Assembly (NCBI GenBank): GCA_964016885.1 | Contig: OZ024745.1 | Coordinates: 21,204,001-21,268,000, forward strand | Length of the DNA: 64,000 nucleotides | DNA from: Eledone cirrhosa | Taxonomy: Eukaryota | Direction of reading: 5' to 3' | Part shown: in pieces, positions 1-64,000 of the stretch | Position numbering within the stretch: position 1 is the first letter of the stretch | Layout of the letters: each line of letters begins with the position of its first letter | Program-made: the position numbers and the translations under genes | The notes under the pieces: model-generated | What the model was told of the DNA's origin: nothing | The model's database searches: none | The model's input: only the letters and a program-made list of their open reading frames with translations

Positions 1-31
1 GTCAATTGCATGAACTCATAATCCTTTATTT

Positions 32-87
32 ACTGCTATATATATTTCGATGATAGCCATTGAATGGCTATGACCTCATCAGGCAGT
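32..87 (-). ncRNA. Type I hammerhead ribozyme (minimal, PLE pLTR-type)
   Basis: Minus strand: actgc CTGATGA ggtcatagccat-tca-atggctatcatc GAAA T ATAT A TA gcagt. Stem I actgc/gcagt, long stem II, intact core, AATAAA immediately downstream. Confidence 0.85.
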
Positions 88-296
88 TAGTCAGTTCTTA
101 GATATGCCAGCTCTGTGTTTATAGTGTTGATGGTATCAGAGCCTTGGGACATATGAGCTTGTTAGGAATAATTTAATGTTGTCAGCAGGAATAATTATAT
201 ATATATATAAATACAAGTAAAGTCTGTTTAGAAAAAGCGAACGAAGTTTTAAATTTAGTAAAAATAGAAACTTTCGCCGTATGTTTGACTAAAGAA

Positions 297-490
297 ATTT
301 TAGCCTGATAGTGGGGTTTAGAACCCTCTACAAATGGAAAGGGATGAGTATTGATAAGTGGGCAAAGAAGAAGAGAAATGTTACACAACTTTAAATAAGT
401 ATTATATCTCACGAGATATAAATTATTTCAGTTTAATACTCATCCTTTTCCATTTTAAAAGAGTTTTAAACCCCACTATCAGGTTAAATT
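297..490. repeat. Imperfect inverted repeat in a (TA)n-flanked element; related copy at ~16297-16430
   Basis: aattttagcctgatagtggggtttagaacc...ggatgagtatt (297-352) is mirrored by aatactcatcc...aaaccccactatcaggttaaatt (435-490). A similar sequence recurs at 16372-16430. Confidence 0.6.
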
Positions 491-544
491 ATTTCTTCGA
501 AATTTCATATATATATATGTATATATATAATATATATATATATA

Positions 545-935
545 TGAAGATAGACATAGAATATTCGAAAATATTCTGTATGTTTATAATAAACATTTTG
601 AAGACCTAATCGCTATAGAATAGAATACGTCACGTATTACAATTAGATTCTCGATAAAAGCAAGCTCTTTCAAACCAGTTCCTGTACACAGCTAAGTATT
701 CTATAAGTCTCTAGCTGTGTCATTCTCGATAAAAGCACTGGATATGTAATCCAGAAGATTTCTAATAAGAATGAAACGCGTAGGTTACTTCCCTTGCTTT
801 TATCGAGAATCTAATTGTAATACGTGACGTATTCTATTCTATAGCGATTAGGTCTTCAAAATGTTTATTATAAACATACAGAATATTTTCGAATATTCTA
901 TGTCTATCTTCACATATATATCGCTATTTCAGAGC
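545..935 (+). mobile_element. Non-autonomous PLE-like cassette with 120-bp inverted repeat and HHR-like motif
   Basis: 545-664 is the reverse complement of 793-912 and the cassette is flanked by (TA)n. The 3' part (ggtcttcaaaatg...atcgctatttcag) recurs on the minus strand at ~38925-39010 and ~53862-53940. Confidence 0.65.
746..788 (+). ncRNA. Hammerhead-like motif, U4A variant or degenerate
   Basis: gtaatc CAGAAGA tttct-aata-agaat GAAA CGCG TA ggttac. Stem I gtaatc/ggttac, palindromic stem III; core differs from CUGANGA at position 4. Confidence 0.6.
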
Positions 936-951
936 ATTTAATCCAATATAT

Positions 952-1032
<81 letters not shown>

Positions 1033-1073
1033 TACATTTCTCTCTATGTGCCATACGACTTGAAATGCTGATT

Positions 1074-2853
1074 CACCGTGTAACATTTTTTTGTTCCCCG
1101 GTTCTAAGTGTCATTTCATGGTTTGTTATATCCCGTAATGCACTGGGTAATTGCTGGCCTTGTGCCTAAAGTAGAAACAATTATTATAAAAAACACTATT
1201 ATTTAATCAGAAGTTTGGGTTTGTGGTCAGGAGTTTGATATTTCGAAATTTTCATATTTTTCAAGAGAAAACGCATTTTTTTAAAATTAATCAGTTCATG
1301 TAATTAAATCAACAGAGTATATATTTATTTTATTACACAAGCTTATCAAAAGCAAACAAGTAAAAACAAATAACACTTATAAAGAAACTTATTCACGTCA
1401 GAAATGACTGGATTTTCTGGATTTGCGGTTATAGTCCAGGTCGCATTCCTGCACTAGGCCCCAGATATAGTTCCCCATCATTTTTTCATTGTAGTGGCCC
1501 TGGTACCTCCGCTCTATCTCTTTCACATCTTGTTGGAATCGTTCGCCTTGTTCTTCTGAGTAGGCGCCCATATTGTCCTTTAATTTTTCCAGGTGAGCGT
1601 CCAGCATATGGAGTTTAAGCGACATCCTGCATCCCATGGCGCCAAAAGCCTTTATCAGATCCTGCACCAGTTGCTGGTAGTTTTCAGCTCTGTTGTTGCC
1701 CATGAAGCCCTTAACAACTGCCTTGAAACAGTTCCATGCTGTTCTCTCAATCCTATTTAACTTATTGGAGAACTGGGTAAACTCAAACACCTTCTTTATC
1801 TGAGGTCCAACAAAAATTCCACCTTTGATTTTGGCCTCAGATAACTTGGGGAAGAACTCAAGAAGGTACTTAAAAGCGGCTGATTCTTGGTTGAGAGCCT
1901 TCACAAACTGCTTCATCAACCCCAACTTAATGTGCAGAGGTGGCATGAGCACAATCCTGGGATCAACCAATGGCTCCCACATGACGTTTCGGGTCCCAAC
2001 TACAAATTCTGTTCGCTGCCCCCAGTTCTTTCTTTTGTAGTGGCCAGAGGTGGCTCTGCTGTCCCAAAGGCAGAGGAAGCATTGGAATTTGATAAAGCCT
2101 CCTTGGATTCCAAGCAGGAAAGCCACCATCTTGAAGCCTCCAATGATTTTCCAATTGTACTGGTTGTATTGCAGAGCTTCCAAGAGGACTTTCACACTGT
2201 AGTAATCTTCCTTCAGGCAGACTGAATGAGCTAGGGGCAGTGTTGGGAACTTGTTTCCATTGTGGAGGACAGCCTTCAAACTTGTGGTGGAGCTGTCTAT
2301 AAATAGCCGCCACTCCTTGGGCACAAACGGCACCCCAATAATGTCAAACAGTCCAGGCACGTCATGGCAGAAGCAGAGGCCATCCCTAAGAGTGTAAAAG
2401 CCTGAAAAAGGTTCGTGTCGACTTCTCTGACTTGTCACCTGCACTTGCTCCTTGACCAAGTTCCACCTCTTCATCCTGGAGACGAATGCTTAAAACACAA
2501 CTTACCCTTTATTCAGGGTGCGAAAATCCAGTATCAATAAATCTCTTTAATCCACTTTTTAACAATTTTATACTTTATTGCACTTTTATAATTTTCTTTA
2601 GGTATTACTCTTTATTTTATAATTTTAATTTAACCTGAAACATATATTAAAAAATCATTTAACATAAGCAAATTAAACTTACATACAACGTAAAATGCAG
2701 CATACAAATAATTCTAGTGAATAGCTTAGAATGTTTACAAACCCAAACTTTTAACTGTTTAATAGCACTTTATTATTTATTTGGGACCTAAGCAACACAA
2801 AAAAAGTGATTACAAGCCAGGAACAGAGAAAACAAATTTTTCGTTACACAGTG
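1074..2853 (-). mobile_element. Chapaev3-like (CMC/Transib-related) DNA transposon, internally deleted
   Basis: Termini CACCGTGTAAC (1074) and revcomp CACTGTGTAAC (2843-2853). Subterminal inverted motif aagtttgggtttgt (~1211) / acaaacccaaactt (~2737). Encloses a transposase-like ORF. No clean TSD seen. Confidence 0.65.
1398..2474 (-). pseudogene. DDE transposase core (Chapaev3-like), N-terminally truncated, probable catalytic D>G
   Basis: Motifs WRLFIDSS, CFLCLWDSRA, PPLHIKLGLMKQFVKAL, GPQI, SLKLHMLDAHL, SEEQGERF, RYQG. The expected GD(L/F)K reads GGFK. Confidence 0.75.
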
Positions 2854-3469
2854 TTATGTTTACCGCCAGCCTGACATGCTAATGTATATCGACTAGTCTT
2901 ACTGAATAATTAGCAGGAATTGGTTCTGCAGGCTCATATAGCATGGTTGATTATTAGAGAAGCATATATGTGAATACGTGTGCAGCTGGTGCACGACTCG
3001 ACAGAATATATTTCCGAGTGGCATATCGTCATTGTTATCATCTTGGAAAGATAACAACTGGATACATCATATTTCAAAGATCTTACATATTCAATCCACG
3101 TACAGTAATACACACACACACACACAATCTCTTATTTTCTCTCTCCCTCTCTCTTTATCTCTCTCTATCTCTCTCTCTTTCTATCTATCTATCTCTATCT
3201 ATCTATCACTCTCTCTCTCTCTCTCACATATATATATACACACATGTATATATATAATATATATATATATGCGTGTGTGTGTGTGTGTGTGTGTTTTGTG
3301 CGTTGTGTGTGTGTGTGTATACTTCGTTTTATTTTATTTGTTTTGCAAGATTTCTTATCTTCGGGTGGGTCATGTTACCAATAAAAACTCACGCACCTGT
3401 TGTTTTCATTTAAATTTATAAAAAATTTCCGGTTGGTTGGTTTAATAACAGGGTGGTTGTTTATTTATT

Positions 3470-3512
3470 GCCAAATCTCTTTCGCCGCACATTCTGTGAC
3501 ATCCTCAGTGAC
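3470..3512 (-). ncRNA. Degenerate hammerhead-like motif
   Basis: gtca CTGAGGA tgtcacagaatgtgcggc GAAA gagatt tggc AATAAA. Stem I gtca/tggc; stem III mismatched. Confidence 0.45.
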
Positions 3513-3928
3513 TAGTTTGTGGCTTTATGTCTCCCCTTTGTTCTGTCCGACACCATCTTGTTTTGTGTGTTTTATATATATCTAAATACATAATATATAC
3601 ATACAGACATACATATATACATATATAATATATACATATATAATACATACATACATACATAATCTATGCATACATACATAGATACATACAAAATATATAC
3701 TTACATACATATATACAAACATACATGGATACATACATGCATAATACATACATAGAGGCATTCATATGTACATACAAACATATATACATACATGCATACA
3801 TACATACATACATACATACATACATACATACATACATACATACATACATACATGCATACATACATACATACATACATACATACATACATACATACATACA
3901 TACATACATACATACATACATACATACA

Positions 3929-4497
3929 CCCGATTAAGAAAAATATGGTCATCGGAACTCTCTGCACACAATAAAACAGTGGCTCACAATGTGTTTGTGG
4001 GGCCTGACCTAACACCAACGTTTGGAATACTCAATTGGACGTTAGACGAAATCTGAGCAATTGATGTTAAAAACTCAAAAAATACTAAACAACACCGGAA
4101 ACTTCCACATCAACAGTGACATAGACCGCCTTTACTTGAAACGTAAGCAGGGAGGCAGAGGCCTAACATCAGTCCATACAGCATTTGAATGTCGCATCAT
4201 ATCCCTCCGACAACATTTACGAACCCCGAAGCGTAGGAGCCCATCTATTGAGCAAGTCTATCCGCATGAGTCAAATAAGATCATGAGAGTTGGGAAGTTA
4301 CTCCCTGCAAGATAATCAAAAGTTCACGCCCTGCGAAATTTCCCAGTAATACCGCAGCGAATCCATGGATGAAAAACTGCATGCTTATCAGCAGAAAGTC
4401 ATGCTCCAGAGTGAGAGTAATATAGATAAGCAAAGTAGTCTATCTTGCACCAACAACCGCTGCATTGGCTCCCATTTTGAAGGATACGCTTTGCTCT
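3929..4497 (+). pseudogene. Non-LTR retrotransposon fragment (R4/Dong-like RT C-terminal region)
   Basis: Reads RLRKIWSSELSAHNKTVAHNVF...TFGILNWTLDEI*...KTQKILNNTGNFHINSDIDRLYLKRKQGGRGL. Contains stops and frameshifts; lies between (TACA)n and (CA)n. Confidence 0.75.
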
Positions 4498-4499
4498 GC

Positions 4500-4576
<77 letters not shown>

Positions 4577-4662
4577 ATCTTAATAGCCATTTGACACACA
4601 TCGCTGCTGGCCATTGTCGCAGCATCGAACACCTCACTACTACTACTACACACACACACACA

Positions 4663-4694
<32 letters not shown>

Positions 4695-4709
4695 GACACA
4701 CACACACAT

Positions 4710-5185
4710 ATTTGTTGTGAAAGAGTCATTTCTCAATCATGGCGCAAAACCAATTTTTTATCCACATGACCTCTACCGACCAATCAAAATTGTTTTGACC
4801 AAGAATTTTTGCTGGAGCCACTTTTTTAACATAAAAACAGTCTTGGCGCAAAATCAACTTTTTACATTCACATGACCTCTACCGACCAATCAAAATTGTT
4901 TTGACCACAAGCATTTTTACAACACAAAATTAACGCTGGAGCCACTTTTTTAACATAACAACAGGTAGAATTCCCAAAACTAATCAGATCAGAGCAAACA
5001 GCACGGACACTCTATCTCAAAATTATTTTTGAAAAGCATTTAGAAATGCGCAACCGGTAAAAACTTAAAAACTTAAAACCACAACTGAATACTAACCCAT
5101 ACAATCACTAATACTCTTTTATTCCTAATTAAACCATTTTTCAACTGTGAACAATTTGTCAGCATTTTCTATTCCGTTTACCAAT
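4710..5185 (+). mobile_element. Dispersed repeat with HHR-like variant (related to 22430-23065 and 15963-16050)
   Basis: Shared accaatcaaa / gagccactttttt blocks and TTGAAAA gcat..atgc GCAA CCGG TA at 5026-5062. Internal tandem duplication around 4763-4960. Confidence 0.55.
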
Positions 5186-5289
5186 ATATATATATATATA
5201 TATATACGTTATTCCGGGTTGAATCGGAGGTAACCACAGTAAGTAAGGTACTCAATACATAGCAGAGTATAAAAGTTTTAATATAGATG

Positions 5290-5340
5290 AGATTCTACAG
5301 GACTAGAACTGTTTCATTCATTAGAAATCATCAGGAATCT
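5290..5340 (-). ncRNA. Type I hammerhead ribozyme
   Basis: Reverse complement of 5781-5831. Confidence 0.8.
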
Positions 5341-5780
5341 GGGTATCAAAAAATAAAAATGGTATTTATAGGTCTCTCGAAGATAATTGTAAGATATGCA
5401 CTCAGTATTTTGAATCTGTCTACAGAATTCTCTAAACCTTTGTCACTTAGTTGAACCTTAATGATTTTAGCTTTTAAAGAATCTCCCTTTTCTTTAATTC
5501 TATCGACCATGACTGACCCCCCACTGATCTTATAGACATCTGTTAGCTTAAGATAAACTTAATGACAAGGAATGGTATGCCATCCGGAACCTGTTTATAG
5601 AATTCTGTCTGCCCTTGTTACTCTAAAAACATAAATAAATAAAAATAAACTATAGCTTTGTAGAATTAGCTTTTAATGAATTCCCTTTTCTATCAACCAA
5701 TGACCTACACCCATCCCACTCCCCACCCTCTCCTACCACTTGTAGAGACCTATAAATACCATTTTTATTTTTTGATACCC

Positions 5781-5831
5781 AGATTCCTGATGATTTCTAA
5801 TGAATGAAACAGTTCTAGTCCTGTAGAATCT
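5781..5831 (+). ncRNA. Type I hammerhead ribozyme
   Basis: agattc CTGATGA tttc-taat-gaat GAAA cag-ttctagtc-ctg TA gaatct. 6-bp stem I, intact core, GUA cleavage triplet. Confidence 0.85.
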
Positions 5832-5843
5832 CATCTATATTAA

Positions 5844-5944
<101 letters not shown>

Positions 5945-6055
5945 TTGAAAAAAATGAAAACGAAATTTCATTTCTCACTCTTAGTATGGCACTTACTTAA
6001 ATGTAAGTATGTATGTATACGTACATACATATATGTATACAGACGTAAAGTAGCA

Positions 6056-6093
<38 letters not shown>

Positions 6094-6260
6094 TATACAT
6101 ATATACATACAGGTACACATACATATATGCACGCATCAGTTTAGCGGACGCTTATTATAACGCCGCTTTGTTCGTTTGTAAACAAACTGAACAGCCTGAA
6201 TTTATGCCATACGGTGTTAAGGCAACCACGTCACCTTTTTGTTCAACACTGACACAGGAA

Positions 6261-6301
6261 CGATGTACTAGTTTCAAGCTTGTTAGCTATCATCAGCACC
6301 G
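6261..6301 (-). ncRNA. Type I hammerhead ribozyme, retrozyme unit 1
   Basis: cggtg CTGATGA t-agct-aaca-agct-t GAAA CTAG TA catcg. Stem I cggtg/catcg, palindromic ACTAGT stem III. Confidence 0.88.
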
Positions 6302-6724
6302 CATACCCATCTGCAAGATAGTTGAACGTTCGAAAGTATATACTTTCCTTATGAAAATTAACGGCTGAGCAGCCTAATTTGCATATTGAGTGAGTTAAAT
6401 CGATCAGGCGTACCGAAAACGATAAGTTGAAAAAAATGAAAACGAAATTTCATTTCTCACTCTTAGTATGGCACTTACTTAAATGTAAGTATGTATGTAT
6501 ACGTACATACATATATGTATACAGACGTACAGTAGCATGCATATATATATATATATATATACATATATACATACAGGTACACATACATATATGCACGCAT
6601 CAGTTTAGTGGACGCTTATTATAACGCCGCTTTGTTCGTTTGTAAACAAACTGAACAGCCTGAATTTATGCCATACGGTGTTAAGGCATCCACGTCACCT
6701 TTTTGTTTAACACTGACACAGGAA

Positions 6725-6765
6725 CGATGTACTAGTTTCAAGCTTGTTAGCTATCATCAGCACCG
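6725..6765 (-). ncRNA. Type I hammerhead ribozyme, retrozyme unit 2
   Basis: Same sequence as 6261-6301, 464 nt apart. Confidence 0.88.
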
Positions 6766-7001
6766 CATACCCATCTGCCAGATAGTTGAACGTTCGAAAG
6801 TATATACTTTCCTTATGAAAATTAACCGCTGAGCAGCCTAATTTGCATATTGAGTGAGTTAAATCGGTCAGGCATACCGAAAACGATAAGTTGAAAAAAA
6901 TGAAAACGAAATTTCATTTCTCACTCTTAGTATGGCACTTACTTAAATGTAAGTATGTATGTATGCGTACATACATATATGTATACAGACGTACAGTAGC
7001 A

Positions 7002-7089
<88 letters not shown>

Positions 7090-7362
7090 TATACATATAT
7101 ACATACAGGTACACATACATATATGCACGCATCAGTTTAGCGGACGCTTATTATAACGCCGCTTTGTTCGTTTGTAAACAAACTGAACAGCCTGAAATTA
7201 TATATGCATGCTACTGTACGTATGTATACATATATGTATGTACGTATACATACATACTTACATTTAAGTAAGTGCCATACTAAGAGTGAGAAATGAAATT
7301 TCGTTTTCATTTTTTTTCAACTTATCGTTTTCGGTATGCCTGAACGATTTAACTCACTCAAT

Positions 7363-7370
7363 ATGCAAAT
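7363..7370 (+). promoter_or_regulatory. Octamer motif ATGCAAAT upstream of HHR (also 6377-6384, 6841-6848, 25051-25058, 25084-25091, 25664-25671 on minus; 47895-47902 on plus)
   Basis: Exact ATGCAAAT on the HHR-sense strand about 80 nt 5' of the ribozyme in every complete retrozyme-like unit. Function is inferred only. Confidence 0.4.
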
Positions 7371-7445
7371 TAGGCTGCTCAGCCGTTAATTTTCATAAGG
7401 AAAGTATATACTTTCGAACGTTCAACTATCTTGCAGATGGGTATG

Positions 7446-7486
7446 CGGTGCTGATGATAGCTAACAAGCTTGAAACTAGTACATCG
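7446..7486 (+). ncRNA. Type I hammerhead ribozyme, inverted retrozyme unit
   Basis: cggtgCTGATGAtagctaacaagcttGAAActagTAcatcg on the plus strand. Confidence 0.88.
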
Positions 7487-7653
7487 TTCCTGTGTCAGTG
7501 TTGAACAAAAAGGTGACGTGGTTGCCTTAACACCGTATGGCATAAATTCAGGCTGTTCAGTTTGTTTACAAACGAACAAAGCGGCGTTATAATAAGCGTC
7601 CGCTAAACTGATTCGTGCATATATGTATGTGTACCTGTATGTATATATGTATA

Positions 7654-7707
<54 letters not shown>

Positions 7708-7755
7708 TGCTACTGTACGTCTGTATACATATATGTATGTACGTATACATACATA

Positions 7756-7831
<76 letters not shown>

Positions 7832-7940
7832 GTATATATAAGTATATATATAAATATATGTATATAAGTATATGTGTGTGTATATATATATATATCACAA
7901 AAAAAAAGAGAATCAGTGTTGCGACGAATGGAATTTATTG

Positions 7941-8035
7941 GATATATTACAATCGTTTCTCTGGCTACCAGCTCGAGTCACGATCGATGTGATGATCGAA
8001 CCTGACTCTGAAATAGCAAGGTCCTCAGATACGTC
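7941..8035 (-). ncRNA. Type I hammerhead with extended (~70 nt) stem II
   Basis: gacgtat CTGAGGA ccttgcta..gagtca..cgatc..gatcg tgactc..tagccaga GAAA CGATTG TA atatatc, followed by AATAAA. Confidence 0.7.
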
Positions 8036-8343
8036 TTGATTCTACAAAGCAGATTTTCCAAATGTCCTTTTACATCGATATCCTTCGCCTGTCGGCTTAG
8101 ATCCTGTGGTCATTCCATGAGTGGTCAAGAATTGTACACGTCATCGATATTTCTCGCCACTCATGGCTGTCTACTATTTGGTTCTTTTCATTCTCCACCT
8201 GTCAATCAAAGTTGTTTCTTAGATCGGAATTACTACTGTAGAGGTAAGGGGGGTTTTTTTGTGATATCATACTCTGCTCTGTGAGAACATTGAGTGCTCA
8301 AACGGCCTACCGAATACGGACGCTTTAAGCATCCAACACCAAT

Positions 8344-8410
<67 letters not shown>

Positions 8411-8579
8411 ATATATATATATATATATATATAACCAAAGATTAATAGGGTTCATTGATTACTCAATGAATACAGTTTTACAAAAGATTAAAAGCACCCA
8501 AAAGAAAATTTTCCTGAACTTTTTAATATTATTCAAAATATTAACAAATGAAGACATTCACATAATCAAAATATATGCT

Positions 8580-8637
8580 TTATTATATATATTCCGAAGG
8601 TACTGTGTTGTTTTTTCAGTACGTCCTCGTCAGATAA
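8580..8637 (-). ncRNA. Hammerhead-like motif, A13G variant
   Basis: ttat CTGACGA ggacgtactg-aaaaaacaaca-cagtaccttc GGAA T ATAT A TA ataa. Confidence 0.6.
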
Positions 8638-8677
8638 TATATATTTATATACATGTGTGTGTGTGTGTGTGTGTGTA

Positions 8678-8724
<47 letters not shown>

Positions 8725-8952
8725 CCATGGTCCGGGAAAGTATCAACACATATATTTTTATTGTTTGACCCGAATTACTTGGTCGTTTGTTTTGGCTGTG
8801 CGGATGATATGTTTAACCATCATCTCAGTGTGTTTGGCCCTTAACGTATGTTGTAGCTCTGATTTACTGAATCATCGAGCGCTTGCCACACATATCGGAT
8901 GTTGATTTTCGTCAATTCCTGTGCTGAAATACGATTCTCGCTAATTTATATT

Positions 8953-9105
<153 letters not shown>

Positions 9106-9116
9106 ATATATATATA

Positions 9117-9179
<63 letters not shown>

Positions 9180-9199
9180 GATTCTCGCTAATTTATATT

Positions 9200-11025
<1,826 letters not shown>

Positions 11026-11304
11026 GAAGTGGGGAAAGACAGACAAAGATTCAGTGATCTTACCTAACTGGCAATCAGAGACATTATGGAAATGCTGTTA
11101 ATCAGAAAAAAACAATCCTTCTAGACAGCTCTCTACGCACAATGATCCACGACCTACCATTCCAAATCTAAGGCAAACATATACGACATGTAGTGCACTA
11201 AATAGGTGCAACAATATCGATCATGTACCTGAAAACCTGAACATATGCACCCATGATTTATCATTTCCTACGCAAACCTCTATTTATATATCTATAAAAC
11301 TACT

Positions 11305-11440
<136 letters not shown>

Positions 11441-11589
11441 TTTCTATCTCTCTCTCTCTCTCGCTATTTATCTCTTTACCACTCCCTCTCTCTTGCTATC
11501 TATCTGTCTATCTGTCTATCTGTCTACCTACCTACAGTTCTACATATAAATCTATCTAGCTAGCTTCAATCTATCTCTATCTATCTATT

Positions 11590-14500
11590 TATCCCTACCA
11601 GCAAAACAAACACCAACACCACCCCAAACACAAATGCCCACCATAAAAGAAAACTACAAAATGAACAACAAACCAAAGCAACACAACAAAAAAACGAACA
11701 ACAATACATACACATTAACACAAACAACAAAAACCTAATGGAGGTCATCTCCCAAGAGCCCAAAGTAGAAACTGAGGGGAAAACTTTTGTCAAGGCAGAC
11801 TCTCAACCACACCTAAAACTGATAAGGGTCTCGATAGAAACCTATCAGAAATTAAAAGACCAATTTTCGCAGGTTTTGGCAACCCCTGTCAAATGCCCAT
11901 TAACCGCGTCCTATTAAAATGTTTCCCCACCCCACTCAACACCCACACCAGCACCCAAATAGAGATTGAACAACCCGATCTCCAGGAAACGAAAAGGTAA
12001 GTGCATCTTTTCTTCCTTTTCCGCCAACTCTTCTCCACCAGCATGGCTAATTTACGAGTTGGAAGTGTGAATGTGCGTGGCCTAGGGATGCCCTGGAAAC
12101 AGGGCCAACTTTTTTAAACGACCTTAGGTAACACGGTATGGATGTGATAGCCATCACCGAGTTCAGGATCCACAACAGGCAGCAACTAACCTCCATCTTC
12201 AATGACTTTGAGATCTACGCATCTTTCTATCAGCCAGGAGATGGAGGAGGAGTGGCTTCATATTTCGGAAAAACCTGGACCTCGAAATACAGCAAGTACA
12301 CTTGGACCCGGGGGGTAGACTGGTAGTCCTAGACGTGAACAGTGTCGGAGGTGGAGCCTTCAGATTGGTGGCCGTTTATGCCCCGACTGGGCAATCGCGG
12401 TCAGACATCTTTAAGCGTCTAGAGCCTTTTCTGGGAACGCCTCGCTCCTTGATTTAGTGGGGGACTGGAATGGTATCCTAGACGCACGATGGGACTATGT
12501 AGGAGCATATCCCAGTAGAGGGGGGTGCAACAACCTCAAAATTTTAATCGGCCAATTACAACTGGCCGATAGATATCGACTAGATTTCCCGACTCCACCA
12601 CAGTGGACGTGGGCAAATCGCAGCGGGACATCTAGATCGTATTTAGATAGGTTCTTTGTTACAGAGAGAAACAAGAAGATGTTAAGCTGTCCACAAATGT
12701 ACATGGTTGCCTATTCAGACCACGAACTAGTCACCTGCATAGTCAACCATGATAGAATACATAGACAAGGACCCGGATGCTGAAAGCTGAACGTGTCGCT
12801 ACCGACACGTAAAGCCTACAATGAACGGATAAGTAGATTAGTTAAGCAACAGTTGACGGGAGCCATCGTCAACGATAGATGGTGGTACTCTCTCAAGAGA
12901 GCAATTAGAGTAGAGTCGATAGCTTTTAGCAAAGAACTAGCCTTAGAGAAAAACAAAACAGAAACAGAACTAATAGCCAAGGTAGATGAGGCGCTTAGGA
13001 GTGGCAACGCAGCTAGAGTGCTAGCAACGGGAACGGCACTGAACCAGTTTTTCGATGCGAAACATGAAGGCTGCGTCGTCAGAAGTAAATCACTTGCTCT
13101 AGGAAACGAGGGAGCAAAACCTGTAAACTGGACCCGAGCGACAGAGGCGAATAGTGGCAACAAGTCCACGATTCGGTCTTTGAAAGACTAAAACGGACGA
13201 GTGCTACTTGACACCATGCGGATGTGCACAGCCTTTCAGCGGCACTTTGTGCAACTGTTCGAGCAGAGCGACGTTGCGCCGAACGGGGTAATGGACTTCG
13301 GTTGATACCTCGACGGCCTGCGGCGTCACTCGAGCATGAGTTTTACATAGTCATGCCGGACTTGTTCTCTGGTGACCTCGGAGCCGTCTACTGCAACTGG
13401 CAGCAGAACGGGAGAATTACCAGTTCTGCAGGAACAAGGGGGACGAACTAAGCAGCTTTAGGCCCATAACTCTGCTCAACACAGAGTTAAAGATTTTGGC
13501 CAAGGTGTTAGCAACGAGGCTGGCGCTTGTCGTCGAGAACCTGGTAGGGAAAGCGCAAAAGTGTGCAATCCCGACCAGGTCCATACACGACAACCTCCAC
13601 CCCATGCGATACATCATAGAGAGGGTTGGGTGTAAACACAGCTTCGGTGGGGCTCTGATCAATTTAGATCAGTCTAAGGCGTTCGATATGGTCGGCCATC
13701 GATACTTGGAAGGGGTTCTCAAGGCGGCCGGTTTCGAACCCGTCTTCAGAGGCTGGATCGCTGTAATTCACACCAACGTCTGCTCGACGGTCAAGGTGAA
13801 CGGCTACCTATCGGAGCCGTTCGCAATCACGTGTTCCATCCAACAGGGATGCCCTCTCTCCTCCATTCTGTACGTACTGACTCTAGAGCCACTACAGCGA
13901 AAGTTGGAACTTCTGCAGGGCATCCCGTTGGAACCGGCATTGCGGAAAACGGCGTCGGCTTATGCCGACGACGTGACAGTAATGGTGTGGGAAACCTCGG
14001 AAATCGGGGCAATCGGCAACTTACTGCAGGAATACGAAAGGCTCACGGGAGCAAAACTGAACCCGGACAAGCCTGTCGGTTTGCAACTCGGAACGTGGAG
14101 AGGCAAACCGATGCCGTCCAACAGCGTCGTCGGACGCTGTACGGACAGATCGGTGAAATTGCTCCGGGTCTGGTTAGGTCCTGACCTCCAGGTGGAGAAA
14201 GACTGGAACGAGGTCACGGCCAAGGTATTTGCGCTCACCCAGAAGTGAGCAGAGTGCAAACTATCCTTGAAAAGTCGAGCGGAGGTGGCGAACACTTTCA
14301 TAGAGTCCGTCATTTACTACCGCTTGACCGTCGTGCCTTGTCCCCGTGAATACCTCACCAAGATGGAACGCATGCCCTTCCAGTTCCTTTGGAAGAAGCA
14401 GGCCCCACTGGTGAAGAGATCCGTCTTCTGTCAGCACCCTTCCAACGGATGGCTGGGAATGCCGTGGCTGGTGATGCGCAAACACTCGCTGAGGCTACGG

Positions 14501-15537
14501 CATCTCCATGTATTCCTCACCGAACAACCGGTGTGGACGCCGTTTGTGAGACAGGCCTTCCCGCAACTTATCTCACTGACGGAGCTGCAGTCCTGGTGGG
14601 AGCCTGGCACATTGAATACGCTCAGGCACTCACAGTTCTTTTTCAAGCGGGCACGGCAATCAGTGGAGACTCCTCTTCGACATTCTATAGAGGGTTAGTA
14701 CGTTACAAGTGCTATGACGCGCTCGGAGAGACTCTGGGCGTCGAAGACGACGATCTCACCAGTCTGTTCGGTAAGACTTTCCGCCCGGGACGAATGAACA
14801 ACTTCCAGATGTCCCTATCCTAGCAGTGCAACCGAAGAACTCTAACAGTTCGAGACAAGATCTACAGGCACGGCAGAGATCCTTCCAAGAGGACGTGTCC
14901 AAGATGCGCGCAGGACATTGAAACAGTCCTGCACGCAATTGTACACTGCCCGGGCGTAACCGACCTGTGGAACTACGCAGAACAACTGCTGTCACATATG
15001 GGACAATCCAGTTGACTGCCGAGTCGATAGTAAGGATCAAACCACCAACTTCTTTCAAAAACGAAAGAGAGGCGGTTTTCCTCTGTATAGTGGCTATGGT
15101 AAAAGAGACGAGACTTGAGAGAACTGAGGACAAATGCCTTTCTCTCCGGACAACAACTCATTCCCTTCTTTAGGTACCACTTTAGAAGGAGAATCAGAGT
15201 GGGGAGAGAGGCACTGCACCCCAGTAAATTTACTGAAAAGTGGGTGAATGTAGCAAAAATGGCCCGAGTGATTGGGCCTTCTATGTATATAAACCCGTAG
15301 GTTGAAGATGAGAGCAAAAGGAAGAAAGGAGCACTTGCACAACACGCTCCAGGAGTTGAGGATTGTTCTATCTACGGGGTATAAAACAACCCATTTGTAA
15401 CGCCTCCCCCTATTGGTGATTTCGATTGTTGAATTTGTTTGTTTAAACATTTTTTTTACACGATTGTATGTAAAATCCCCAGCATATGTCCTTGTATTGT
15501 CCCCTTTTCTTGTGCGCCCTTGTGGCAAATAAAGAAC
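11590..15537 (+). mobile_element. Tx1/L1-clade LINE, 5'-truncated, decayed
   Basis: ORF1 remnant followed by ORF2. Ends at aataaagaac running into (TATC)n; both flanks are (TATC)/(TC)n. Confidence 0.85.
12043..15300 (+). pseudogene. ORF2: AP endonuclease - reverse transcriptase - CCHC zinc finger, disrupted
   Basis: MANLRVGSVNVRGL, GDWNG, SYLDRF, SDH (APE). RPITLLN..KILAK, LDQSKAFD, QGCPLS, AYADDV (RT). CPRC...ETVLHAIVHC. Several stops, frameshifts and deletions near 13330-13430. Confidence 0.9.
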
Positions 15538-15611
15538 TATATCTATCTATCTATGTAACTATGTATTTATTTAATTATTTATTTATTTATCTATTTATTT
15601 ATCTACTTTAC

Positions 15612-15667
<56 letters not shown>

Positions 15668-15835
15668 CTCTCTATCTCTTCCACCCTCTCTCTCTCTCTA
15701 TCTATCTATCTATCCGTCTATCTGTCTATCTACCTACCGTTCTACCGATATATCTATCTACCTAGCTATCTATCTGTCTTTCTATCTATCTACCCATGTA
15801 TCTATCTACTTCACTATGTATCTATCAATTTCTCC

Positions 15836-15966
<131 letters not shown>

Positions 15967-16048
15967 CAAAGCATTAGAAATGCGCAACCGGTAAAAACTT
16001 AAAACTAAAACTGAATACTAACCAATACTTATTACTAATTTATACTTA

Positions 16049-16179
16049 TTCCTAATTCCCACCCTACTACCCTAAGTATTGAGTACTCTGGTGCGTTATG
16101 ATCCATCTGGTAAGGAACCAGATGGATCATAACGCACCAGAGTACTCAATACTTAGGGTAGTAGGATGGGAATTAGGAA
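16049..16179. repeat. Near-perfect palindrome (~63-bp arms, 5-nt spacer)
   Basis: ttcctaattccc...gatccatctggt aagga accagatggatc...gggaattaggaa. Confidence 0.9.
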
Positions 16180-16186
16180 AAAAGAA

Positions 16187-16261
16187 GACCCCGGCGGACT
16201 GGCGGCTCTTTCTGAGTCCAGAAATAGCCGTCGAAACGGCTTGAGCTCTGCCGTCGGGGTC
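16187..16261 (+). ncRNA. Hammerhead-like fold with aberrant 5' core
   Basis: gaccc CGGCGGA ct ggcggct..agccgtc GAAA cggc-ttgagctct-gccg TC ggggtc. The same stem III family occurs as partial copies at ~40488-40506 and ~44460-44492. Confidence 0.5.
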
Positions 16262-16439
16262 ATACTTTTTCCTATATATATATATATATATATATAAGTA
16301 AGTATGTTTGGAAACAGTGAGCAGGTTTGAAATTAGAAAATAGAATAGCTTTCACCGTATTTTTGACTAAAGGAATTTTAGCCTGATAATGGGGTTTAGA
16401 ACCCTCAGATAAATGGAAAAAGATGAGTATATATATATA

Positions 16440-17545
16440 TCTAGGGAATGTAACTTGGAGTTACTGTAGGTTCACCCGGGTGAGAACTCGATGTTTAGGT
16501 TCACTTCTGTGTTGAGGTGTAGAGCTAGACAGAGTGTAATATATTGAAAGGATAACAAGGACGATTGGTTACTCATTCATTACATTTATTGGTAGGTGAC
16601 GCGCGTTTCGCCACTGATCAGCTCAAGGTTCGATCTGTATCGATCTTACCCAACTCTATAATCGGCAGCTCGACGGACCCTTTAAAATGCTAGTAGAAAA
16701 TGAATACATGCATATGATAAAGTCAGAAGTTCATATGTTGGTCAATATGAATTGTTTTGATTGGTGGAATAGATCATAGGGATGTATTCGTATGTAGTGT
16801 ATGTGGGGGTGGATGTGAAGATAAGATGATGGTGACGGTCGCTGGCTGGGCTGGGCTGTGGGGTGGGGGTAGTGGATTGTCGGTAGACAGATTGGCGTAT
16901 ATTTGTGGCTGATTATTGTGTGCGGTGTGGGTGTAGTGTTATTGTTTATGGTAATGGTATTTATGGTGGTGTGGTGGATGTGTTAGTGGTGTCAAATCAA
17001 TGGAGGGATACAAACTTAGACACTCTGAGTCTGACAAAAACGTTGTATAAATACACATGCGTATATATACTGACATATATAGACATACACACTTATATAC
17101 ACACACATACATACGTACACATACACCCACATATACATATATTTATATACATATATACACATATGCATGCGCGCGTGTGTATATATAGAGAGAGGGGGTG
17201 TCAGTGGGGGTGACGTAGTACATAGATAGAGGGAATGTGAGAGCCAATGGAGATGGCGTTGTACATATAAATATACTAACACACAGACACACACACTTGC
17301 GTTGGTTCGGGAGGGAAGGTATGTGTTGGCGATGTTAATGATGTTAATGATTGTTGGGATATGGAGTTGTGCCTTGTGGTGGCGGTGGTGGAGTTGTGAG
17401 CGACAAAAATATACAGGATCGAATAATACGATGGGTGACAGGTTAAAAAGTGACATAGGGAACACGGGGGAAAATGTTTGTGGACGTATTGCGATGTGTG
17501 TGGTCATGGTGGTGGTGGTGGTGAGGGGGTGATATGTTCGACAAT
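16440..17545 (-). mobile_element. PLE 3' region related to 21030-21600, with long-stem-II HHR-like motif at 16593-16681
   Basis: 17330-17540 aligns by eye with 21150-21375. Motif: gggt CCGTCGA ...long hairpin... GAAA CGCGCG TC acct then AATAAA. Confidence 0.55.
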
Positions 17546-17552
17546 ATATATA

Positions 17553-18505
17553 TAGACATGAAAAATGCGCAAGCTCAAAAGTGCCACAGAATGTTATAAT
17601 AAACCTTCAAAAGTGTGGGACTAGAGTTGTTGCTAAAAAATATTGTAATCATTATATATCGTACATTCTGTGGCATCCTTTATAAAAATAGCTTAAACCA
17701 ACGAAGCCTTTATTTTTACGCTATTTCACTTAGTTAATTCTTAGAGTGTAACATATAAAAATATGATTTACAACTATAAAATAAATTAATTAATATAATA
17801 ACAGAGCTGCGGAGCTGAAATTTAGGAAATAATGGAGTATCGGATCCTGAGTTGGAGCCAGTCAATTTTTGACCGACTCCGCAGCCCTGTATAATACATT
17901 TCATATTAAAGTTATTAATAAACCTATTTTACACTTCATGCAAATTACCACGAGATATTGATATTAGATATAAGATACAGCGCAATATCTACAGCTGTAA
18001 AAGTACGAAAGCGAAGTAATAATAAGTGGCTTAAGGTAATTCCAATATGAAAGTTTGTAGTGATAAAAATTTGATAATGCAATACGATTGTTAATATTAT
18101 AGTTCTATGAAAATGTAACAATAGATAACTAAATTATTTTACTATTAGTATATTTAAGAAATTATCATTATAGATTTGATCGTTCATATAAGCATCATAT
18201 TAAGTTTCAACACAATTATTTTGTTACTATGAGTATATGATAATAATATTACGTAATTATTTATAGCTGTTATTACATTAAACATAGATGTATTTATTTT
18301 TATATGTTACACTCTAAGAATTAACTAAGTGAAATAGCGTAAAAATAAAGGCTTCGTTGGTTTAAGCTATTTTTATAAAGGATGCCACAGAATGTACGAT
18401 ATATAATGATTACAATATTTTTTAGCAACAACTCTAGTCCCACACTTTTGAAGGTTTATTATAACATTCTGTGGCACTTTTGAGCTTGCGCATTTTTCAT
18501 GTCTA
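17553..18505. repeat. ~210-bp inverted repeat (17553-17763 / 18295-18505)
   Basis: Arms are essentially exact reverse complements. Confidence 0.9.
17802..17889. mobile_element. Small hAT-like MITE
   Basis: TIRs cagagctgcggag / ctccgcagccctg; 8-bp TSD tataataa / tataatac. Confidence 0.7.
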
Positions 18506-19063
18506 GTTTAATATTTTTTTAAGGCAACGCTTGTAATAACTCTAGTTAAACAGGATATATATTAATAATAAATTATCGTTGTAATGTAATTAGATTATGT
18601 AATTGTTATTATAAATTATCTTATAAATATTAGTGTAAGATGTATAAAAATATTTTCAGACTTTTAATATAAACAACTACAAAAAACAATCAATATTAAA
18701 TCAATATATTATACATAATAGAAAACAAAATATACAATACAAAAACAAAATATTTACATACATTTGCAATTATCAGTGTATATACATTTTCTTTATATTC
18801 CCTGAGCAAATTAATAAGATTTGTTTTTATTGTACATAATTTGATGACTTGTTGGAGTGTATTAAAAGATAGCAACAATTTGTGATTAAATTGTTATCTT
18901 AAGCAACTCACTTTTTAATAGTTGTTGGCTGAGCGAAATTGTAAAAGCCTATGAGCAAATATAAAAAAAAATACACAAACAACATTTCCTTGTGTTATTA
19001 CAACATTAGATAAAATAATTGAGCAATGTCGTTATATTTTGCTCTTATTGCACATTAATAGTG

Positions 19064-19230
19064 TTTCTATTTTTCGGCACAAATCCATTACGGCAGTCCA
19101 TTACTGGTACTTTATTTTATCGAATTAGTAAGTATGAAAGTCGAAGTTAACCTCGGCAGGATTTGAACTTAGAATGCAAAGGACCATAACAATACTGCAA
19201 AGCATGGTGTCTGACGCTCTACCAATACTT
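19064..19230 (-). mobile_element. Diverged tRNA-derived Nin-domain-like SINE
   Basis: ttactggtactttattttatcga...aacctcggcaggatttgaact matches the family core. Confidence 0.7.
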
Positions 19231-19623
19231 GTGTTGAGCTGGTCATTAATTTATGGTGGTCGTGCGTGGAGTAGAGCAATCGCTAGTTGAAATATTATGA
19301 ACAAAACATTTTTATTTGCCGAAGAACATATTTTCAATACTGTTTGTGAATGTGACGAAGGAAATACATTCTGATATGGAACAGTGTACAAAGTGTGTCT
19401 GTGAATAACATAATGTTACCTCATGTTGTTGTCAAGACATAATGGATTTCGTTTATCCAGTTAGAAGATGAAACCTAGCCATCTCGGATTAGTTATATTT
19501 CATGCCATGTGTAAACGTGTTTGAGGATAGCAAAATATGCGCGTTAATTATAATAATTAGTTAATAATATTACAAAATATACCTAATTAAACTCTTTGCT
19601 TGAAATTTTATCATTCTTCGTTT

Positions 19624-19656
<33 letters not shown>

Positions 19657-20264
19657 TCTAGTCCTTCGCTCAAGATTAATCTATAAGTTTAGATGTTTGC
19701 CTTCGTTTAAGTAAATATTACAGTAAGATTTTTAATATAAACAACTACAAAAAACAATTAATATTAAAACGAAAAAATTATCAATGATAAAAGAAGCGGA
19801 TGCAACTTTTTTTTTTATAAAGTTATATTCCTGTTTCTTTAAAGAACATTTCATTTTTGTTCTATTGTAGGCGAAATAATGCAATGGTTTAATAGGGAAG
19901 ATATAACTTACGAATTATGTCTCTAACCGTGTAACGCTTTTTAAGTAGATAACTACAATTGAAAATACTAAAGAAATGGAACCAACAATTCAATTTGAAA
20001 GTCGTCTAGTGACAGTGTATTACTGGTACTTTATTTTATCGACCCCGTAACGATGAAAGGCAAAAATGCAAATGCTTAAAATTTAAATTGCCTTAATTCT
20101 ATCGTCTGCTGTTTCATTAAAGGGAGATTCTCGTCTGTATTTAATTCTATCGTCTACTGTTCCACTAAACAGATATACCTCCACTATCGTCTCTATTTAT
20201 ACATTTTAACTTATAACTTATACACATTTGATTTGAAATATTTTATCTAGTCCCCCCCTCTCAA

Positions 20265-20311
20265 TATTATGATGATTTCTTTCGAATGAAACAGTTCTAG
20301 TCCTGTAGAAG
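20265..20311 (+). ncRNA. Degenerate copy of the 5781 hammerhead
   Basis: aTGATGA tttctttcgaat GAAA cagttctagtcctg TA gaag; C3 lost. Confidence 0.5.
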
Positions 20312-21029
20312 CCATTTATATATATAATTGAACTGAGTTAAAAATTCACAATATTTATAATTAAATAAGCTCATATATATATGTGTGTATTTATCTGTTT
20401 ATTGTATTATATATAATGTGTGTATATACAGGATGTCCCCCCAAAATATATACACACTTCAACAGCATTCTAATAACTATTGCCTGTACAGGTAATCAAA
20501 GTGTCAATCGAATGTTAGTTTCGTGTTTTAACAGTACAAATTTACAATACACACATAAAACCAGTGTATATACATACATGAATGTGTATACACATACATG
20601 AATGTGTATATACAATATATATGTATATATATATAGACACATATATTCACGGTGCAACGGTACATTAAAATATAGATGCGGGAGAGGGGGGTGTATATAT
20701 AGGGGCGCTGGGGATAAAGGAGTGTAAAGCGTGTGTAATTGATATATTGAAGGAGAGGAGCGTGCAGCGATAGAGTAACAAATATATAGAGAGGGGGAGA
20801 GATGGTATTGAAGGGGAGGAGTGCAAAGCGAAAGAGTAAGAGATATAAATAGAGACGGAACAGATAGAGAGAAACAGGCGTAAGTAACAGTGGAAGAGAT
20901 ATAGAGAGAGGTACTCTGATTGGTTGAAAATTAGCCAATGACATACGATCACCACCACGGCTATCCCCGAAAATTTTTTAAAGAAGCTAGGCATATATGT
21001 TAGAACACGAAAAGTGAACATTCTGTGTT

Positions 21030-22109
21030 TCACACTTTTCGTGTTCTAACAGATATACATAATCAGATGTTACGGTGGGTTACAGGGTAAAGCTGACAGA
21101 GAGGGCAGATATAACACAGTCGTTCTGGGAGTGAGGGTAGATATGTGTTGATGATGCTAATGATGTTAATGATTGTTGAAGTATGGAGATGTATCTAGTG
21201 GTGGCGGAGATGGTGTGTGCGACAGTATACTTACAGGATCGAATTTTGCGAGGGGTTGTAGGTTAAGGCAAACAGGGGAACATGAGGGAATAAGGTTGCG
21301 GGTGTGGGATGGTAGACATGTAGCGATATGTGCGGCGGTGGTGGTGGTTGCGGCGATGGGGTGATATGATCGATATTATATTTACAGGATCAGATGTTAC
21401 TATAGATTACAAGGTAAAACCTGACAGAGAGGACAGATCGAACACAATGTTACAAAGATGAGGGGTGTATGGCGATGTGATTTTTGGTGGGGCTGATGTA
21501 TGCGGCATGATATACAAACTATGGGCTTACAAATGGTTACATGCAATAAAATAAATTCACTGAGATGAGGGATGGTGAGACGGGGCAAAAGTGGTTATTA
21601 TTATGTTGGGTCATGGTTAGTGTGCGGCCCTCCGCCGAATGTTTGTGCAGAAAATGTGTTCGGCCTGGTGTGTCTGCAATTGATAATTATGTTCGACCTA
21701 TAGTTTATGGCAGATTTTAATTTAATTATCTCTGCCGCCTCGGCCAGGCATAACCTGCAGTGGTTTCTGTCACTGGGGAGTTGCGCCACGCGTCTTTGAC
21801 TGACCATATGATCTGGATTCGATGTTCCTGTCCTTGAGGTCCCAGATCAAATCGGCCAGTCTAGTTTGGGATCGTTTCAGCCTATGTTTAAAGGAGCTGC
21901 TATGGTTATACCAGCGCTCCTTAAACGCAGTGGAAGTTGCACCTATATATGAGTACTCTTTATTGCCAGCTGTGACATCGCACCGGTAAACAAGGTTTTT
22001 AACGAGGCACTCCCCGTTTAGTGGGCATTCAGCCCGTTTTTTGCAGTTGCAATTGGGTGTTACCGGTGTGGTGGCATGCTGTGTGGAGCTGGCATGTGGG
22101 TTGTTGTGT

Positions 22110-22112
<3 letters not shown>
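21030..22112 (-). mobile_element. Penelope-like element fragment (Hydra-type linker + GIY-YIG), 5'-truncated at (TA)n
   Basis: 21640-22075 minus translates as CNCKKRAECPLNGECLVKNLVYRC...YIGATSTAFKERWYNHSSSF...LIWDLKD...(frameshift)...CRLCLAEAAEI...NCRH. Confidence 0.85.
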
Positions 22113-22169
<57 letters not shown>

Positions 22170-22960
22170 AAATATATATATAATACGAATAAATAAGGAA
22201 AATATGTTTATTCAAAAATATAGACCAGCATTAAATATAGTCAACACCATAACATGCTAACCATCCAAACAGACACATACATACACACACACATAACACC
22301 CATACACACACAAATCCCTCCCCCATTTCTACTAATAGAATCATCTTCCTACACACGCACACACACACACCAGCAAACAAGCATATATATCTCTACTTTC
22401 TTTATTTCAATAGAAAGTCTGAATTTTGACACGCCAGCACAATAGCCATATTCACCGAACCAGAACAATTCTCCCCATCCCGTTTTTCTTGACCATTATC
22501 ATTTGTTTGGCACAAAATTCTCTAAAAAGGCTACAAAACAAATTCCAAAATACGGGCGCGAAATTTAATGTACTTGTTCACTTGACAGTCATAATTTCAT
22601 TTATAACCAATCAAATTACATTTATAAAAAAAATCCTTTGTGAGCCACCTTTTTTTAAGTAAAAAGAAATTCAAACACAAACTGGCGCGAAAGCTGATGT
22701 GCTTATTCACCTGACTGCATCAACCAACCAAACTTCACTCATATATGAAAAAACAACCTGCGCACCTCCCTTTTTTTTTGAAGGCAAAAATAATAAGAAC
22801 TTTGTAACGCGAACTGGCGCGAAATTTATTATACTTATTCACCAACCAAATCACTTTTTTAAAAAGCTGGCATTTCGAGGCACTTTTTTCCATATAAAAC
22901 AGAAGTAACATTCAAACACCAACCAGATGTGAGAAAAGCCACAAACCCTCCTCAACTCTA

Positions 22961-22996
22961 CTTTTGAAAAGCAGAAGAACTGCGAAACCGGTAAAG
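22961..22996 (+). ncRNA. Hammerhead variant with U3-A8 compensatory pair
   Basis: ctt TTGAAAA gcag-aagaa-ctgc GAAA CCGG TA aag, followed by AATAAA. Confidence 0.65.
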
Positions 22997-23073
22997 GAAC
23001 CAAATAAATATATATTTTTATAAAAAAAAACTCCAGTTACATTTTCGATTTCGTCTTTTTTCCTTATATATAT

Positions 23074-23173
23074 AATTGTTTCTACGTTTGGCACAAGGCC
23101 AGCAATTACCCAGAGCATTACTGGTACTTTATTTTATCGACCCCGTAAGGATGAAAGGCAAAGTTAACCTCAT
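23074..23173 (-). mobile_element. Nin-domain-like SINE, truncated
   Basis: Family core and 3' tail only. Confidence 0.8.
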
Positions 23174-23220
23174 ATATATAATATATATATGTGTGTATTC
23201 ATACACACACACACACGCGC

Positions 23221-23700
<480 letters not shown>

Positions 23701-23836
23701 CATATATACATATATACATATATAGAAAGATAGATAGATAGATATATAACTATCTATCCATCTATGTCTCCCTCTAAACATCAGTATTCAATTTTCTTTT
23801 TTATGCATCTGTCATTTTCACTTTGTCCCTGCTTGA

Positions 23837-23884
<48 letters not shown>

Positions 23885-24122
23885 GTATAGGATTATCCAA
23901 GATGTAGTAATGGTTAATTACTACACTGGATATGGTTGACGTACGGTGAGAGGTTACTCTACGAGTTATGGAAGAATTGTTGAAGAAACTTATTTCCTGA
24001 TCCTTCTGTAAATAGTTGTAAATTTGCACATAGCATAACTAGGCTGTAGTACCACCGTGGAAACATTTGTAAGCACACGGAATAAATTACCTTTTTATGA
24101 TGTCTACCTGTTATTATTCATT

Positions 24123-24286
<164 letters not shown>

Positions 24287-24639
24287 GGGAGAGAGAGAGA
24301 GAGAGAGAAAGGGAGAGTGTATGTATGTGTGCGTGTGTGTGTGTTTGTGTAGTAAAAGACTGATAACTTTTAAAATTCCGGTACAATACGGTAGAAATAT
24401 ATAAAAATAAAATGATGATAAATAAAACAAAACAAAGAATGTTTTAGTCAGTATGTTTCAACATGATATTTCATGGCTACTACCTTCTTTTCAAATGTGA
24501 AGCAGAAACGGTTGAATTAAAAACAAACGATCATTAAGAAGAACACACCGACGTTGAGTGCTTTTTGGTTATTACTTCATGACTTGGTGATTGGAAAGAC
24601 TGGGTCACTAACCTCAGTAACACCATAGAATATAAAGAG

Positions 24640-24730
<91 letters not shown>

Positions 24731-24924
24731 ATATATATGACCGACAGGTGTCACTATTTACCTTTCCTTTGTAGAAATCTATTTTACTCTTAAATGTAAT
24801 CTGAGTTTTTCAAATATTAATGATATTATTTGATTCGTCCGCAATTATGCAAACAGCCTCTTTTTTAAATACATGTCAGTAGAAAGAGCCCCTCCTTCTC
24901 GCTCTTGTGTTGGCATGCAAACAG

Positions 24925-24973
24925 AACTGCAGACACTAATGTTTCTGGGTGATTACCCTTCGTCAGTGCAGTT
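24925..24973 (-). ncRNA. Type I hammerhead ribozyme
   Basis: aactgca CTGACGA a-gggt-aatc-accc-a GAAA ca-ttag-tg TC tgcagtt. 7-bp stem I, GUC triplet. Confidence 0.9.
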
Positions 24974-25224
24974 TCCTGCTTACTTGGCATCTGTCAGAGC
25001 TAATGAAAATATATGATATTTTCTGAAATATACAGTTACAGATCGGTTTGATTTGCATATTAGCAGATCCACTGATCAGCCTGATTTGCATATCAGCAGA
25101 TAGGCCTGTCAGTTTCCTGTATACGAGCGAGAAATGGCCGGCTTTGCCACATTCAAATAAAAAAAATAAAATTTCGCTCTACATGGCTGAATACAATAAA
25201 TGTAATCTGAGTTTTTCGAATATA

Positions 25225-25420
25225 AATAATTGTTTCTACTTTAGGCACAAGGCCAGCAATTATCCAGTGCATTACTGGTACTTTATTTTATCGACCCTGT
25301 AAGGATGAAAGGCAAAGTCAACCTCGGCGGAATTTGAACTCAGATCGTAAAGGGACGTAACTATGCTGGAAAGCATGGCGTCCGACCCTCTACCGATACT
25401 GCCAATCCACCGCCCTTCCC
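25225..25420 (-). mobile_element. Full-length Nin-domain-like tRNA SINE with TSD
   Basis: A box TGGCAGTATCGG, B box GAGTTCAAAT, core gcctttcatccttacagggtcgataaaataaagtacc; TSD ttttcgaatataaataat. Confidence 0.85.
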
Positions 25421-25540
25421 TTTTCGAATATAAATAATAACATTCGATTCGTTTTAATATATGCAATCAGCCTCATTTTTTAAGCCATGTCAGTAGAATG
25501 AACCCTTCATTCTTGCTCTTGTGTTGGCATGTAAACAGAA

Positions 25541-25584
25541 CTGCAGGCACTAATGTTTCTGGGTATAACCCTTTATCAGTACAG
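25541..25584 (-). ncRNA. Mutated hammerhead (G8A, U16.1C)
   Basis: ctgta CTGATAA agggttataccca GAAA cattagtg CC tgcag. Confidence 0.6.
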
Positions 25585-25802
25585 CTCACTGTTCACCTTC
25601 CAACTGTCAGAGCTGGTGAAAATATATGCTATTTTCGAAAATATACAATGACTGATCGGCCTGATTTGCATATTAGCAGACTGGTCAGTCAGTTTCCTGT
25701 ATGCGAGCGATAAATAGCCGGCTTTGCCAAATACAAATAAAAAAGAAAATGTTCGCTCTACATGGCTGAATACAATAAATGTAATCTGAGTTTTTCGGAT
25801 AT

Positions 25803-25994
25803 TAATAATTGTTTCTGCTTTTGGCACAAGGCAAGCAAATACCCAGTGTATTACTGGTACTTTATTGTATCGACCCCGTAAGGATGAAAGGCAAAGTTAA
25901 CCTCGGCGGGATTTGAACTCAGATCATAAAGGGACGTAACTCTATGCTTCAAAGCATGATGTCCGACTCTCTACCGATACTGCCAATCCACCAA
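25803..25994 (-). mobile_element. Nin-domain-like tRNA SINE with TSD
   Basis: Same family; TSD ttttcg(g/a)atattaataat. Confidence 0.85.
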
Positions 25995-26178
25995 TTTTCG
26001 AATATTAATAATAACATTCGATTCGTTTGCAATTATGCAAACAAGCCTCAATTTTTAAGCCATGTCAGTACATTGAGCCCCTCATTCTTGCTCTTGTGTT
26101 TACACATTAATATTGAGTGCTTTTTTAATCAACGATTGAATGTATTTGGTATGATTATACATAAAACACTTTTATGCG

Positions 26179-26209
<31 letters not shown>

Positions 26210-26357
26210 ATGTTTGTGTGTATGTATATATATATATATAAATACACACACACATACTTTTCCACATACATACACACACATACATGTGTGTGTGTGTGTG
26301 TGCGCGCGCGTACGTGTGTGTGTGAGAGAGTGAGTGTATGTGTCTATATGTGTGTCA

Positions 26358-26395
<38 letters not shown>

Positions 26396-27250
26396 TATAT
26401 TTGCTTTTTTAAAAAAGTGAGCAGTGAACGTAGAAGTCATATGAGAACGCCTCCATTAAATTCACAGTGTCTCCCTATCCTTCTCTCCCTTCCTCATCGA
26501 CCATTCTTCCTGTCACCCGTACTGACCTACCCTACACCTCTCCCTCTCTCTATTGGTGACACCCCTCCCCCCTCTCTACTGGTGACAGAACCGTAAAACA
26601 CGAGAACTGTTTACTTCCTGACACCCAGTTCAAATATATTCGTTATTCGGTGCATCCATGACAACCGACCGTAAAAATAAGAAGCGACAGGAAACGAGAG
26701 CGTTGCCACCATTGCTGTTTGACGTCTCCACCATTGCTGTTTGACGTCTCCACCATCAGACCCACCATCACCGCCACCACAGCCACCACCATCACCGCTA
26801 CCACAGCCACCACCACCTTTGTTATCAAACAGCCACCACCATCATCACCACCACCACCACCACCATCACAGTCACCACCATCACCACCACCACAGCCACC
26901 ACCATCACCGCTACCACAGCCACCACCACCTTTGTTATCAAACAGCCACCACCATCATCACCACCATCATCACCACCACCACAGTCACCACCATCACCAT
27001 CACCACCACCACCACAGCCACCACCAGCACCAACACTAACATCACCATCAGCACCAACAACAACACCACCAATGACCGCCCTCATGAATGCCACCTCTTA
27101 CCAACATCAGCTCCAATAAAATAAATACCTTCTCCACCACCACTACTATCAGAAAACAATCTACTAACGAGAGAAGAAGCCTTTGTCGTCCATGGAAATA
27201 CTAAATATAGCAGCCAAATCTCTTTCAAATACCACCTCTCCATTTTACAG

Positions 27251-27813
27251 CAAGGAAGAACACATTGGATAATGTAAACCTAGATACACTGTGAGAAAAA
27301 AGACGGGGAGATGAGGTGGTCATTCCATTTGACACCAAGGAAGAACACATTAGATAATGTAAACCTAGATACACTGTGAGAAAAAAGACGGGGAGATGAC
27401 GTGGTCATTCCATTTGACACCAAGGAAGAACACATTAGATAATGTAAACCTAGATACACTGTGAGAAAAAAGACGGGGAGATGACGTGGTGATTCCATTT
27501 GACACCAAGGAAGAACACATTAGATAATGTAAACCTAGATACACTGTGAGAAAAAAGACGGGGAGATGACGTGGTCATTCCATTTTACAGCAAGGAAGAA
27601 CACATTAGATAATGTAAACCTAGATACACTGTGAGAAAAAAGACGGGGAGATGAGGTGGTCATTCCATTTGACACCAAGGAAGAACACATTAGATAATGT
27701 AAACCTAGATACACTGTGAGAAAAAAGACGGGGAGATGACGTGGTCATTCCATTTGACACCAAGGAAGAACACATTAGATAATGTAAACCTAGATACACT
27801 GTTAGAAAAAAGA
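27251..27813 (+). repeat. 85-bp minisatellite, ~6.6 copies
   Basis: caaggaagaacacatt...cattccatttgacac starts at 27251, 27336, 27421, 27506, 27591, 27676 and 27761. Confidence 0.95.
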
Positions 27814-27939
27814 CAGGACAACGGGATGGTCACGTATGGAACGCCGTTTTTCACAGTTGTAAACCAGAACTGACATGTGTCTAAACAACAACTCTAGGGT
27901 GGCTCTACCTGAAAGAATAATAACAAAAATAACCTAATC

Positions 27940-30400
27940 ACCATTGACATTACCACCACTTTCACCACCATTACCACCATCACTATTACTACCACCAATA
28001 CCACCACCACTATTACCACCACCAATACCACCACCACTATTACCACCACCATCACCATCACCACCAACCACCACTATACCACCACCACCACCACCACCAC
28101 CACCACCATCACCACCACCACTACACCACCACTACACCACCACCGTCACGACCACTACACCACCACCACTATACCACCACCACTACACCACCACCACCAC
28201 TATACCACCACCACTACACCACCACCACCACCACCACCGCCACCACCACTGCACCACCACCGCCACCACCACTACACCACCACCACCACCGCCACCACCA
28301 CCGCCACCACCAATACACCACCACTACCACAACACCACCTCCACTACACCACCGCCACCACTACACCACCACCACCACTACACCACCACTACCACAACAC
28401 CACCACCACTACACCACCACCACCACTACACCACCACCACCACTACACCAGCTAAGTAGTCTCATTTCGTTATTTTTCTGACCGGTTTGTCAAGTAGTAA
28501 AACGTCTTCCATCAACTCAACATTACATTGACATTGAATGTAATAAGTATTCAACCACCAAAGTACCAGCAGCACCACAGCACTACCACCATCACCACAA
28601 CACCACCACCATCAGTACAGCACCACACCACCACCACCACAGCACTACCACCATCACCACAACACCACCACCATCAGTACAGCACCACACGACCACCACC
28701 ACAGCACTACCACCATCACCACAACACCACCACCATCAGTACAGCACCACACCACCACCACCATCACCACAGCACTACCACCATCACCACAACACCACCA
28801 CCATCAGCACAGCACCACACCACCACCACAATCACCACAACAACACCACCATCACCACAACACCACCACCATCACCACAGCACTACCCCCATCACCACAA
28901 CACCACCACCATCACCTCAACAACACCACCATAACCTCAACACCACCACCATCACCACAACACCACAACCATCAGCACAACACCACCACCATCACCTCAA
29001 CAACACCACTATAACCTCAACACCACCACCATCACCACAGCACTACCCCCATCACCACAACACCACCACCATCACCTCAACAACACCACCATAACCTCAA
29101 CAACACCACCATAACCTCAACACCACCACTATCACCACAACACCACAACCATCAGCACAACACCACCACCATCACCTCAACAACACCACCATCACCTCAA
29201 CAACACCACCATAACCTCAACACCACCACCATCACCACAACACCACCACCATCACCACAACACCACCACCATCACCTCAACAACACCACCATCACCACAA
29301 CACCACCACCATCAGCACAGCAACACACCACCACCCTCACCACAACACCACCACCATCACCACCACCATCAGCACAGCACCTCAACAACACCACCATCAC
29401 CTCAACAACACCACCATAACATCAACACCACCACCATCACCACAACACCACAACCATCAGCACAGCACCACACCACCACCACCATCACCACAGCACTACC
29501 ATCATCACCACACCACCACCACCATCACCACACCACCACCACCACCATCACCACCACCACCACCACCACCACCACCGCCGCCGTCACCACCACCACCACC
29601 ATCACCACCACCATCACCATCACCACCACCACATCACCAACACCATCACCACCGCCGTCACCACCACCACCACCACCGCCACCACCATCACCACAACACC
29701 CCCACCATCCCCACCACAACCACAGCCATCACCATCCACCACCACCACCACCACCACATCACCACATCACCACCATCACCACATCACCACCACCATCCCC
29801 ACCATCACCATCACCACCACCACCATCACCACCACCATCACCATCACCACCATCACCATCACCACCACCACCATCACCATCACCACCACCACCACCATCA
29901 CCACCACCATCACCATCACCATCACCACATCACCATCACCACCACCACCACCACCATCACCACCACCACCACCATCACCACCACCACCACCATCACCACC
30001 ACCATCACCATCACCATCACCACATCACCATCACCATCACCACATCACCATCACCATCACCATCACCACATCACCATCAGCACCATCACCATCACCATCA
30101 CCACCACCATCACCATCACCACCATCACCATCACCATCACCACCACCATCACCATCACCACCATCACCACCACCATCACCATCATCACCACCACCACCAC
30201 CACCATCACCACCATCACCATCACCATCACCACCATCACCACCACCATCACCATCATCACCACCACCACCATCACCATCACCACCATCACCATCACCACC
30301 ATCACCATCACCATCACCACCATCACCACCACCATCACCATCACCACCATCACCACCATCACCACCATCACCACCATCACCACCATCACCATCATCAACA
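27940..30400. repeat. (CAC/CAT/CAA)n compound trinucleotide tracts
   Basis: Low-complexity CAC-rich arrays, also at 26750-27070 and 56390-57380. Confidence 0.95.
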
Positions 30401-30852
30401 TTATTGTATACTATTATTAATAACTATTTCTTTTATGGTTTTATAGTAGTTCACGTGGTAAAATATTTTCCCCGGTTTAAGCAATAAATAACCCCTTTTT
30501 GTCAAATTTATTGAGGGTGAACCCCTTTTTTATACTAACCTAGGGTATTCCAACGATAAGCCATACGTATATAGTAAAATTATGAATATACTTTTTTTTT
30601 AAATTACTCAGAAATGTATTAGCTTATTTATCACTTTATCTCGTCGAACCCCTAGTGACATCTTGCGGAGACCCTAGGCTTCCGGTGAAGACTGGTTGAG
30701 AAATGTTGCTCCATACGCTTCATAACTAAATATTGAAGTGTGTAGTGTTTGTGGGAGAACAGATAGAGACTGAGGAGTGAAGAAGGTACATGTTCACTAC
30801 AACTGTTACACTACATTCCATACGATTTATAACTGCATGTCGCAGTTTACAG

Positions 30853-31220
30853 AATAATGGTTTCTACTCTTAGGCACAAGGCCAGCAATTACCCAGTGCA
30901 TTACTGGTACTTTATTTTATCGACCCCGTAAGGATGAAAGGCAAAGTCAACCTCGGCGGGATTTGAACTCAGATCATAAAGGGACGTAACTATGCTGGAA
31001 AGCAAGGCGTCCGACCCTCTACCGATACTGCCAATCCACCGCCTATTTACAGAATAATGGTTTCTTATATAGGCACAAGGCCAGCAAATTAGGGCGCGGG
31101 GGGGGGGGTCGATTACATCAACCCCAGTGCGTGACTGGTACTTTATTTTATCGACCCCGTAAGGATGAAAGGCAAAGTTAACCTCGGCAGGATTTGAACT
31201 CAGATCATAAAGGGCCGTAA
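30853..31220 (-). mobile_element. Nested or adjacent pair of Nin-domain-like SINEs
   Basis: Full copy 30853-31045 with TSD tttacagaataatgg, adjoining a second copy 31060-31220. Confidence 0.8.
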
Positions 31221-31794
31221 ATCTTTGAGATTGAGATACGGTACAACAGAAACAAGAAACAGATCAGTGGTTTGGTACCCTACATACGTACTGTAGGTCG
31301 GCTCAATTAGGGCTGACAGAGATAGACAACAACAAACTACTGCCACAACTCGAGTTAATCAAGTAACTTCTACGTGATCACTAGACTTGCTAAAAATATT
31401 AGCCAACTCTCCTTCAAATACAAAAAGACATGGTAGATAATGTAATTTTGATGGAAAATGGCGGGATTATTGTGATTTCTGGTATATCTTTGATCTACCT
31501 CAACTATAGTCTCTGTCACTACCACTAACACCACCGTCTCACACACCAGCATGGATGAGGAGGCCTTGACATGGAAATACGATATGCTAGAAATAGCAAC
31601 GAAGTCACCGTCAAATCACACTCTGTTATCTCAAATAATAAAAATTGATATTTGATATTGTATCCTTACATTCCGCTAAAAAGACGGGGTGGTCATATCT
31701 GGACCTTCTTTAATTCAGCGTCTACTGAGTTAAAATTGATTATGAGCAACTTATACAAACATTATCAACAACACTATTACCAACGACATTAATG

Positions 31795-31912
31795 GAGTTC
31801 AAATCCCGCCGAGGTTAACTTTGTCTTTCGTCCTTACGAGAGCGATAAAATAAAGTACCAGTAATGTACTGGATAATTGCTGGCCTTGTGCCGAAAAGTA
31901 GAAACAATTATT
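31795..31912 (+). mobile_element. Nin-domain-like SINE, 5'-truncated
   Basis: gagttcaaatcccgccgaggttaac...agtagaaacaattatta. Confidence 0.8.
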
Positions 31913-32204
31913 ACCACCAGCACCCCACATCACCACCACCAGCACCACAACCACCACCACTACTACCACCTCCACCACCACCACTACCAACACCACCACC
32001 ACCACCATTGCCACCACCACCATCATTACCACCACCACCACCACCACCATCACTACCATCACTACCACCACTACCATCACCACCACCACCACCATTCCTC
32101 CTTATCTTTACTTTATGGTTTCTTAATGTTAGCCGCCATTTTGTTATTGTTTCCTTTCATTATTCTTTATTGTTTTCTCTCTTTCTTTATTGACACAGCT
32201 ATAT

Positions 32205-34002
32205 GTCTCTGTATGTGTGTGTGTGCGAGTGTGTGTGTGTGTTAATGTGTGTGTGTAGGTGTCACTGGGTGTGAGTGTCAGTCTGTGTGTGTCAGTCTGT
32301 GTGAGTGTCTGTGTGTCAGTGTGTGAGTAGGTGTGTGTGTCAGTGTGTGAGTAGGTGTGTGTGCAGGTGTGTGTATGTCAGTGTATGTGTGAGTGTGTGA
32401 GTGTGTGTGGTATCAGTGTGTGTGAGTTTGTGTGTGCGTGTGTCTTTGCATGAGTGTGTGTGTGTTCATGTGTGTAAGTGTGTGTGTGTGAGTGTCTATG
32501 TGTGTGTATGCGTGTGAGTGTGAGTGTGTTAGTATGTATTTGTGTTTTTGAGTGAGTGTGAGTGTGTGTATGTGTGTTTGTATGTGTGTCTTTGCATGTG
32601 TGTTTGTATGTATTTTTGTATGTGTGTGTGTATGTGTGTATGTGTCTCTGCATATGTTTTTGCGTATATGTATATGTGTTTGCGTATGTGTTTTTGAATG
32701 TATTTGTGTGCATGTATGTGAGTTTCTTTGCATGTCTTTGTGTATATTTATGTGTGTGTATCTTTGTAAGTGTGTTTGTTTGTATTTGTGTGTATATGTG
32801 TGTGTGTTTGTATATATTTTTGCATGTGTGTGTTTTTGCATGTGTATTTGTATGTATTTTGTGTATGTGTATGTGTGTATGTGTGTTTGCATGTGTGTTT
32901 GCATGCATTTATTTGTGTATATGTATTCGTCAGTGTGAGCGTGCATGCATTTGTGCGTGTGAATGTGTATATATTTGTGCATGTGTGTATGTATATGTAT
33001 CTGTGTATGCGTGTTTATGTGTGTGAGTGTGTACGTGTATCTGTATATGTGTATGTTTATGTTGTTTGTTTCTGTTGTCTGTTTTTTTATTAATTTAATC
33101 TGTTTTTTTCTGGGTTTTTTAAATATATTTTTTACTTCTTTATGACGTATCGTGTGGTAAGAGCAGTGCCATGTTGACAGAGGTACACACACATACACAC
33201 ACATATACGCACATACACACATACACATACACACATACACACACATACACACACACACACACATACACATATACACACATACACACACATGTACACACAT
33301 ACTCATACACACACATACACACATATACATACACATACACACACACATACACACATACACATACACACACACATACACATACACACATACGCACATACAC
33401 ACATACACATACGCACATACACATACACACACATACACACATACACACACATACACATACACACACATACACACACATACACACACATACACACATACAC
33501 ACATACACACACACATACACATACACACATACACACATAGACACATACACACATATACACATACACACCCACACACATACACACACACACACACACACAT
33601 ACACACACACACATACACACACATTGACACACACACACACACATACGTACACACATACACACACACACATACATATATATAAATATATGCGTCTGTATGT
33701 GACTGTGTGTGTATGTGTGTATGTGGTTATGTATATATATATTTTTATATATTTATATATATACGTATATATATATATATGTGTGTGTGGGATGTGCGTG
33801 TATGTATATATATATATATTCGTATATTTATATATATACGCATATATGTGTGTGCGTGTGTGAGAATGTATGTCTGGGCGTTTGTGTGTATGTGTTTGTG
33901 CACGTATATGTGCATATATCTATATATATGTGTGTGTGCTTGTGTGCGTGTGTGTATGTGCTTGTGTGCGTATGTGTGTATGTGTATGTGTGTGTGTGTA
34001 TG

Positions 34003-34035
<33 letters not shown>
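32205..34035. repeat. Degenerate (GT)n/(CA)n tracts
   Basis: Long low-complexity dinucleotide sequence. Confidence 0.95.
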
Positions 34036-34699
34036 AAAGTAGAATCAACGAAGCAACGAACTAAACAGAGAAAAAATAAACTTTAAAATAATAGAAAAAT
34101 AAGAATAGAAAAAGCGGGAAAATATAAATTATAGAAAGGAAAGCACGAAACTCAACTGGGAAATTGTGGGAAAGAAAGAAGAGATGAAGGGGGGGGGGGG
34201 GGATAAGAGATAAGGATAGGAAGAAATGACATGAAATAAAGAACGAAAGAAGAAGTAGAAGAGAGAAAGAATGAAAGGTGGAATGGAAAACGAAATAGAC
34301 GAAAGAAAGAAATGAAACGAGGAATGGAAGATGAAATAGACGGGAGAAAGAAATGAAACGAGGAATGAATGATGACATAGAAGAAGAATAAAGAAAGAAT
34401 AAGACGGAGAAAGATAAAAATTAGTCTAAAAGAGGGAAATGTAAGAAGAGATTCTACAGACTAAAATAATACAACACTGGAACAAGATTAAAAAGAGAGA
34501 GACTGAAAGAATTTAAGAAGCGGATTGAAGGAGGGAAAGAAAAAACAGAATGAAAGAAATATTGAAAGAGGGAAGAAAAAAGGGTGAGAAAATGAAGGAA
34601 AGAGAGAAAGATAGAAAAAGGAATTTAAGATAGATGATAAATCCATGAAAACTGAGAAGAAATGTAAGTAGAAAATGGAAAAATTGAAGATATTATATA

Positions 34700-35046
34700 G
34701 GGAGGGGGGATTGGCAGTATCGGTAGAGGGTCGGACGCCATGCTTTGCAGTAAACAGTTACGGCCCTTGCCATTCTGAGTTCAAATCCCCCCGAGGTTAA
34801 CTTTGCCTTTCATCCTTACGGGGGCAATAAAATAAAATACCAGTAATGCACTGGGTAATTGCAAATCCCCTCGCATTCACCCAGTGTATTACTGGTACTT
34901 TATTTTATCGCCCCCGTAAGGACGAAAGGCAAAGTTACTGGTACTTTATTTTATCGACCCCGTAAGGATGAAAGGCAAAGTTAACCTCGGGGGGATTTGA
35001 TGCACTGGGTAATTGCTGGCCTTGTGCAAAAAGTAGAAACAATTAT
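34700..35046 (+). mobile_element. Nin-domain-like SINE with internal inverted and duplicated segments
   Basis: Sense 34700-34862, antisense core pieces 34879-35000, sense tail resumes 35000-35046. Confidence 0.8.
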
Positions 35047-35239
35047 ATAGGTGCAAGTAAACATTATATAAATAATTAAAAGAAAAGAAGAAACATTTTG
35101 CTTGAAGAATAGGCATGAAAACGAGCGAAAAAGAAAGAATTGTTAGAGAAAAGAAGAATGAACGAGGAAATTGCGGAAAGAAGGTTTGAATAAATGAAAT
35201 TCGGGAACGAAAAGTGTTCCTGAATATTTTCGGTTTATT

Positions 35240-35721
35240 GTAATCAGAAGAAGGGAGGTAGGTATAAAAGCCAAACTCGCTATCTTCAATTCGGTATTCG
35301 TGTCAACCCTTACCTATATTCATGAATCTTGGGTAATGACAGAAAGAATACGATCGCGAATACAAGCGGCCGAATTGGGGGTTCCTCCGAAGGGTCTTTG
35401 GAGTAACGTTACACGATAGAGTGGGTAGCTAGGAGATGAGAGAGTTACTCTAGGTAGAGCCGCTACATCACCGAATTGAGAGATCACTATGAGCATGTGG
35501 TTAGAATGTCTCAGGAAATAATCGCTGGACAGATCTTACGAGCAAAACCAACTGGCAAGAGACCCAACGGTAGACCCCGAGCAAGATGGTTGGATAATAT
35601 CCATGAGTCTGGCTGGTCTCGCTTGGGGATCCAACCGGATCAGTTGGAGACGGTTGTTTCTGACAGGACCCACTGGAAGGAGAGTTTGAAGACTCTGCTC
35701 TCACGACCCTCTCAGGAATAA
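35240..35721 (+). pseudogene. RTE-clade LINE 3' fragment
   Basis: KAKLAIFNSVFVSTLTYIHESWVMTERIRSRIQAAE...FLRRVFGVTLHDRV...HVVRM...GKRPNGRPRARWLDNI. Confidence 0.85.
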
Positions 35722-37975
35722 GTGAGCGAAGATGTTGTTTTTGCTGCTTAATCCCAGGTCAGCTATAATCGAACAATGATCAAAGGGTTTCCAGTAGTAA
35801 TGATCTCAGAAAAAAATGAAAAAATATATAAAGGATGGAACAGAGAAAGAAAGAATATACAAAGGAAAGAAAGAAATCATAAATGAAAGAGAAGAAAAAT
35901 AAAATATCTAAATGAAGAAAATATGGCAAGATAAATGATAAATAAAGAAAAATAGAATAAGAGAAACGGAATAAAGAAAGAAGGATGATGAGAAGAACAT
36001 TGCAAGGAAGAAATACAAAGTAGTAAACATTAGAGTAAACGAAAGAAAGAATGAGAAAATAGAAAGAAGTACTGAAAAAGAAAGAATGCAAATAAAGACA
36101 AAGCGAAAGATATATAAAAAGAAAGAAAGAATTAAAGAAAGAATGAAATAAATAAATAAATAAATAAAGAAAGAAAGAAAGAAAGAATGAAAGAAATACG
36201 AAAAGAATAATTTCTAATCTAGGCTCAAAGCCTACAATTGTTAGGGAGAAAAACCTTTCTTTCATCCACACCTGAGAAATGAAAAGCAAAGATGCCGTCA
36301 GCAGGATTTAAAATCAGAACCAAGTATTTGTCCGACAGATTCTGTTAATCCTAAATACAAATACTCAGAACAAGTAGAACCGCAACAAATAAGACAAGGC
36401 ATCACGTCCCACCTTTTAACAATTCTGTTATTTTATGTTATCGTCCACGAGAGGATGAAAGACAATAGAGTTGATCTTTGCAGGATTTGTTGAACTCAGA
36501 ACGTAAAGAATGGGATCAAACAGTGCAAGGTATTTTATCCACTGTACTGAAGGAACAAAAGAATCTAAACTATAATAAAGTAAGGAGTGCGGGACTGCGT
36601 CCAGAATATATTTTTTTTATCCCGTTTGTAAAATAAGTTGGATTACTTTGATTAAATAATGAATGAATATTACGTAATTTATCTACTAAATTTCGTTATT
36701 CTTGATTAAATATAAATAATATTGTTCCTTATTTTAAGATTCACTTCTTTAAAATGTTCAAATGTCAACACTTCCGGTTAGCGATCGCTTAAATAAACAT
36801 TCATATATTTCCGTCACTAATTTTCTCCTAATGCAGTTTATATATAATATCGTCTTTTTTAATGTATCATGGATTACGTTACTGATTACATAAGACAGTG
36901 TAACGCAGTCTTCGTTCAATTTCTGTGTATATTTCAATTACGATTTTATTTGATGTATCTTATCTACATGCATATATACTTGCGTATAATATCAATATAC
37001 ACACTACACATGCTAGCAGAAAACCACCCGAATGGTGGTTTTTCTGCTAGTAATAATAATTGAAGAATGGGATGGTGAAGGTGCGTGGCTTTGTGGTTAG
37101 GGTATTCGGCTAACAATCGTAAGGTCATTTGTTCGGTTCCCGCTGGCACGTTGTGTCCTAAAGGAAGATATATTTCCCGTTGCTCAAAGTACACTCAACT
37201 GGCAAAAATGAGTTGTACCTGTAATTTGAAGGGCCGGCCTTGTCATTTTCTGTATCACGCTGCATCTATCTGAGAACTGCATTAACGGTATGCGTGTTTG
37301 TGGAATGCTCAGCCACTTTCACGTTAATTTCACGAGCAGTCAGTTCCGTTGATCGGACAGCTGTAACACTCGTCGTCGTAAACGACGGAGTGCCCGTTAT
37401 ATATGGCATGACTTAAGGGAAGGACAGAACTGCTAAGGAAAGGAATGTATAAGACAGGTGAATCTACAGAAACAAGATGGAGGGCATAATGGAAGAAGCG
37501 AAGAAAAATAAGTAGAAGAAAAACGTTATCTCCTTTGTAAAACCTTCCAATAAACTTTTTAGTCTGTAGTAATGTCATTGCCTATTTGTGTTGGTAAGAT
37601 TTTGGTGTGTGTAAGTGCGTGTGTGTGTGTGTGTGAATACGTGTGTGTGCGCGTGTGTGTGTGAGTGTGTGTGCGTGTGTGTGTGCGTGTCTGTGTGTGA
37701 GTGTGGTTATGTTGAGTTCCTATTTTTGTTGGATGGATGATTATATCGATCGATCGATGGATGGAAATCAAGATAGTGATGGCCGTGTAGGGATATAGAC
37801 AGAGTGTTTTTCTTTCGTTTGTTTTATATGTGTGTATATATATATATGTAGGAGGCGAGTAATATTGTAGAACAATATAAACTATGCATATATCAGATAA
37901 GTAGCACTCAACAGTTGGTAGAACTGGAGTATATATTAAAGAAGAAATTAAAAGATGGTTAGAAAAGTTCCATAT

Positions 37976-38040
37976 ATTTTATTATGCGCATTTCGAAAAC
38001 ATCATCCTGGGACAAAAATTGTGTTCTCATCAGATAAAAT
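37976..38040 (-). ncRNA. Type I hammerhead ribozyme
   Basis: attttat CTGATGA gaacaca...tgttttc GAAA T GCGC A TA ataaaat. Confidence 0.82.
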
Positions 38041-38143
38041 AATTATTTTATCTGAATTAAAAATTATTTAAAATAATTATTTTATATTTAAAATAATTAT
38101 TTTATCACAATTAAAAATTGTGTTCTCATCAGAAAAAATAATT

Positions 38144-38211
38144 ATTTTATCTGATGAGACCACAATTTTTGTCCCAGGATGATGTTGTTTTCGAAATGCG
38201 CATAATAAAAT
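38144..38211 (+). ncRNA. Type I hammerhead ribozyme
   Basis: attttat CTGATGA gaccaca...tgttgttttc GAAA T GCGC A TA ataaaat; 7-bp stem I. Confidence 0.82.
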
Positions 38212-38424
38212 ATATGGAATTTTTTTAACCATCTTTTAATTTCTTCTTTATATATATATAGATCAGAAGATCAGAAGATCCCGTTAAGGGTGTAAGCAGC
38301 GATTCTTTGCTTAAACTTTAATCTGTTATTTTAATAAATATTTGCTCTACGGTTCTTATATATTTGATTTATATTTATCCTTATCAAGCCCTCTTTGGAT
38401 TTTAGTCTTCAAATTTATTATTAT

Positions 38425-38469
<45 letters not shown>

Positions 38470-39075
38470 GCCTGGGACCGGGGTTATTTCCCTTGCCGGA
38501 ATTAGCACGTGATAATTATAGATTCGATTAGCAGCTTATTGCAGCAACATATAATTTATCACTTCCATCCCAGGAAGAACGATAAACCTGTTGAAAAATT
38601 GAATCCAACGTTCGGTCATCAATTGCCAGGAGCTTGCCTTACAAGTAAGTCGGATATTTGATTTTGGATTCAGAGAAACACTTTAAACGTCTATTCGTCT
38701 AATTTGTCTTAAACGTCTATTCGTCTAATTTGTCCAGGTGTACTTTTTCTCAACCTGATTAGTGCTATCGTTGCTCTGGTATACATATTGTGTGTTATTT
38801 TAGCCTACCACAATGTTCGATTTGTCAAGCTTTTTAAACGTATGTTATTACTCTAAGGACCTATCTTATCGAGTGCTTTGCTAACTCATCATTTCATATA
38901 AGTAGGCCGAATTCACTTGCAAACCACTTGAAATAGCGATGTATATATGAATGTATATATAGTGTATTTGGCAATATACTGTATGCTTAATTAAAAGCAT
39001 TTTGAAGACCTTACGCTCTTGTTTTAAAGTAGTGATTATGTCACTTACTTCTTTTTTCAACAAACAAAGGGAGAT

Positions 39076-39121
39076 AAGCTGGCAGATCTCTGCTTCATAC
39101 TGTTGGTATTCCTCAGAGCTT
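39076..39121 (-). ncRNA. Hammerhead variant with G15.1-C16.1
   Basis: aagct CTGAGGA atac-caaca-gtat GAAG cag-agat-ctg CC agctt; all three stems pair. Confidence 0.65.
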
Positions 39122-39996
39122 AGCACGCCCATTGTCTGTTGAAAATTATGAATGTTGGATTCTTATAGAATTCCACTAATAATCAGGAACTGATTATACA
39201 GAGCGGTTGCCGGTCCAGCAAAAATTGAAGTTTTGTATTGTGTGAGAGTTCATCAATGACGGTTCTAGCAAATCTTCCTCTACTGCATCTCCTCTGAGTT
39301 GCTCCCCACAATACTAGCTTGTGTATGGAAATATGTAATATTCATTGGATATATAGATTAGATAAAAGACGAACATTTTCATTAAAATACTTTTTGTAAA
39401 GATTTCATTCTAGATCATTATGACATGGTTTTTCCACCAAATTTCATTAGATTTAATTGGAATTCTAAACTGTCACAAGTACACTACTCTGCCCACACAT
39501 ACGCACTTAACTAAACACATGTGTACAGACCATATTCTGTCTCTTGAGGCTACAACACGCAAATACACGTGCAGCTGCGTTCTTGTACATTGTTTTCATT
39601 GAATGAAATGCATACGTTCCATTCTACCTATTTGCACCGTTTATTTAATAGTATTTCTTTTTCTACTATGTTAAGTTCATCATGTGTTATTGCTCCCATT
39701 GTGTTTCTTTTTCATTTTCTCTCTGCTGTTTCTTAACGAAGTACCACAACCAAAAACAATAGTGTAAAATAACCTATCCGGCATTTCTATTTCTGGAAAT
39801 CTTGGTATTTCTTTATCTTCACTGATGCGGAGCCCAACGGGTTACACTGTATTGAATATTATCTCCCTTTATCTCTCTCTCTTTATATATATATATAGTG
39901 GTAGAACACTGGAACGTAATATCCGTAGTGGTAGAGCACTCAGTCCATGGGACGAGTTAGGTAGAAGTGGTTACACAACAGTTAGTTCACCATACC

Positions 39997-40032
39997 GAGA
40001 ACAATTGTTTCACCTTAGCGGATCCTCAGCTC
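39997..40032 (-). ncRNA. Minimal type I hammerhead ribozyme
   Basis: gag CTGAGGA t-cc-gctaa-gg-t GAAA C AATT G TT ctc. Short inverted repeat 39979-40000 / 40062-40083. Confidence 0.7.
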
Positions 40033-40515
40033 TTAATGGGCATGGTTATAAGGAGCAGTTATTCTCGGTATAGTGAACTAACTGTTCCTCCCGTTTGGCT
40101 TGTGTGGGTCTCTTCTTGCTCACATCTCACACACATCAACACGGTCAGTACCTCTCTCGCTCATGAAATCCACTCAGCTTATGCTGACCGGACAACCATG
40201 TTGCTTGTTTATTTTCCTATCTTCGGTTTGCTTTTATCCTTCTATGTTGTTTACTTGTCCCCCTCGCCTTACGCGAATTCTGGTCCCAATAAATTTGTTT
40301 AGTTATTGCTCGCACCAACCTGAGGTATCTGATTTTTAATGCGATGAAATATCAATGATGGTTGGAAAATCACTGACGAAGGACTATTTTTATCATATGT
40401 AACCCATGTGCAAACCATGCAGTATTCTTCTTTCTTCTCATGTTTTATATATATATATATATATATGAGCTCTATATATATTTATATGAGCTCTGCCGTC
40501 GGGGTTAAACATTTT

Positions 40516-40584
<69 letters not shown>

Positions 40585-40593
<9 letters not shown>

Positions 40594-40980
40594 TGTATTC
40601 CTGTCTGTGTGTTTGTTTGTTCACGAACTACTCCTATAGTTTTGGAGATAGACCTCCATGACCATATATATTCTGAAACTACATTGCCCAGGGTACTTGG
40701 ATAAGTATATTTCATTTTAATCAAAGGGTTCCCCGGGGGGCACAAAACTCCCACTGAAAATGTTTTCCCTTCGATTTATATGAAATTTAAACCATATGCA
40801 AATGACAAGATATGATGCCTATTCACATTTTTGTAATTACAGCAAATTTCAATAATATTAAGACACCCTAATGGGTGTTAAACCCCCTAGTGGGGTTCCC
40901 CGGGAGTACAAACCCCCGCTGAAAATGTTTTGCTTTTGATTTATATGAAATTTATCCCATGGATAAATGACAAGATATAT
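40585..40980 (+). mobile_element. Possible Helitron/DINE-like non-autonomous fragment
   Basis: atatataaag...ctgtctgtgtgtttgtttgttcacg start and an internal ~170-bp duplication; weak family evidence. Confidence 0.3.
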
Positions 40981-42010
<1,030 letters not shown>

Positions 42011-43017
42011 CACTTGGTGTACTTCCAGAATTGTCATTCTCTAAGGTGACGTCCCTATATTTCTCAAGGATCTCAATATATTTCAATATGGCCGTATTTA
42101 CTGTACATTACACTTCCAACAGGTTTAACGTTCTTCGTATCTGACACAGCATGAAAATAGAAACACGTTTGGACATCATGTTAGTTCTAACGTTGTTGTT
42201 GTTGTTGTGGTTGTAGTTGTTGTTGTTGTCGTTATTGTGGTTGTTGTTGTTGTGGTTGTTGTTGTTGTGGTTGTTGTTGTTGTGGTTGTTGTTGTGGTTG
42301 TTGTTGTTATTATTGTTGGTGTTGTTGTTGTCGTTATGGTTGTTGTTGTTGTTATTATTGTTGGTGTTGTTGTCGTTATGGTTGTTGTTGTTGTTGTGGT
42401 TGTTGTTGTGGTTGTTGGTCGTTGTGGTTGCTGTTTTTCTCGTCGTTGTTGTTGCTGTTTTTTTTGTAGTTGTTGCTGCTGTTGTTGTTGTTGATGATGT
42501 TGTCTTTGTTGTTGTCATTGTCTTGTTGAGTTTCTTGTTGTTGTTGCTGTGGTTGTTGTTGTTACTGTTGTTGATGTTGCTTTTGTCATCACCATCATTG
42601 GCGTTGTTCTTGTTATTGCTATCGTTGCTGTTGCTTTTATTGTTGGTGTTACTGTTTTTGTCATGCTCGTCGTTGTCGTCGTCGTCGTTGTTGTTGTTGT
42701 TATGGTTGATTCTGTTTTTTTTTCCTTTGTTTATCTTGTAGTTTTTCTTTTGATTATTATTATTATTATTTCTTTATATATTTTTCATATTTTTTTGTTT
42801 TTCTTTTTAGCTGTTATTAGTGCAGCTTCAGTTATTTTTGTTCTTATGTCTGAATATCCTCGGAGACATGTTTTTTTTTTTTTAGGAAAGAACAAAACAA
42901 AGAGAGAAAGAAAGAAAAACGAATACACACCACAGAAACACAGACATATAATATACATACATACATATGTATATATGTCTATATATATATATATATATAT
43001 ACATGTCTATATACATG

Positions 43018-43109
<92 letters not shown>

Positions 43110-43146
43110 CATATACATGTATATATATATATGTAAATATATATAT

Positions 43147-43254
<108 letters not shown>

Positions 43255-43432
43255 GGAAAAACAAGTAAAAATATAACAATGATGAAAGGCAGTTTACACA
43301 CGTTAACATACACACATTGCCTACATTCATATATTCATATAAACATACACACACTCATATATATATATATATATACAAATACACACACACGCACACACAT
43401 ATATATATAGATATATACATCTATATATATAC

Positions 43433-43470
<38 letters not shown>

Positions 43471-43528
43471 CCATACATATGCACATATGTATAAATATAT
43501 ACATCTATATATCTATATATAAACATAT

Positions 43529-43585
<57 letters not shown>

Positions 43586-43745
43586 TATAATGTGTGTGTT
43601 TTATATATATATGTATATGCATAGGTATATATATATGTATGTAAATGCCCATATATGTATATATATATACATATATATATGTGTGTGTGTATGTGTGTGT
43701 GTGTGAGTGTATGTATATGTGAGTGTAGATATATATAAATATGCG

Positions 43746-43776
<31 letters not shown>

Positions 43777-44413
43777 GTATACACACACACACATTAGCAA
43801 CCATAAATAATATAATGTCAACTGTTAGTGTTTTTTATTTTTTCCTCACTAGCTATAACCGACATACACACTACTGTATTTCTTTCTTTATTTCCTTCTT
43901 CCTTCCTTTCATTTCTTTCTTTTTTTTTTCAGGTGTGAACGATATTCTCGTGGTTTATTAGGAGCTTTCTTCTCCTCTTTTATTTTTCTATTTTTATTTC
44001 TTGTTGCCTTATCAGGTTTTGTTTTTTTTTTTAGATATTTTTCCTTTTTCAATTTTTATTTTTGTCCTTTTCTCTCTTTCTTTCTCTCTTTCTTTCTTTA
44101 TTTCTTTCTTTCTTTCTTTCTTTACTTATTTCTACACTCCATTGTTAGAACTGTGACACGGACATAAGTTTTCACATTTCAGTTGTAGGTTTTCGACAGC
44201 AACAACAGATGAATTATAGGCACCTCACCACTAACTACATACCCATAGCGATATGCTTCTATATATATATATATATATAGTTATAAATATGCCCTCCTTA
44301 CTTACCACTTCTCTTTCTGCCTGCGTCTCTCTCTCTCTCTCTCTCCCTCTCTCTCTCTCCCTCCCTCTCTCTCCCTCTCACTCTCCTTCTCTCTCTCCTC
44401 CTCCCTCTCTTTC

Positions 44414-44450
<37 letters not shown>

Positions 44451-44607
44451 GTGTCGAATCCCGACGGCTGAGCTCTTGCCGTTTCGACAGCAAATTCATG
44501 TCTGTGACTCGACTGTCTAATATATTTGCAATGTACTACACCAAGTATCGAGTACTCTGCTGAATAATCGTCTAACTGGTTTAAAATTCATAAAATCCTG
44601 ATCTCTT

Positions 44608-44677
<70 letters not shown>

Positions 44678-44699
44678 TCTCTCTCTCTCTCTCTCTCTC

Positions 44700-44762
<63 letters not shown>

Positions 44763-45261
44763 AAACATATACAGCCGATGCATTTGACATACCTCACCAC
44801 TACATAGCCAGAGTTATATACTTCTACGTTTCCAGCCACCTTTCCCTGTCTCTCTGTCTTCTGTCTCTCTGTCTTTTGTCTCTCTGTCTTCTGTCTGTCT
44901 CCCTATACGCACGTGTATATAAGTAACCACATATATACATATATGTCTCTGTGTATGTGTGCATGAATGTATGTATAGGAATTATCAATGTTAGAAGTAA
45001 CACGTTATTACTAACAGTTTGATGACTGAGTTCAAAAAGAAAAGAATGTCAAATCAGCGACATTCTGTGAAAGGAACATCAAATCATATTCAAGAAGTAG
45101 GAATGTTTTCCTGATATACGCTGCTATAATATTTCCCAAGTTTGCGGTTCAAGCGTGACTCACTTTTAAACAGATCCAGTTGAATAATTTTCCGTGGCGA
45201 AGTTATTGGGAACATGGTTATCTTCTAAGCTTAGAAAATGTGAACCAATATTTAACTTAAC

Positions 45262-45450
45262 TGTTTCTACATTTGGCACAAGGCCAGCACTTACCCAGTG
45301 TATTACTGGTACTTTATTTTATCGACCCCGAAAGGATGAAAGGCAAAGTTAACCTCGGCGGGATTTGAACTCAGAATGGCAAGGACCGTAACTCTATGCG
45401 TCAAAGCATGGCGTCCAACCCTCTACCGATACTGCCAATCCTCCGCCCTT
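45262..45450 (-). mobile_element. Full-length Nin-domain-like SINE with TSD
   Basis: TSD aaccaatatttaacttaac on both sides. Confidence 0.9.
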
Positions 45451-45594
45451 TAACCAATATTTAACTTAACGTTTAACTAAAAGGAGGCTGTAAACCAGAC
45501 AATCCTACTGGGTTTCTTTTTCATATAAAAAGGAAGAGGGTATGGTGTAGGCATTTTTGTGTCCACTAGTCACCAAACCAGTATTGTAATACAT

Positions 45595-45748
45595 GGCCAA
45601 ATATTTTTTCGTTATCTAATAAGATTTTCCTAAATGTATCTAGTGTATAACCATGTACATGTTGAGAAACAGCCGGGCCATCGTCGCGATATAATCCCAT
45701 ATCTGATGAAGCAAATGTCTTATTTAGTGTGTGTAGTAGAAATTGTTT
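45595..45748 (-). pseudogene. PLE reverse transcriptase fragment
   Basis: FLLHTLNKTFASSDMGLYRDDGPAV...TLDTFRK; GLYRDDG is a PLE-type catalytic motif. Confidence 0.65.
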
Positions 45749-45765
45749 GAAGCTTTCTAAACCTC

Positions 45766-45880
45766 GAGTTCAAATCCCGCCAAGGTTAACTTTGCCTTTC
45801 ATCCTTACGGGGTCGATAAAATAAAGTACCAGTAATGCACTGGGTAATTGCTGGCCTTGTGCCAAAAGTAGAAACAATTA
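45766..45880 (+). mobile_element. Nin-domain-like SINE, 5'-truncated
   Basis: Family core and tail. Confidence 0.85.
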
Positions 45881-46674
45881 TGAGTTAATTCAGTTCTAAA
45901 ACATTTTATTCTCTTGAGAGATTTATTAATAGAGATTAATCAATGGATGATGGCATCGCCTCCTCATCACTGGCAACCCCTCCACCAAACACCAGGGTGT
46001 TATCACGTCTCCTTTTCACGTTCACAAAATCTCCAATGGAAGACTTTTGGATTTTACTTTCTTCGCTAGCATCTCAACGTCTGTGACTGTGAAGAACATA
46101 ACATAGGGTGTTGTTGGTGATAGATAATATTCCAGGTTACCTAGAATATCGGCACTCCCTGACCTCCATTTCTATCGAAGTAGTTTTCTTCACATCACTT
46201 CTGTATCCCAGCCCATATTTCAATATGTATTTTTTAAAACCTGTTAGAAAGACATATTTTCTCACACCAAATATACAATGGTTTTGTCACGAAATACATG
46301 GCACATCCGACATTATTCTCGCCTAATCAGAAAGCAATGTTTTATTTCGAAGCTGTAATAAACACCGTTCTGTTTTTGTATTGGGGTTATAAGGTTTTCC
46401 CTGCATTATACATTGTTCTCAGGCAATTGAGTTATGATTTGGGAATGGACTGAGACCACCAGTGATCACGTACACGAGAAGCGACAGCAAACACATCAAA
46501 CCTAAGGTTTACTTCTTCCTCGCTCTTTAAAATAAATAGCCAAGATAAACAATCTATCAGGAACATTTGGTAAAACTAGAATATCATGAAATTTCATAGA
46601 TACTATGGAAGTAAGCGAGGCATGGAAGAAGGTCTGATTAGTGGCATTTAATGGCATATGAGAATTTCACAAAT

Positions 46675-46850
46675 TAATTGTTTCTACTTTTGGCACAAGG
46701 CCAGCAATTATCCCAGTGTATTACTGGTACTTTATTTTATCAACCCCATAAGGATGAAAGGCAAAGTTAACCTCGGTGGGATTTGAACTCAGACAATAAA
46801 GGACCGTAACCCTTTGCTGCAAAGCATGGCGTCGGACCTTCTACCGATGA
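46675..46850 (-). mobile_element. Nin-domain-like SINE
   Basis: Family core and tRNA-like head. Confidence 0.85.
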
Positions 46851-47439
46851 CACCAGTAATTGTCAATAATATTATTGAGGTAACCAATGAATGGAAAATG
46901 CAAAATGTCAACGAAGTTTTGGAGGAGTTAAAAGAGTATCTTAGTAAAATCTAATGTTGAAGAGCTCAGCATAGCATTGTAAAGAAACTTGTGTAAAACC
47001 AGTGTTACCAGAAGTAATTCTTACTATTGAATTACACAGAAAGTACATCACCAAGATGAAACATATCAAGGACCTATTTACCGAGAAGTACACTGGCAAC
47101 ATGAGAAGCAGAATGACAAAAAGAACTTCATTTAAAGACATAAAATCAGTGCTAGACTTACCTATAAGCTAAATAAGCTTTAGTTTAGGGCCACACACAC
47201 TACGGGCCTCATGTTTTAAAATATGTATATTTTTCTATGCGGCAAATGAAGTAAATCAATTTATTCATTATAAGAAATATTTCGTAACTAATTTAATTTT
47301 TCAAGCATTGATAAATCGTAGTCATGTATGAGTTATTTTAAAATGTTTTACCCGAAATGTTTTAGAAGAGGGCTTCAACTTTCATATGGTTTAGAGCCTC
47401 AGCAGGTGAAAGTCACGCCCTACACCACTTACATATTTT

Positions 47440-47762
47440 GTTCATTTGTTGACGAGTGGTATTTCCATAAGCTTGTACTAAAGAATTAAATGTTTCGGTT
47501 GCAGATTTGTTGAGTTTCACACAAAATTTGATCGCGACCCGTTGTTTGATATTTTCCTGCATTGCAAACATAACAGAGGTTATGAACATATCTCTACATA
47601 AACACTAATAACTCGGCACTGACTCAATCGATCAAGTTAAAAAAGAATATGTTCGTGCAGCCAACTTCATAACCAACATGCCTATATACATCAAAGAGGT
47701 TCTGCGTTACCCTGTCGTACACAGAAAAATCAGTACCTTTACTTTAGGGACAAAACACATAT
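47440..47762 (-). mobile_element. Mariner transposon 5' remnant
   Basis: From 47562: MQENIKQRVAIKFCVKLNKSATETFNSLVQAYG (mariner N-terminal HTH); TIR-like end near 47730-47762. Confidence 0.8.
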
Positions 47763-47789
47763 GCATATTACATATATATATAATATTGT

Positions 47790-48115
47790 TATTTATATAA
47801 CTATGGCAAAGCCGGCCATTAATCGCTCGTATACATAAAACAGACGGGCTTATCTGCTAATATGCAGATATGGCTGATCAGGCACTCTGCTAATATGCAA
47901 ATCAGGCTGATCAGTCACTGTATATTCCAGTAAATATATATTTTCACTAGCTCTGACAGTTGGCAGGTAAACAGTATACGGTACTGATGAAGGGTAATCA
48001 CCGAGAAACATTAGTGTCTGCCGATCTGTTTATATGCCAACACAAGAATGACGAGGTTGTTCTACTCACATGACTTAAGAGACTGTTTGCATAATGGCAG
48101 ACGAATCGAATATTA
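47790..48115 (+). mobile_element. Solo unit of retrozyme-like subfamily 2
   Basis: Reverse-complement homolog of the 24792-25200 unit, with octamer and HHR. Confidence 0.8.
47979..48023 (+). ncRNA. Type I hammerhead ribozyme
   Basis: cggta CTGATGA ag-ggt-aatc-acc-ga GAAA ca-ttag-tg TC tgccg. Confidence 0.85.
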
Positions 48116-48799
48116 TTAGTGTGTGTGTGTGGGGGGGGGGGTATGTGTGCATGACGGTCGTGTCTAGTGGGTAACATATAGCGAAATAACACATATGACA
48201 TATGTGTATGTGTGGAATAGTTTAGCAGAATAGGAATGGGGCTGGAATAATACGGATTGATAATAGTGAACGGTAAGGAAGAAATGGAGGATAATTAAGG
48301 GATTAAGACATTTATTGGGAATAGTTAACATTATATAGGAAAGAGGAGTGGTGGTGGTGGTGGTAGTGGTAGTGGTGGTGGTGGTGGTGGTAATGGTGGT
48401 GGTGGTGGTGGTGGTGGTGGTGGTGGTGGTGGTGGTAGTGGTGGTGGTAGAGGTGGTGGTGGTGGTGGTGGTGGTGGTGGTGGTGGTGGTGGTGGTGGTG
48501 GTGGTGGTGGTAGTGGTGGTGGTGGTGGTGGTGGTGGTGGTAGTGGTGGTGGTGGTGGTGGTGGTTGGTTGGTTGGCTGCGAAATTATTGGTGATGAAAA
48601 AAGAGATATTGAAGTGGTGGAGAGAAAGAGAGTGAGAGAGATGGGGTCTGAGTTGTAACACTATCATTACACGAAATGAGCGTGTGTGTGTGTGTGTGTG
48701 TGTGCTTGTGTGTGTGTGTGTATGTGTGTGCGTGAGTGCGTGTGCGTGTGCGTGTGTGTGTGTGCTTGTACCTGTATGTGTTTTTGCAAGCACGCTTAG

Positions 48800-48833
<34 letters not shown>

Positions 48834-48872
48834 ATGTATATATATATGTGTATATATATATATATATATATT

Positions 48873-48927
<55 letters not shown>

Positions 48928-48932
48928 CTATA

Positions 48933-48973
<41 letters not shown>

Positions 48974-49100
48974 ATGTATATATATATATATATATATAAC
49001 GATATTAACAAATGGAAACTATATTTATAAAACCATATTTATTTCATTATACATATTTCAAGAAAACAAATTATACAATTTTTTAATTACCTTAATCTAA

Positions 49101-50179
49101 AAGTAGAAATAGAGAATAACCATAAAATAGTCAATTTTCTAGATGTAACACTAAATCTTAACATATGTCTTCATTATCCATTTCACAAACTAAATGAGAA
49201 CTTAAAGTATGTCAATTTTAACTCTAATCACCCCAGCTCCGTTAAAAATACTATAGTGAACTCTGTACAAGAACGAATTTCGAGAATTTCAGCTAATCAG
49301 AATATATTTGATGAAAAAGTACATTATTACAACGAAGCGTTAGGTAGAGCTGGGTATAGAAATAAAATTAAATACATCGATAATAATAATAATATAACAA
49401 CTAACCATAATCGTAACAATTTTAATTATGGTAACAGTTTTAACAACTATAATAGAAAACCTTACATTAATTCCGAAAGCCGAAAAAGAAATAGAACTAG
49501 GAACATATTATGGTTCGCTCCTCCTTTCTCATTAAATATTAAAACACCTATTGCTAAACTATTTTTTAAAGCTCTTGACAAATGCTTCCCTAGAACACAT
49601 AGATATTACTCAATTTTTAATAGACATACTATAAAATTAACTTATTCTTCCACAAAAAATTTAGCGCAAAATATTAATAGAATTAATAATAGAAATTTAA
49701 AACCTAACCAAAATACCAATAATAACCCAAGCAATATTCAATCTGATAAATGTAACTGTAGAAATAAATCTAACTGTCCGTTAAATAACAATTGCTTAGC
49801 TAAAAATATAGTATATAATTGTAATGTAAAAACCAATTTAAATTCATTTAATTATGTGGGATCTACCTCCACAGAGTTTAAATCCCGCTTCAATAATCAT
49901 AAAAATTCTTTTACAGATCCAAACGAAAAATTTTCAACCTCTCTATCTAGCCTATTATGGGACCTAAAACTAGAGAACGTTGAATATTCGTTGATTTGGA
50001 ATATTATTTCAAAAGCTACTCCTTTTAACTCCTCTTCAGAAAATTGCGATCTTTGTATAGAGGAAATATTCTTTATATTAAAGACCAAAAATTCCCTGAA
50101 CTTAAGGAATAATTTATTCAGTTGCTGCAGTCATAGATTAAACTCGACGTTTAAATATACATATAAATTTAAAATGTAG
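49101..50179 (+). pseudogene. PLE ORF C-terminal part: RT thumb, CxCx5Cx5C linker, GIY-YIG endonuclease
   Basis: VNFLDVTLNLN...YVNFNSNHP...ERISRIS...ILWFAPPFS...CNCRNKSNCPLNNNCLAKNIVYNC...YVGSTSTEFKSRFNNH...LWDLK...CDLCIEE...CCSHR. Frame open from ~49101 to the stop; 5' part missing. Confidence 0.9.
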
Positions 50180-50410
50180 TATATAATTAATTAATTAATT
50201 TTATTAATATATGAAACCTGTCGATAAATCATTAGATTCCTTCATCTTTTTTGACTGATTAAACACTTTTCTTCCTAAATATAAATAAATATAAATATAA
50301 TAAACTATTCTAGAAAGGAGCTCTTGAAAGGAGAAAATATTTCCTATTTCTTATTTTTATTTTTTTGTTTTTTATTTTTGTTTTTTTATTTTTGTATTTT
50401 GTATTTTTTT

Positions 50411-50465
<55 letters not shown>

Positions 50466-51697
50466 TTTTTTTTTTAATTTATTTTATTTATTTATTTTTT
50501 TTTTTTTTATTATTGTTCTGATAGCTTCTATTTTCGAAAGTTTATCCTTTCAATATTTTGAGTTAAATATACGTAAGATAAATTTCTATACTAAATCTAT
50601 TAAACGCTATTATTTTGAAATTATAACTTAAAATATTCTATAATATTTTAAAATTGTATTGCTTTTAAAGTTATATTGCTATAATTATATTTCCAAATTG
50701 TAATATAATCCTTTTGTATTTTATGTACTCAATTATACTATGTACTGTATTGATGTATACTTCTCTCTATATGTGAGTATATATGTATATGTGTATATTG
50801 ACATACATGTACATATGTTCTATGCGTTTTTATGAATATATGTCTGTCTGTATGTATGTGTATGCGTGATGCGTATCTAAGGGTACACACACATGTATAT
50901 ATATGTATATGTGAGAATTATATTTGTGCATGCGCGTGTATATCCATACAATTTGATTGCACGTATGTATAGTGTTTATCCCAATGATTCCTGACAGATA
51001 AACATATTATTAACAGCCATAAATACATAACAGGTAGTCTTATTTAATAACATAAAGTGTGTATAACATTAAATTAAAGAATCCTTTATGCTTTGTGTAT
51101 ATATATTATATACGTAGTTAGATATGGTATGTATTTTATAAGTGTGTATATATATTTATATGTATTTTTGCGTGTGTGTACGTGTTATATGATATGTAGT
51201 TCTCTAGCAATATATGGACTTCTTAATGTATAGATCCCAATTTTTAATATATTGATCTCAATTTTTAAATGATTAACTGATCATATTTAAACAATGATTA
51301 ATTTCTCATATTATATATGTATATTCCATTCATGATTATTAACATTTCTAATTTTATTTATTCATTTCATCTCAATTGTTAAGTTAACTCAACAAGATAT
51401 GACTTAGAGTTTTCGTCCTCTCCCCTTCTCTCTATCTCCTCTCTCTATCTATATCTTTCTCTCTCTGTTGTTTTGGTATCTCTCTCTCTTTTCTCTCTTT
51501 TTTTCTTTCTTTCTCTCTTTTTTCTCTCTCTCCTTCTTTTTCTTTCTCTATAAACCAACGGCTTATTTTAAAAATAAAAATATCCAATACTAATAATAAT
51601 ATAAGTAAACAACTCCACTATCCGGGAGCTTCCAACAGTAATAGTTGCATTTTTTAAGGGTATGTCAATATTTATTTATAAAACTGATCTATATTAT

Positions 51698-51760
51698 ATT
51701 TTGTCTGATGAAAGCACACCATAATTTAACTTGGTGTCCTTGAAATATGTATAATGAAAT
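51698..51760 (+). ncRNA. Type I hammerhead ribozyme in PLE pLTR
   Basis: attttgt CTGATGA aag-cacacca...tggtgtc-ctt GAAA T ATGT A TA atgaaat, overlapping AATAAA. Confidence 0.8.
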
Positions 51761-51885
51761 AAATATGGTTTTATAAATATAGTTTCCATTTGTTAATATC
51801 GTATGTTTACTCCAAATACTTGTTGAGTGCTTTATATCAGTTATAAAAATATTTGCTTGTTGTATCCCAACAATTTAAATAGAAC

Positions 51886-52070
<185 letters not shown>

Positions 52071-52748
52071 CGTATTTGCTGCGGTGATGTGATGTGGTTT
52101 ATTATTTTGGTATCACCTCTGTTTTTAGCCTAAGAAAATATCTATATGCGTGTGTAATTAATACAAGCATACATTTATTTTTTTAATTTCAATTGAGTTC
52201 TTAACACGTTGGATTGATAATGTTTTTGAAAAAACTAATTAACCCGAGTGTATATTATTTTTTTTCTTTTCTCGTGTATCGTGGTTGTCTCCCCTTCCCG
52301 CTTCGTGACGCTATTAAACTTCCTCAGTCAAAAAACTGCTGGAATTTCAAATTTGGCGGTCACTCGATGCGTGAGGGAGCAGCTTAGCAGACACGATTTT
52401 TAACTGCGGTAAGAATTTTTTCTTATATCAAAGTTTAATGGGCTTCCACTGAAGATTTATATATGCCCACCTAAATATATTCTTACATGAATATATGTTA
52501 GGCTTCTACATAAACAGGAAACATTCTCCCAATTTGTAGAAAACTTATAATGAAACAATTGTTTGGAAAGAGAGATATACTTTAACTTTAATTATATCTC
52601 ATAAAATAATACAACTGGCTTTCCACAAAATACATATAGTTAGCACCCCAAACACATAAATTGGGTTATACTAACATATAACCTAATGTTTGTTCAGTGA
52701 GATGGTTACCAGTCGGAGTTTAGCGTTAAGCTATCTCTGTTATTGTAT

Positions 52749-52789
<41 letters not shown>

Positions 52790-52915
52790 ATGTATATATA
52801 TGTATATATATACACGGCTGACGACCCTGCAGTTCTAGGTCTTATGTTTGAATTTTTCTTTTCAAAAAATATGTTTTTAAGGTTTCTCCTTAAAAGATTG
52901 TTTATCGTTTTGCCT

Positions 52916-53055
<140 letters not shown>

Positions 53056-53099
53056 ATATATATATATGTGTGCATACAAATGGATCTATTAGTTATTAG

Positions 53100-53285
53100 A
53101 AGAGTGGTGGTTTGGCAGTATCGGTAGAGCGTCAGACACCATACTTTGCAGCATAGAGTTGTGGCCCTTTATGGTCTGAGTTCAAATCCGCCGAGGTTAA
53201 CTTTGCCTTTCATCCTTACGGGGTCGATAAAATAAAGTACCAGTGGTGGAATCTCTGGCGTTGTGCCACAAGTAGAAACTCTATT
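53100..53285 (+). mobile_element. Nin-domain-like SINE with TSD
   Basis: TSD ctattagttattagaag. Confidence 0.85.
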
Positions 53286-54033
53286 AGTTATTAGAAGGCA
53301 CCAAGGTTTTAAGCAGATAAAGTAATTACCTTCTTGTGTATGTCTTCTAGTTTTAGTCAGAGAATCAGTTAAAAAACTCTATATGAATGATATATAAGAC
53401 ATATGCAGCTTGACAACATCACGCCTTCTCATTTGGTGACTGATGCAGTCCGGCTCGGTATGCCAAGTTTAGGATAGGTGGGTGGGCCATGTTTGGTTTG
53501 CCGAATTTGGAGGGTGAAAGCGGTTTGGTTTTGCAGGAGTCATGAGTACAGGTTGGCGTTCGGTTGCTGAGGTGTTTGCTGAGAGTTTGTGGACTGATTG
53601 GAACAATAATAGTTGTTCTTATTTACATATATATATATTCGATGATGTGGGTTTAGGGTTTCAAGTTGAATGTGGGGTCTGATGACAGACAAGAAACTGC
53701 TCTAAAGTATGTGACTATTTATTTATAAACAGGGCCCTTCTGTTCTTGCTGTGAGATGTAGAATTTGGATTCTTATAGAATACCAATTATGTTTATGAGT
53801 TGTTTAAACTCATTAAAATACAGAGCGGTTGCCGGCCCAACAACAATTAGAAATTTGTGTTGGAGCTCTGAAATAACGATGTATATATGAAGTGTATTTA
53901 ATAATATATTGTATGTTTAATTTAAAACATTTTGAAGGCCTTTCACTATGAATTTAAGGTAATGTTTTTGCTGAAGCTAGGTATGTGACTATAATCACTA
54001 CCTTAAAACACAAATATATATATATATACACAT

Positions 54034-54094
<61 letters not shown>

Positions 54095-54193
54095 TATTGA
54101 AGTTTCCGTTGAAAATTGAAAAAGTCATAGGAGTGAAGAGTGCTCTATGTAAGTACCAGAGCAAAATTTAATGTATAATAAACAATACAATAT

Positions 54194-54271
54194 AATTACC
54201 TCATTACCAGAGGTTTCCCGAATAAGACGAATACGAAAAACTTCCTCATTCGTTCGTCGGACCAGGCAATT
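54194..54271 (-). ncRNA. Hammerhead variant (U4C) with long stem II
   Basis: aattgcctggt CCGACGA a-cgaatgagg...tcttattcg-g GAAA cc-tct-gg TA atgaggtaatt. Confidence 0.6.
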
Positions 54272-54316
54272 TAAAACATAGTGAAATATTTGAAAAGTCT
54301 CCTCAAGAAATGCAAG

Positions 54317-54400
<84 letters not shown>

Positions 54401-55411
54401 AGTGTACATTATTTTTTATTCTTCCGAGATTGACAGGAGAGGGTGCAAGACAAACGTTAAACCTTAAACAAGACCAGAAATAAATCTTGCTGGACGGCCC
54501 CCAGTTTACCCAGTGGTTGTGTTAAACTAGACGAAGGATTAAATATTTAACTCAAGTAGGCTATAATATGATTCGAAATCAGAAATCCGGAACTAACGAC
54601 ACTTTAAAATTTCTGGTAATTCCCCAACGTCTTTTCTAAGAGCCCCACCTAGTCGATTTACTAGCTTCTCTTTGATCTCAAACTAATGTACTAAATCTAC
54701 TATTATTTCCAATCTGGTTTAGTCCGGTACACTCCATATCTTACCAATCCTTCTGACTAGCCTTTATCTATCAGTTCTTTAGCTGTGCTGCTGCACTTTA
54801 TAACTACATATACTTGTATGTGTTACAAACACACACTCACACACATAAGCATACACACAGAGACAAACACACAGATACAGACACACATATAGACACAAAC
54901 TAATAGACGCACATACACACACATAGCCCGGCACACGCAGAAACAAACACGCACAAACACACAGACCCACACAGACACACACTCTCTCTTTCTCTCACAC
55001 ACACACACACACACTCACACACATAAGCATACACACACAGATTAACACACCAATACAGACAAACATATACACACAAACAAATAGACGCACATACACTCAC
55101 ATAGCCAGGCACACACAGAAACAAACACGCACAAACACACAGACGCACACAGACACTCACTCACACACACACACACATACACACACACACACACACACTC
55201 ACACACACACACACACACTCACTCACACAGACACACTCACACGCACACACACACACACACTCACACACACACACACACTCACACATACACATCACATTCA
55301 CATCAGACATGTACACACATATTCACATAACACCGACGTGTAGTCATCACACACACACACTCTCTCTGTCTCAGGAACATAGATGCACATACACATAGAT
55401 ATATACACACC

Positions 55412-55456
<45 letters not shown>

Positions 55457-56062
55457 TCACACATATACACATATATACGAACATACACACAAAATAACTC
55501 ACACACATATATATATATATGCACACATACACACATGTACACACACATGCACACATCTGCGTGCTCAGATTCTCAGAATATTTAGATATTCATAGATAAA
55601 TAGACATACATACACACACATACACACGCTCACATATACAGACGTACATACATACACACATACACACGCGCATACCTACAGACGTACATACACACCCGCA
55701 TACATACACATTCACACTCACAGATACACACATGTACGCCTATTCATTGTCACATAAACATACACCCATACACATAAACACACACACACACACAGATGTG
55801 CGCCTATTCATTTTCACACAAACATACACAAACGCACACACATGTACGCCAATTCATACTCACAAAAAATACACACATGCATATATACACACATACACAC
55901 ACACATATACGCATACATACACATACACACATACACACATACACACATACACACACACACACAAACGCACACACATGTACGCCTATTCATACTCACAAAA
56001 ATACACACATGCACATATACACACATACACACACACATATACGCATACATACACATACACAC

Positions 56063-56093
<31 letters not shown>

Positions 56094-56244
56094 TGTACGC
56101 CTATTCATACTCACAAAAAATACACACATGCACATATACACACATACACACACAGATATACGCATACATACACATACACACATACACACATACACACATA
56201 TATACACACACACACATGTACGCCTATTCATATTCACAAAAAAT

Positions 56245-56275
<31 letters not shown>

Positions 56276-57682
56276 CACAGAGATGTGCGCCTATTCATGG
56301 CCACACAATCAGTGACATAATGAATGACGGTCTCATACAATATGGAACAATCACATTGATATATTTAGTTTCGATATAATGTCCACTTACTACCACCAAC
56401 ACCATCACCTCCACCATCGCCACCATCGCCACCATCGCCACCATCACCACCAACACCATCACCTCCACCATCACCACCATCACCACCACCCACACCATCA
56501 CCACCATCACTACCATCACCACCATCACCACCACCCACACCATCACCTCCACCATCACCACCAACACCATCACCTCCACCATCACTACCATCGCCACCAT
56601 CACCACCATCACCACCACCCACACCATCACCTCCACCATTACTACCATCGCCACCATCGCCACCATCGCCACCATCGCCACCATCACCACCAACACCATC
56701 ACCTCCACCATCACCACCATCACCACCACCCACACCATCACCACCATCACTACCATCACCACCATCACCACCACCCACACCATCACCTCCACCATCACCA
56801 CCAACACCATCACCTCCACCATCACTACCATCGCCACCATCACCACCATCACCACCACCCACACCATCACCTCCACCATTACTACCATCGCCACCATCGC
56901 CACCATCACCACCACCCACACCATCACCTCCACCATCGCCACCATCACCACCAACCACACCATCACTTCCACCATCACTACCATCGCCACCATCGCCACC
57001 ATCACCATCACCCACACCATCACCTCCACCATCACCACCATCACCTCCACCAAAACCATTGACAGTCTCACTACAATTACCACAACCACTACTACAACAA
57101 ACACTGCCAATATCTTTGACATCATCACTATGACAACCACATCCTCTATAACCACCATCACCACCATCGCCACCATCACCCTCATCACCACCGGTACCAC
57201 CATTATCACCACCATCACCACCAGTACCACCATTACCACCACCACCACCTCACCACGATCCCACCATCACCACCATCGCCCACCAGTACCACCGGTACCC
57301 CCCCACCCACCACCACCATCACCGCCATCACCACCATCACCACCACCACCACTACGACCAGTACCACCAGAACCACCAGTACCATTAGTAACAATACCAT
57401 TAACACTACAATTTTTATAACAACCACGACGGTGGCTCATATCATTATAACTACCAGTAACACCAACAATAACATTCGACCTACTAGAAATAGCAGCCAG
57501 CTTGCTCTCAAAATATATCCTTTCGCAACGGTCTTTTTATAAAAAGATACATTGAAAACAATGGTAATAGCTATAGTGTCTCTAAATAAAAGAGATAGTC
57601 AATAGAATGCTTCTGCAAGGCCGACATGAGGCTAAACAACAACACTATTACTAGTATTATTATAAGCACCACTCTATACCAC

Positions 57683-57876
57683 AAGGGTGGTAGATTGGCA
57701 GAATCGGTAGAGCGTCAGACACCATGCTTTCTAGCATAGTTACGTTCCCTTACAGTCTGAGTTCAAATACCGCCGAGGTTAACTTTGCTTTTCATCCTTA
57801 CGGGGTCGATAAAATAAAGTACCAGTAATGTACTGGGTAATCGCTGGTCTTGTGCCTAAAGTAGAAACAATTATTA
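57683..57876 (+). mobile_element. Nin-domain-like SINE with TSD
   Basis: TSD attattataagcaccact. Confidence 0.85.
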
Positions 57877-59947
57877 TAAGCACCACTTTAATTACCACAA
57901 TTACATCACCACTGATACAAACATTACCATTAACACCCCCACCCCACCCACCACCAACAACCAATAACACCAGGGATTCTATTAAGAGCACCACCATTTC
58001 GCTTGATACCATCACAAGAACTAAAACTATACTTATAACCATTACCATCAATAGTACTATTGACAGAACAAGTAATGGTAAACACCAAGAAAGTTCACCT
58101 CCGAGGCTCAAGTTTGGTCATCGTGCTTTTGTAAAAGACCAGAATTCAACCATGCATTCCAGTCTCCTCTCTCCACACCATCGATCTTGTCCAGTTGAAA
58201 AGCAAAGAATGATACAATTTTGCACCAGTGACGTCGCCACTCATTTTTCCAGCTGAGTGAACTGGAGCAACGTAAAATAACATTTCTCACCGCACCGCCC
58301 ACTTCTGAATTCGAACTAACATTTTCTCGATTGTAAGTTCAACTCTGTAACCACTAAGCCACACCCCTTTACGCTACATCTAATGCGACTATAATAACCA
58401 CTACTATACCTACCACTGCTGCAACTACCACCACTACAACAACCAGTTCCATCATCAATGAACATAAATAACACCACTAACATCAACAATATATCCTACC
58501 ACTTCCACACATTATTAGACCCCACCACAATCGTCTAGAAACCCACCACCAGCATTATAGCATCGGGTGTTTCGGTGTCTCTAGCATCACCACCAATACC
58601 TCCTGAGGCCATGCTGGAGCACCACCATTGTGAAAAAAACCACAACAAAATAACAAACCGTAACGTTCATTGCCTTTGATCAACTGTTTACTTGTTGAGG
58701 GCTAACGTGGGCCTATCCTTACAATGACAACAACAACAACAATATAGAAACACCCCTATCAATACCACCCCTCTGAAAAGGGCCAGTGGTACTAATTCTA
58801 ATCGACGAAAGTTTACTTGTTTTGTTTTTAGATACGTCCCCTTACGTTCAGAGTTCTCATCGGGTCAATTTCCTTTCATGTTATCCCGTTGGGATAAATA
58901 AAGTAAATACAAAATAAGTATCAATATCGATTTAATGAACTGTGTCCTTCACCAAAATGTATGGAACATTGTGAATGCTAGCAATCAATAGCATTATGCT
59001 TTGCAGCGTCTTAATTGCATCTTTTTACTTCCTGAGTTCAAGTCCCAGAGAGGCCGACCTTACCTTTCATGGCTGGTGAGTTGTAAAAAGGAATATGACA
59101 AGCAACTGATGGTATTGAGTCAATCAACTAAACCCTTCATTTATATATTTATAGTCATGTGCCAATGTGGGAAATCATTATTCCTACTGTTATAAATCTT
59201 TTATCGTTATTATCTCTTTGTTTAATGTGCTTTTCTTCTACTGCACCACTCTCAATTCTATGTACTCCTTTGATTGGCATCCCCCATCACACAGTCCAAC
59301 TTGACACCACCTATGACCATTGGTAACCTTTAGCGGAGTTTGCTTTGTTGGAAACTTTTGGATAGATCAAAGGTTTGAGGAAAGCAGTCTGACCAGTGAA
59401 TTGCTTTCAGTTCTACCTTCACTTGAATGAAGGATAGGACCTCCACGCAGTCGTTTGATGTGTTGGAAATAATAGCAAAATATCCCTTAAATCATACTCT
59501 AATATCTTAAAGGGAAGGACACGTTGGATGACGAAGTCCTAGAAAGTTCTGAAATATGGAGTGGTTGCAGTTAAAATGTCTTTGATCATATAGCTGTCAG
59601 ATCAAGTTTGTTCTGAAGCTAAACAGTAACAACAATAACAACTATACCTTCCTTTGCATATTGCCATTGATTTCCAAAGGGTACTGGTGAACCTGTGGGA
59701 AACATTTCTGAATTCTAATTTATCAGATGCAGTATAATTCTCTGTTCTTTTCTCCCTAAACGGTTACTCGTGACCTTCCTCAAGAAACAGAATTTCAAAT
59801 GTCCGAGGTGACCAAAAATTTAAGTTTGGTACAGTCGTTCATTTATTTAGTAGTAAGTTGATAGATTGGTATAGTCTATCATTTATTCAATAGTAAGGTG
59901 ATGGATTGGTACAGTCTATCATTTATTCAATAGTAAAGCGATGGGTT

Positions 59948-60360
59948 GATCCTCTACTCCAATATCCGTAGGCTTCTAATGAAACTTTAATCTACGAACC
60001 ATCCACCATTAACACTCAAAGAACGGATAATATTTTTTATCTCTAAACCATCTCTACTATTTAGGTTTCATTCCATCTTTAACGAAAGACATTTTTACAT
60101 TTTCCAAGAATCTGCTCTCTCTATTATTATACTCACACCTCTTATTTGGACATCAACATCAAAGGTTTACAGTTAATCTGACTCGAAGTTACACTTGCTC
60201 ATTCTTTCTTCTAAATTTATTTGCTGTCTCTATCACTCTCCAGACTCTAGGAACCACTACTAATTCAATTATTTCTCATCCTATACTTAAGACATCTGTT
60301 ATTACATCTCACTTCACTTCTTTCCCACTCCATCAGGTTTGGTGACATCAATACACATTG
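59948..60360 (+). pseudogene. Highly decayed AP-endonuclease fragment (CR1/L2/Jockey-like LINE)
   Basis: Scattered motifs ILYSNIRRL, FICCLYHSPDS and FGDINTH in the expected order. Confidence 0.45.
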
Positions 60361-60419
60361 CACCCCAAAAGATCTTAACCCTTCCATCCAGAATCGATAC
60401 AGCTGAGAGAGAGAGAGGG

Positions 60420-60498
<79 letters not shown>

Positions 60499-61001
60499 AG
60501 AGAGAGGAGGGGAGAGAGAAAGAGAGAGAGAGGGGTTGAACTGTTCGTCATTTCAAATTGTTTCCAGTTGAAACCCTTACCTTCATGTATATTTCTCAGA
60601 TACGCCAACCCTCGCAACATCTTTAAACATTTTCACTTCAAAATCCGAACCTACCCCTGTCAGATCTTCTTATCCAGACCCCACACTTCTTCCTACAACG
60701 TAACATACACTACTCCGACACTTCTCGTATTTCATGTCAGCCTACTGTTCGAAGGTCCACCAAAACTATACCGATTTCTTTTGGTAACAAAGATATTTCA
60801 CCTTGGAATCACCCGAAATGAATAGGTGTGTTATAAATACCATGCAGTAGCAGTGCTATCGAAGTTCGTACATACGTACAAATTTGCTACTATTTGCATT
60901 TAATTCAACTTTTCTGAACGTTTGGTACCGCGTCCGGATTTTTTTTTTAACGTTTTAAAGATTGTACTTGCTTTGCGAATCTGTGTAGTATTAGAGGTAA
61001 G

Positions 61002-61201
61002 GCCCATAGAGGATACAGTTGTTTAGACCTAAGACCCATACATACGCCCATAGAGGATACAGTTGTTTAGACCTAAGACCCATACATACGCCCATAGAGG
61101 ATACAGTTGTTTAGACCTAAGACCCATACATACGCCCATAGAGGATACAGTTGTTTAGACCTAAGACCCATACATACGCCCATAGAGGATACAGTTGTTT
61201 A
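61002..61201 (+). repeat. 44-bp minisatellite, ~4.5 copies
   Basis: gcccatagaggatacagttgtttagacctaagacccatacatac at 61002, 61046, 61090, 61134 and 61178. Confidence 0.95.
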
Positions 61202-61507
61202 ACACCATGTGGGCTCTGACTAAGCAAACTTATGATCAAATATATCCTAACAATGAAACAATCCTATCATTATTTTGTGTCTTTTCGTTTTGTTTTTGTT
61301 TTTTTTGTTTTTTCAGACGTTTTTGTATCTCGGCCAATATTATTCAATACGTACATCCTTTTATGTTCTGATTTCAAATCCCTTCCGGGGTCGATGAAAT
61401 GATGAAATGAAATACGAGTAACGCACTGGGGTCAGTTTAATCGACTTCCACCCCTCACCCCCACACAAAATTGTTGGCCTTGTGCTAAATCAGAAAGCCT
61501 TACTTTT

Positions 61508-61680
61508 AAGATGGATTGGAAGTATTAGTAGTACATCAGACAACATGCTTTGTGGCATAGAGTTACGACCCTTTACGTTATGAGTTCAAATGCCGCCGAG
61601 ATTAGCTTGGCTTTTCATCCTTACGAGGTCGATAAAATAAAGTACCAGTAACGCGCTGGTGTCGATTTGATCGACTTTCC
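61508..61680 (+). mobile_element. Diverged Nin-domain-like SINE
   Basis: gagttcaaatgccgccgag...cttttcatccttacgaggtcgataaaataaagtaccag. Confidence 0.75.
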
Positions 61681-62201
61681 TCTCTTCACTTCAAATTGCT
61701 AAAATTCAGCACAATCATTTTTAAGACGGTAGTGTGATACAAGATAGGCTTGACTTCTATTTCTAGCTGATTGAGAGCAAACAGGGAACCTTTTTCGTAG
61801 GCTATTGATTTATGGGAAATATGGCACCAAAACACCATTGCTGGTATTGTGTAAATTACACGATAATACCTCACCATATTCACCATACCCCACCACACCG
61901 GGCCATAACATTGTGGAATACGGGAGCATGAAGGATAATAAATCAACAAGTAGGCCAGCATATTTAAAACCTGGCAAGAAATTGGATTGGATTTTCAACT
62001 GCTAAACTCTGCAGCTAAGGAAGGTGTCATAAAAATAAGGGATAAATAGGGGAGATAAAAAAAATATGTGGTGTTCATAAGGAAGAGATATGCATTGTCA
62101 CGGTCAATGCTTTCACAAGCTGAAGTCCCCCCTCCCTGAAAGAGAAACCCAAATGTGCGCGTCATTGTGTGTGTATGTATTTCATAAAAATATATGTATG
62201 C

Positions 62202-62234
<33 letters not shown>

Positions 62235-62283
62235 CGTGTGTGTGTGTATGTGTGTGAGTGTGTGCGCGTGTGCGCGTGTGTGT

Positions 62284-62335
<52 letters not shown>

Positions 62336-62574
62336 TGATAATGATAATAATACACACACATTTACACACACATAATTTCTCTCTCTATATATATAATACG
62401 TGGTGTGTGTCTATGTGTGTGTTTGTGTGTGTGTGTGTGTGTGTCAGGCCCTTGCTATCATCTACGAAACATTACATATCACGTGGTATTAGATTCCCAG
62501 AACAAATCACACTGCATCGTCCTGACCAAAATATAATATTCACTTTTAAGGAATTTACTTCACAGTTAAGTTAT

Positions 62575-62645
<71 letters not shown>

Positions 62646-62654
62646 GTGTGTGTG

Positions 62655-62828
62655 GGTGGGGGGAGCCCCTGCACGGTCGCACTGGAAGGAGAAAACCGAG
62701 GTTGACATATGTTGATGCCGTAAGGGCAGATACTGGTCTCTTTGAGACGCAGGACATGGCAGCGATGATGAGGGACAGAGACCGCTGGAGATAACTCATC
62801 CATGGATCTCGGGAATTTTACACCCCTA
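62655..62828 (+). pseudogene. RTE-like LINE extreme 3' fragment
   Basis: EPLHGRTGRRKPRLTYVDAVRADTGL...[10 protein letters not shown]. Confidence 0.65.
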
Positions 62829-62829
62829 G

Positions 62830-62863
<34 letters not shown>

Positions 62864-63629
62864 GTGTGTGTGTGTGTGTGTATGTGTGAACGAGAGAGAA
62901 AGAGTGTATGTGTGTGTTTGTGAATGTGTGTGTATGTGTGTTTGTGTTTGTGTGTGTGTGTTTGCGAGTGTGTGTTTGTGTGTGCGTGTCTGCGTATGTG
63001 TGTATATGTGTGTGTGTGCACGCTTATGTGTGTGTGTGTTTATGTGTGTATGCATGTGTGTGTCTGTGTGTATGCGTGTGTGTGTCCTCAACTATCCAGT
63101 TTACAGCACATTAATAATTTAAAAGATGTATTGTACCTGTATTCGTACGAAACTACTGTCTTCATAAATAAAAATACTAATAGTCTCCAGATGTCAACCA
63201 ATCTTAACACAGCCATTTATTACCAGCTTCTACACGGCAAATCTGAGAAACCTTTACACCAGCAAATCAGAATACAACCATAATAACTGATGTAGTAATG
63301 CTAAATGACAACAACGTCGCAGCGAATAGGAGTAGCAGGGAATCTCAGCAATTAGAATTGCTTTACATATTGATTTTAAAATCCTTATCATATCAAAATT
63401 TGTTGCAATGTTTAATCATATTTACACGTGAAATCTTGTCTATTGTATTGCATGCAAGGTCCCGTAACTCCTGAGGGAGTCATCATGGCGCCACATTGAT
63501 ATCTAGGGTATTTTAAAACATGGCGGAGCCCAACCCTTTCCAAGTTTGAATTCAACAGATTTCTTCCAGAGAAGGATAGAAAGTGTGACGGAATGGAAAT
63601 GAGAAAGAGATATAGATGAAGAATCGATC

Positions 63630-63755
63630 CCAGTACTAGACAGCTACTTTTTATCGACCTTGAATGGATTAAAGGCAAGGTTGACCTCGACGGGATTTGA
63701 ACTCAGAGAGCAGCGAGCCCAAACGGATACTACCAGCATTCTATCCGACGCATAT
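63630..63755 (-). mobile_element. Diverged Nin-domain-like SINE
   Basis: tttatcgacc...aaaggcaaggttgacctcgacgggatttgaactcag. Confidence 0.7.
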
Positions 63756-64000
63756 CTTTATTGTACTAAAAGCATTTAAAAAAAAGACCTCCATCTCTGC
63801 ATGATAAATCCTTTTACTAACTGAAATTCCACCAATCAGTTTCGAACTCACAACAATCTATCATAACCATTACACCATACAACCACATCCATGCATACTT
63901 GTTTTAATTGGATCGAATCTAATAATAAGATTCCAGACCTCATTTTCTTACCGAGTGTGATGGAACTCGTCAAATCGGACCAAGGAAACAATGTTTCCAT

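Follow-up and report, generated by a model that had tools for sequence, protein, structure and literature searches.

A probable, decaying hammerhead retrozyme array with putative U6-type promoters in Eledone cirrhosa

Introduction

Non-LTR retrozymes of metazoans are described as ORF-less, AT-rich tandem units of 170–400 nt with a type I hammerhead, which occur as monomers to multimers in thousands of copies, are predicted to form self-paired circles and reside in genomes that contain Penelope elements (Cervera & de la Peña 2020, PMC7229834; Li et al., bioRxiv 10.64898/2026.07.22.740005). The repeats of Eledone cirrhosa analysed here share these traits, but they carry a U6-type box and a TATA element, whereas the two published accounts, as far as they go, contain no cephalopod case and no promoter. 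A search of the literature found neither a cephalopod retrozyme nor a U6-type retrozyme promoter, and the supplements of hammerhead surveys may list octopus. Sequence criteria for the class are given in PMC7229834, PMC4209133 and bioRxiv 10.64898/2026.07.22.740005.

Several related systems resemble the Eledone repeats in part. The axolotl families HHR_Amex1 and HHR_Amex2 likewise form a pair with unequal helix III strength and a mismatch at the base of helix II; there the U·U mismatch goes with the stronger helix III, whereas in Eledone U·U is found with the weak helix III of one family (A) and A·A with the stronger one of the other (B) (PMC7229834). Newt satellite 2 is also a tandem hammerhead repeat with an snRNA-type promoter inside the unit and dimer-assisted cleavage, the latter being proposed here for Eledone, but its transcription is reported to depend on Pol II, whereas the match described below is to host Pol III type-3 genes and not to U1/U2 (PMC2220036, PMC6765202, PMC6155905). 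In Schistosoma Sm-alpha, transcribed by Pol III, the promoter precedes the ribozyme and tandem copies keep the promoter in their RNA, an arrangement to which we liken the Eledone repeats from their sequence (PMC6765202). Hammerheads of Penelope pseudo-LTRs (pLTRs) share two 3′ end sites, inverted 5′ arms, microsatellite targets and a palindromic helix III, but they are minimal, have a helix II of 7–8 bp and flank an RT-endonuclease ORF, whereas here helix II is short and no ORF is present (PMC4209133, PMC8557442, PMC11167929). Finally, the pDo500 repeats of Dolichopoda cave crickets show compensatory changes in helices I and II around a more conserved core; they were compared across species, and ours are compared across families in one genome (PMC2837043). 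Covariation and the two-family pattern are therefore already precedented, in cricket and axolotl respectively. The class as a whole is known with close precedents, and the probable U6-type promoter is what is new.

Results

The window, i.e. the whole stretch of DNA that was analysed, comprises 64,000 nucleotides (GenBank assembly GCA_964016885.1, contig OZ024745.1, positions 21,204,001 to 21,268,000) of a microsatellite-rich genome of 3.0 Gb. Its positions 24791–26102 hold, on the minus strand, a type I hammerhead repeat array of family B which is interrupted by two independent SINE insertions. Along that strand the order is a 5′-truncated piece, a SINE, unit 2, a SINE, and unit 1 with the 3′ end. 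The features are as follows.

24791–26102, minus strand: family B array, whole
24791–25230, minus strand: unit 1, period 406 bp, promoter block duplicated (33 bp); its 3′ end is the proximal family end site
24908–24992, minus strand: extended type I hammerhead of unit 1, core 24932–24966, GUC site, predicted cut 3′ of 24932
25005–25015, minus strand: TATA-like element of unit 1
25048–25092, minus strand: U6-type box of unit 1 in two copies, an intact duplicate (25081–25092) and a degenerate proximal copy (25048–25059)
25159–25171, minus strand: T4+T8 run of unit 1, resembling a Pol III terminator and coinciding with the distal 3′ end site of the family
25231–25420, minus strand: SINE, presumably tRNA-type, with an 18-bp target duplication (25213–25230 / 25421–25438)
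25421–25809, minus strand: unit 2, about 371 bp without SINE, from a subfamily cluster other than that of unit 1
25546–25579, minus strand: hammerhead core of unit 2, likely dead (G8 to A at 25574, U16.1 to C at 25547)
25618–25672, minus strand: putative U6-type promoter of unit 2, with box 25661–25672, TATA-like element 25618–25628 and predicted +1 near 25596
25810–25994, minus strand: second SINE, of another subtype, at the same unit site as the first
25995–26102, minus strand: partial unit, 5′-truncated, starting about 20 nt 3′ of the cleavage site
47785–48118, plus strand: solo family B unit of subfamily B-II, core 47984–48018 with G·G in helix II
within 47785–48118, plus strand: box 47894–47905 (duplicate 47861–47872) and TATA-like element 47935–47945 of the solo unit
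5940–7201, minus strand: family A direct arm, 464-bp period, cores 6266–6296 and 6730–6760
within 5940–7201, minus strand: boxes 6374–6385 and 6838–6849, TATA elements 6336–6343 and 6800–6807
7199–7758, plus strand: family A inverted arm, box 7362–7373, TATA element 7404–7411, core 7451–7481

The first-pass annotation of this DNA had described the array as units of about 406 bp. This length applies to one unit (24791–25196, 406 bp), the extra length of which is the internal 33-bp duplication, but not to the second, which measures about 371 bp plus a SINE. Units 1 and 2 are adjacent, yet they diverge by 17.6% and fall into different clusters, and therefore they probably represent separate insertions; Penelope enzymes are able to target their own repeat (PMC11167929). 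All three B copies of the window carry a private lesion. Unit 2 (core at 25579) combines G8 to A with GUC to GCC, in unit 1 (core at 24966) the U at the opening of the helix I internal loop is replaced by G, and the solo copy (47984) deviates from the majority of its subfamily by the G·G in helix II. At the lesions of units 1 and 2 the other base is found in about 97–99% of contig depth in three contig runs.

Both SINEs of the array occupy the same preferred site. All 25 SINEs flanked on both sides by a B unit are located at one unit site, for example in loci L006, L007, L008, L010, L014, L028 and L066; a SINE is present at 17 of 108 B junctions, and the insertions are independent. The SINE at 25231–25420, which we read as tRNA-type from its A and B boxes, is flanked by an 18-bp target duplication carrying the private base of the unit on both sides. 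The SINE as a part carried along with the unit was rejected, as 5′ ends and subtypes differ and divergence is 0.077 within and 0.084 between loci. In one A unit (L106) a SINE occupies an apparently equivalent site.

Units of 260 nt or more, 95 of B and 133 of A, were taken from the 210 sampled loci and clustered on the columns outside the ribozyme. The solo unit, annotated previously at 47790–48115, indeed belongs to family B. The proposed relationship between A and B was corroborated by alignment, in which each of the three B units exceeded all 500 dinucleotide shuffles (z 5.5, 8.5 and 8.2). Outside the hammerhead core this similarity is significant upstream (z 4.5–7.3) but not reliably so downstream (z 0.8–2.8), and with ribozyme, box and TATA masked the summed z was 1.6–4.0 across six A–B comparisons. 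Beyond the ribozyme and one promoter block the likeness of A and B is weak. With a global identity of about 50–55% they are sister families, for which the earlier term subfamily is too close; what had been called one old, diversified non-autonomous family is thus better described as related non-autonomous families, of which B is the older. Best matches are 79–93% identical for B compared to 94–99% for young A, and family A consists of this one young lineage and an older one. A units within a locus differ by 0.017 (101 pairs) and between loci by 0.038 (3,994 pairs).

Both families are abundant and dispersed over many contigs. A 23-nt block shared by A and B has 8,613 exact matches in the genome as compared to none for the reversed control, and 97 of 100 among the matches listed are A-type; for family B, first-look candidates, which are not copy numbers, amount to 2,862–3,494. 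Unit periods are 371–406 (B) and 464 (A), two same-strand cores occur in 9 of 83 B loci, and A forms long arrays. Two more hammerhead families, E (period of about 324 bp) and the A-like F, were observed in L168 (minus strand, offset 1230), L165:1113(+) and L241:281(+), one F copy being located inside a U1 gene array locus.

The CUGANGA...GAAA cores are located at 24932–24966(−), 25546–25579(−) and 47984–48018(+) in B and at 6266–6296(−), 6730–6760(−) and 7451–7481(+) in A. Every helix quoted in the first-pass annotation was found in the sequence. The geometry is that of a type I hammerhead with a 6-bp helix I, a 3×1 internal loop and a long distal helix, a palindromic helix III, and a helix II made of a mismatch and 3 bp with a U...A loop. 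Two elements had escaped the earlier account, namely the extension of helix I, which spans about 20 bp or more and includes the 3×1 internal loop, and the mismatch at the base of helix II, which is U·U in A and A·A in B, with G–C in the relative F. The usual 10.1–11.1 pair, mostly G–C, is thus absent from A and B. The motif elements CUGANGA, GAAA and UH are present in two of the three B copies of the window and not in unit 2, and an intact core motif was found in 63 of 95 full-length B units as compared to 123 of 133 A units. A search against Rfam detected no hammerhead in 24780–26130 at E ≤ 10, nor any among the 150 of 190 matches listed for the whole window. Whole units folded as circles lie far below shuffled sequences (z −7.2, −6.7 and −3.2).

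The helices had been claimed to remain paired despite sequence change, and this holds between lineages: 44 of 45 helix cells are paired across five A and B lineages (shuffle mean 36.4; 1/20,000) and 61 of 63 across seven lineages of A, B, E and F (shuffle mean 45.1; 0/20,000), where the shuffles ignore relatedness and E and F were obtained with a finder that requires pairing. Within B the signal is modest and carried essentially by one pair. Among 81 copies, one per locus, 94.0% of cells are paired; 20 cells show two-sided change as compared to 7.9 in shuffles (0/500), but just 3 of 27 pairs show it as compared to 4.4 (450 of 500 shuffles match), and a single pair, the only one in B with two-sided change at the level of lineages, holds 18 of the 20 cells. 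In A (71 copies, 51 distinct) 96.8% of cells are paired, with 21 two-sided cells as compared to 8.2 in shuffles. RNAalifold without a given structure returned for the 81 B copies an unrelated fold of −0.55 kcal/mol and did not recover the hammerhead. The covariance model suggested earlier as a check was built from B and finds A cores at 26–32 bits, but it provides no test of homology since microsatellite hairpins score 23–30 bits. Within B, variation is lower in the core (0.033) and in helix III (0.031) than across the remaining unit (0.056), which is not the case for helices I and II; this indicates selection on source lineages followed by decay of the copies. Selection thus acted on the source lineages, and inserted B copies decay.

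Other elements of the window include a further hammerhead-like family with a long helix I and no U6-type box (727–805, plus strand; 39055–39144, minus strand), whose copy at 727 begins helix II with U·U and lies inside a 129-bp inverted duplication (536–664 / 793–921); a U1/U2-type promoter for this family (39116 and 727–805) was not supported. CUGANGA...GAAA motifs are also present at 5274–5377, 5744–5847, 38033(−), 38132(−), 38151(+), 9432(−) and 8633(−), several of them in inverted pairs as is typical of Penelope terminal repeats. A broken LINE-type element with an RVT_1 domain occupies 12415–14823 (plus strand), and 1398–2489 (minus strand) holds a 363-aa ORF without Pfam match, possibly a transposase.

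The best-conserved block shared by A and B outside the ribozyme contains ATGCAAAT, which we take to be an octamer motif and which the first-pass annotation had not recognised as a promoter. For comparison, host genes for U2, U1, U6, RNase MRP and U6atac were retrieved. Three distinct U6 genes, MRP and the best U6atac gene carry TATG(C/G)(A/T)AAT(T/G)AG at −77 to −79 and TATA at −30. These five promoters, judged genuine, were used to build a box-plus-TATA matrix, other U6 and U6atac matches having been set aside by eye as they lack the box at this position and are mostly retrocopy-like or SINE-interrupted. The host promoters score 22–26 bits in leave-one-out runs. On the ribozyme strand of the repeats the matrix gave 24.9 bits for A, 18.7–21.8 bits for three B units and, owing to the degenerate proximal box, 14.4 bits for unit 1; antisense scores in the repeats reached at most 13.1 bits, nine U1/U2 promoters scored 5.3–11.5 bits, and one of 354,350 background sites reached at least 20 bits.

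Box and TATA are located about 90–102 nt ahead of the core in each unit. The two further hammerhead families have the box at −101/−102 (26.6 and 21.3 bits), and its distance from TATA and ribozyme is fixed in four families; the other 32 non-A/B hammerhead-like matches score at most 10.8 bits in a blind hammerhead scan of all loci, where one diverged A copy was listed outside A and B. In A and B, TATA at −30 places the predicted start about 17 nt ahead of the core, so that the RNA would begin with a complete ribozyme. In young A (25 loci), box and core vary by 0.003 as compared to 0.023 elsewhere; conservation of the box has p values of 0.011 in young A, 0.061 (borderline) in old A and 0.22 in B (0.046 vs 0.056). 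The predicted promoter also differs in position from that of Schistosoma Sm-alpha, which is tRNA-type and internal, whereas in the Eledone repeats a gene-external type 3 promoter is predicted. Taken as a match between sequences, the box may well be a working promoter, and we favour this reading to a modest degree.

In the main alternative the repeat is still this retrozyme, but its box is vestigial or a site for POU factors in general, and the unit-length RNA originates from Pol II (snRNA-type) or from host read-through. T-runs 220–350 nt after the predicted start in A and B-I, together with T4 runs in the next promoter, agree with this, since Pol III should often stop before completing a unit, but in part of the B-II units no T4 run occurs within 410 nt. 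Box and TATA are 42–45 nt apart in the repeats and 46–48 nt in host genes, i.e. 2–5 nt closer, which also agrees with this alternative. Against it stands the fixed distance of the box from a TATA and from the ribozyme in four families. Family B has GATCAGTCACT, which resembles a U1/U2 element (7.3–10.7 bits alone), and transcription of the Pol II snRNA type is reported for newt satellite 2. Host U1/U2 promoters lack the U6-type box and have TCAGT at −57, AATTAAA near −90 and TATA-like tracts, the last being another point of agreement, but the composite, two-part U1/U2 model gave at most 5.7 for A and B as compared to 11.7–24.9 for host U1/U2, and a promoter of this type was not supported for either family. 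We consider this alternative possible but clearly the less probable one. T-depletion of the part predicted to be transcribed is weak (P 0.04 and 0.20), and the outermost predicted helix reaches upstream of the predicted start. An octamer at −225 with a PSE at −55 relative to the SINE hotspot was likewise rejected, as host U1/U2 have no octamer there. A distal element similar to ATTACCTCCCTT is common to host U1, U2 and U6 promoters near −260 (L211–L250, L253–L255), and many 5′-truncated U6 retrocopies, several fused 3′ to the 5′ end of a SINE, were seen in L268–L279.

The first-pass annotation had further suggested that family B may cleave as a monomer while family A requires a dimer. This split is unsupported, given that helix III of B is fully self-complementary (10/10), that B has A·A at the base of helix II and that all window copies carry lesions. 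In nearest-neighbour calculations the lowest-energy fold of both families is an inactive rod in which CUGA is paired with the helix III strand. The active monomer lies 5.6–6.2 kcal/mol above this minimum in four of five non-window B copies and 8.7 in the fifth, 2.9–6.8 in window B copies and 7.5–7.6 in A. That B mostly lies nearer its minimum, that its helix III has 3 bp and a tetraloop and its site is GUC, and that coral and mussel monomers do cleave (PMC7229834) speaks for the split; but in B too the swapped dimer is more stable than the active monomer, by 4.5 kcal/mol per copy as compared to 6.7 in A, in an energy model that leaves out tertiary contacts. Furthermore, U·U is a known natural variant reported as the best-tolerated 10.1–11.1 mispair, and the A·A of family B is not mentioned in that account, which does include an Aedes example with a self-complementary helix III as in B (PMC3088659). 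The axolotl family with the stronger helix III and U·U at the base of helix II (monomer 22% vs 6%) cleaved far better as a dimer (PMC7229834). Monomer cleavage in B and dimer cleavage in A therefore appears unlikely as a strict division, and from the modelled energies we would expect a graded difference between the families and no switch.

The ends of the repeats are informative about their spread. Enough flanking sequence was available at 108 B junctions; the repeat carries on at 38 of them and terminates at 70, in 65 cases in a microsatellite. The ends lie in (TA)n at two sites about 40 bp apart (33 proximal, 29 at 30–59 nt further), matching the Penelope "tail" with two starts (PMC11167929; PMC8557442), which makes them a Penelope signature. 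An inverted arm is present in 39 of 83 B loci, and in B the 5′ ends are spread over the unit and do not cluster at the cleavage site, the first 20 nt holding 8 of 116; the corresponding run for family A is confounded by microsatellite matches. Where A arms terminate, they mostly do so in (TA)n a few bases beyond a T-run, as would be expected if priming occurred internally on a circular or longer RNA and not at a Pol III end. The (TA)n ends at two sites and the inverted 5′ arms are those of Penelope-mobilised sequences and thus identify the repeat as a non-LTR retrozyme. Mobilisation by Penelope is in our view likely.

Penelope-type ORFs of one family are very abundant in the genome (89,690 candidates). 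Among 30 loci of this one sampled ORF family, 28 of which were without A/B sequence, no autonomous element with an A or B unit at its end was found; the family has its own long-helix-II hammerhead and a 3′ region unrelated to A/B. In the window, a 5′-truncated Penelope-type ORF (381 aa) is followed by a long 3′ region and a long-helix-II hammerhead at 51705 (49031–51890, plus strand). The ORF at 49031–50179 was ruled out as parent of A and B, its 3′ region having no match to either. A fuller copy gave no significant Pfam family and no significant PDB match, so that its putative Penelope label derives from motifs and layout; homologues carry PF26215, the named ones being from Argonauta and Octopus. 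Another Penelope-type fragment is present at 21770–22207(−).

Another possible origin of the units is as solo pseudo-LTRs that remained after an as yet undetected autonomous Penelope element had inserted in 5′-truncated form. This would account for the (TA)n targets, the inversions and the ends of Penelope type, and vertebrate retrozymes are described as related to pLTRs (bioRxiv 10.64898/2026.07.22.740005). In addition, at L100:1617–1867 (minus strand) a Penelope-type ORF is joined directly, in the same orientation and without microsatellite, to a 5′-truncated A unit, a junction that represents an insertion or a template switch. But ORF-less arrays reach about 15 units, any match to a Penelope-type ORF is confined to 9 of 173 A/B loci in mixed orientations, and the local Penelope hammerheads have a long helix II and no box, which together render this origin improbable. 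Spread as a satellite-like repeat at the DNA level, with a ribozyme that is host-selected or irrelevant, would fit the internal homogeneity of tandem arrays but is very hard to reconcile with copies dispersed on many contigs, with their fixed 3′ ends, random 5′ truncation and inversions, and with the decay of inserted B copies, which have core lesions in 32 of 95 units.

Discussion

ORF-less tandem units with a hammerhead, a high and dispersed copy number and the presence of Penelope elements in the same genome leave us with little doubt that the repeat is a retrozyme. Judged from its sequence, the array at 24791–26102 is probably a decaying family B non-LTR retrozyme array with a U6-type promoter in each unit, copied by Penelope-like enzymes.

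A life cycle in five steps would be compatible with this reading. The promoter of one unit would start an RNA at the 5′ foot of the ribozyme, some 17 nt before the core, and read-through into the next unit would yield multimers that carry the otherwise external promoter inside the RNA. Slow self-cleavage, probably aided by dimer formation, would release unit-length RNA, which may circularise. A Penelope RT/endonuclease would then nick (TA)n DNA and start internally at either of two sites about 40 nt apart, leaving tandem, 5′-truncated and often inverted arrays. Descendants would arise only from source copies with working helices, core and promoter, which would explain compensation between lineages and decay within them.

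It is an even question whether at least four retrozyme families captured the gene-external U6-type Pol III promoter of the host and carry it in their own RNA by means of tandem arrangement and a hammerhead that bears a mismatch and is deliberately slow. What matters here is the match to promoters, as covariation alone would weigh little; with a U6-type promoter placed at a constant distance from the ribozyme, a precise start site and a polymerase can be predicted. If real, it would be a third solution to the problem of keeping a promoter, after those of the newt (Pol II snRNA-type) and the schistosome (Pol III). Animal retrozymes are reported to be unusually highly and widely transcribed, in an account that names no promoter (PMC7229834), and such a capture would explain constitutive retrozyme expression. 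The type-3 promoter consensus for an octopod-like host is useful for the expression of guide RNAs. For the genome of Eledone, the capture would mean that a retroelement propagates a type-3 promoter and has seeded thousands of U6-like promoters genome-wide.

Follow-up and report, generated by a model that had tools for sequence, protein, structure and literature searches.

An octamer-bearing block upstream of hammerhead ribozymes as a candidate POU/Oct site in two families of retrozyme-like repeats

Does an octamer lying about 80 nt upstream of a hammerhead ribozyme provide a short non-coding repeat with its own promoter? This question is raised by the monomer at 47783-48118 of a 64-kb window (the whole stretch of 64,000 nucleotides analysed here), for which a first-pass annotation had proposed that such an octamer is fixed in every complete retrozyme-like unit and might act as an internal promoter or enhancer. 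The transcription of animal retrozymes is unsettled in print. A 2020 review (PMC7761336) describes metazoan retrozymes as seemingly devoid of a promoter and of a conserved motif, whereas older work on newt and schistosome repeats describes internal promoters.

Octamer-bearing units and their ribozymes

The octamers associated with ribozymes lie in two families of repeats, whose features in the window are the following.

47783-48118, plus strand: family-2 retrozyme-like monomer, 5'-truncated, 336 nt, 38% GC, flanked by an (AT)n and a (GT)n tract
47853-47885, plus strand: distal 33-bp module, containing ATGCAGAT at 47862-47869
47892-47914, plus strand: conserved 23-nt block in the proximal module, common to family 1
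47895-47902, plus strand: proximal octamer ATGCAAAT in a WATGCAAATNA context, candidate POU/Oct site
47921-47944, plus strand: weak TATA candidate, an AT-rich stretch in which TATA-like words occur at 26 nt and at 40-45 nt from the octamer start
47959-48041, plus strand: hammerhead of type I whose stem I is extended, with C3 at 47984 and cleavage predicted 3' of GUC at 48018
48064-48078, plus strand: second block common to family 1, PSE candidate, also able to pair in RNA
48083-48118, plus strand: 3' stretch with an inverted repeat at 48085-48102, candidate hairpin for recognition by RT or another protein
24791-26100, minus strand: family-2 tandem array, consisting of a partial unit, SINE, unit 25421-25794, SINE, unit 24807-25212 and a short tail
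25051-25091, minus strand: two exact octamers (25084-25091 and 25051-25058) in duplicated modules, with an intact hammerhead behind them (C3 at 24966, predicted cut after 24932)
25664-25671, minus strand: single-module octamer, with a broken hammerhead behind it at 25579-25546
5940-7201, minus strand: family-1 tandem arm with a 464-bp period, octamers at 6377-6384 and 6841-6848, C3 at 6296 and 6760
7199-7759, plus strand: family-1 inverted arm of the same insertion, octamer at 7363-7370, C3 at 7451, predicted cut after GUA at 7481

The monomer shows 81-82% identity to the two family-2 units at 24.8-25.8 kb, and family-2 units are 81-84% identical among themselves. The family-1 insertion comprises 2.7 tandem units plus the inverted arm within (TA)n, and its units differ from one another by 5 to 10 positions in about 420 nt. 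The units are non-coding (longest ATG frames of 47-62 aa, GC of 35-38%), and self-comparison of the window revealed no paired LTRs; a GC below 50% and the lack of an LTR, PBS or PPT are characteristic of metazoan non-LTR retrozymes. Two consecutive intact hammerheads in short tandem units are present in family 1 (C3 at 6296 and 6760), which qualifies, by its sequence features, as a metazoan non-LTR retrozyme. The family-2 loci of the window, one monomer and one array with one intact and one broken hammerhead, are without two consecutive intact copies; family-2 contigs of the public run X1 extend into the unit junction. Contrary to the first-pass annotation, which had counted the monomer as a complete unit, it is truncated at its 5' end. 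The units of both families, which are short tandem repeats without coding capacity and carry hammerhead motifs of type I, are likely to be retrozymes moved by Penelope-like elements.

In the family-2 array, two adjacent units carry a tRNA-type SINE with A- and B-box-like words at the same position (25231-25415 and 25812-25992, minus strand), each in ribozyme orientation and with its own 18-nt target duplication. Likeness between the two SINEs is 90%, whereas a copy at 30860-31043 matches one of them at 96.7%, a pattern suggesting that the same site was hit twice independently. No SINE is present at the last array junction or in the X1 contigs. It could be a source of a Pol III promoter for the family-2 units that contain it; no tRNA gene was found in the window.

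An exact-match search of the window confirmed the octamer ATGCAAAT at all seven positions previously reported, namely 47895(+), 7363(+), 6377(-), 6841(-), 25051(-), 25084(-) and 25664(-). Each lies on the same strand as its downstream hammerhead core, as claimed, and the claimed spacing of about 80 nt also holds, with 80, 80, 80, 81, 84 and 84 nt between the end of the proximal octamer and core C3. For the upstream copy of a duplicated module, the distance to C3 is 114 nt (47862) or 117 nt (25084). The local duplication noted in family 2 is present as a 33-bp repeat at 47853-47919 with an 88% match, where position 47862 reads ATGCAGAT, a non-exact octamer differing by one base and lying within a perfect 7-bp inverted repeat.

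The whole window contains 12 exact octamers, against 5.55 ± 2.48 expected from shuffles, seven of them in three insertions of two lineages and five elsewhere. We rejected this difference as enrichment, since the count is pseudo-replicated and 7, once the insertions are collapsed, is within chance. With three insertions of two homologous families, the seven octamers therefore represent two independent observations.

A structure-aware scan identified 11 structurally intact type I hammerheads in the window and none in 10 shuffles. An exact octamer is found within 250 nt upstream of five of the 11, and is absent from that range in the other six, which belong to four other families (82, 5334/5787, 38033/38151 and 51705) and several of which are truncated or head-to-head copies. 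The claim that every complete unit bears the octamer thus stands for two homologous families and fails for six hammerheads of four others. A sixth octamer-associated ribozyme (25579), behind the octamer at 25664, turned out to be broken by changes at G8 and U16.1. The octamer feature is real, but the first reading overstated its number and scope.

The hammerhead core and three helices were found in five octamer-bearing units. Rfam gave no match at gathering score, family 1 yielding only 17-bit HH9 matches, so that the hammerhead call rests on core, helices and covariation. A paired change at 47980/48022 across stem I, observed in reads, supports the ribozyme fold. Stem III of family 1 is short and palindromic, so that its cleavage may depend on a dimer.

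Three more hammerhead families are located at 37-82(-), 5296-5334(-)/5787-5825(+) and 37983-38033(-)/38151-38204(+), two of them as inverted pairs; together with the hammerhead at 51705 and the two octamer families, this amounts to six hammerhead families in 64 kb. Family 1 sits in a (TA)n tract that directly adjoins the 5334/5787 pair. Core-like hammerhead sequences at 9406-9432(-) and 40008-40029(-) failed the helix filter and are possible minimal Penelope-type variants.

Penelope-type hallmarks are apparent in family 1, which shows tandem and inverted arms, a (TA)n target and one 3' end that is about 60 nt longer. Such tandem or inverted insertion, tail and microsatellite target point to mobilisation by Penelope-like elements and not to membership in that group. 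No ORF combining RT and GIY-YIG was detected in the octamer arrays or joined to them.

The window also contains a 5'-truncated Penelope-type element at 48851-51954, with an RT end and GIY-YIG-like ORF at 49031-50179 (382 aa) and a long AT-rich terminal region whose hammerhead lies at 51705; the repeat end recurs in inverted orientation at 48851-49070. This ORF, a Penelope-type RT/GIY-YIG remnant, shows 40% identity to 700-aa database proteins, and one database relative has RVT_1 and GIY-YIG matches; the ORF itself has no Pfam match, and searches of viral contigs and solved structures returned no relative. We rejected it as a part of the octamer units, as it belongs to another hammerhead family. 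A second Penelope-type fragment lies near 21824-22051, a LINE-type reverse transcriptase fragment occupies 13376-14248(+) (RVT_1, E 6.6e-24), and 1398-2489(-) contains a 363-aa frame that looks transposon-derived and has no Pfam match.

A 23-nt block shared by the two families

Families 1 and 2 align collinearly with about 55-57% identity overall, and remain homologous without the octamer block (score 37, a value attained in 1 of 300 shuffles). The segment that they share best, a block of 23 nt, begins three bases 5' of the octamer. This block matches family 1 at 21 of 23 positions in the copy at 47892-47914 and at 20 of 23 in the other two family-2 copies, compared with 14-18 of 23 in the best inter-family window of the ribozyme region. 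Ungapped inter-family scores are 36 for the block and 24 for the hammerhead region, against 29 for the best of 100 shuffles. The first-pass annotation had ranked the octamer as the best-conserved feature apart from the ribozyme; the top score is borne out, but the block outscores the ribozyme instead of coming second to it, and the conserved unit is the 23-nt block, of which the octamer is a part. A 22-nt pattern with up to 3 mismatches matches the window seven times, against 0.01 expected.

We simulated uniform decay by substitution and indel, matched to the observed alignment score (n=787). A 20/23 window was attained in 58 of the 787 simulations, 21/23 in nine and an exact 11-nt run in 109, which corresponds to p ~0.07 for the conservation of the block at 20/23 and ~0.01 at 21/23. 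The 20/23 value is the fairer one, since most family-2 read copies differ from the copy at 47783-48118 at position 47908. With two independent lineages, the conservation of the block against uniform decay is suggestive.

Four public runs, X1 (organism A), X4 (organism B), X5 and X6, of which X5 and X6 are reduced-representation libraries, were aligned to 47770-48120 at 80% likeness. Matches were found in 2369 contigs (X1), 1641 contigs (X4), 31,953 reads (X5) and 33,516 reads (X6), family 2 being multicopy in two organisms across these runs, and the proximal octamer is the majority sequence in family-2 reads. The variant rows considered are the best-supported 40 of 123, each with a share of at least 54% in some run, so that minor variants lie outside this view. 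Among these 40 rows, 30 positions are variable in family 2 and nine are private to the copy at 47783-48118, and none falls within 47887-47907 in the four runs and two organisms. Still on the best-supported 40 of 123, neither the octamer (0 of 8 positions variable within family 2, p=0.46) nor the block (1 of 23, p=0.35) is measurably depleted of variants, and quiet stretches of equal or greater length (21, 25 and 36 nt) occur elsewhere in the unit.

Many copies carry, further upstream, a third 33-bp module bearing an exact octamer, as indicated by loose ends in 5854 and 6233 reads and by go-back joints in 1384 and 1326 (X5 and X6, respectively). As no majority change appears at 47867 among the best-supported 40 of 123 rows, the middle module seems commonly to have the ATGCAGAT form, which would then not be a private mutation. 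We counted variation by hand in ten module variants (six window copies, three read strings and one inferred from the variant rows). The octamer varies at 1 of 8 positions and its flanks at 13 of 20 when family 1 is included (Fisher p=0.016); when it is left out, the counts are 1 of 8 and 8 of 20, which is not significant (p=0.17). Read-depth peaks over the octamer were left out of the evidence, because multi-module copies pile up and X5 and X6 are reduced-representation libraries.

The block might simply be the stretch that by chance decayed least after the families split, without any function. The 58 simulations that reach 20/23, the lack of variant depletion inside family 2 (best-supported 40 of 123 rows) and the approximately 5.5 exact octamers expected per 64 kb are all consistent with such an origin. 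Nevertheless, 21/23 was reached in only nine simulations, the module count that includes family 1 sets the octamer apart from its flanks, and the least-decayed stretch fully fits an 11-nt transcription factor consensus, keeps a constant spacing to the ribozyme and has been repeatedly multiplied, a combination that chance would not lead one to expect. We consider a chance origin quite unlikely.

The block as a DNA site or an RNA structure

The matrix consensus of Oct-1 is WATGCAAATNA (PMC2475627). All seven unit octamers fit this consensus, compared with two of the five background octamers, and its free N is a position at which families 1 and 2 differ. Our preferred reading, to which we assign a probability of about 0.5, is that the octamer is the Oct/POU site at which a Pol II promoter lying inside the unit is activated, in a retrozyme mobilised by Penelope-like elements. 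The earlier idea of an internal promoter or enhancer thus comes out as plausible and precedented, with the block as the best-kept segment, on sequence evidence that is modest. Against a promoter stand the frequent non-octamer variant in the middle module, the recurrence of the block's 3' half downstream without an octamer (7545-7561 in the family-1 inverted arm), the extra modules in reads that have T in place of the final A of the matrix, two bases past the octamer, and the seemingly promoter-less state of metazoan retrozymes according to the 2020 review (PMC7761336).

Other promoter parts are less distinct. TATA-like words lie 40-45 nt past the octamer in both families, with a cross-family score of 18, which is at shuffle or chance level, and inspection of the unit sequences established no clean TATA box or PSE. 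A second block shared by both families lies 169-178 nt past the octamer, the copy at 48064-48078 beginning at 169 nt. In snRNA promoters, the DSE is described at -250 to -170 and the PSE at -70 to -40 (PMC9652321); the spacing of the second block, a PSE candidate, falls within the 100-210 nt range that these positions imply.

Two layouts can be envisaged for such a promoter. In the first, the octamer would act with a TATA-like box and transcription would start just 5' of the ribozyme core. In the second, of snRNA type, the octamer would be the distal element and the block 169-178 nt downstream the proximal one, with the ribozyme between them and a start near the unit junction. A complete snRNA-type promoter straddling the ribozyme, with the octamer upstream, a PSE about 170 nt downstream, the hammerhead in the spacer and a strength tuned by stacked 33-bp modules, is in our estimate distinctly improbable.

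Alternatively, the block could be kept at the RNA level, for a Penelope-type RT/endonuclease or another RNA-binding protein, the octamer match being incidental and transcription coming from read-through. Consistent with this, the family-2 module region 47848-47920 folds strongly (z -5.6), the folding of entire units is stronger than that of shuffled sequences (z -3.9 to -5.8), the octamer of the single-module family-2 unit is predicted to sit in a hairpin loop, and the ATGCAGAT variant completes a perfect 7-bp stem. Furthermore, each unit contains the block's 3' half twice, and conservation reaches 12 nt past the octamer. In the predicted folds, however, family 1 places the same octamer in a different, local stem, and the duplicated units pair it otherwise; the predicted probability that all 8 octamer nucleotides are unpaired is 0.002 for family 1 versus 0.27 for the single-module family-2 unit. 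As the predicted partners differ from copy to copy, no common RNA structure explains the octamer.

Moreover, it is the 3' hairpin and the end common to the insertions, and not the octamer, that look like RT-related sites. In both families, the 3' region (48083-48118 in family 2, 7551-7585 in family 1) contains an inverted repeat, with a stem of different length in each family, and then one short word common to the two. The inverted repeat at 48085-48102 has two private mismatches in the monomer copy, and 48083-48118 is the longest family-2 stretch without a variable row among the best-supported 40 of 123. A helper enzyme would more plausibly recognise this hairpin region than the octamer, and we regard conservation of the block at the RNA level as unlikely.

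The block might also be a DNA-level site of another kind, either an endonuclease or integration site of the helper or the target of a non-POU factor that reads all 23 nt. A wider site would agree with the five of 12 letters 3' of the octamer that are invariant in all ten module variants, and with the 3' half of the block, which is palindromic in family 2 (near-palindromic overall). On the other hand, the array ends of both families coincide with a different shared block, of 9 nt and some 100 nt 5' of the octamer, and not with the 23-nt block, and the 3' half is more variable than the octamer itself. Such a site appears very improbable to us.

Precedents and a possible transcription cycle

The preferred reading, an Oct/POU site in a unit-internal Pol II promoter, has a close precedent in newt satellite 2. 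The promoter of this repeat reportedly comprises an octamer and a PSE. Like our units, newt satellite 2 is non-coding, tandemly repeated and equipped with a type I hammerhead, and it has an internal snRNA-type Pol II promoter (Coats, Zhang and Epstein 1994, cited in PMC2220036) where ours have a candidate; the units here differ in being from an apparently invertebrate, octopus-like genome, with the octamer 80-84 nt 5' of the core and multiplied in 33-bp modules. In the SM-alpha hammerhead repeats of schistosomes, each repeat is described with a Pol III promoter and the upstream copy transcribes the next one (PMC6765202, PMC2220036). Our units similarly combine a hammerhead per repeat with a promoter, a candidate one in this case, but contain an octamer instead of a Pol III promoter, and Pol III-type boxes occur only in the SINEs of one array.

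In the Penelope pseudo-LTR, an internal promoter in the hammerhead-bearing terminal repeat is described as transcribing the next tandem copy (PMC2377424, PMC8557442, PMC6765202), this promoter being TATA-less and LINE-like (Schostak et al. 2008, PMC2377424; Craig et al. 2021, PMC8557442; PMC6765202). The octamer arrays share with Penelope elements their tandem and inverted insertions, tails and (TA)n targets, and unlike them are without an RT/endonuclease ORF; conversely, the Penelope-type element of the window has no octamer in its 1.7-kb terminal region (50180-51870). A promoter is also described in the LTR of a plant retrozyme. The concept of a promoter plus hammerhead cassette is therefore not new, given the published descriptions of newt satellite 2, the schistosome repeats and the Penelope pLTRs.

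Published metazoan non-LTR retrozymes have units of 350-390 nt in mussel and 330-350 nt in axolotl (Cervera and de la Pena 2020, PMC7229834; Li, Clavereau and Pollet 2026, 10.64898/2026.07.22.740005). The units described here are similar in size and likewise are short, low-GC, non-coding tandem units with type I hammerheads and co-occurring Penelope-like elements, and a mismatch at the base of stem II recalls one described axolotl family (PMC7229834, 10.64898/2026.07.22.740005). Self-cleavage and accumulation as linear and circular unit RNA are traits of the published retrozymes; our units are known from sequence. The main texts of PMC7229834 and of the preprint 10.64898/2026.07.22.740005 contain neither the word octamer nor an octopus case, and that of the preprint does not contain the word promoter. 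No description of an octamer in invertebrate retrozymes was found in the literature searched, a result on which supplementary sequence sets could still bear.

Searches for related sequences elsewhere gave chance-like matches. A 20-nt motif pattern matched no viral contig, and the 62 metagenome stretches that it matched were rejected as chance, since none resembles the units any further or has a hammerhead core at a distance of up to 220 nt. The 37 viral stretches that matched an octamer-gap-core pattern were likewise rejected as chance; a loose helix filter retained three of them (one sequence, 4+1 pairs), and none of the 37 was unit-like. A 10-nt octamer pattern matched the Naiad, Chlamys and Hydra element sequences twice in 584,131 characters, both times in coding-looking sequence.

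We hypothesize the following cycle for the octamer units. A POU factor bound to the octamer would activate a Pol II start inside the unit, and the transcript would run from one unit into the next. The hammerheads would then cut out unit-length RNA, of 464 nt in family 1 and about 375-410 nt in family 2, which a host ligase would circularise and a Penelope-type RT/endonuclease would copy back as tandem or inverted arrays. Lineages without any remaining octamer would no longer be transcribed, so that the site would be kept, and the extra 33-bp modules would represent added or spare sites.

As the concept is old, what is added is a further case with an element open to testing, and not a new kind of system. 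Retained in two families that have diverged and available in natural variants (one to three modules, exact or variant octamer), the 8-nt site lends itself to a direct reporter assay in an invertebrate. If the less probable reading of a complete snRNA-type promoter straddling the ribozyme were true, then, together with newt satellite 2, it would mean that distant animal retrozymes use the host Oct/SNAPc machinery, either by common descent or by repeated capture, and this use would explain their high expression in all tissues.
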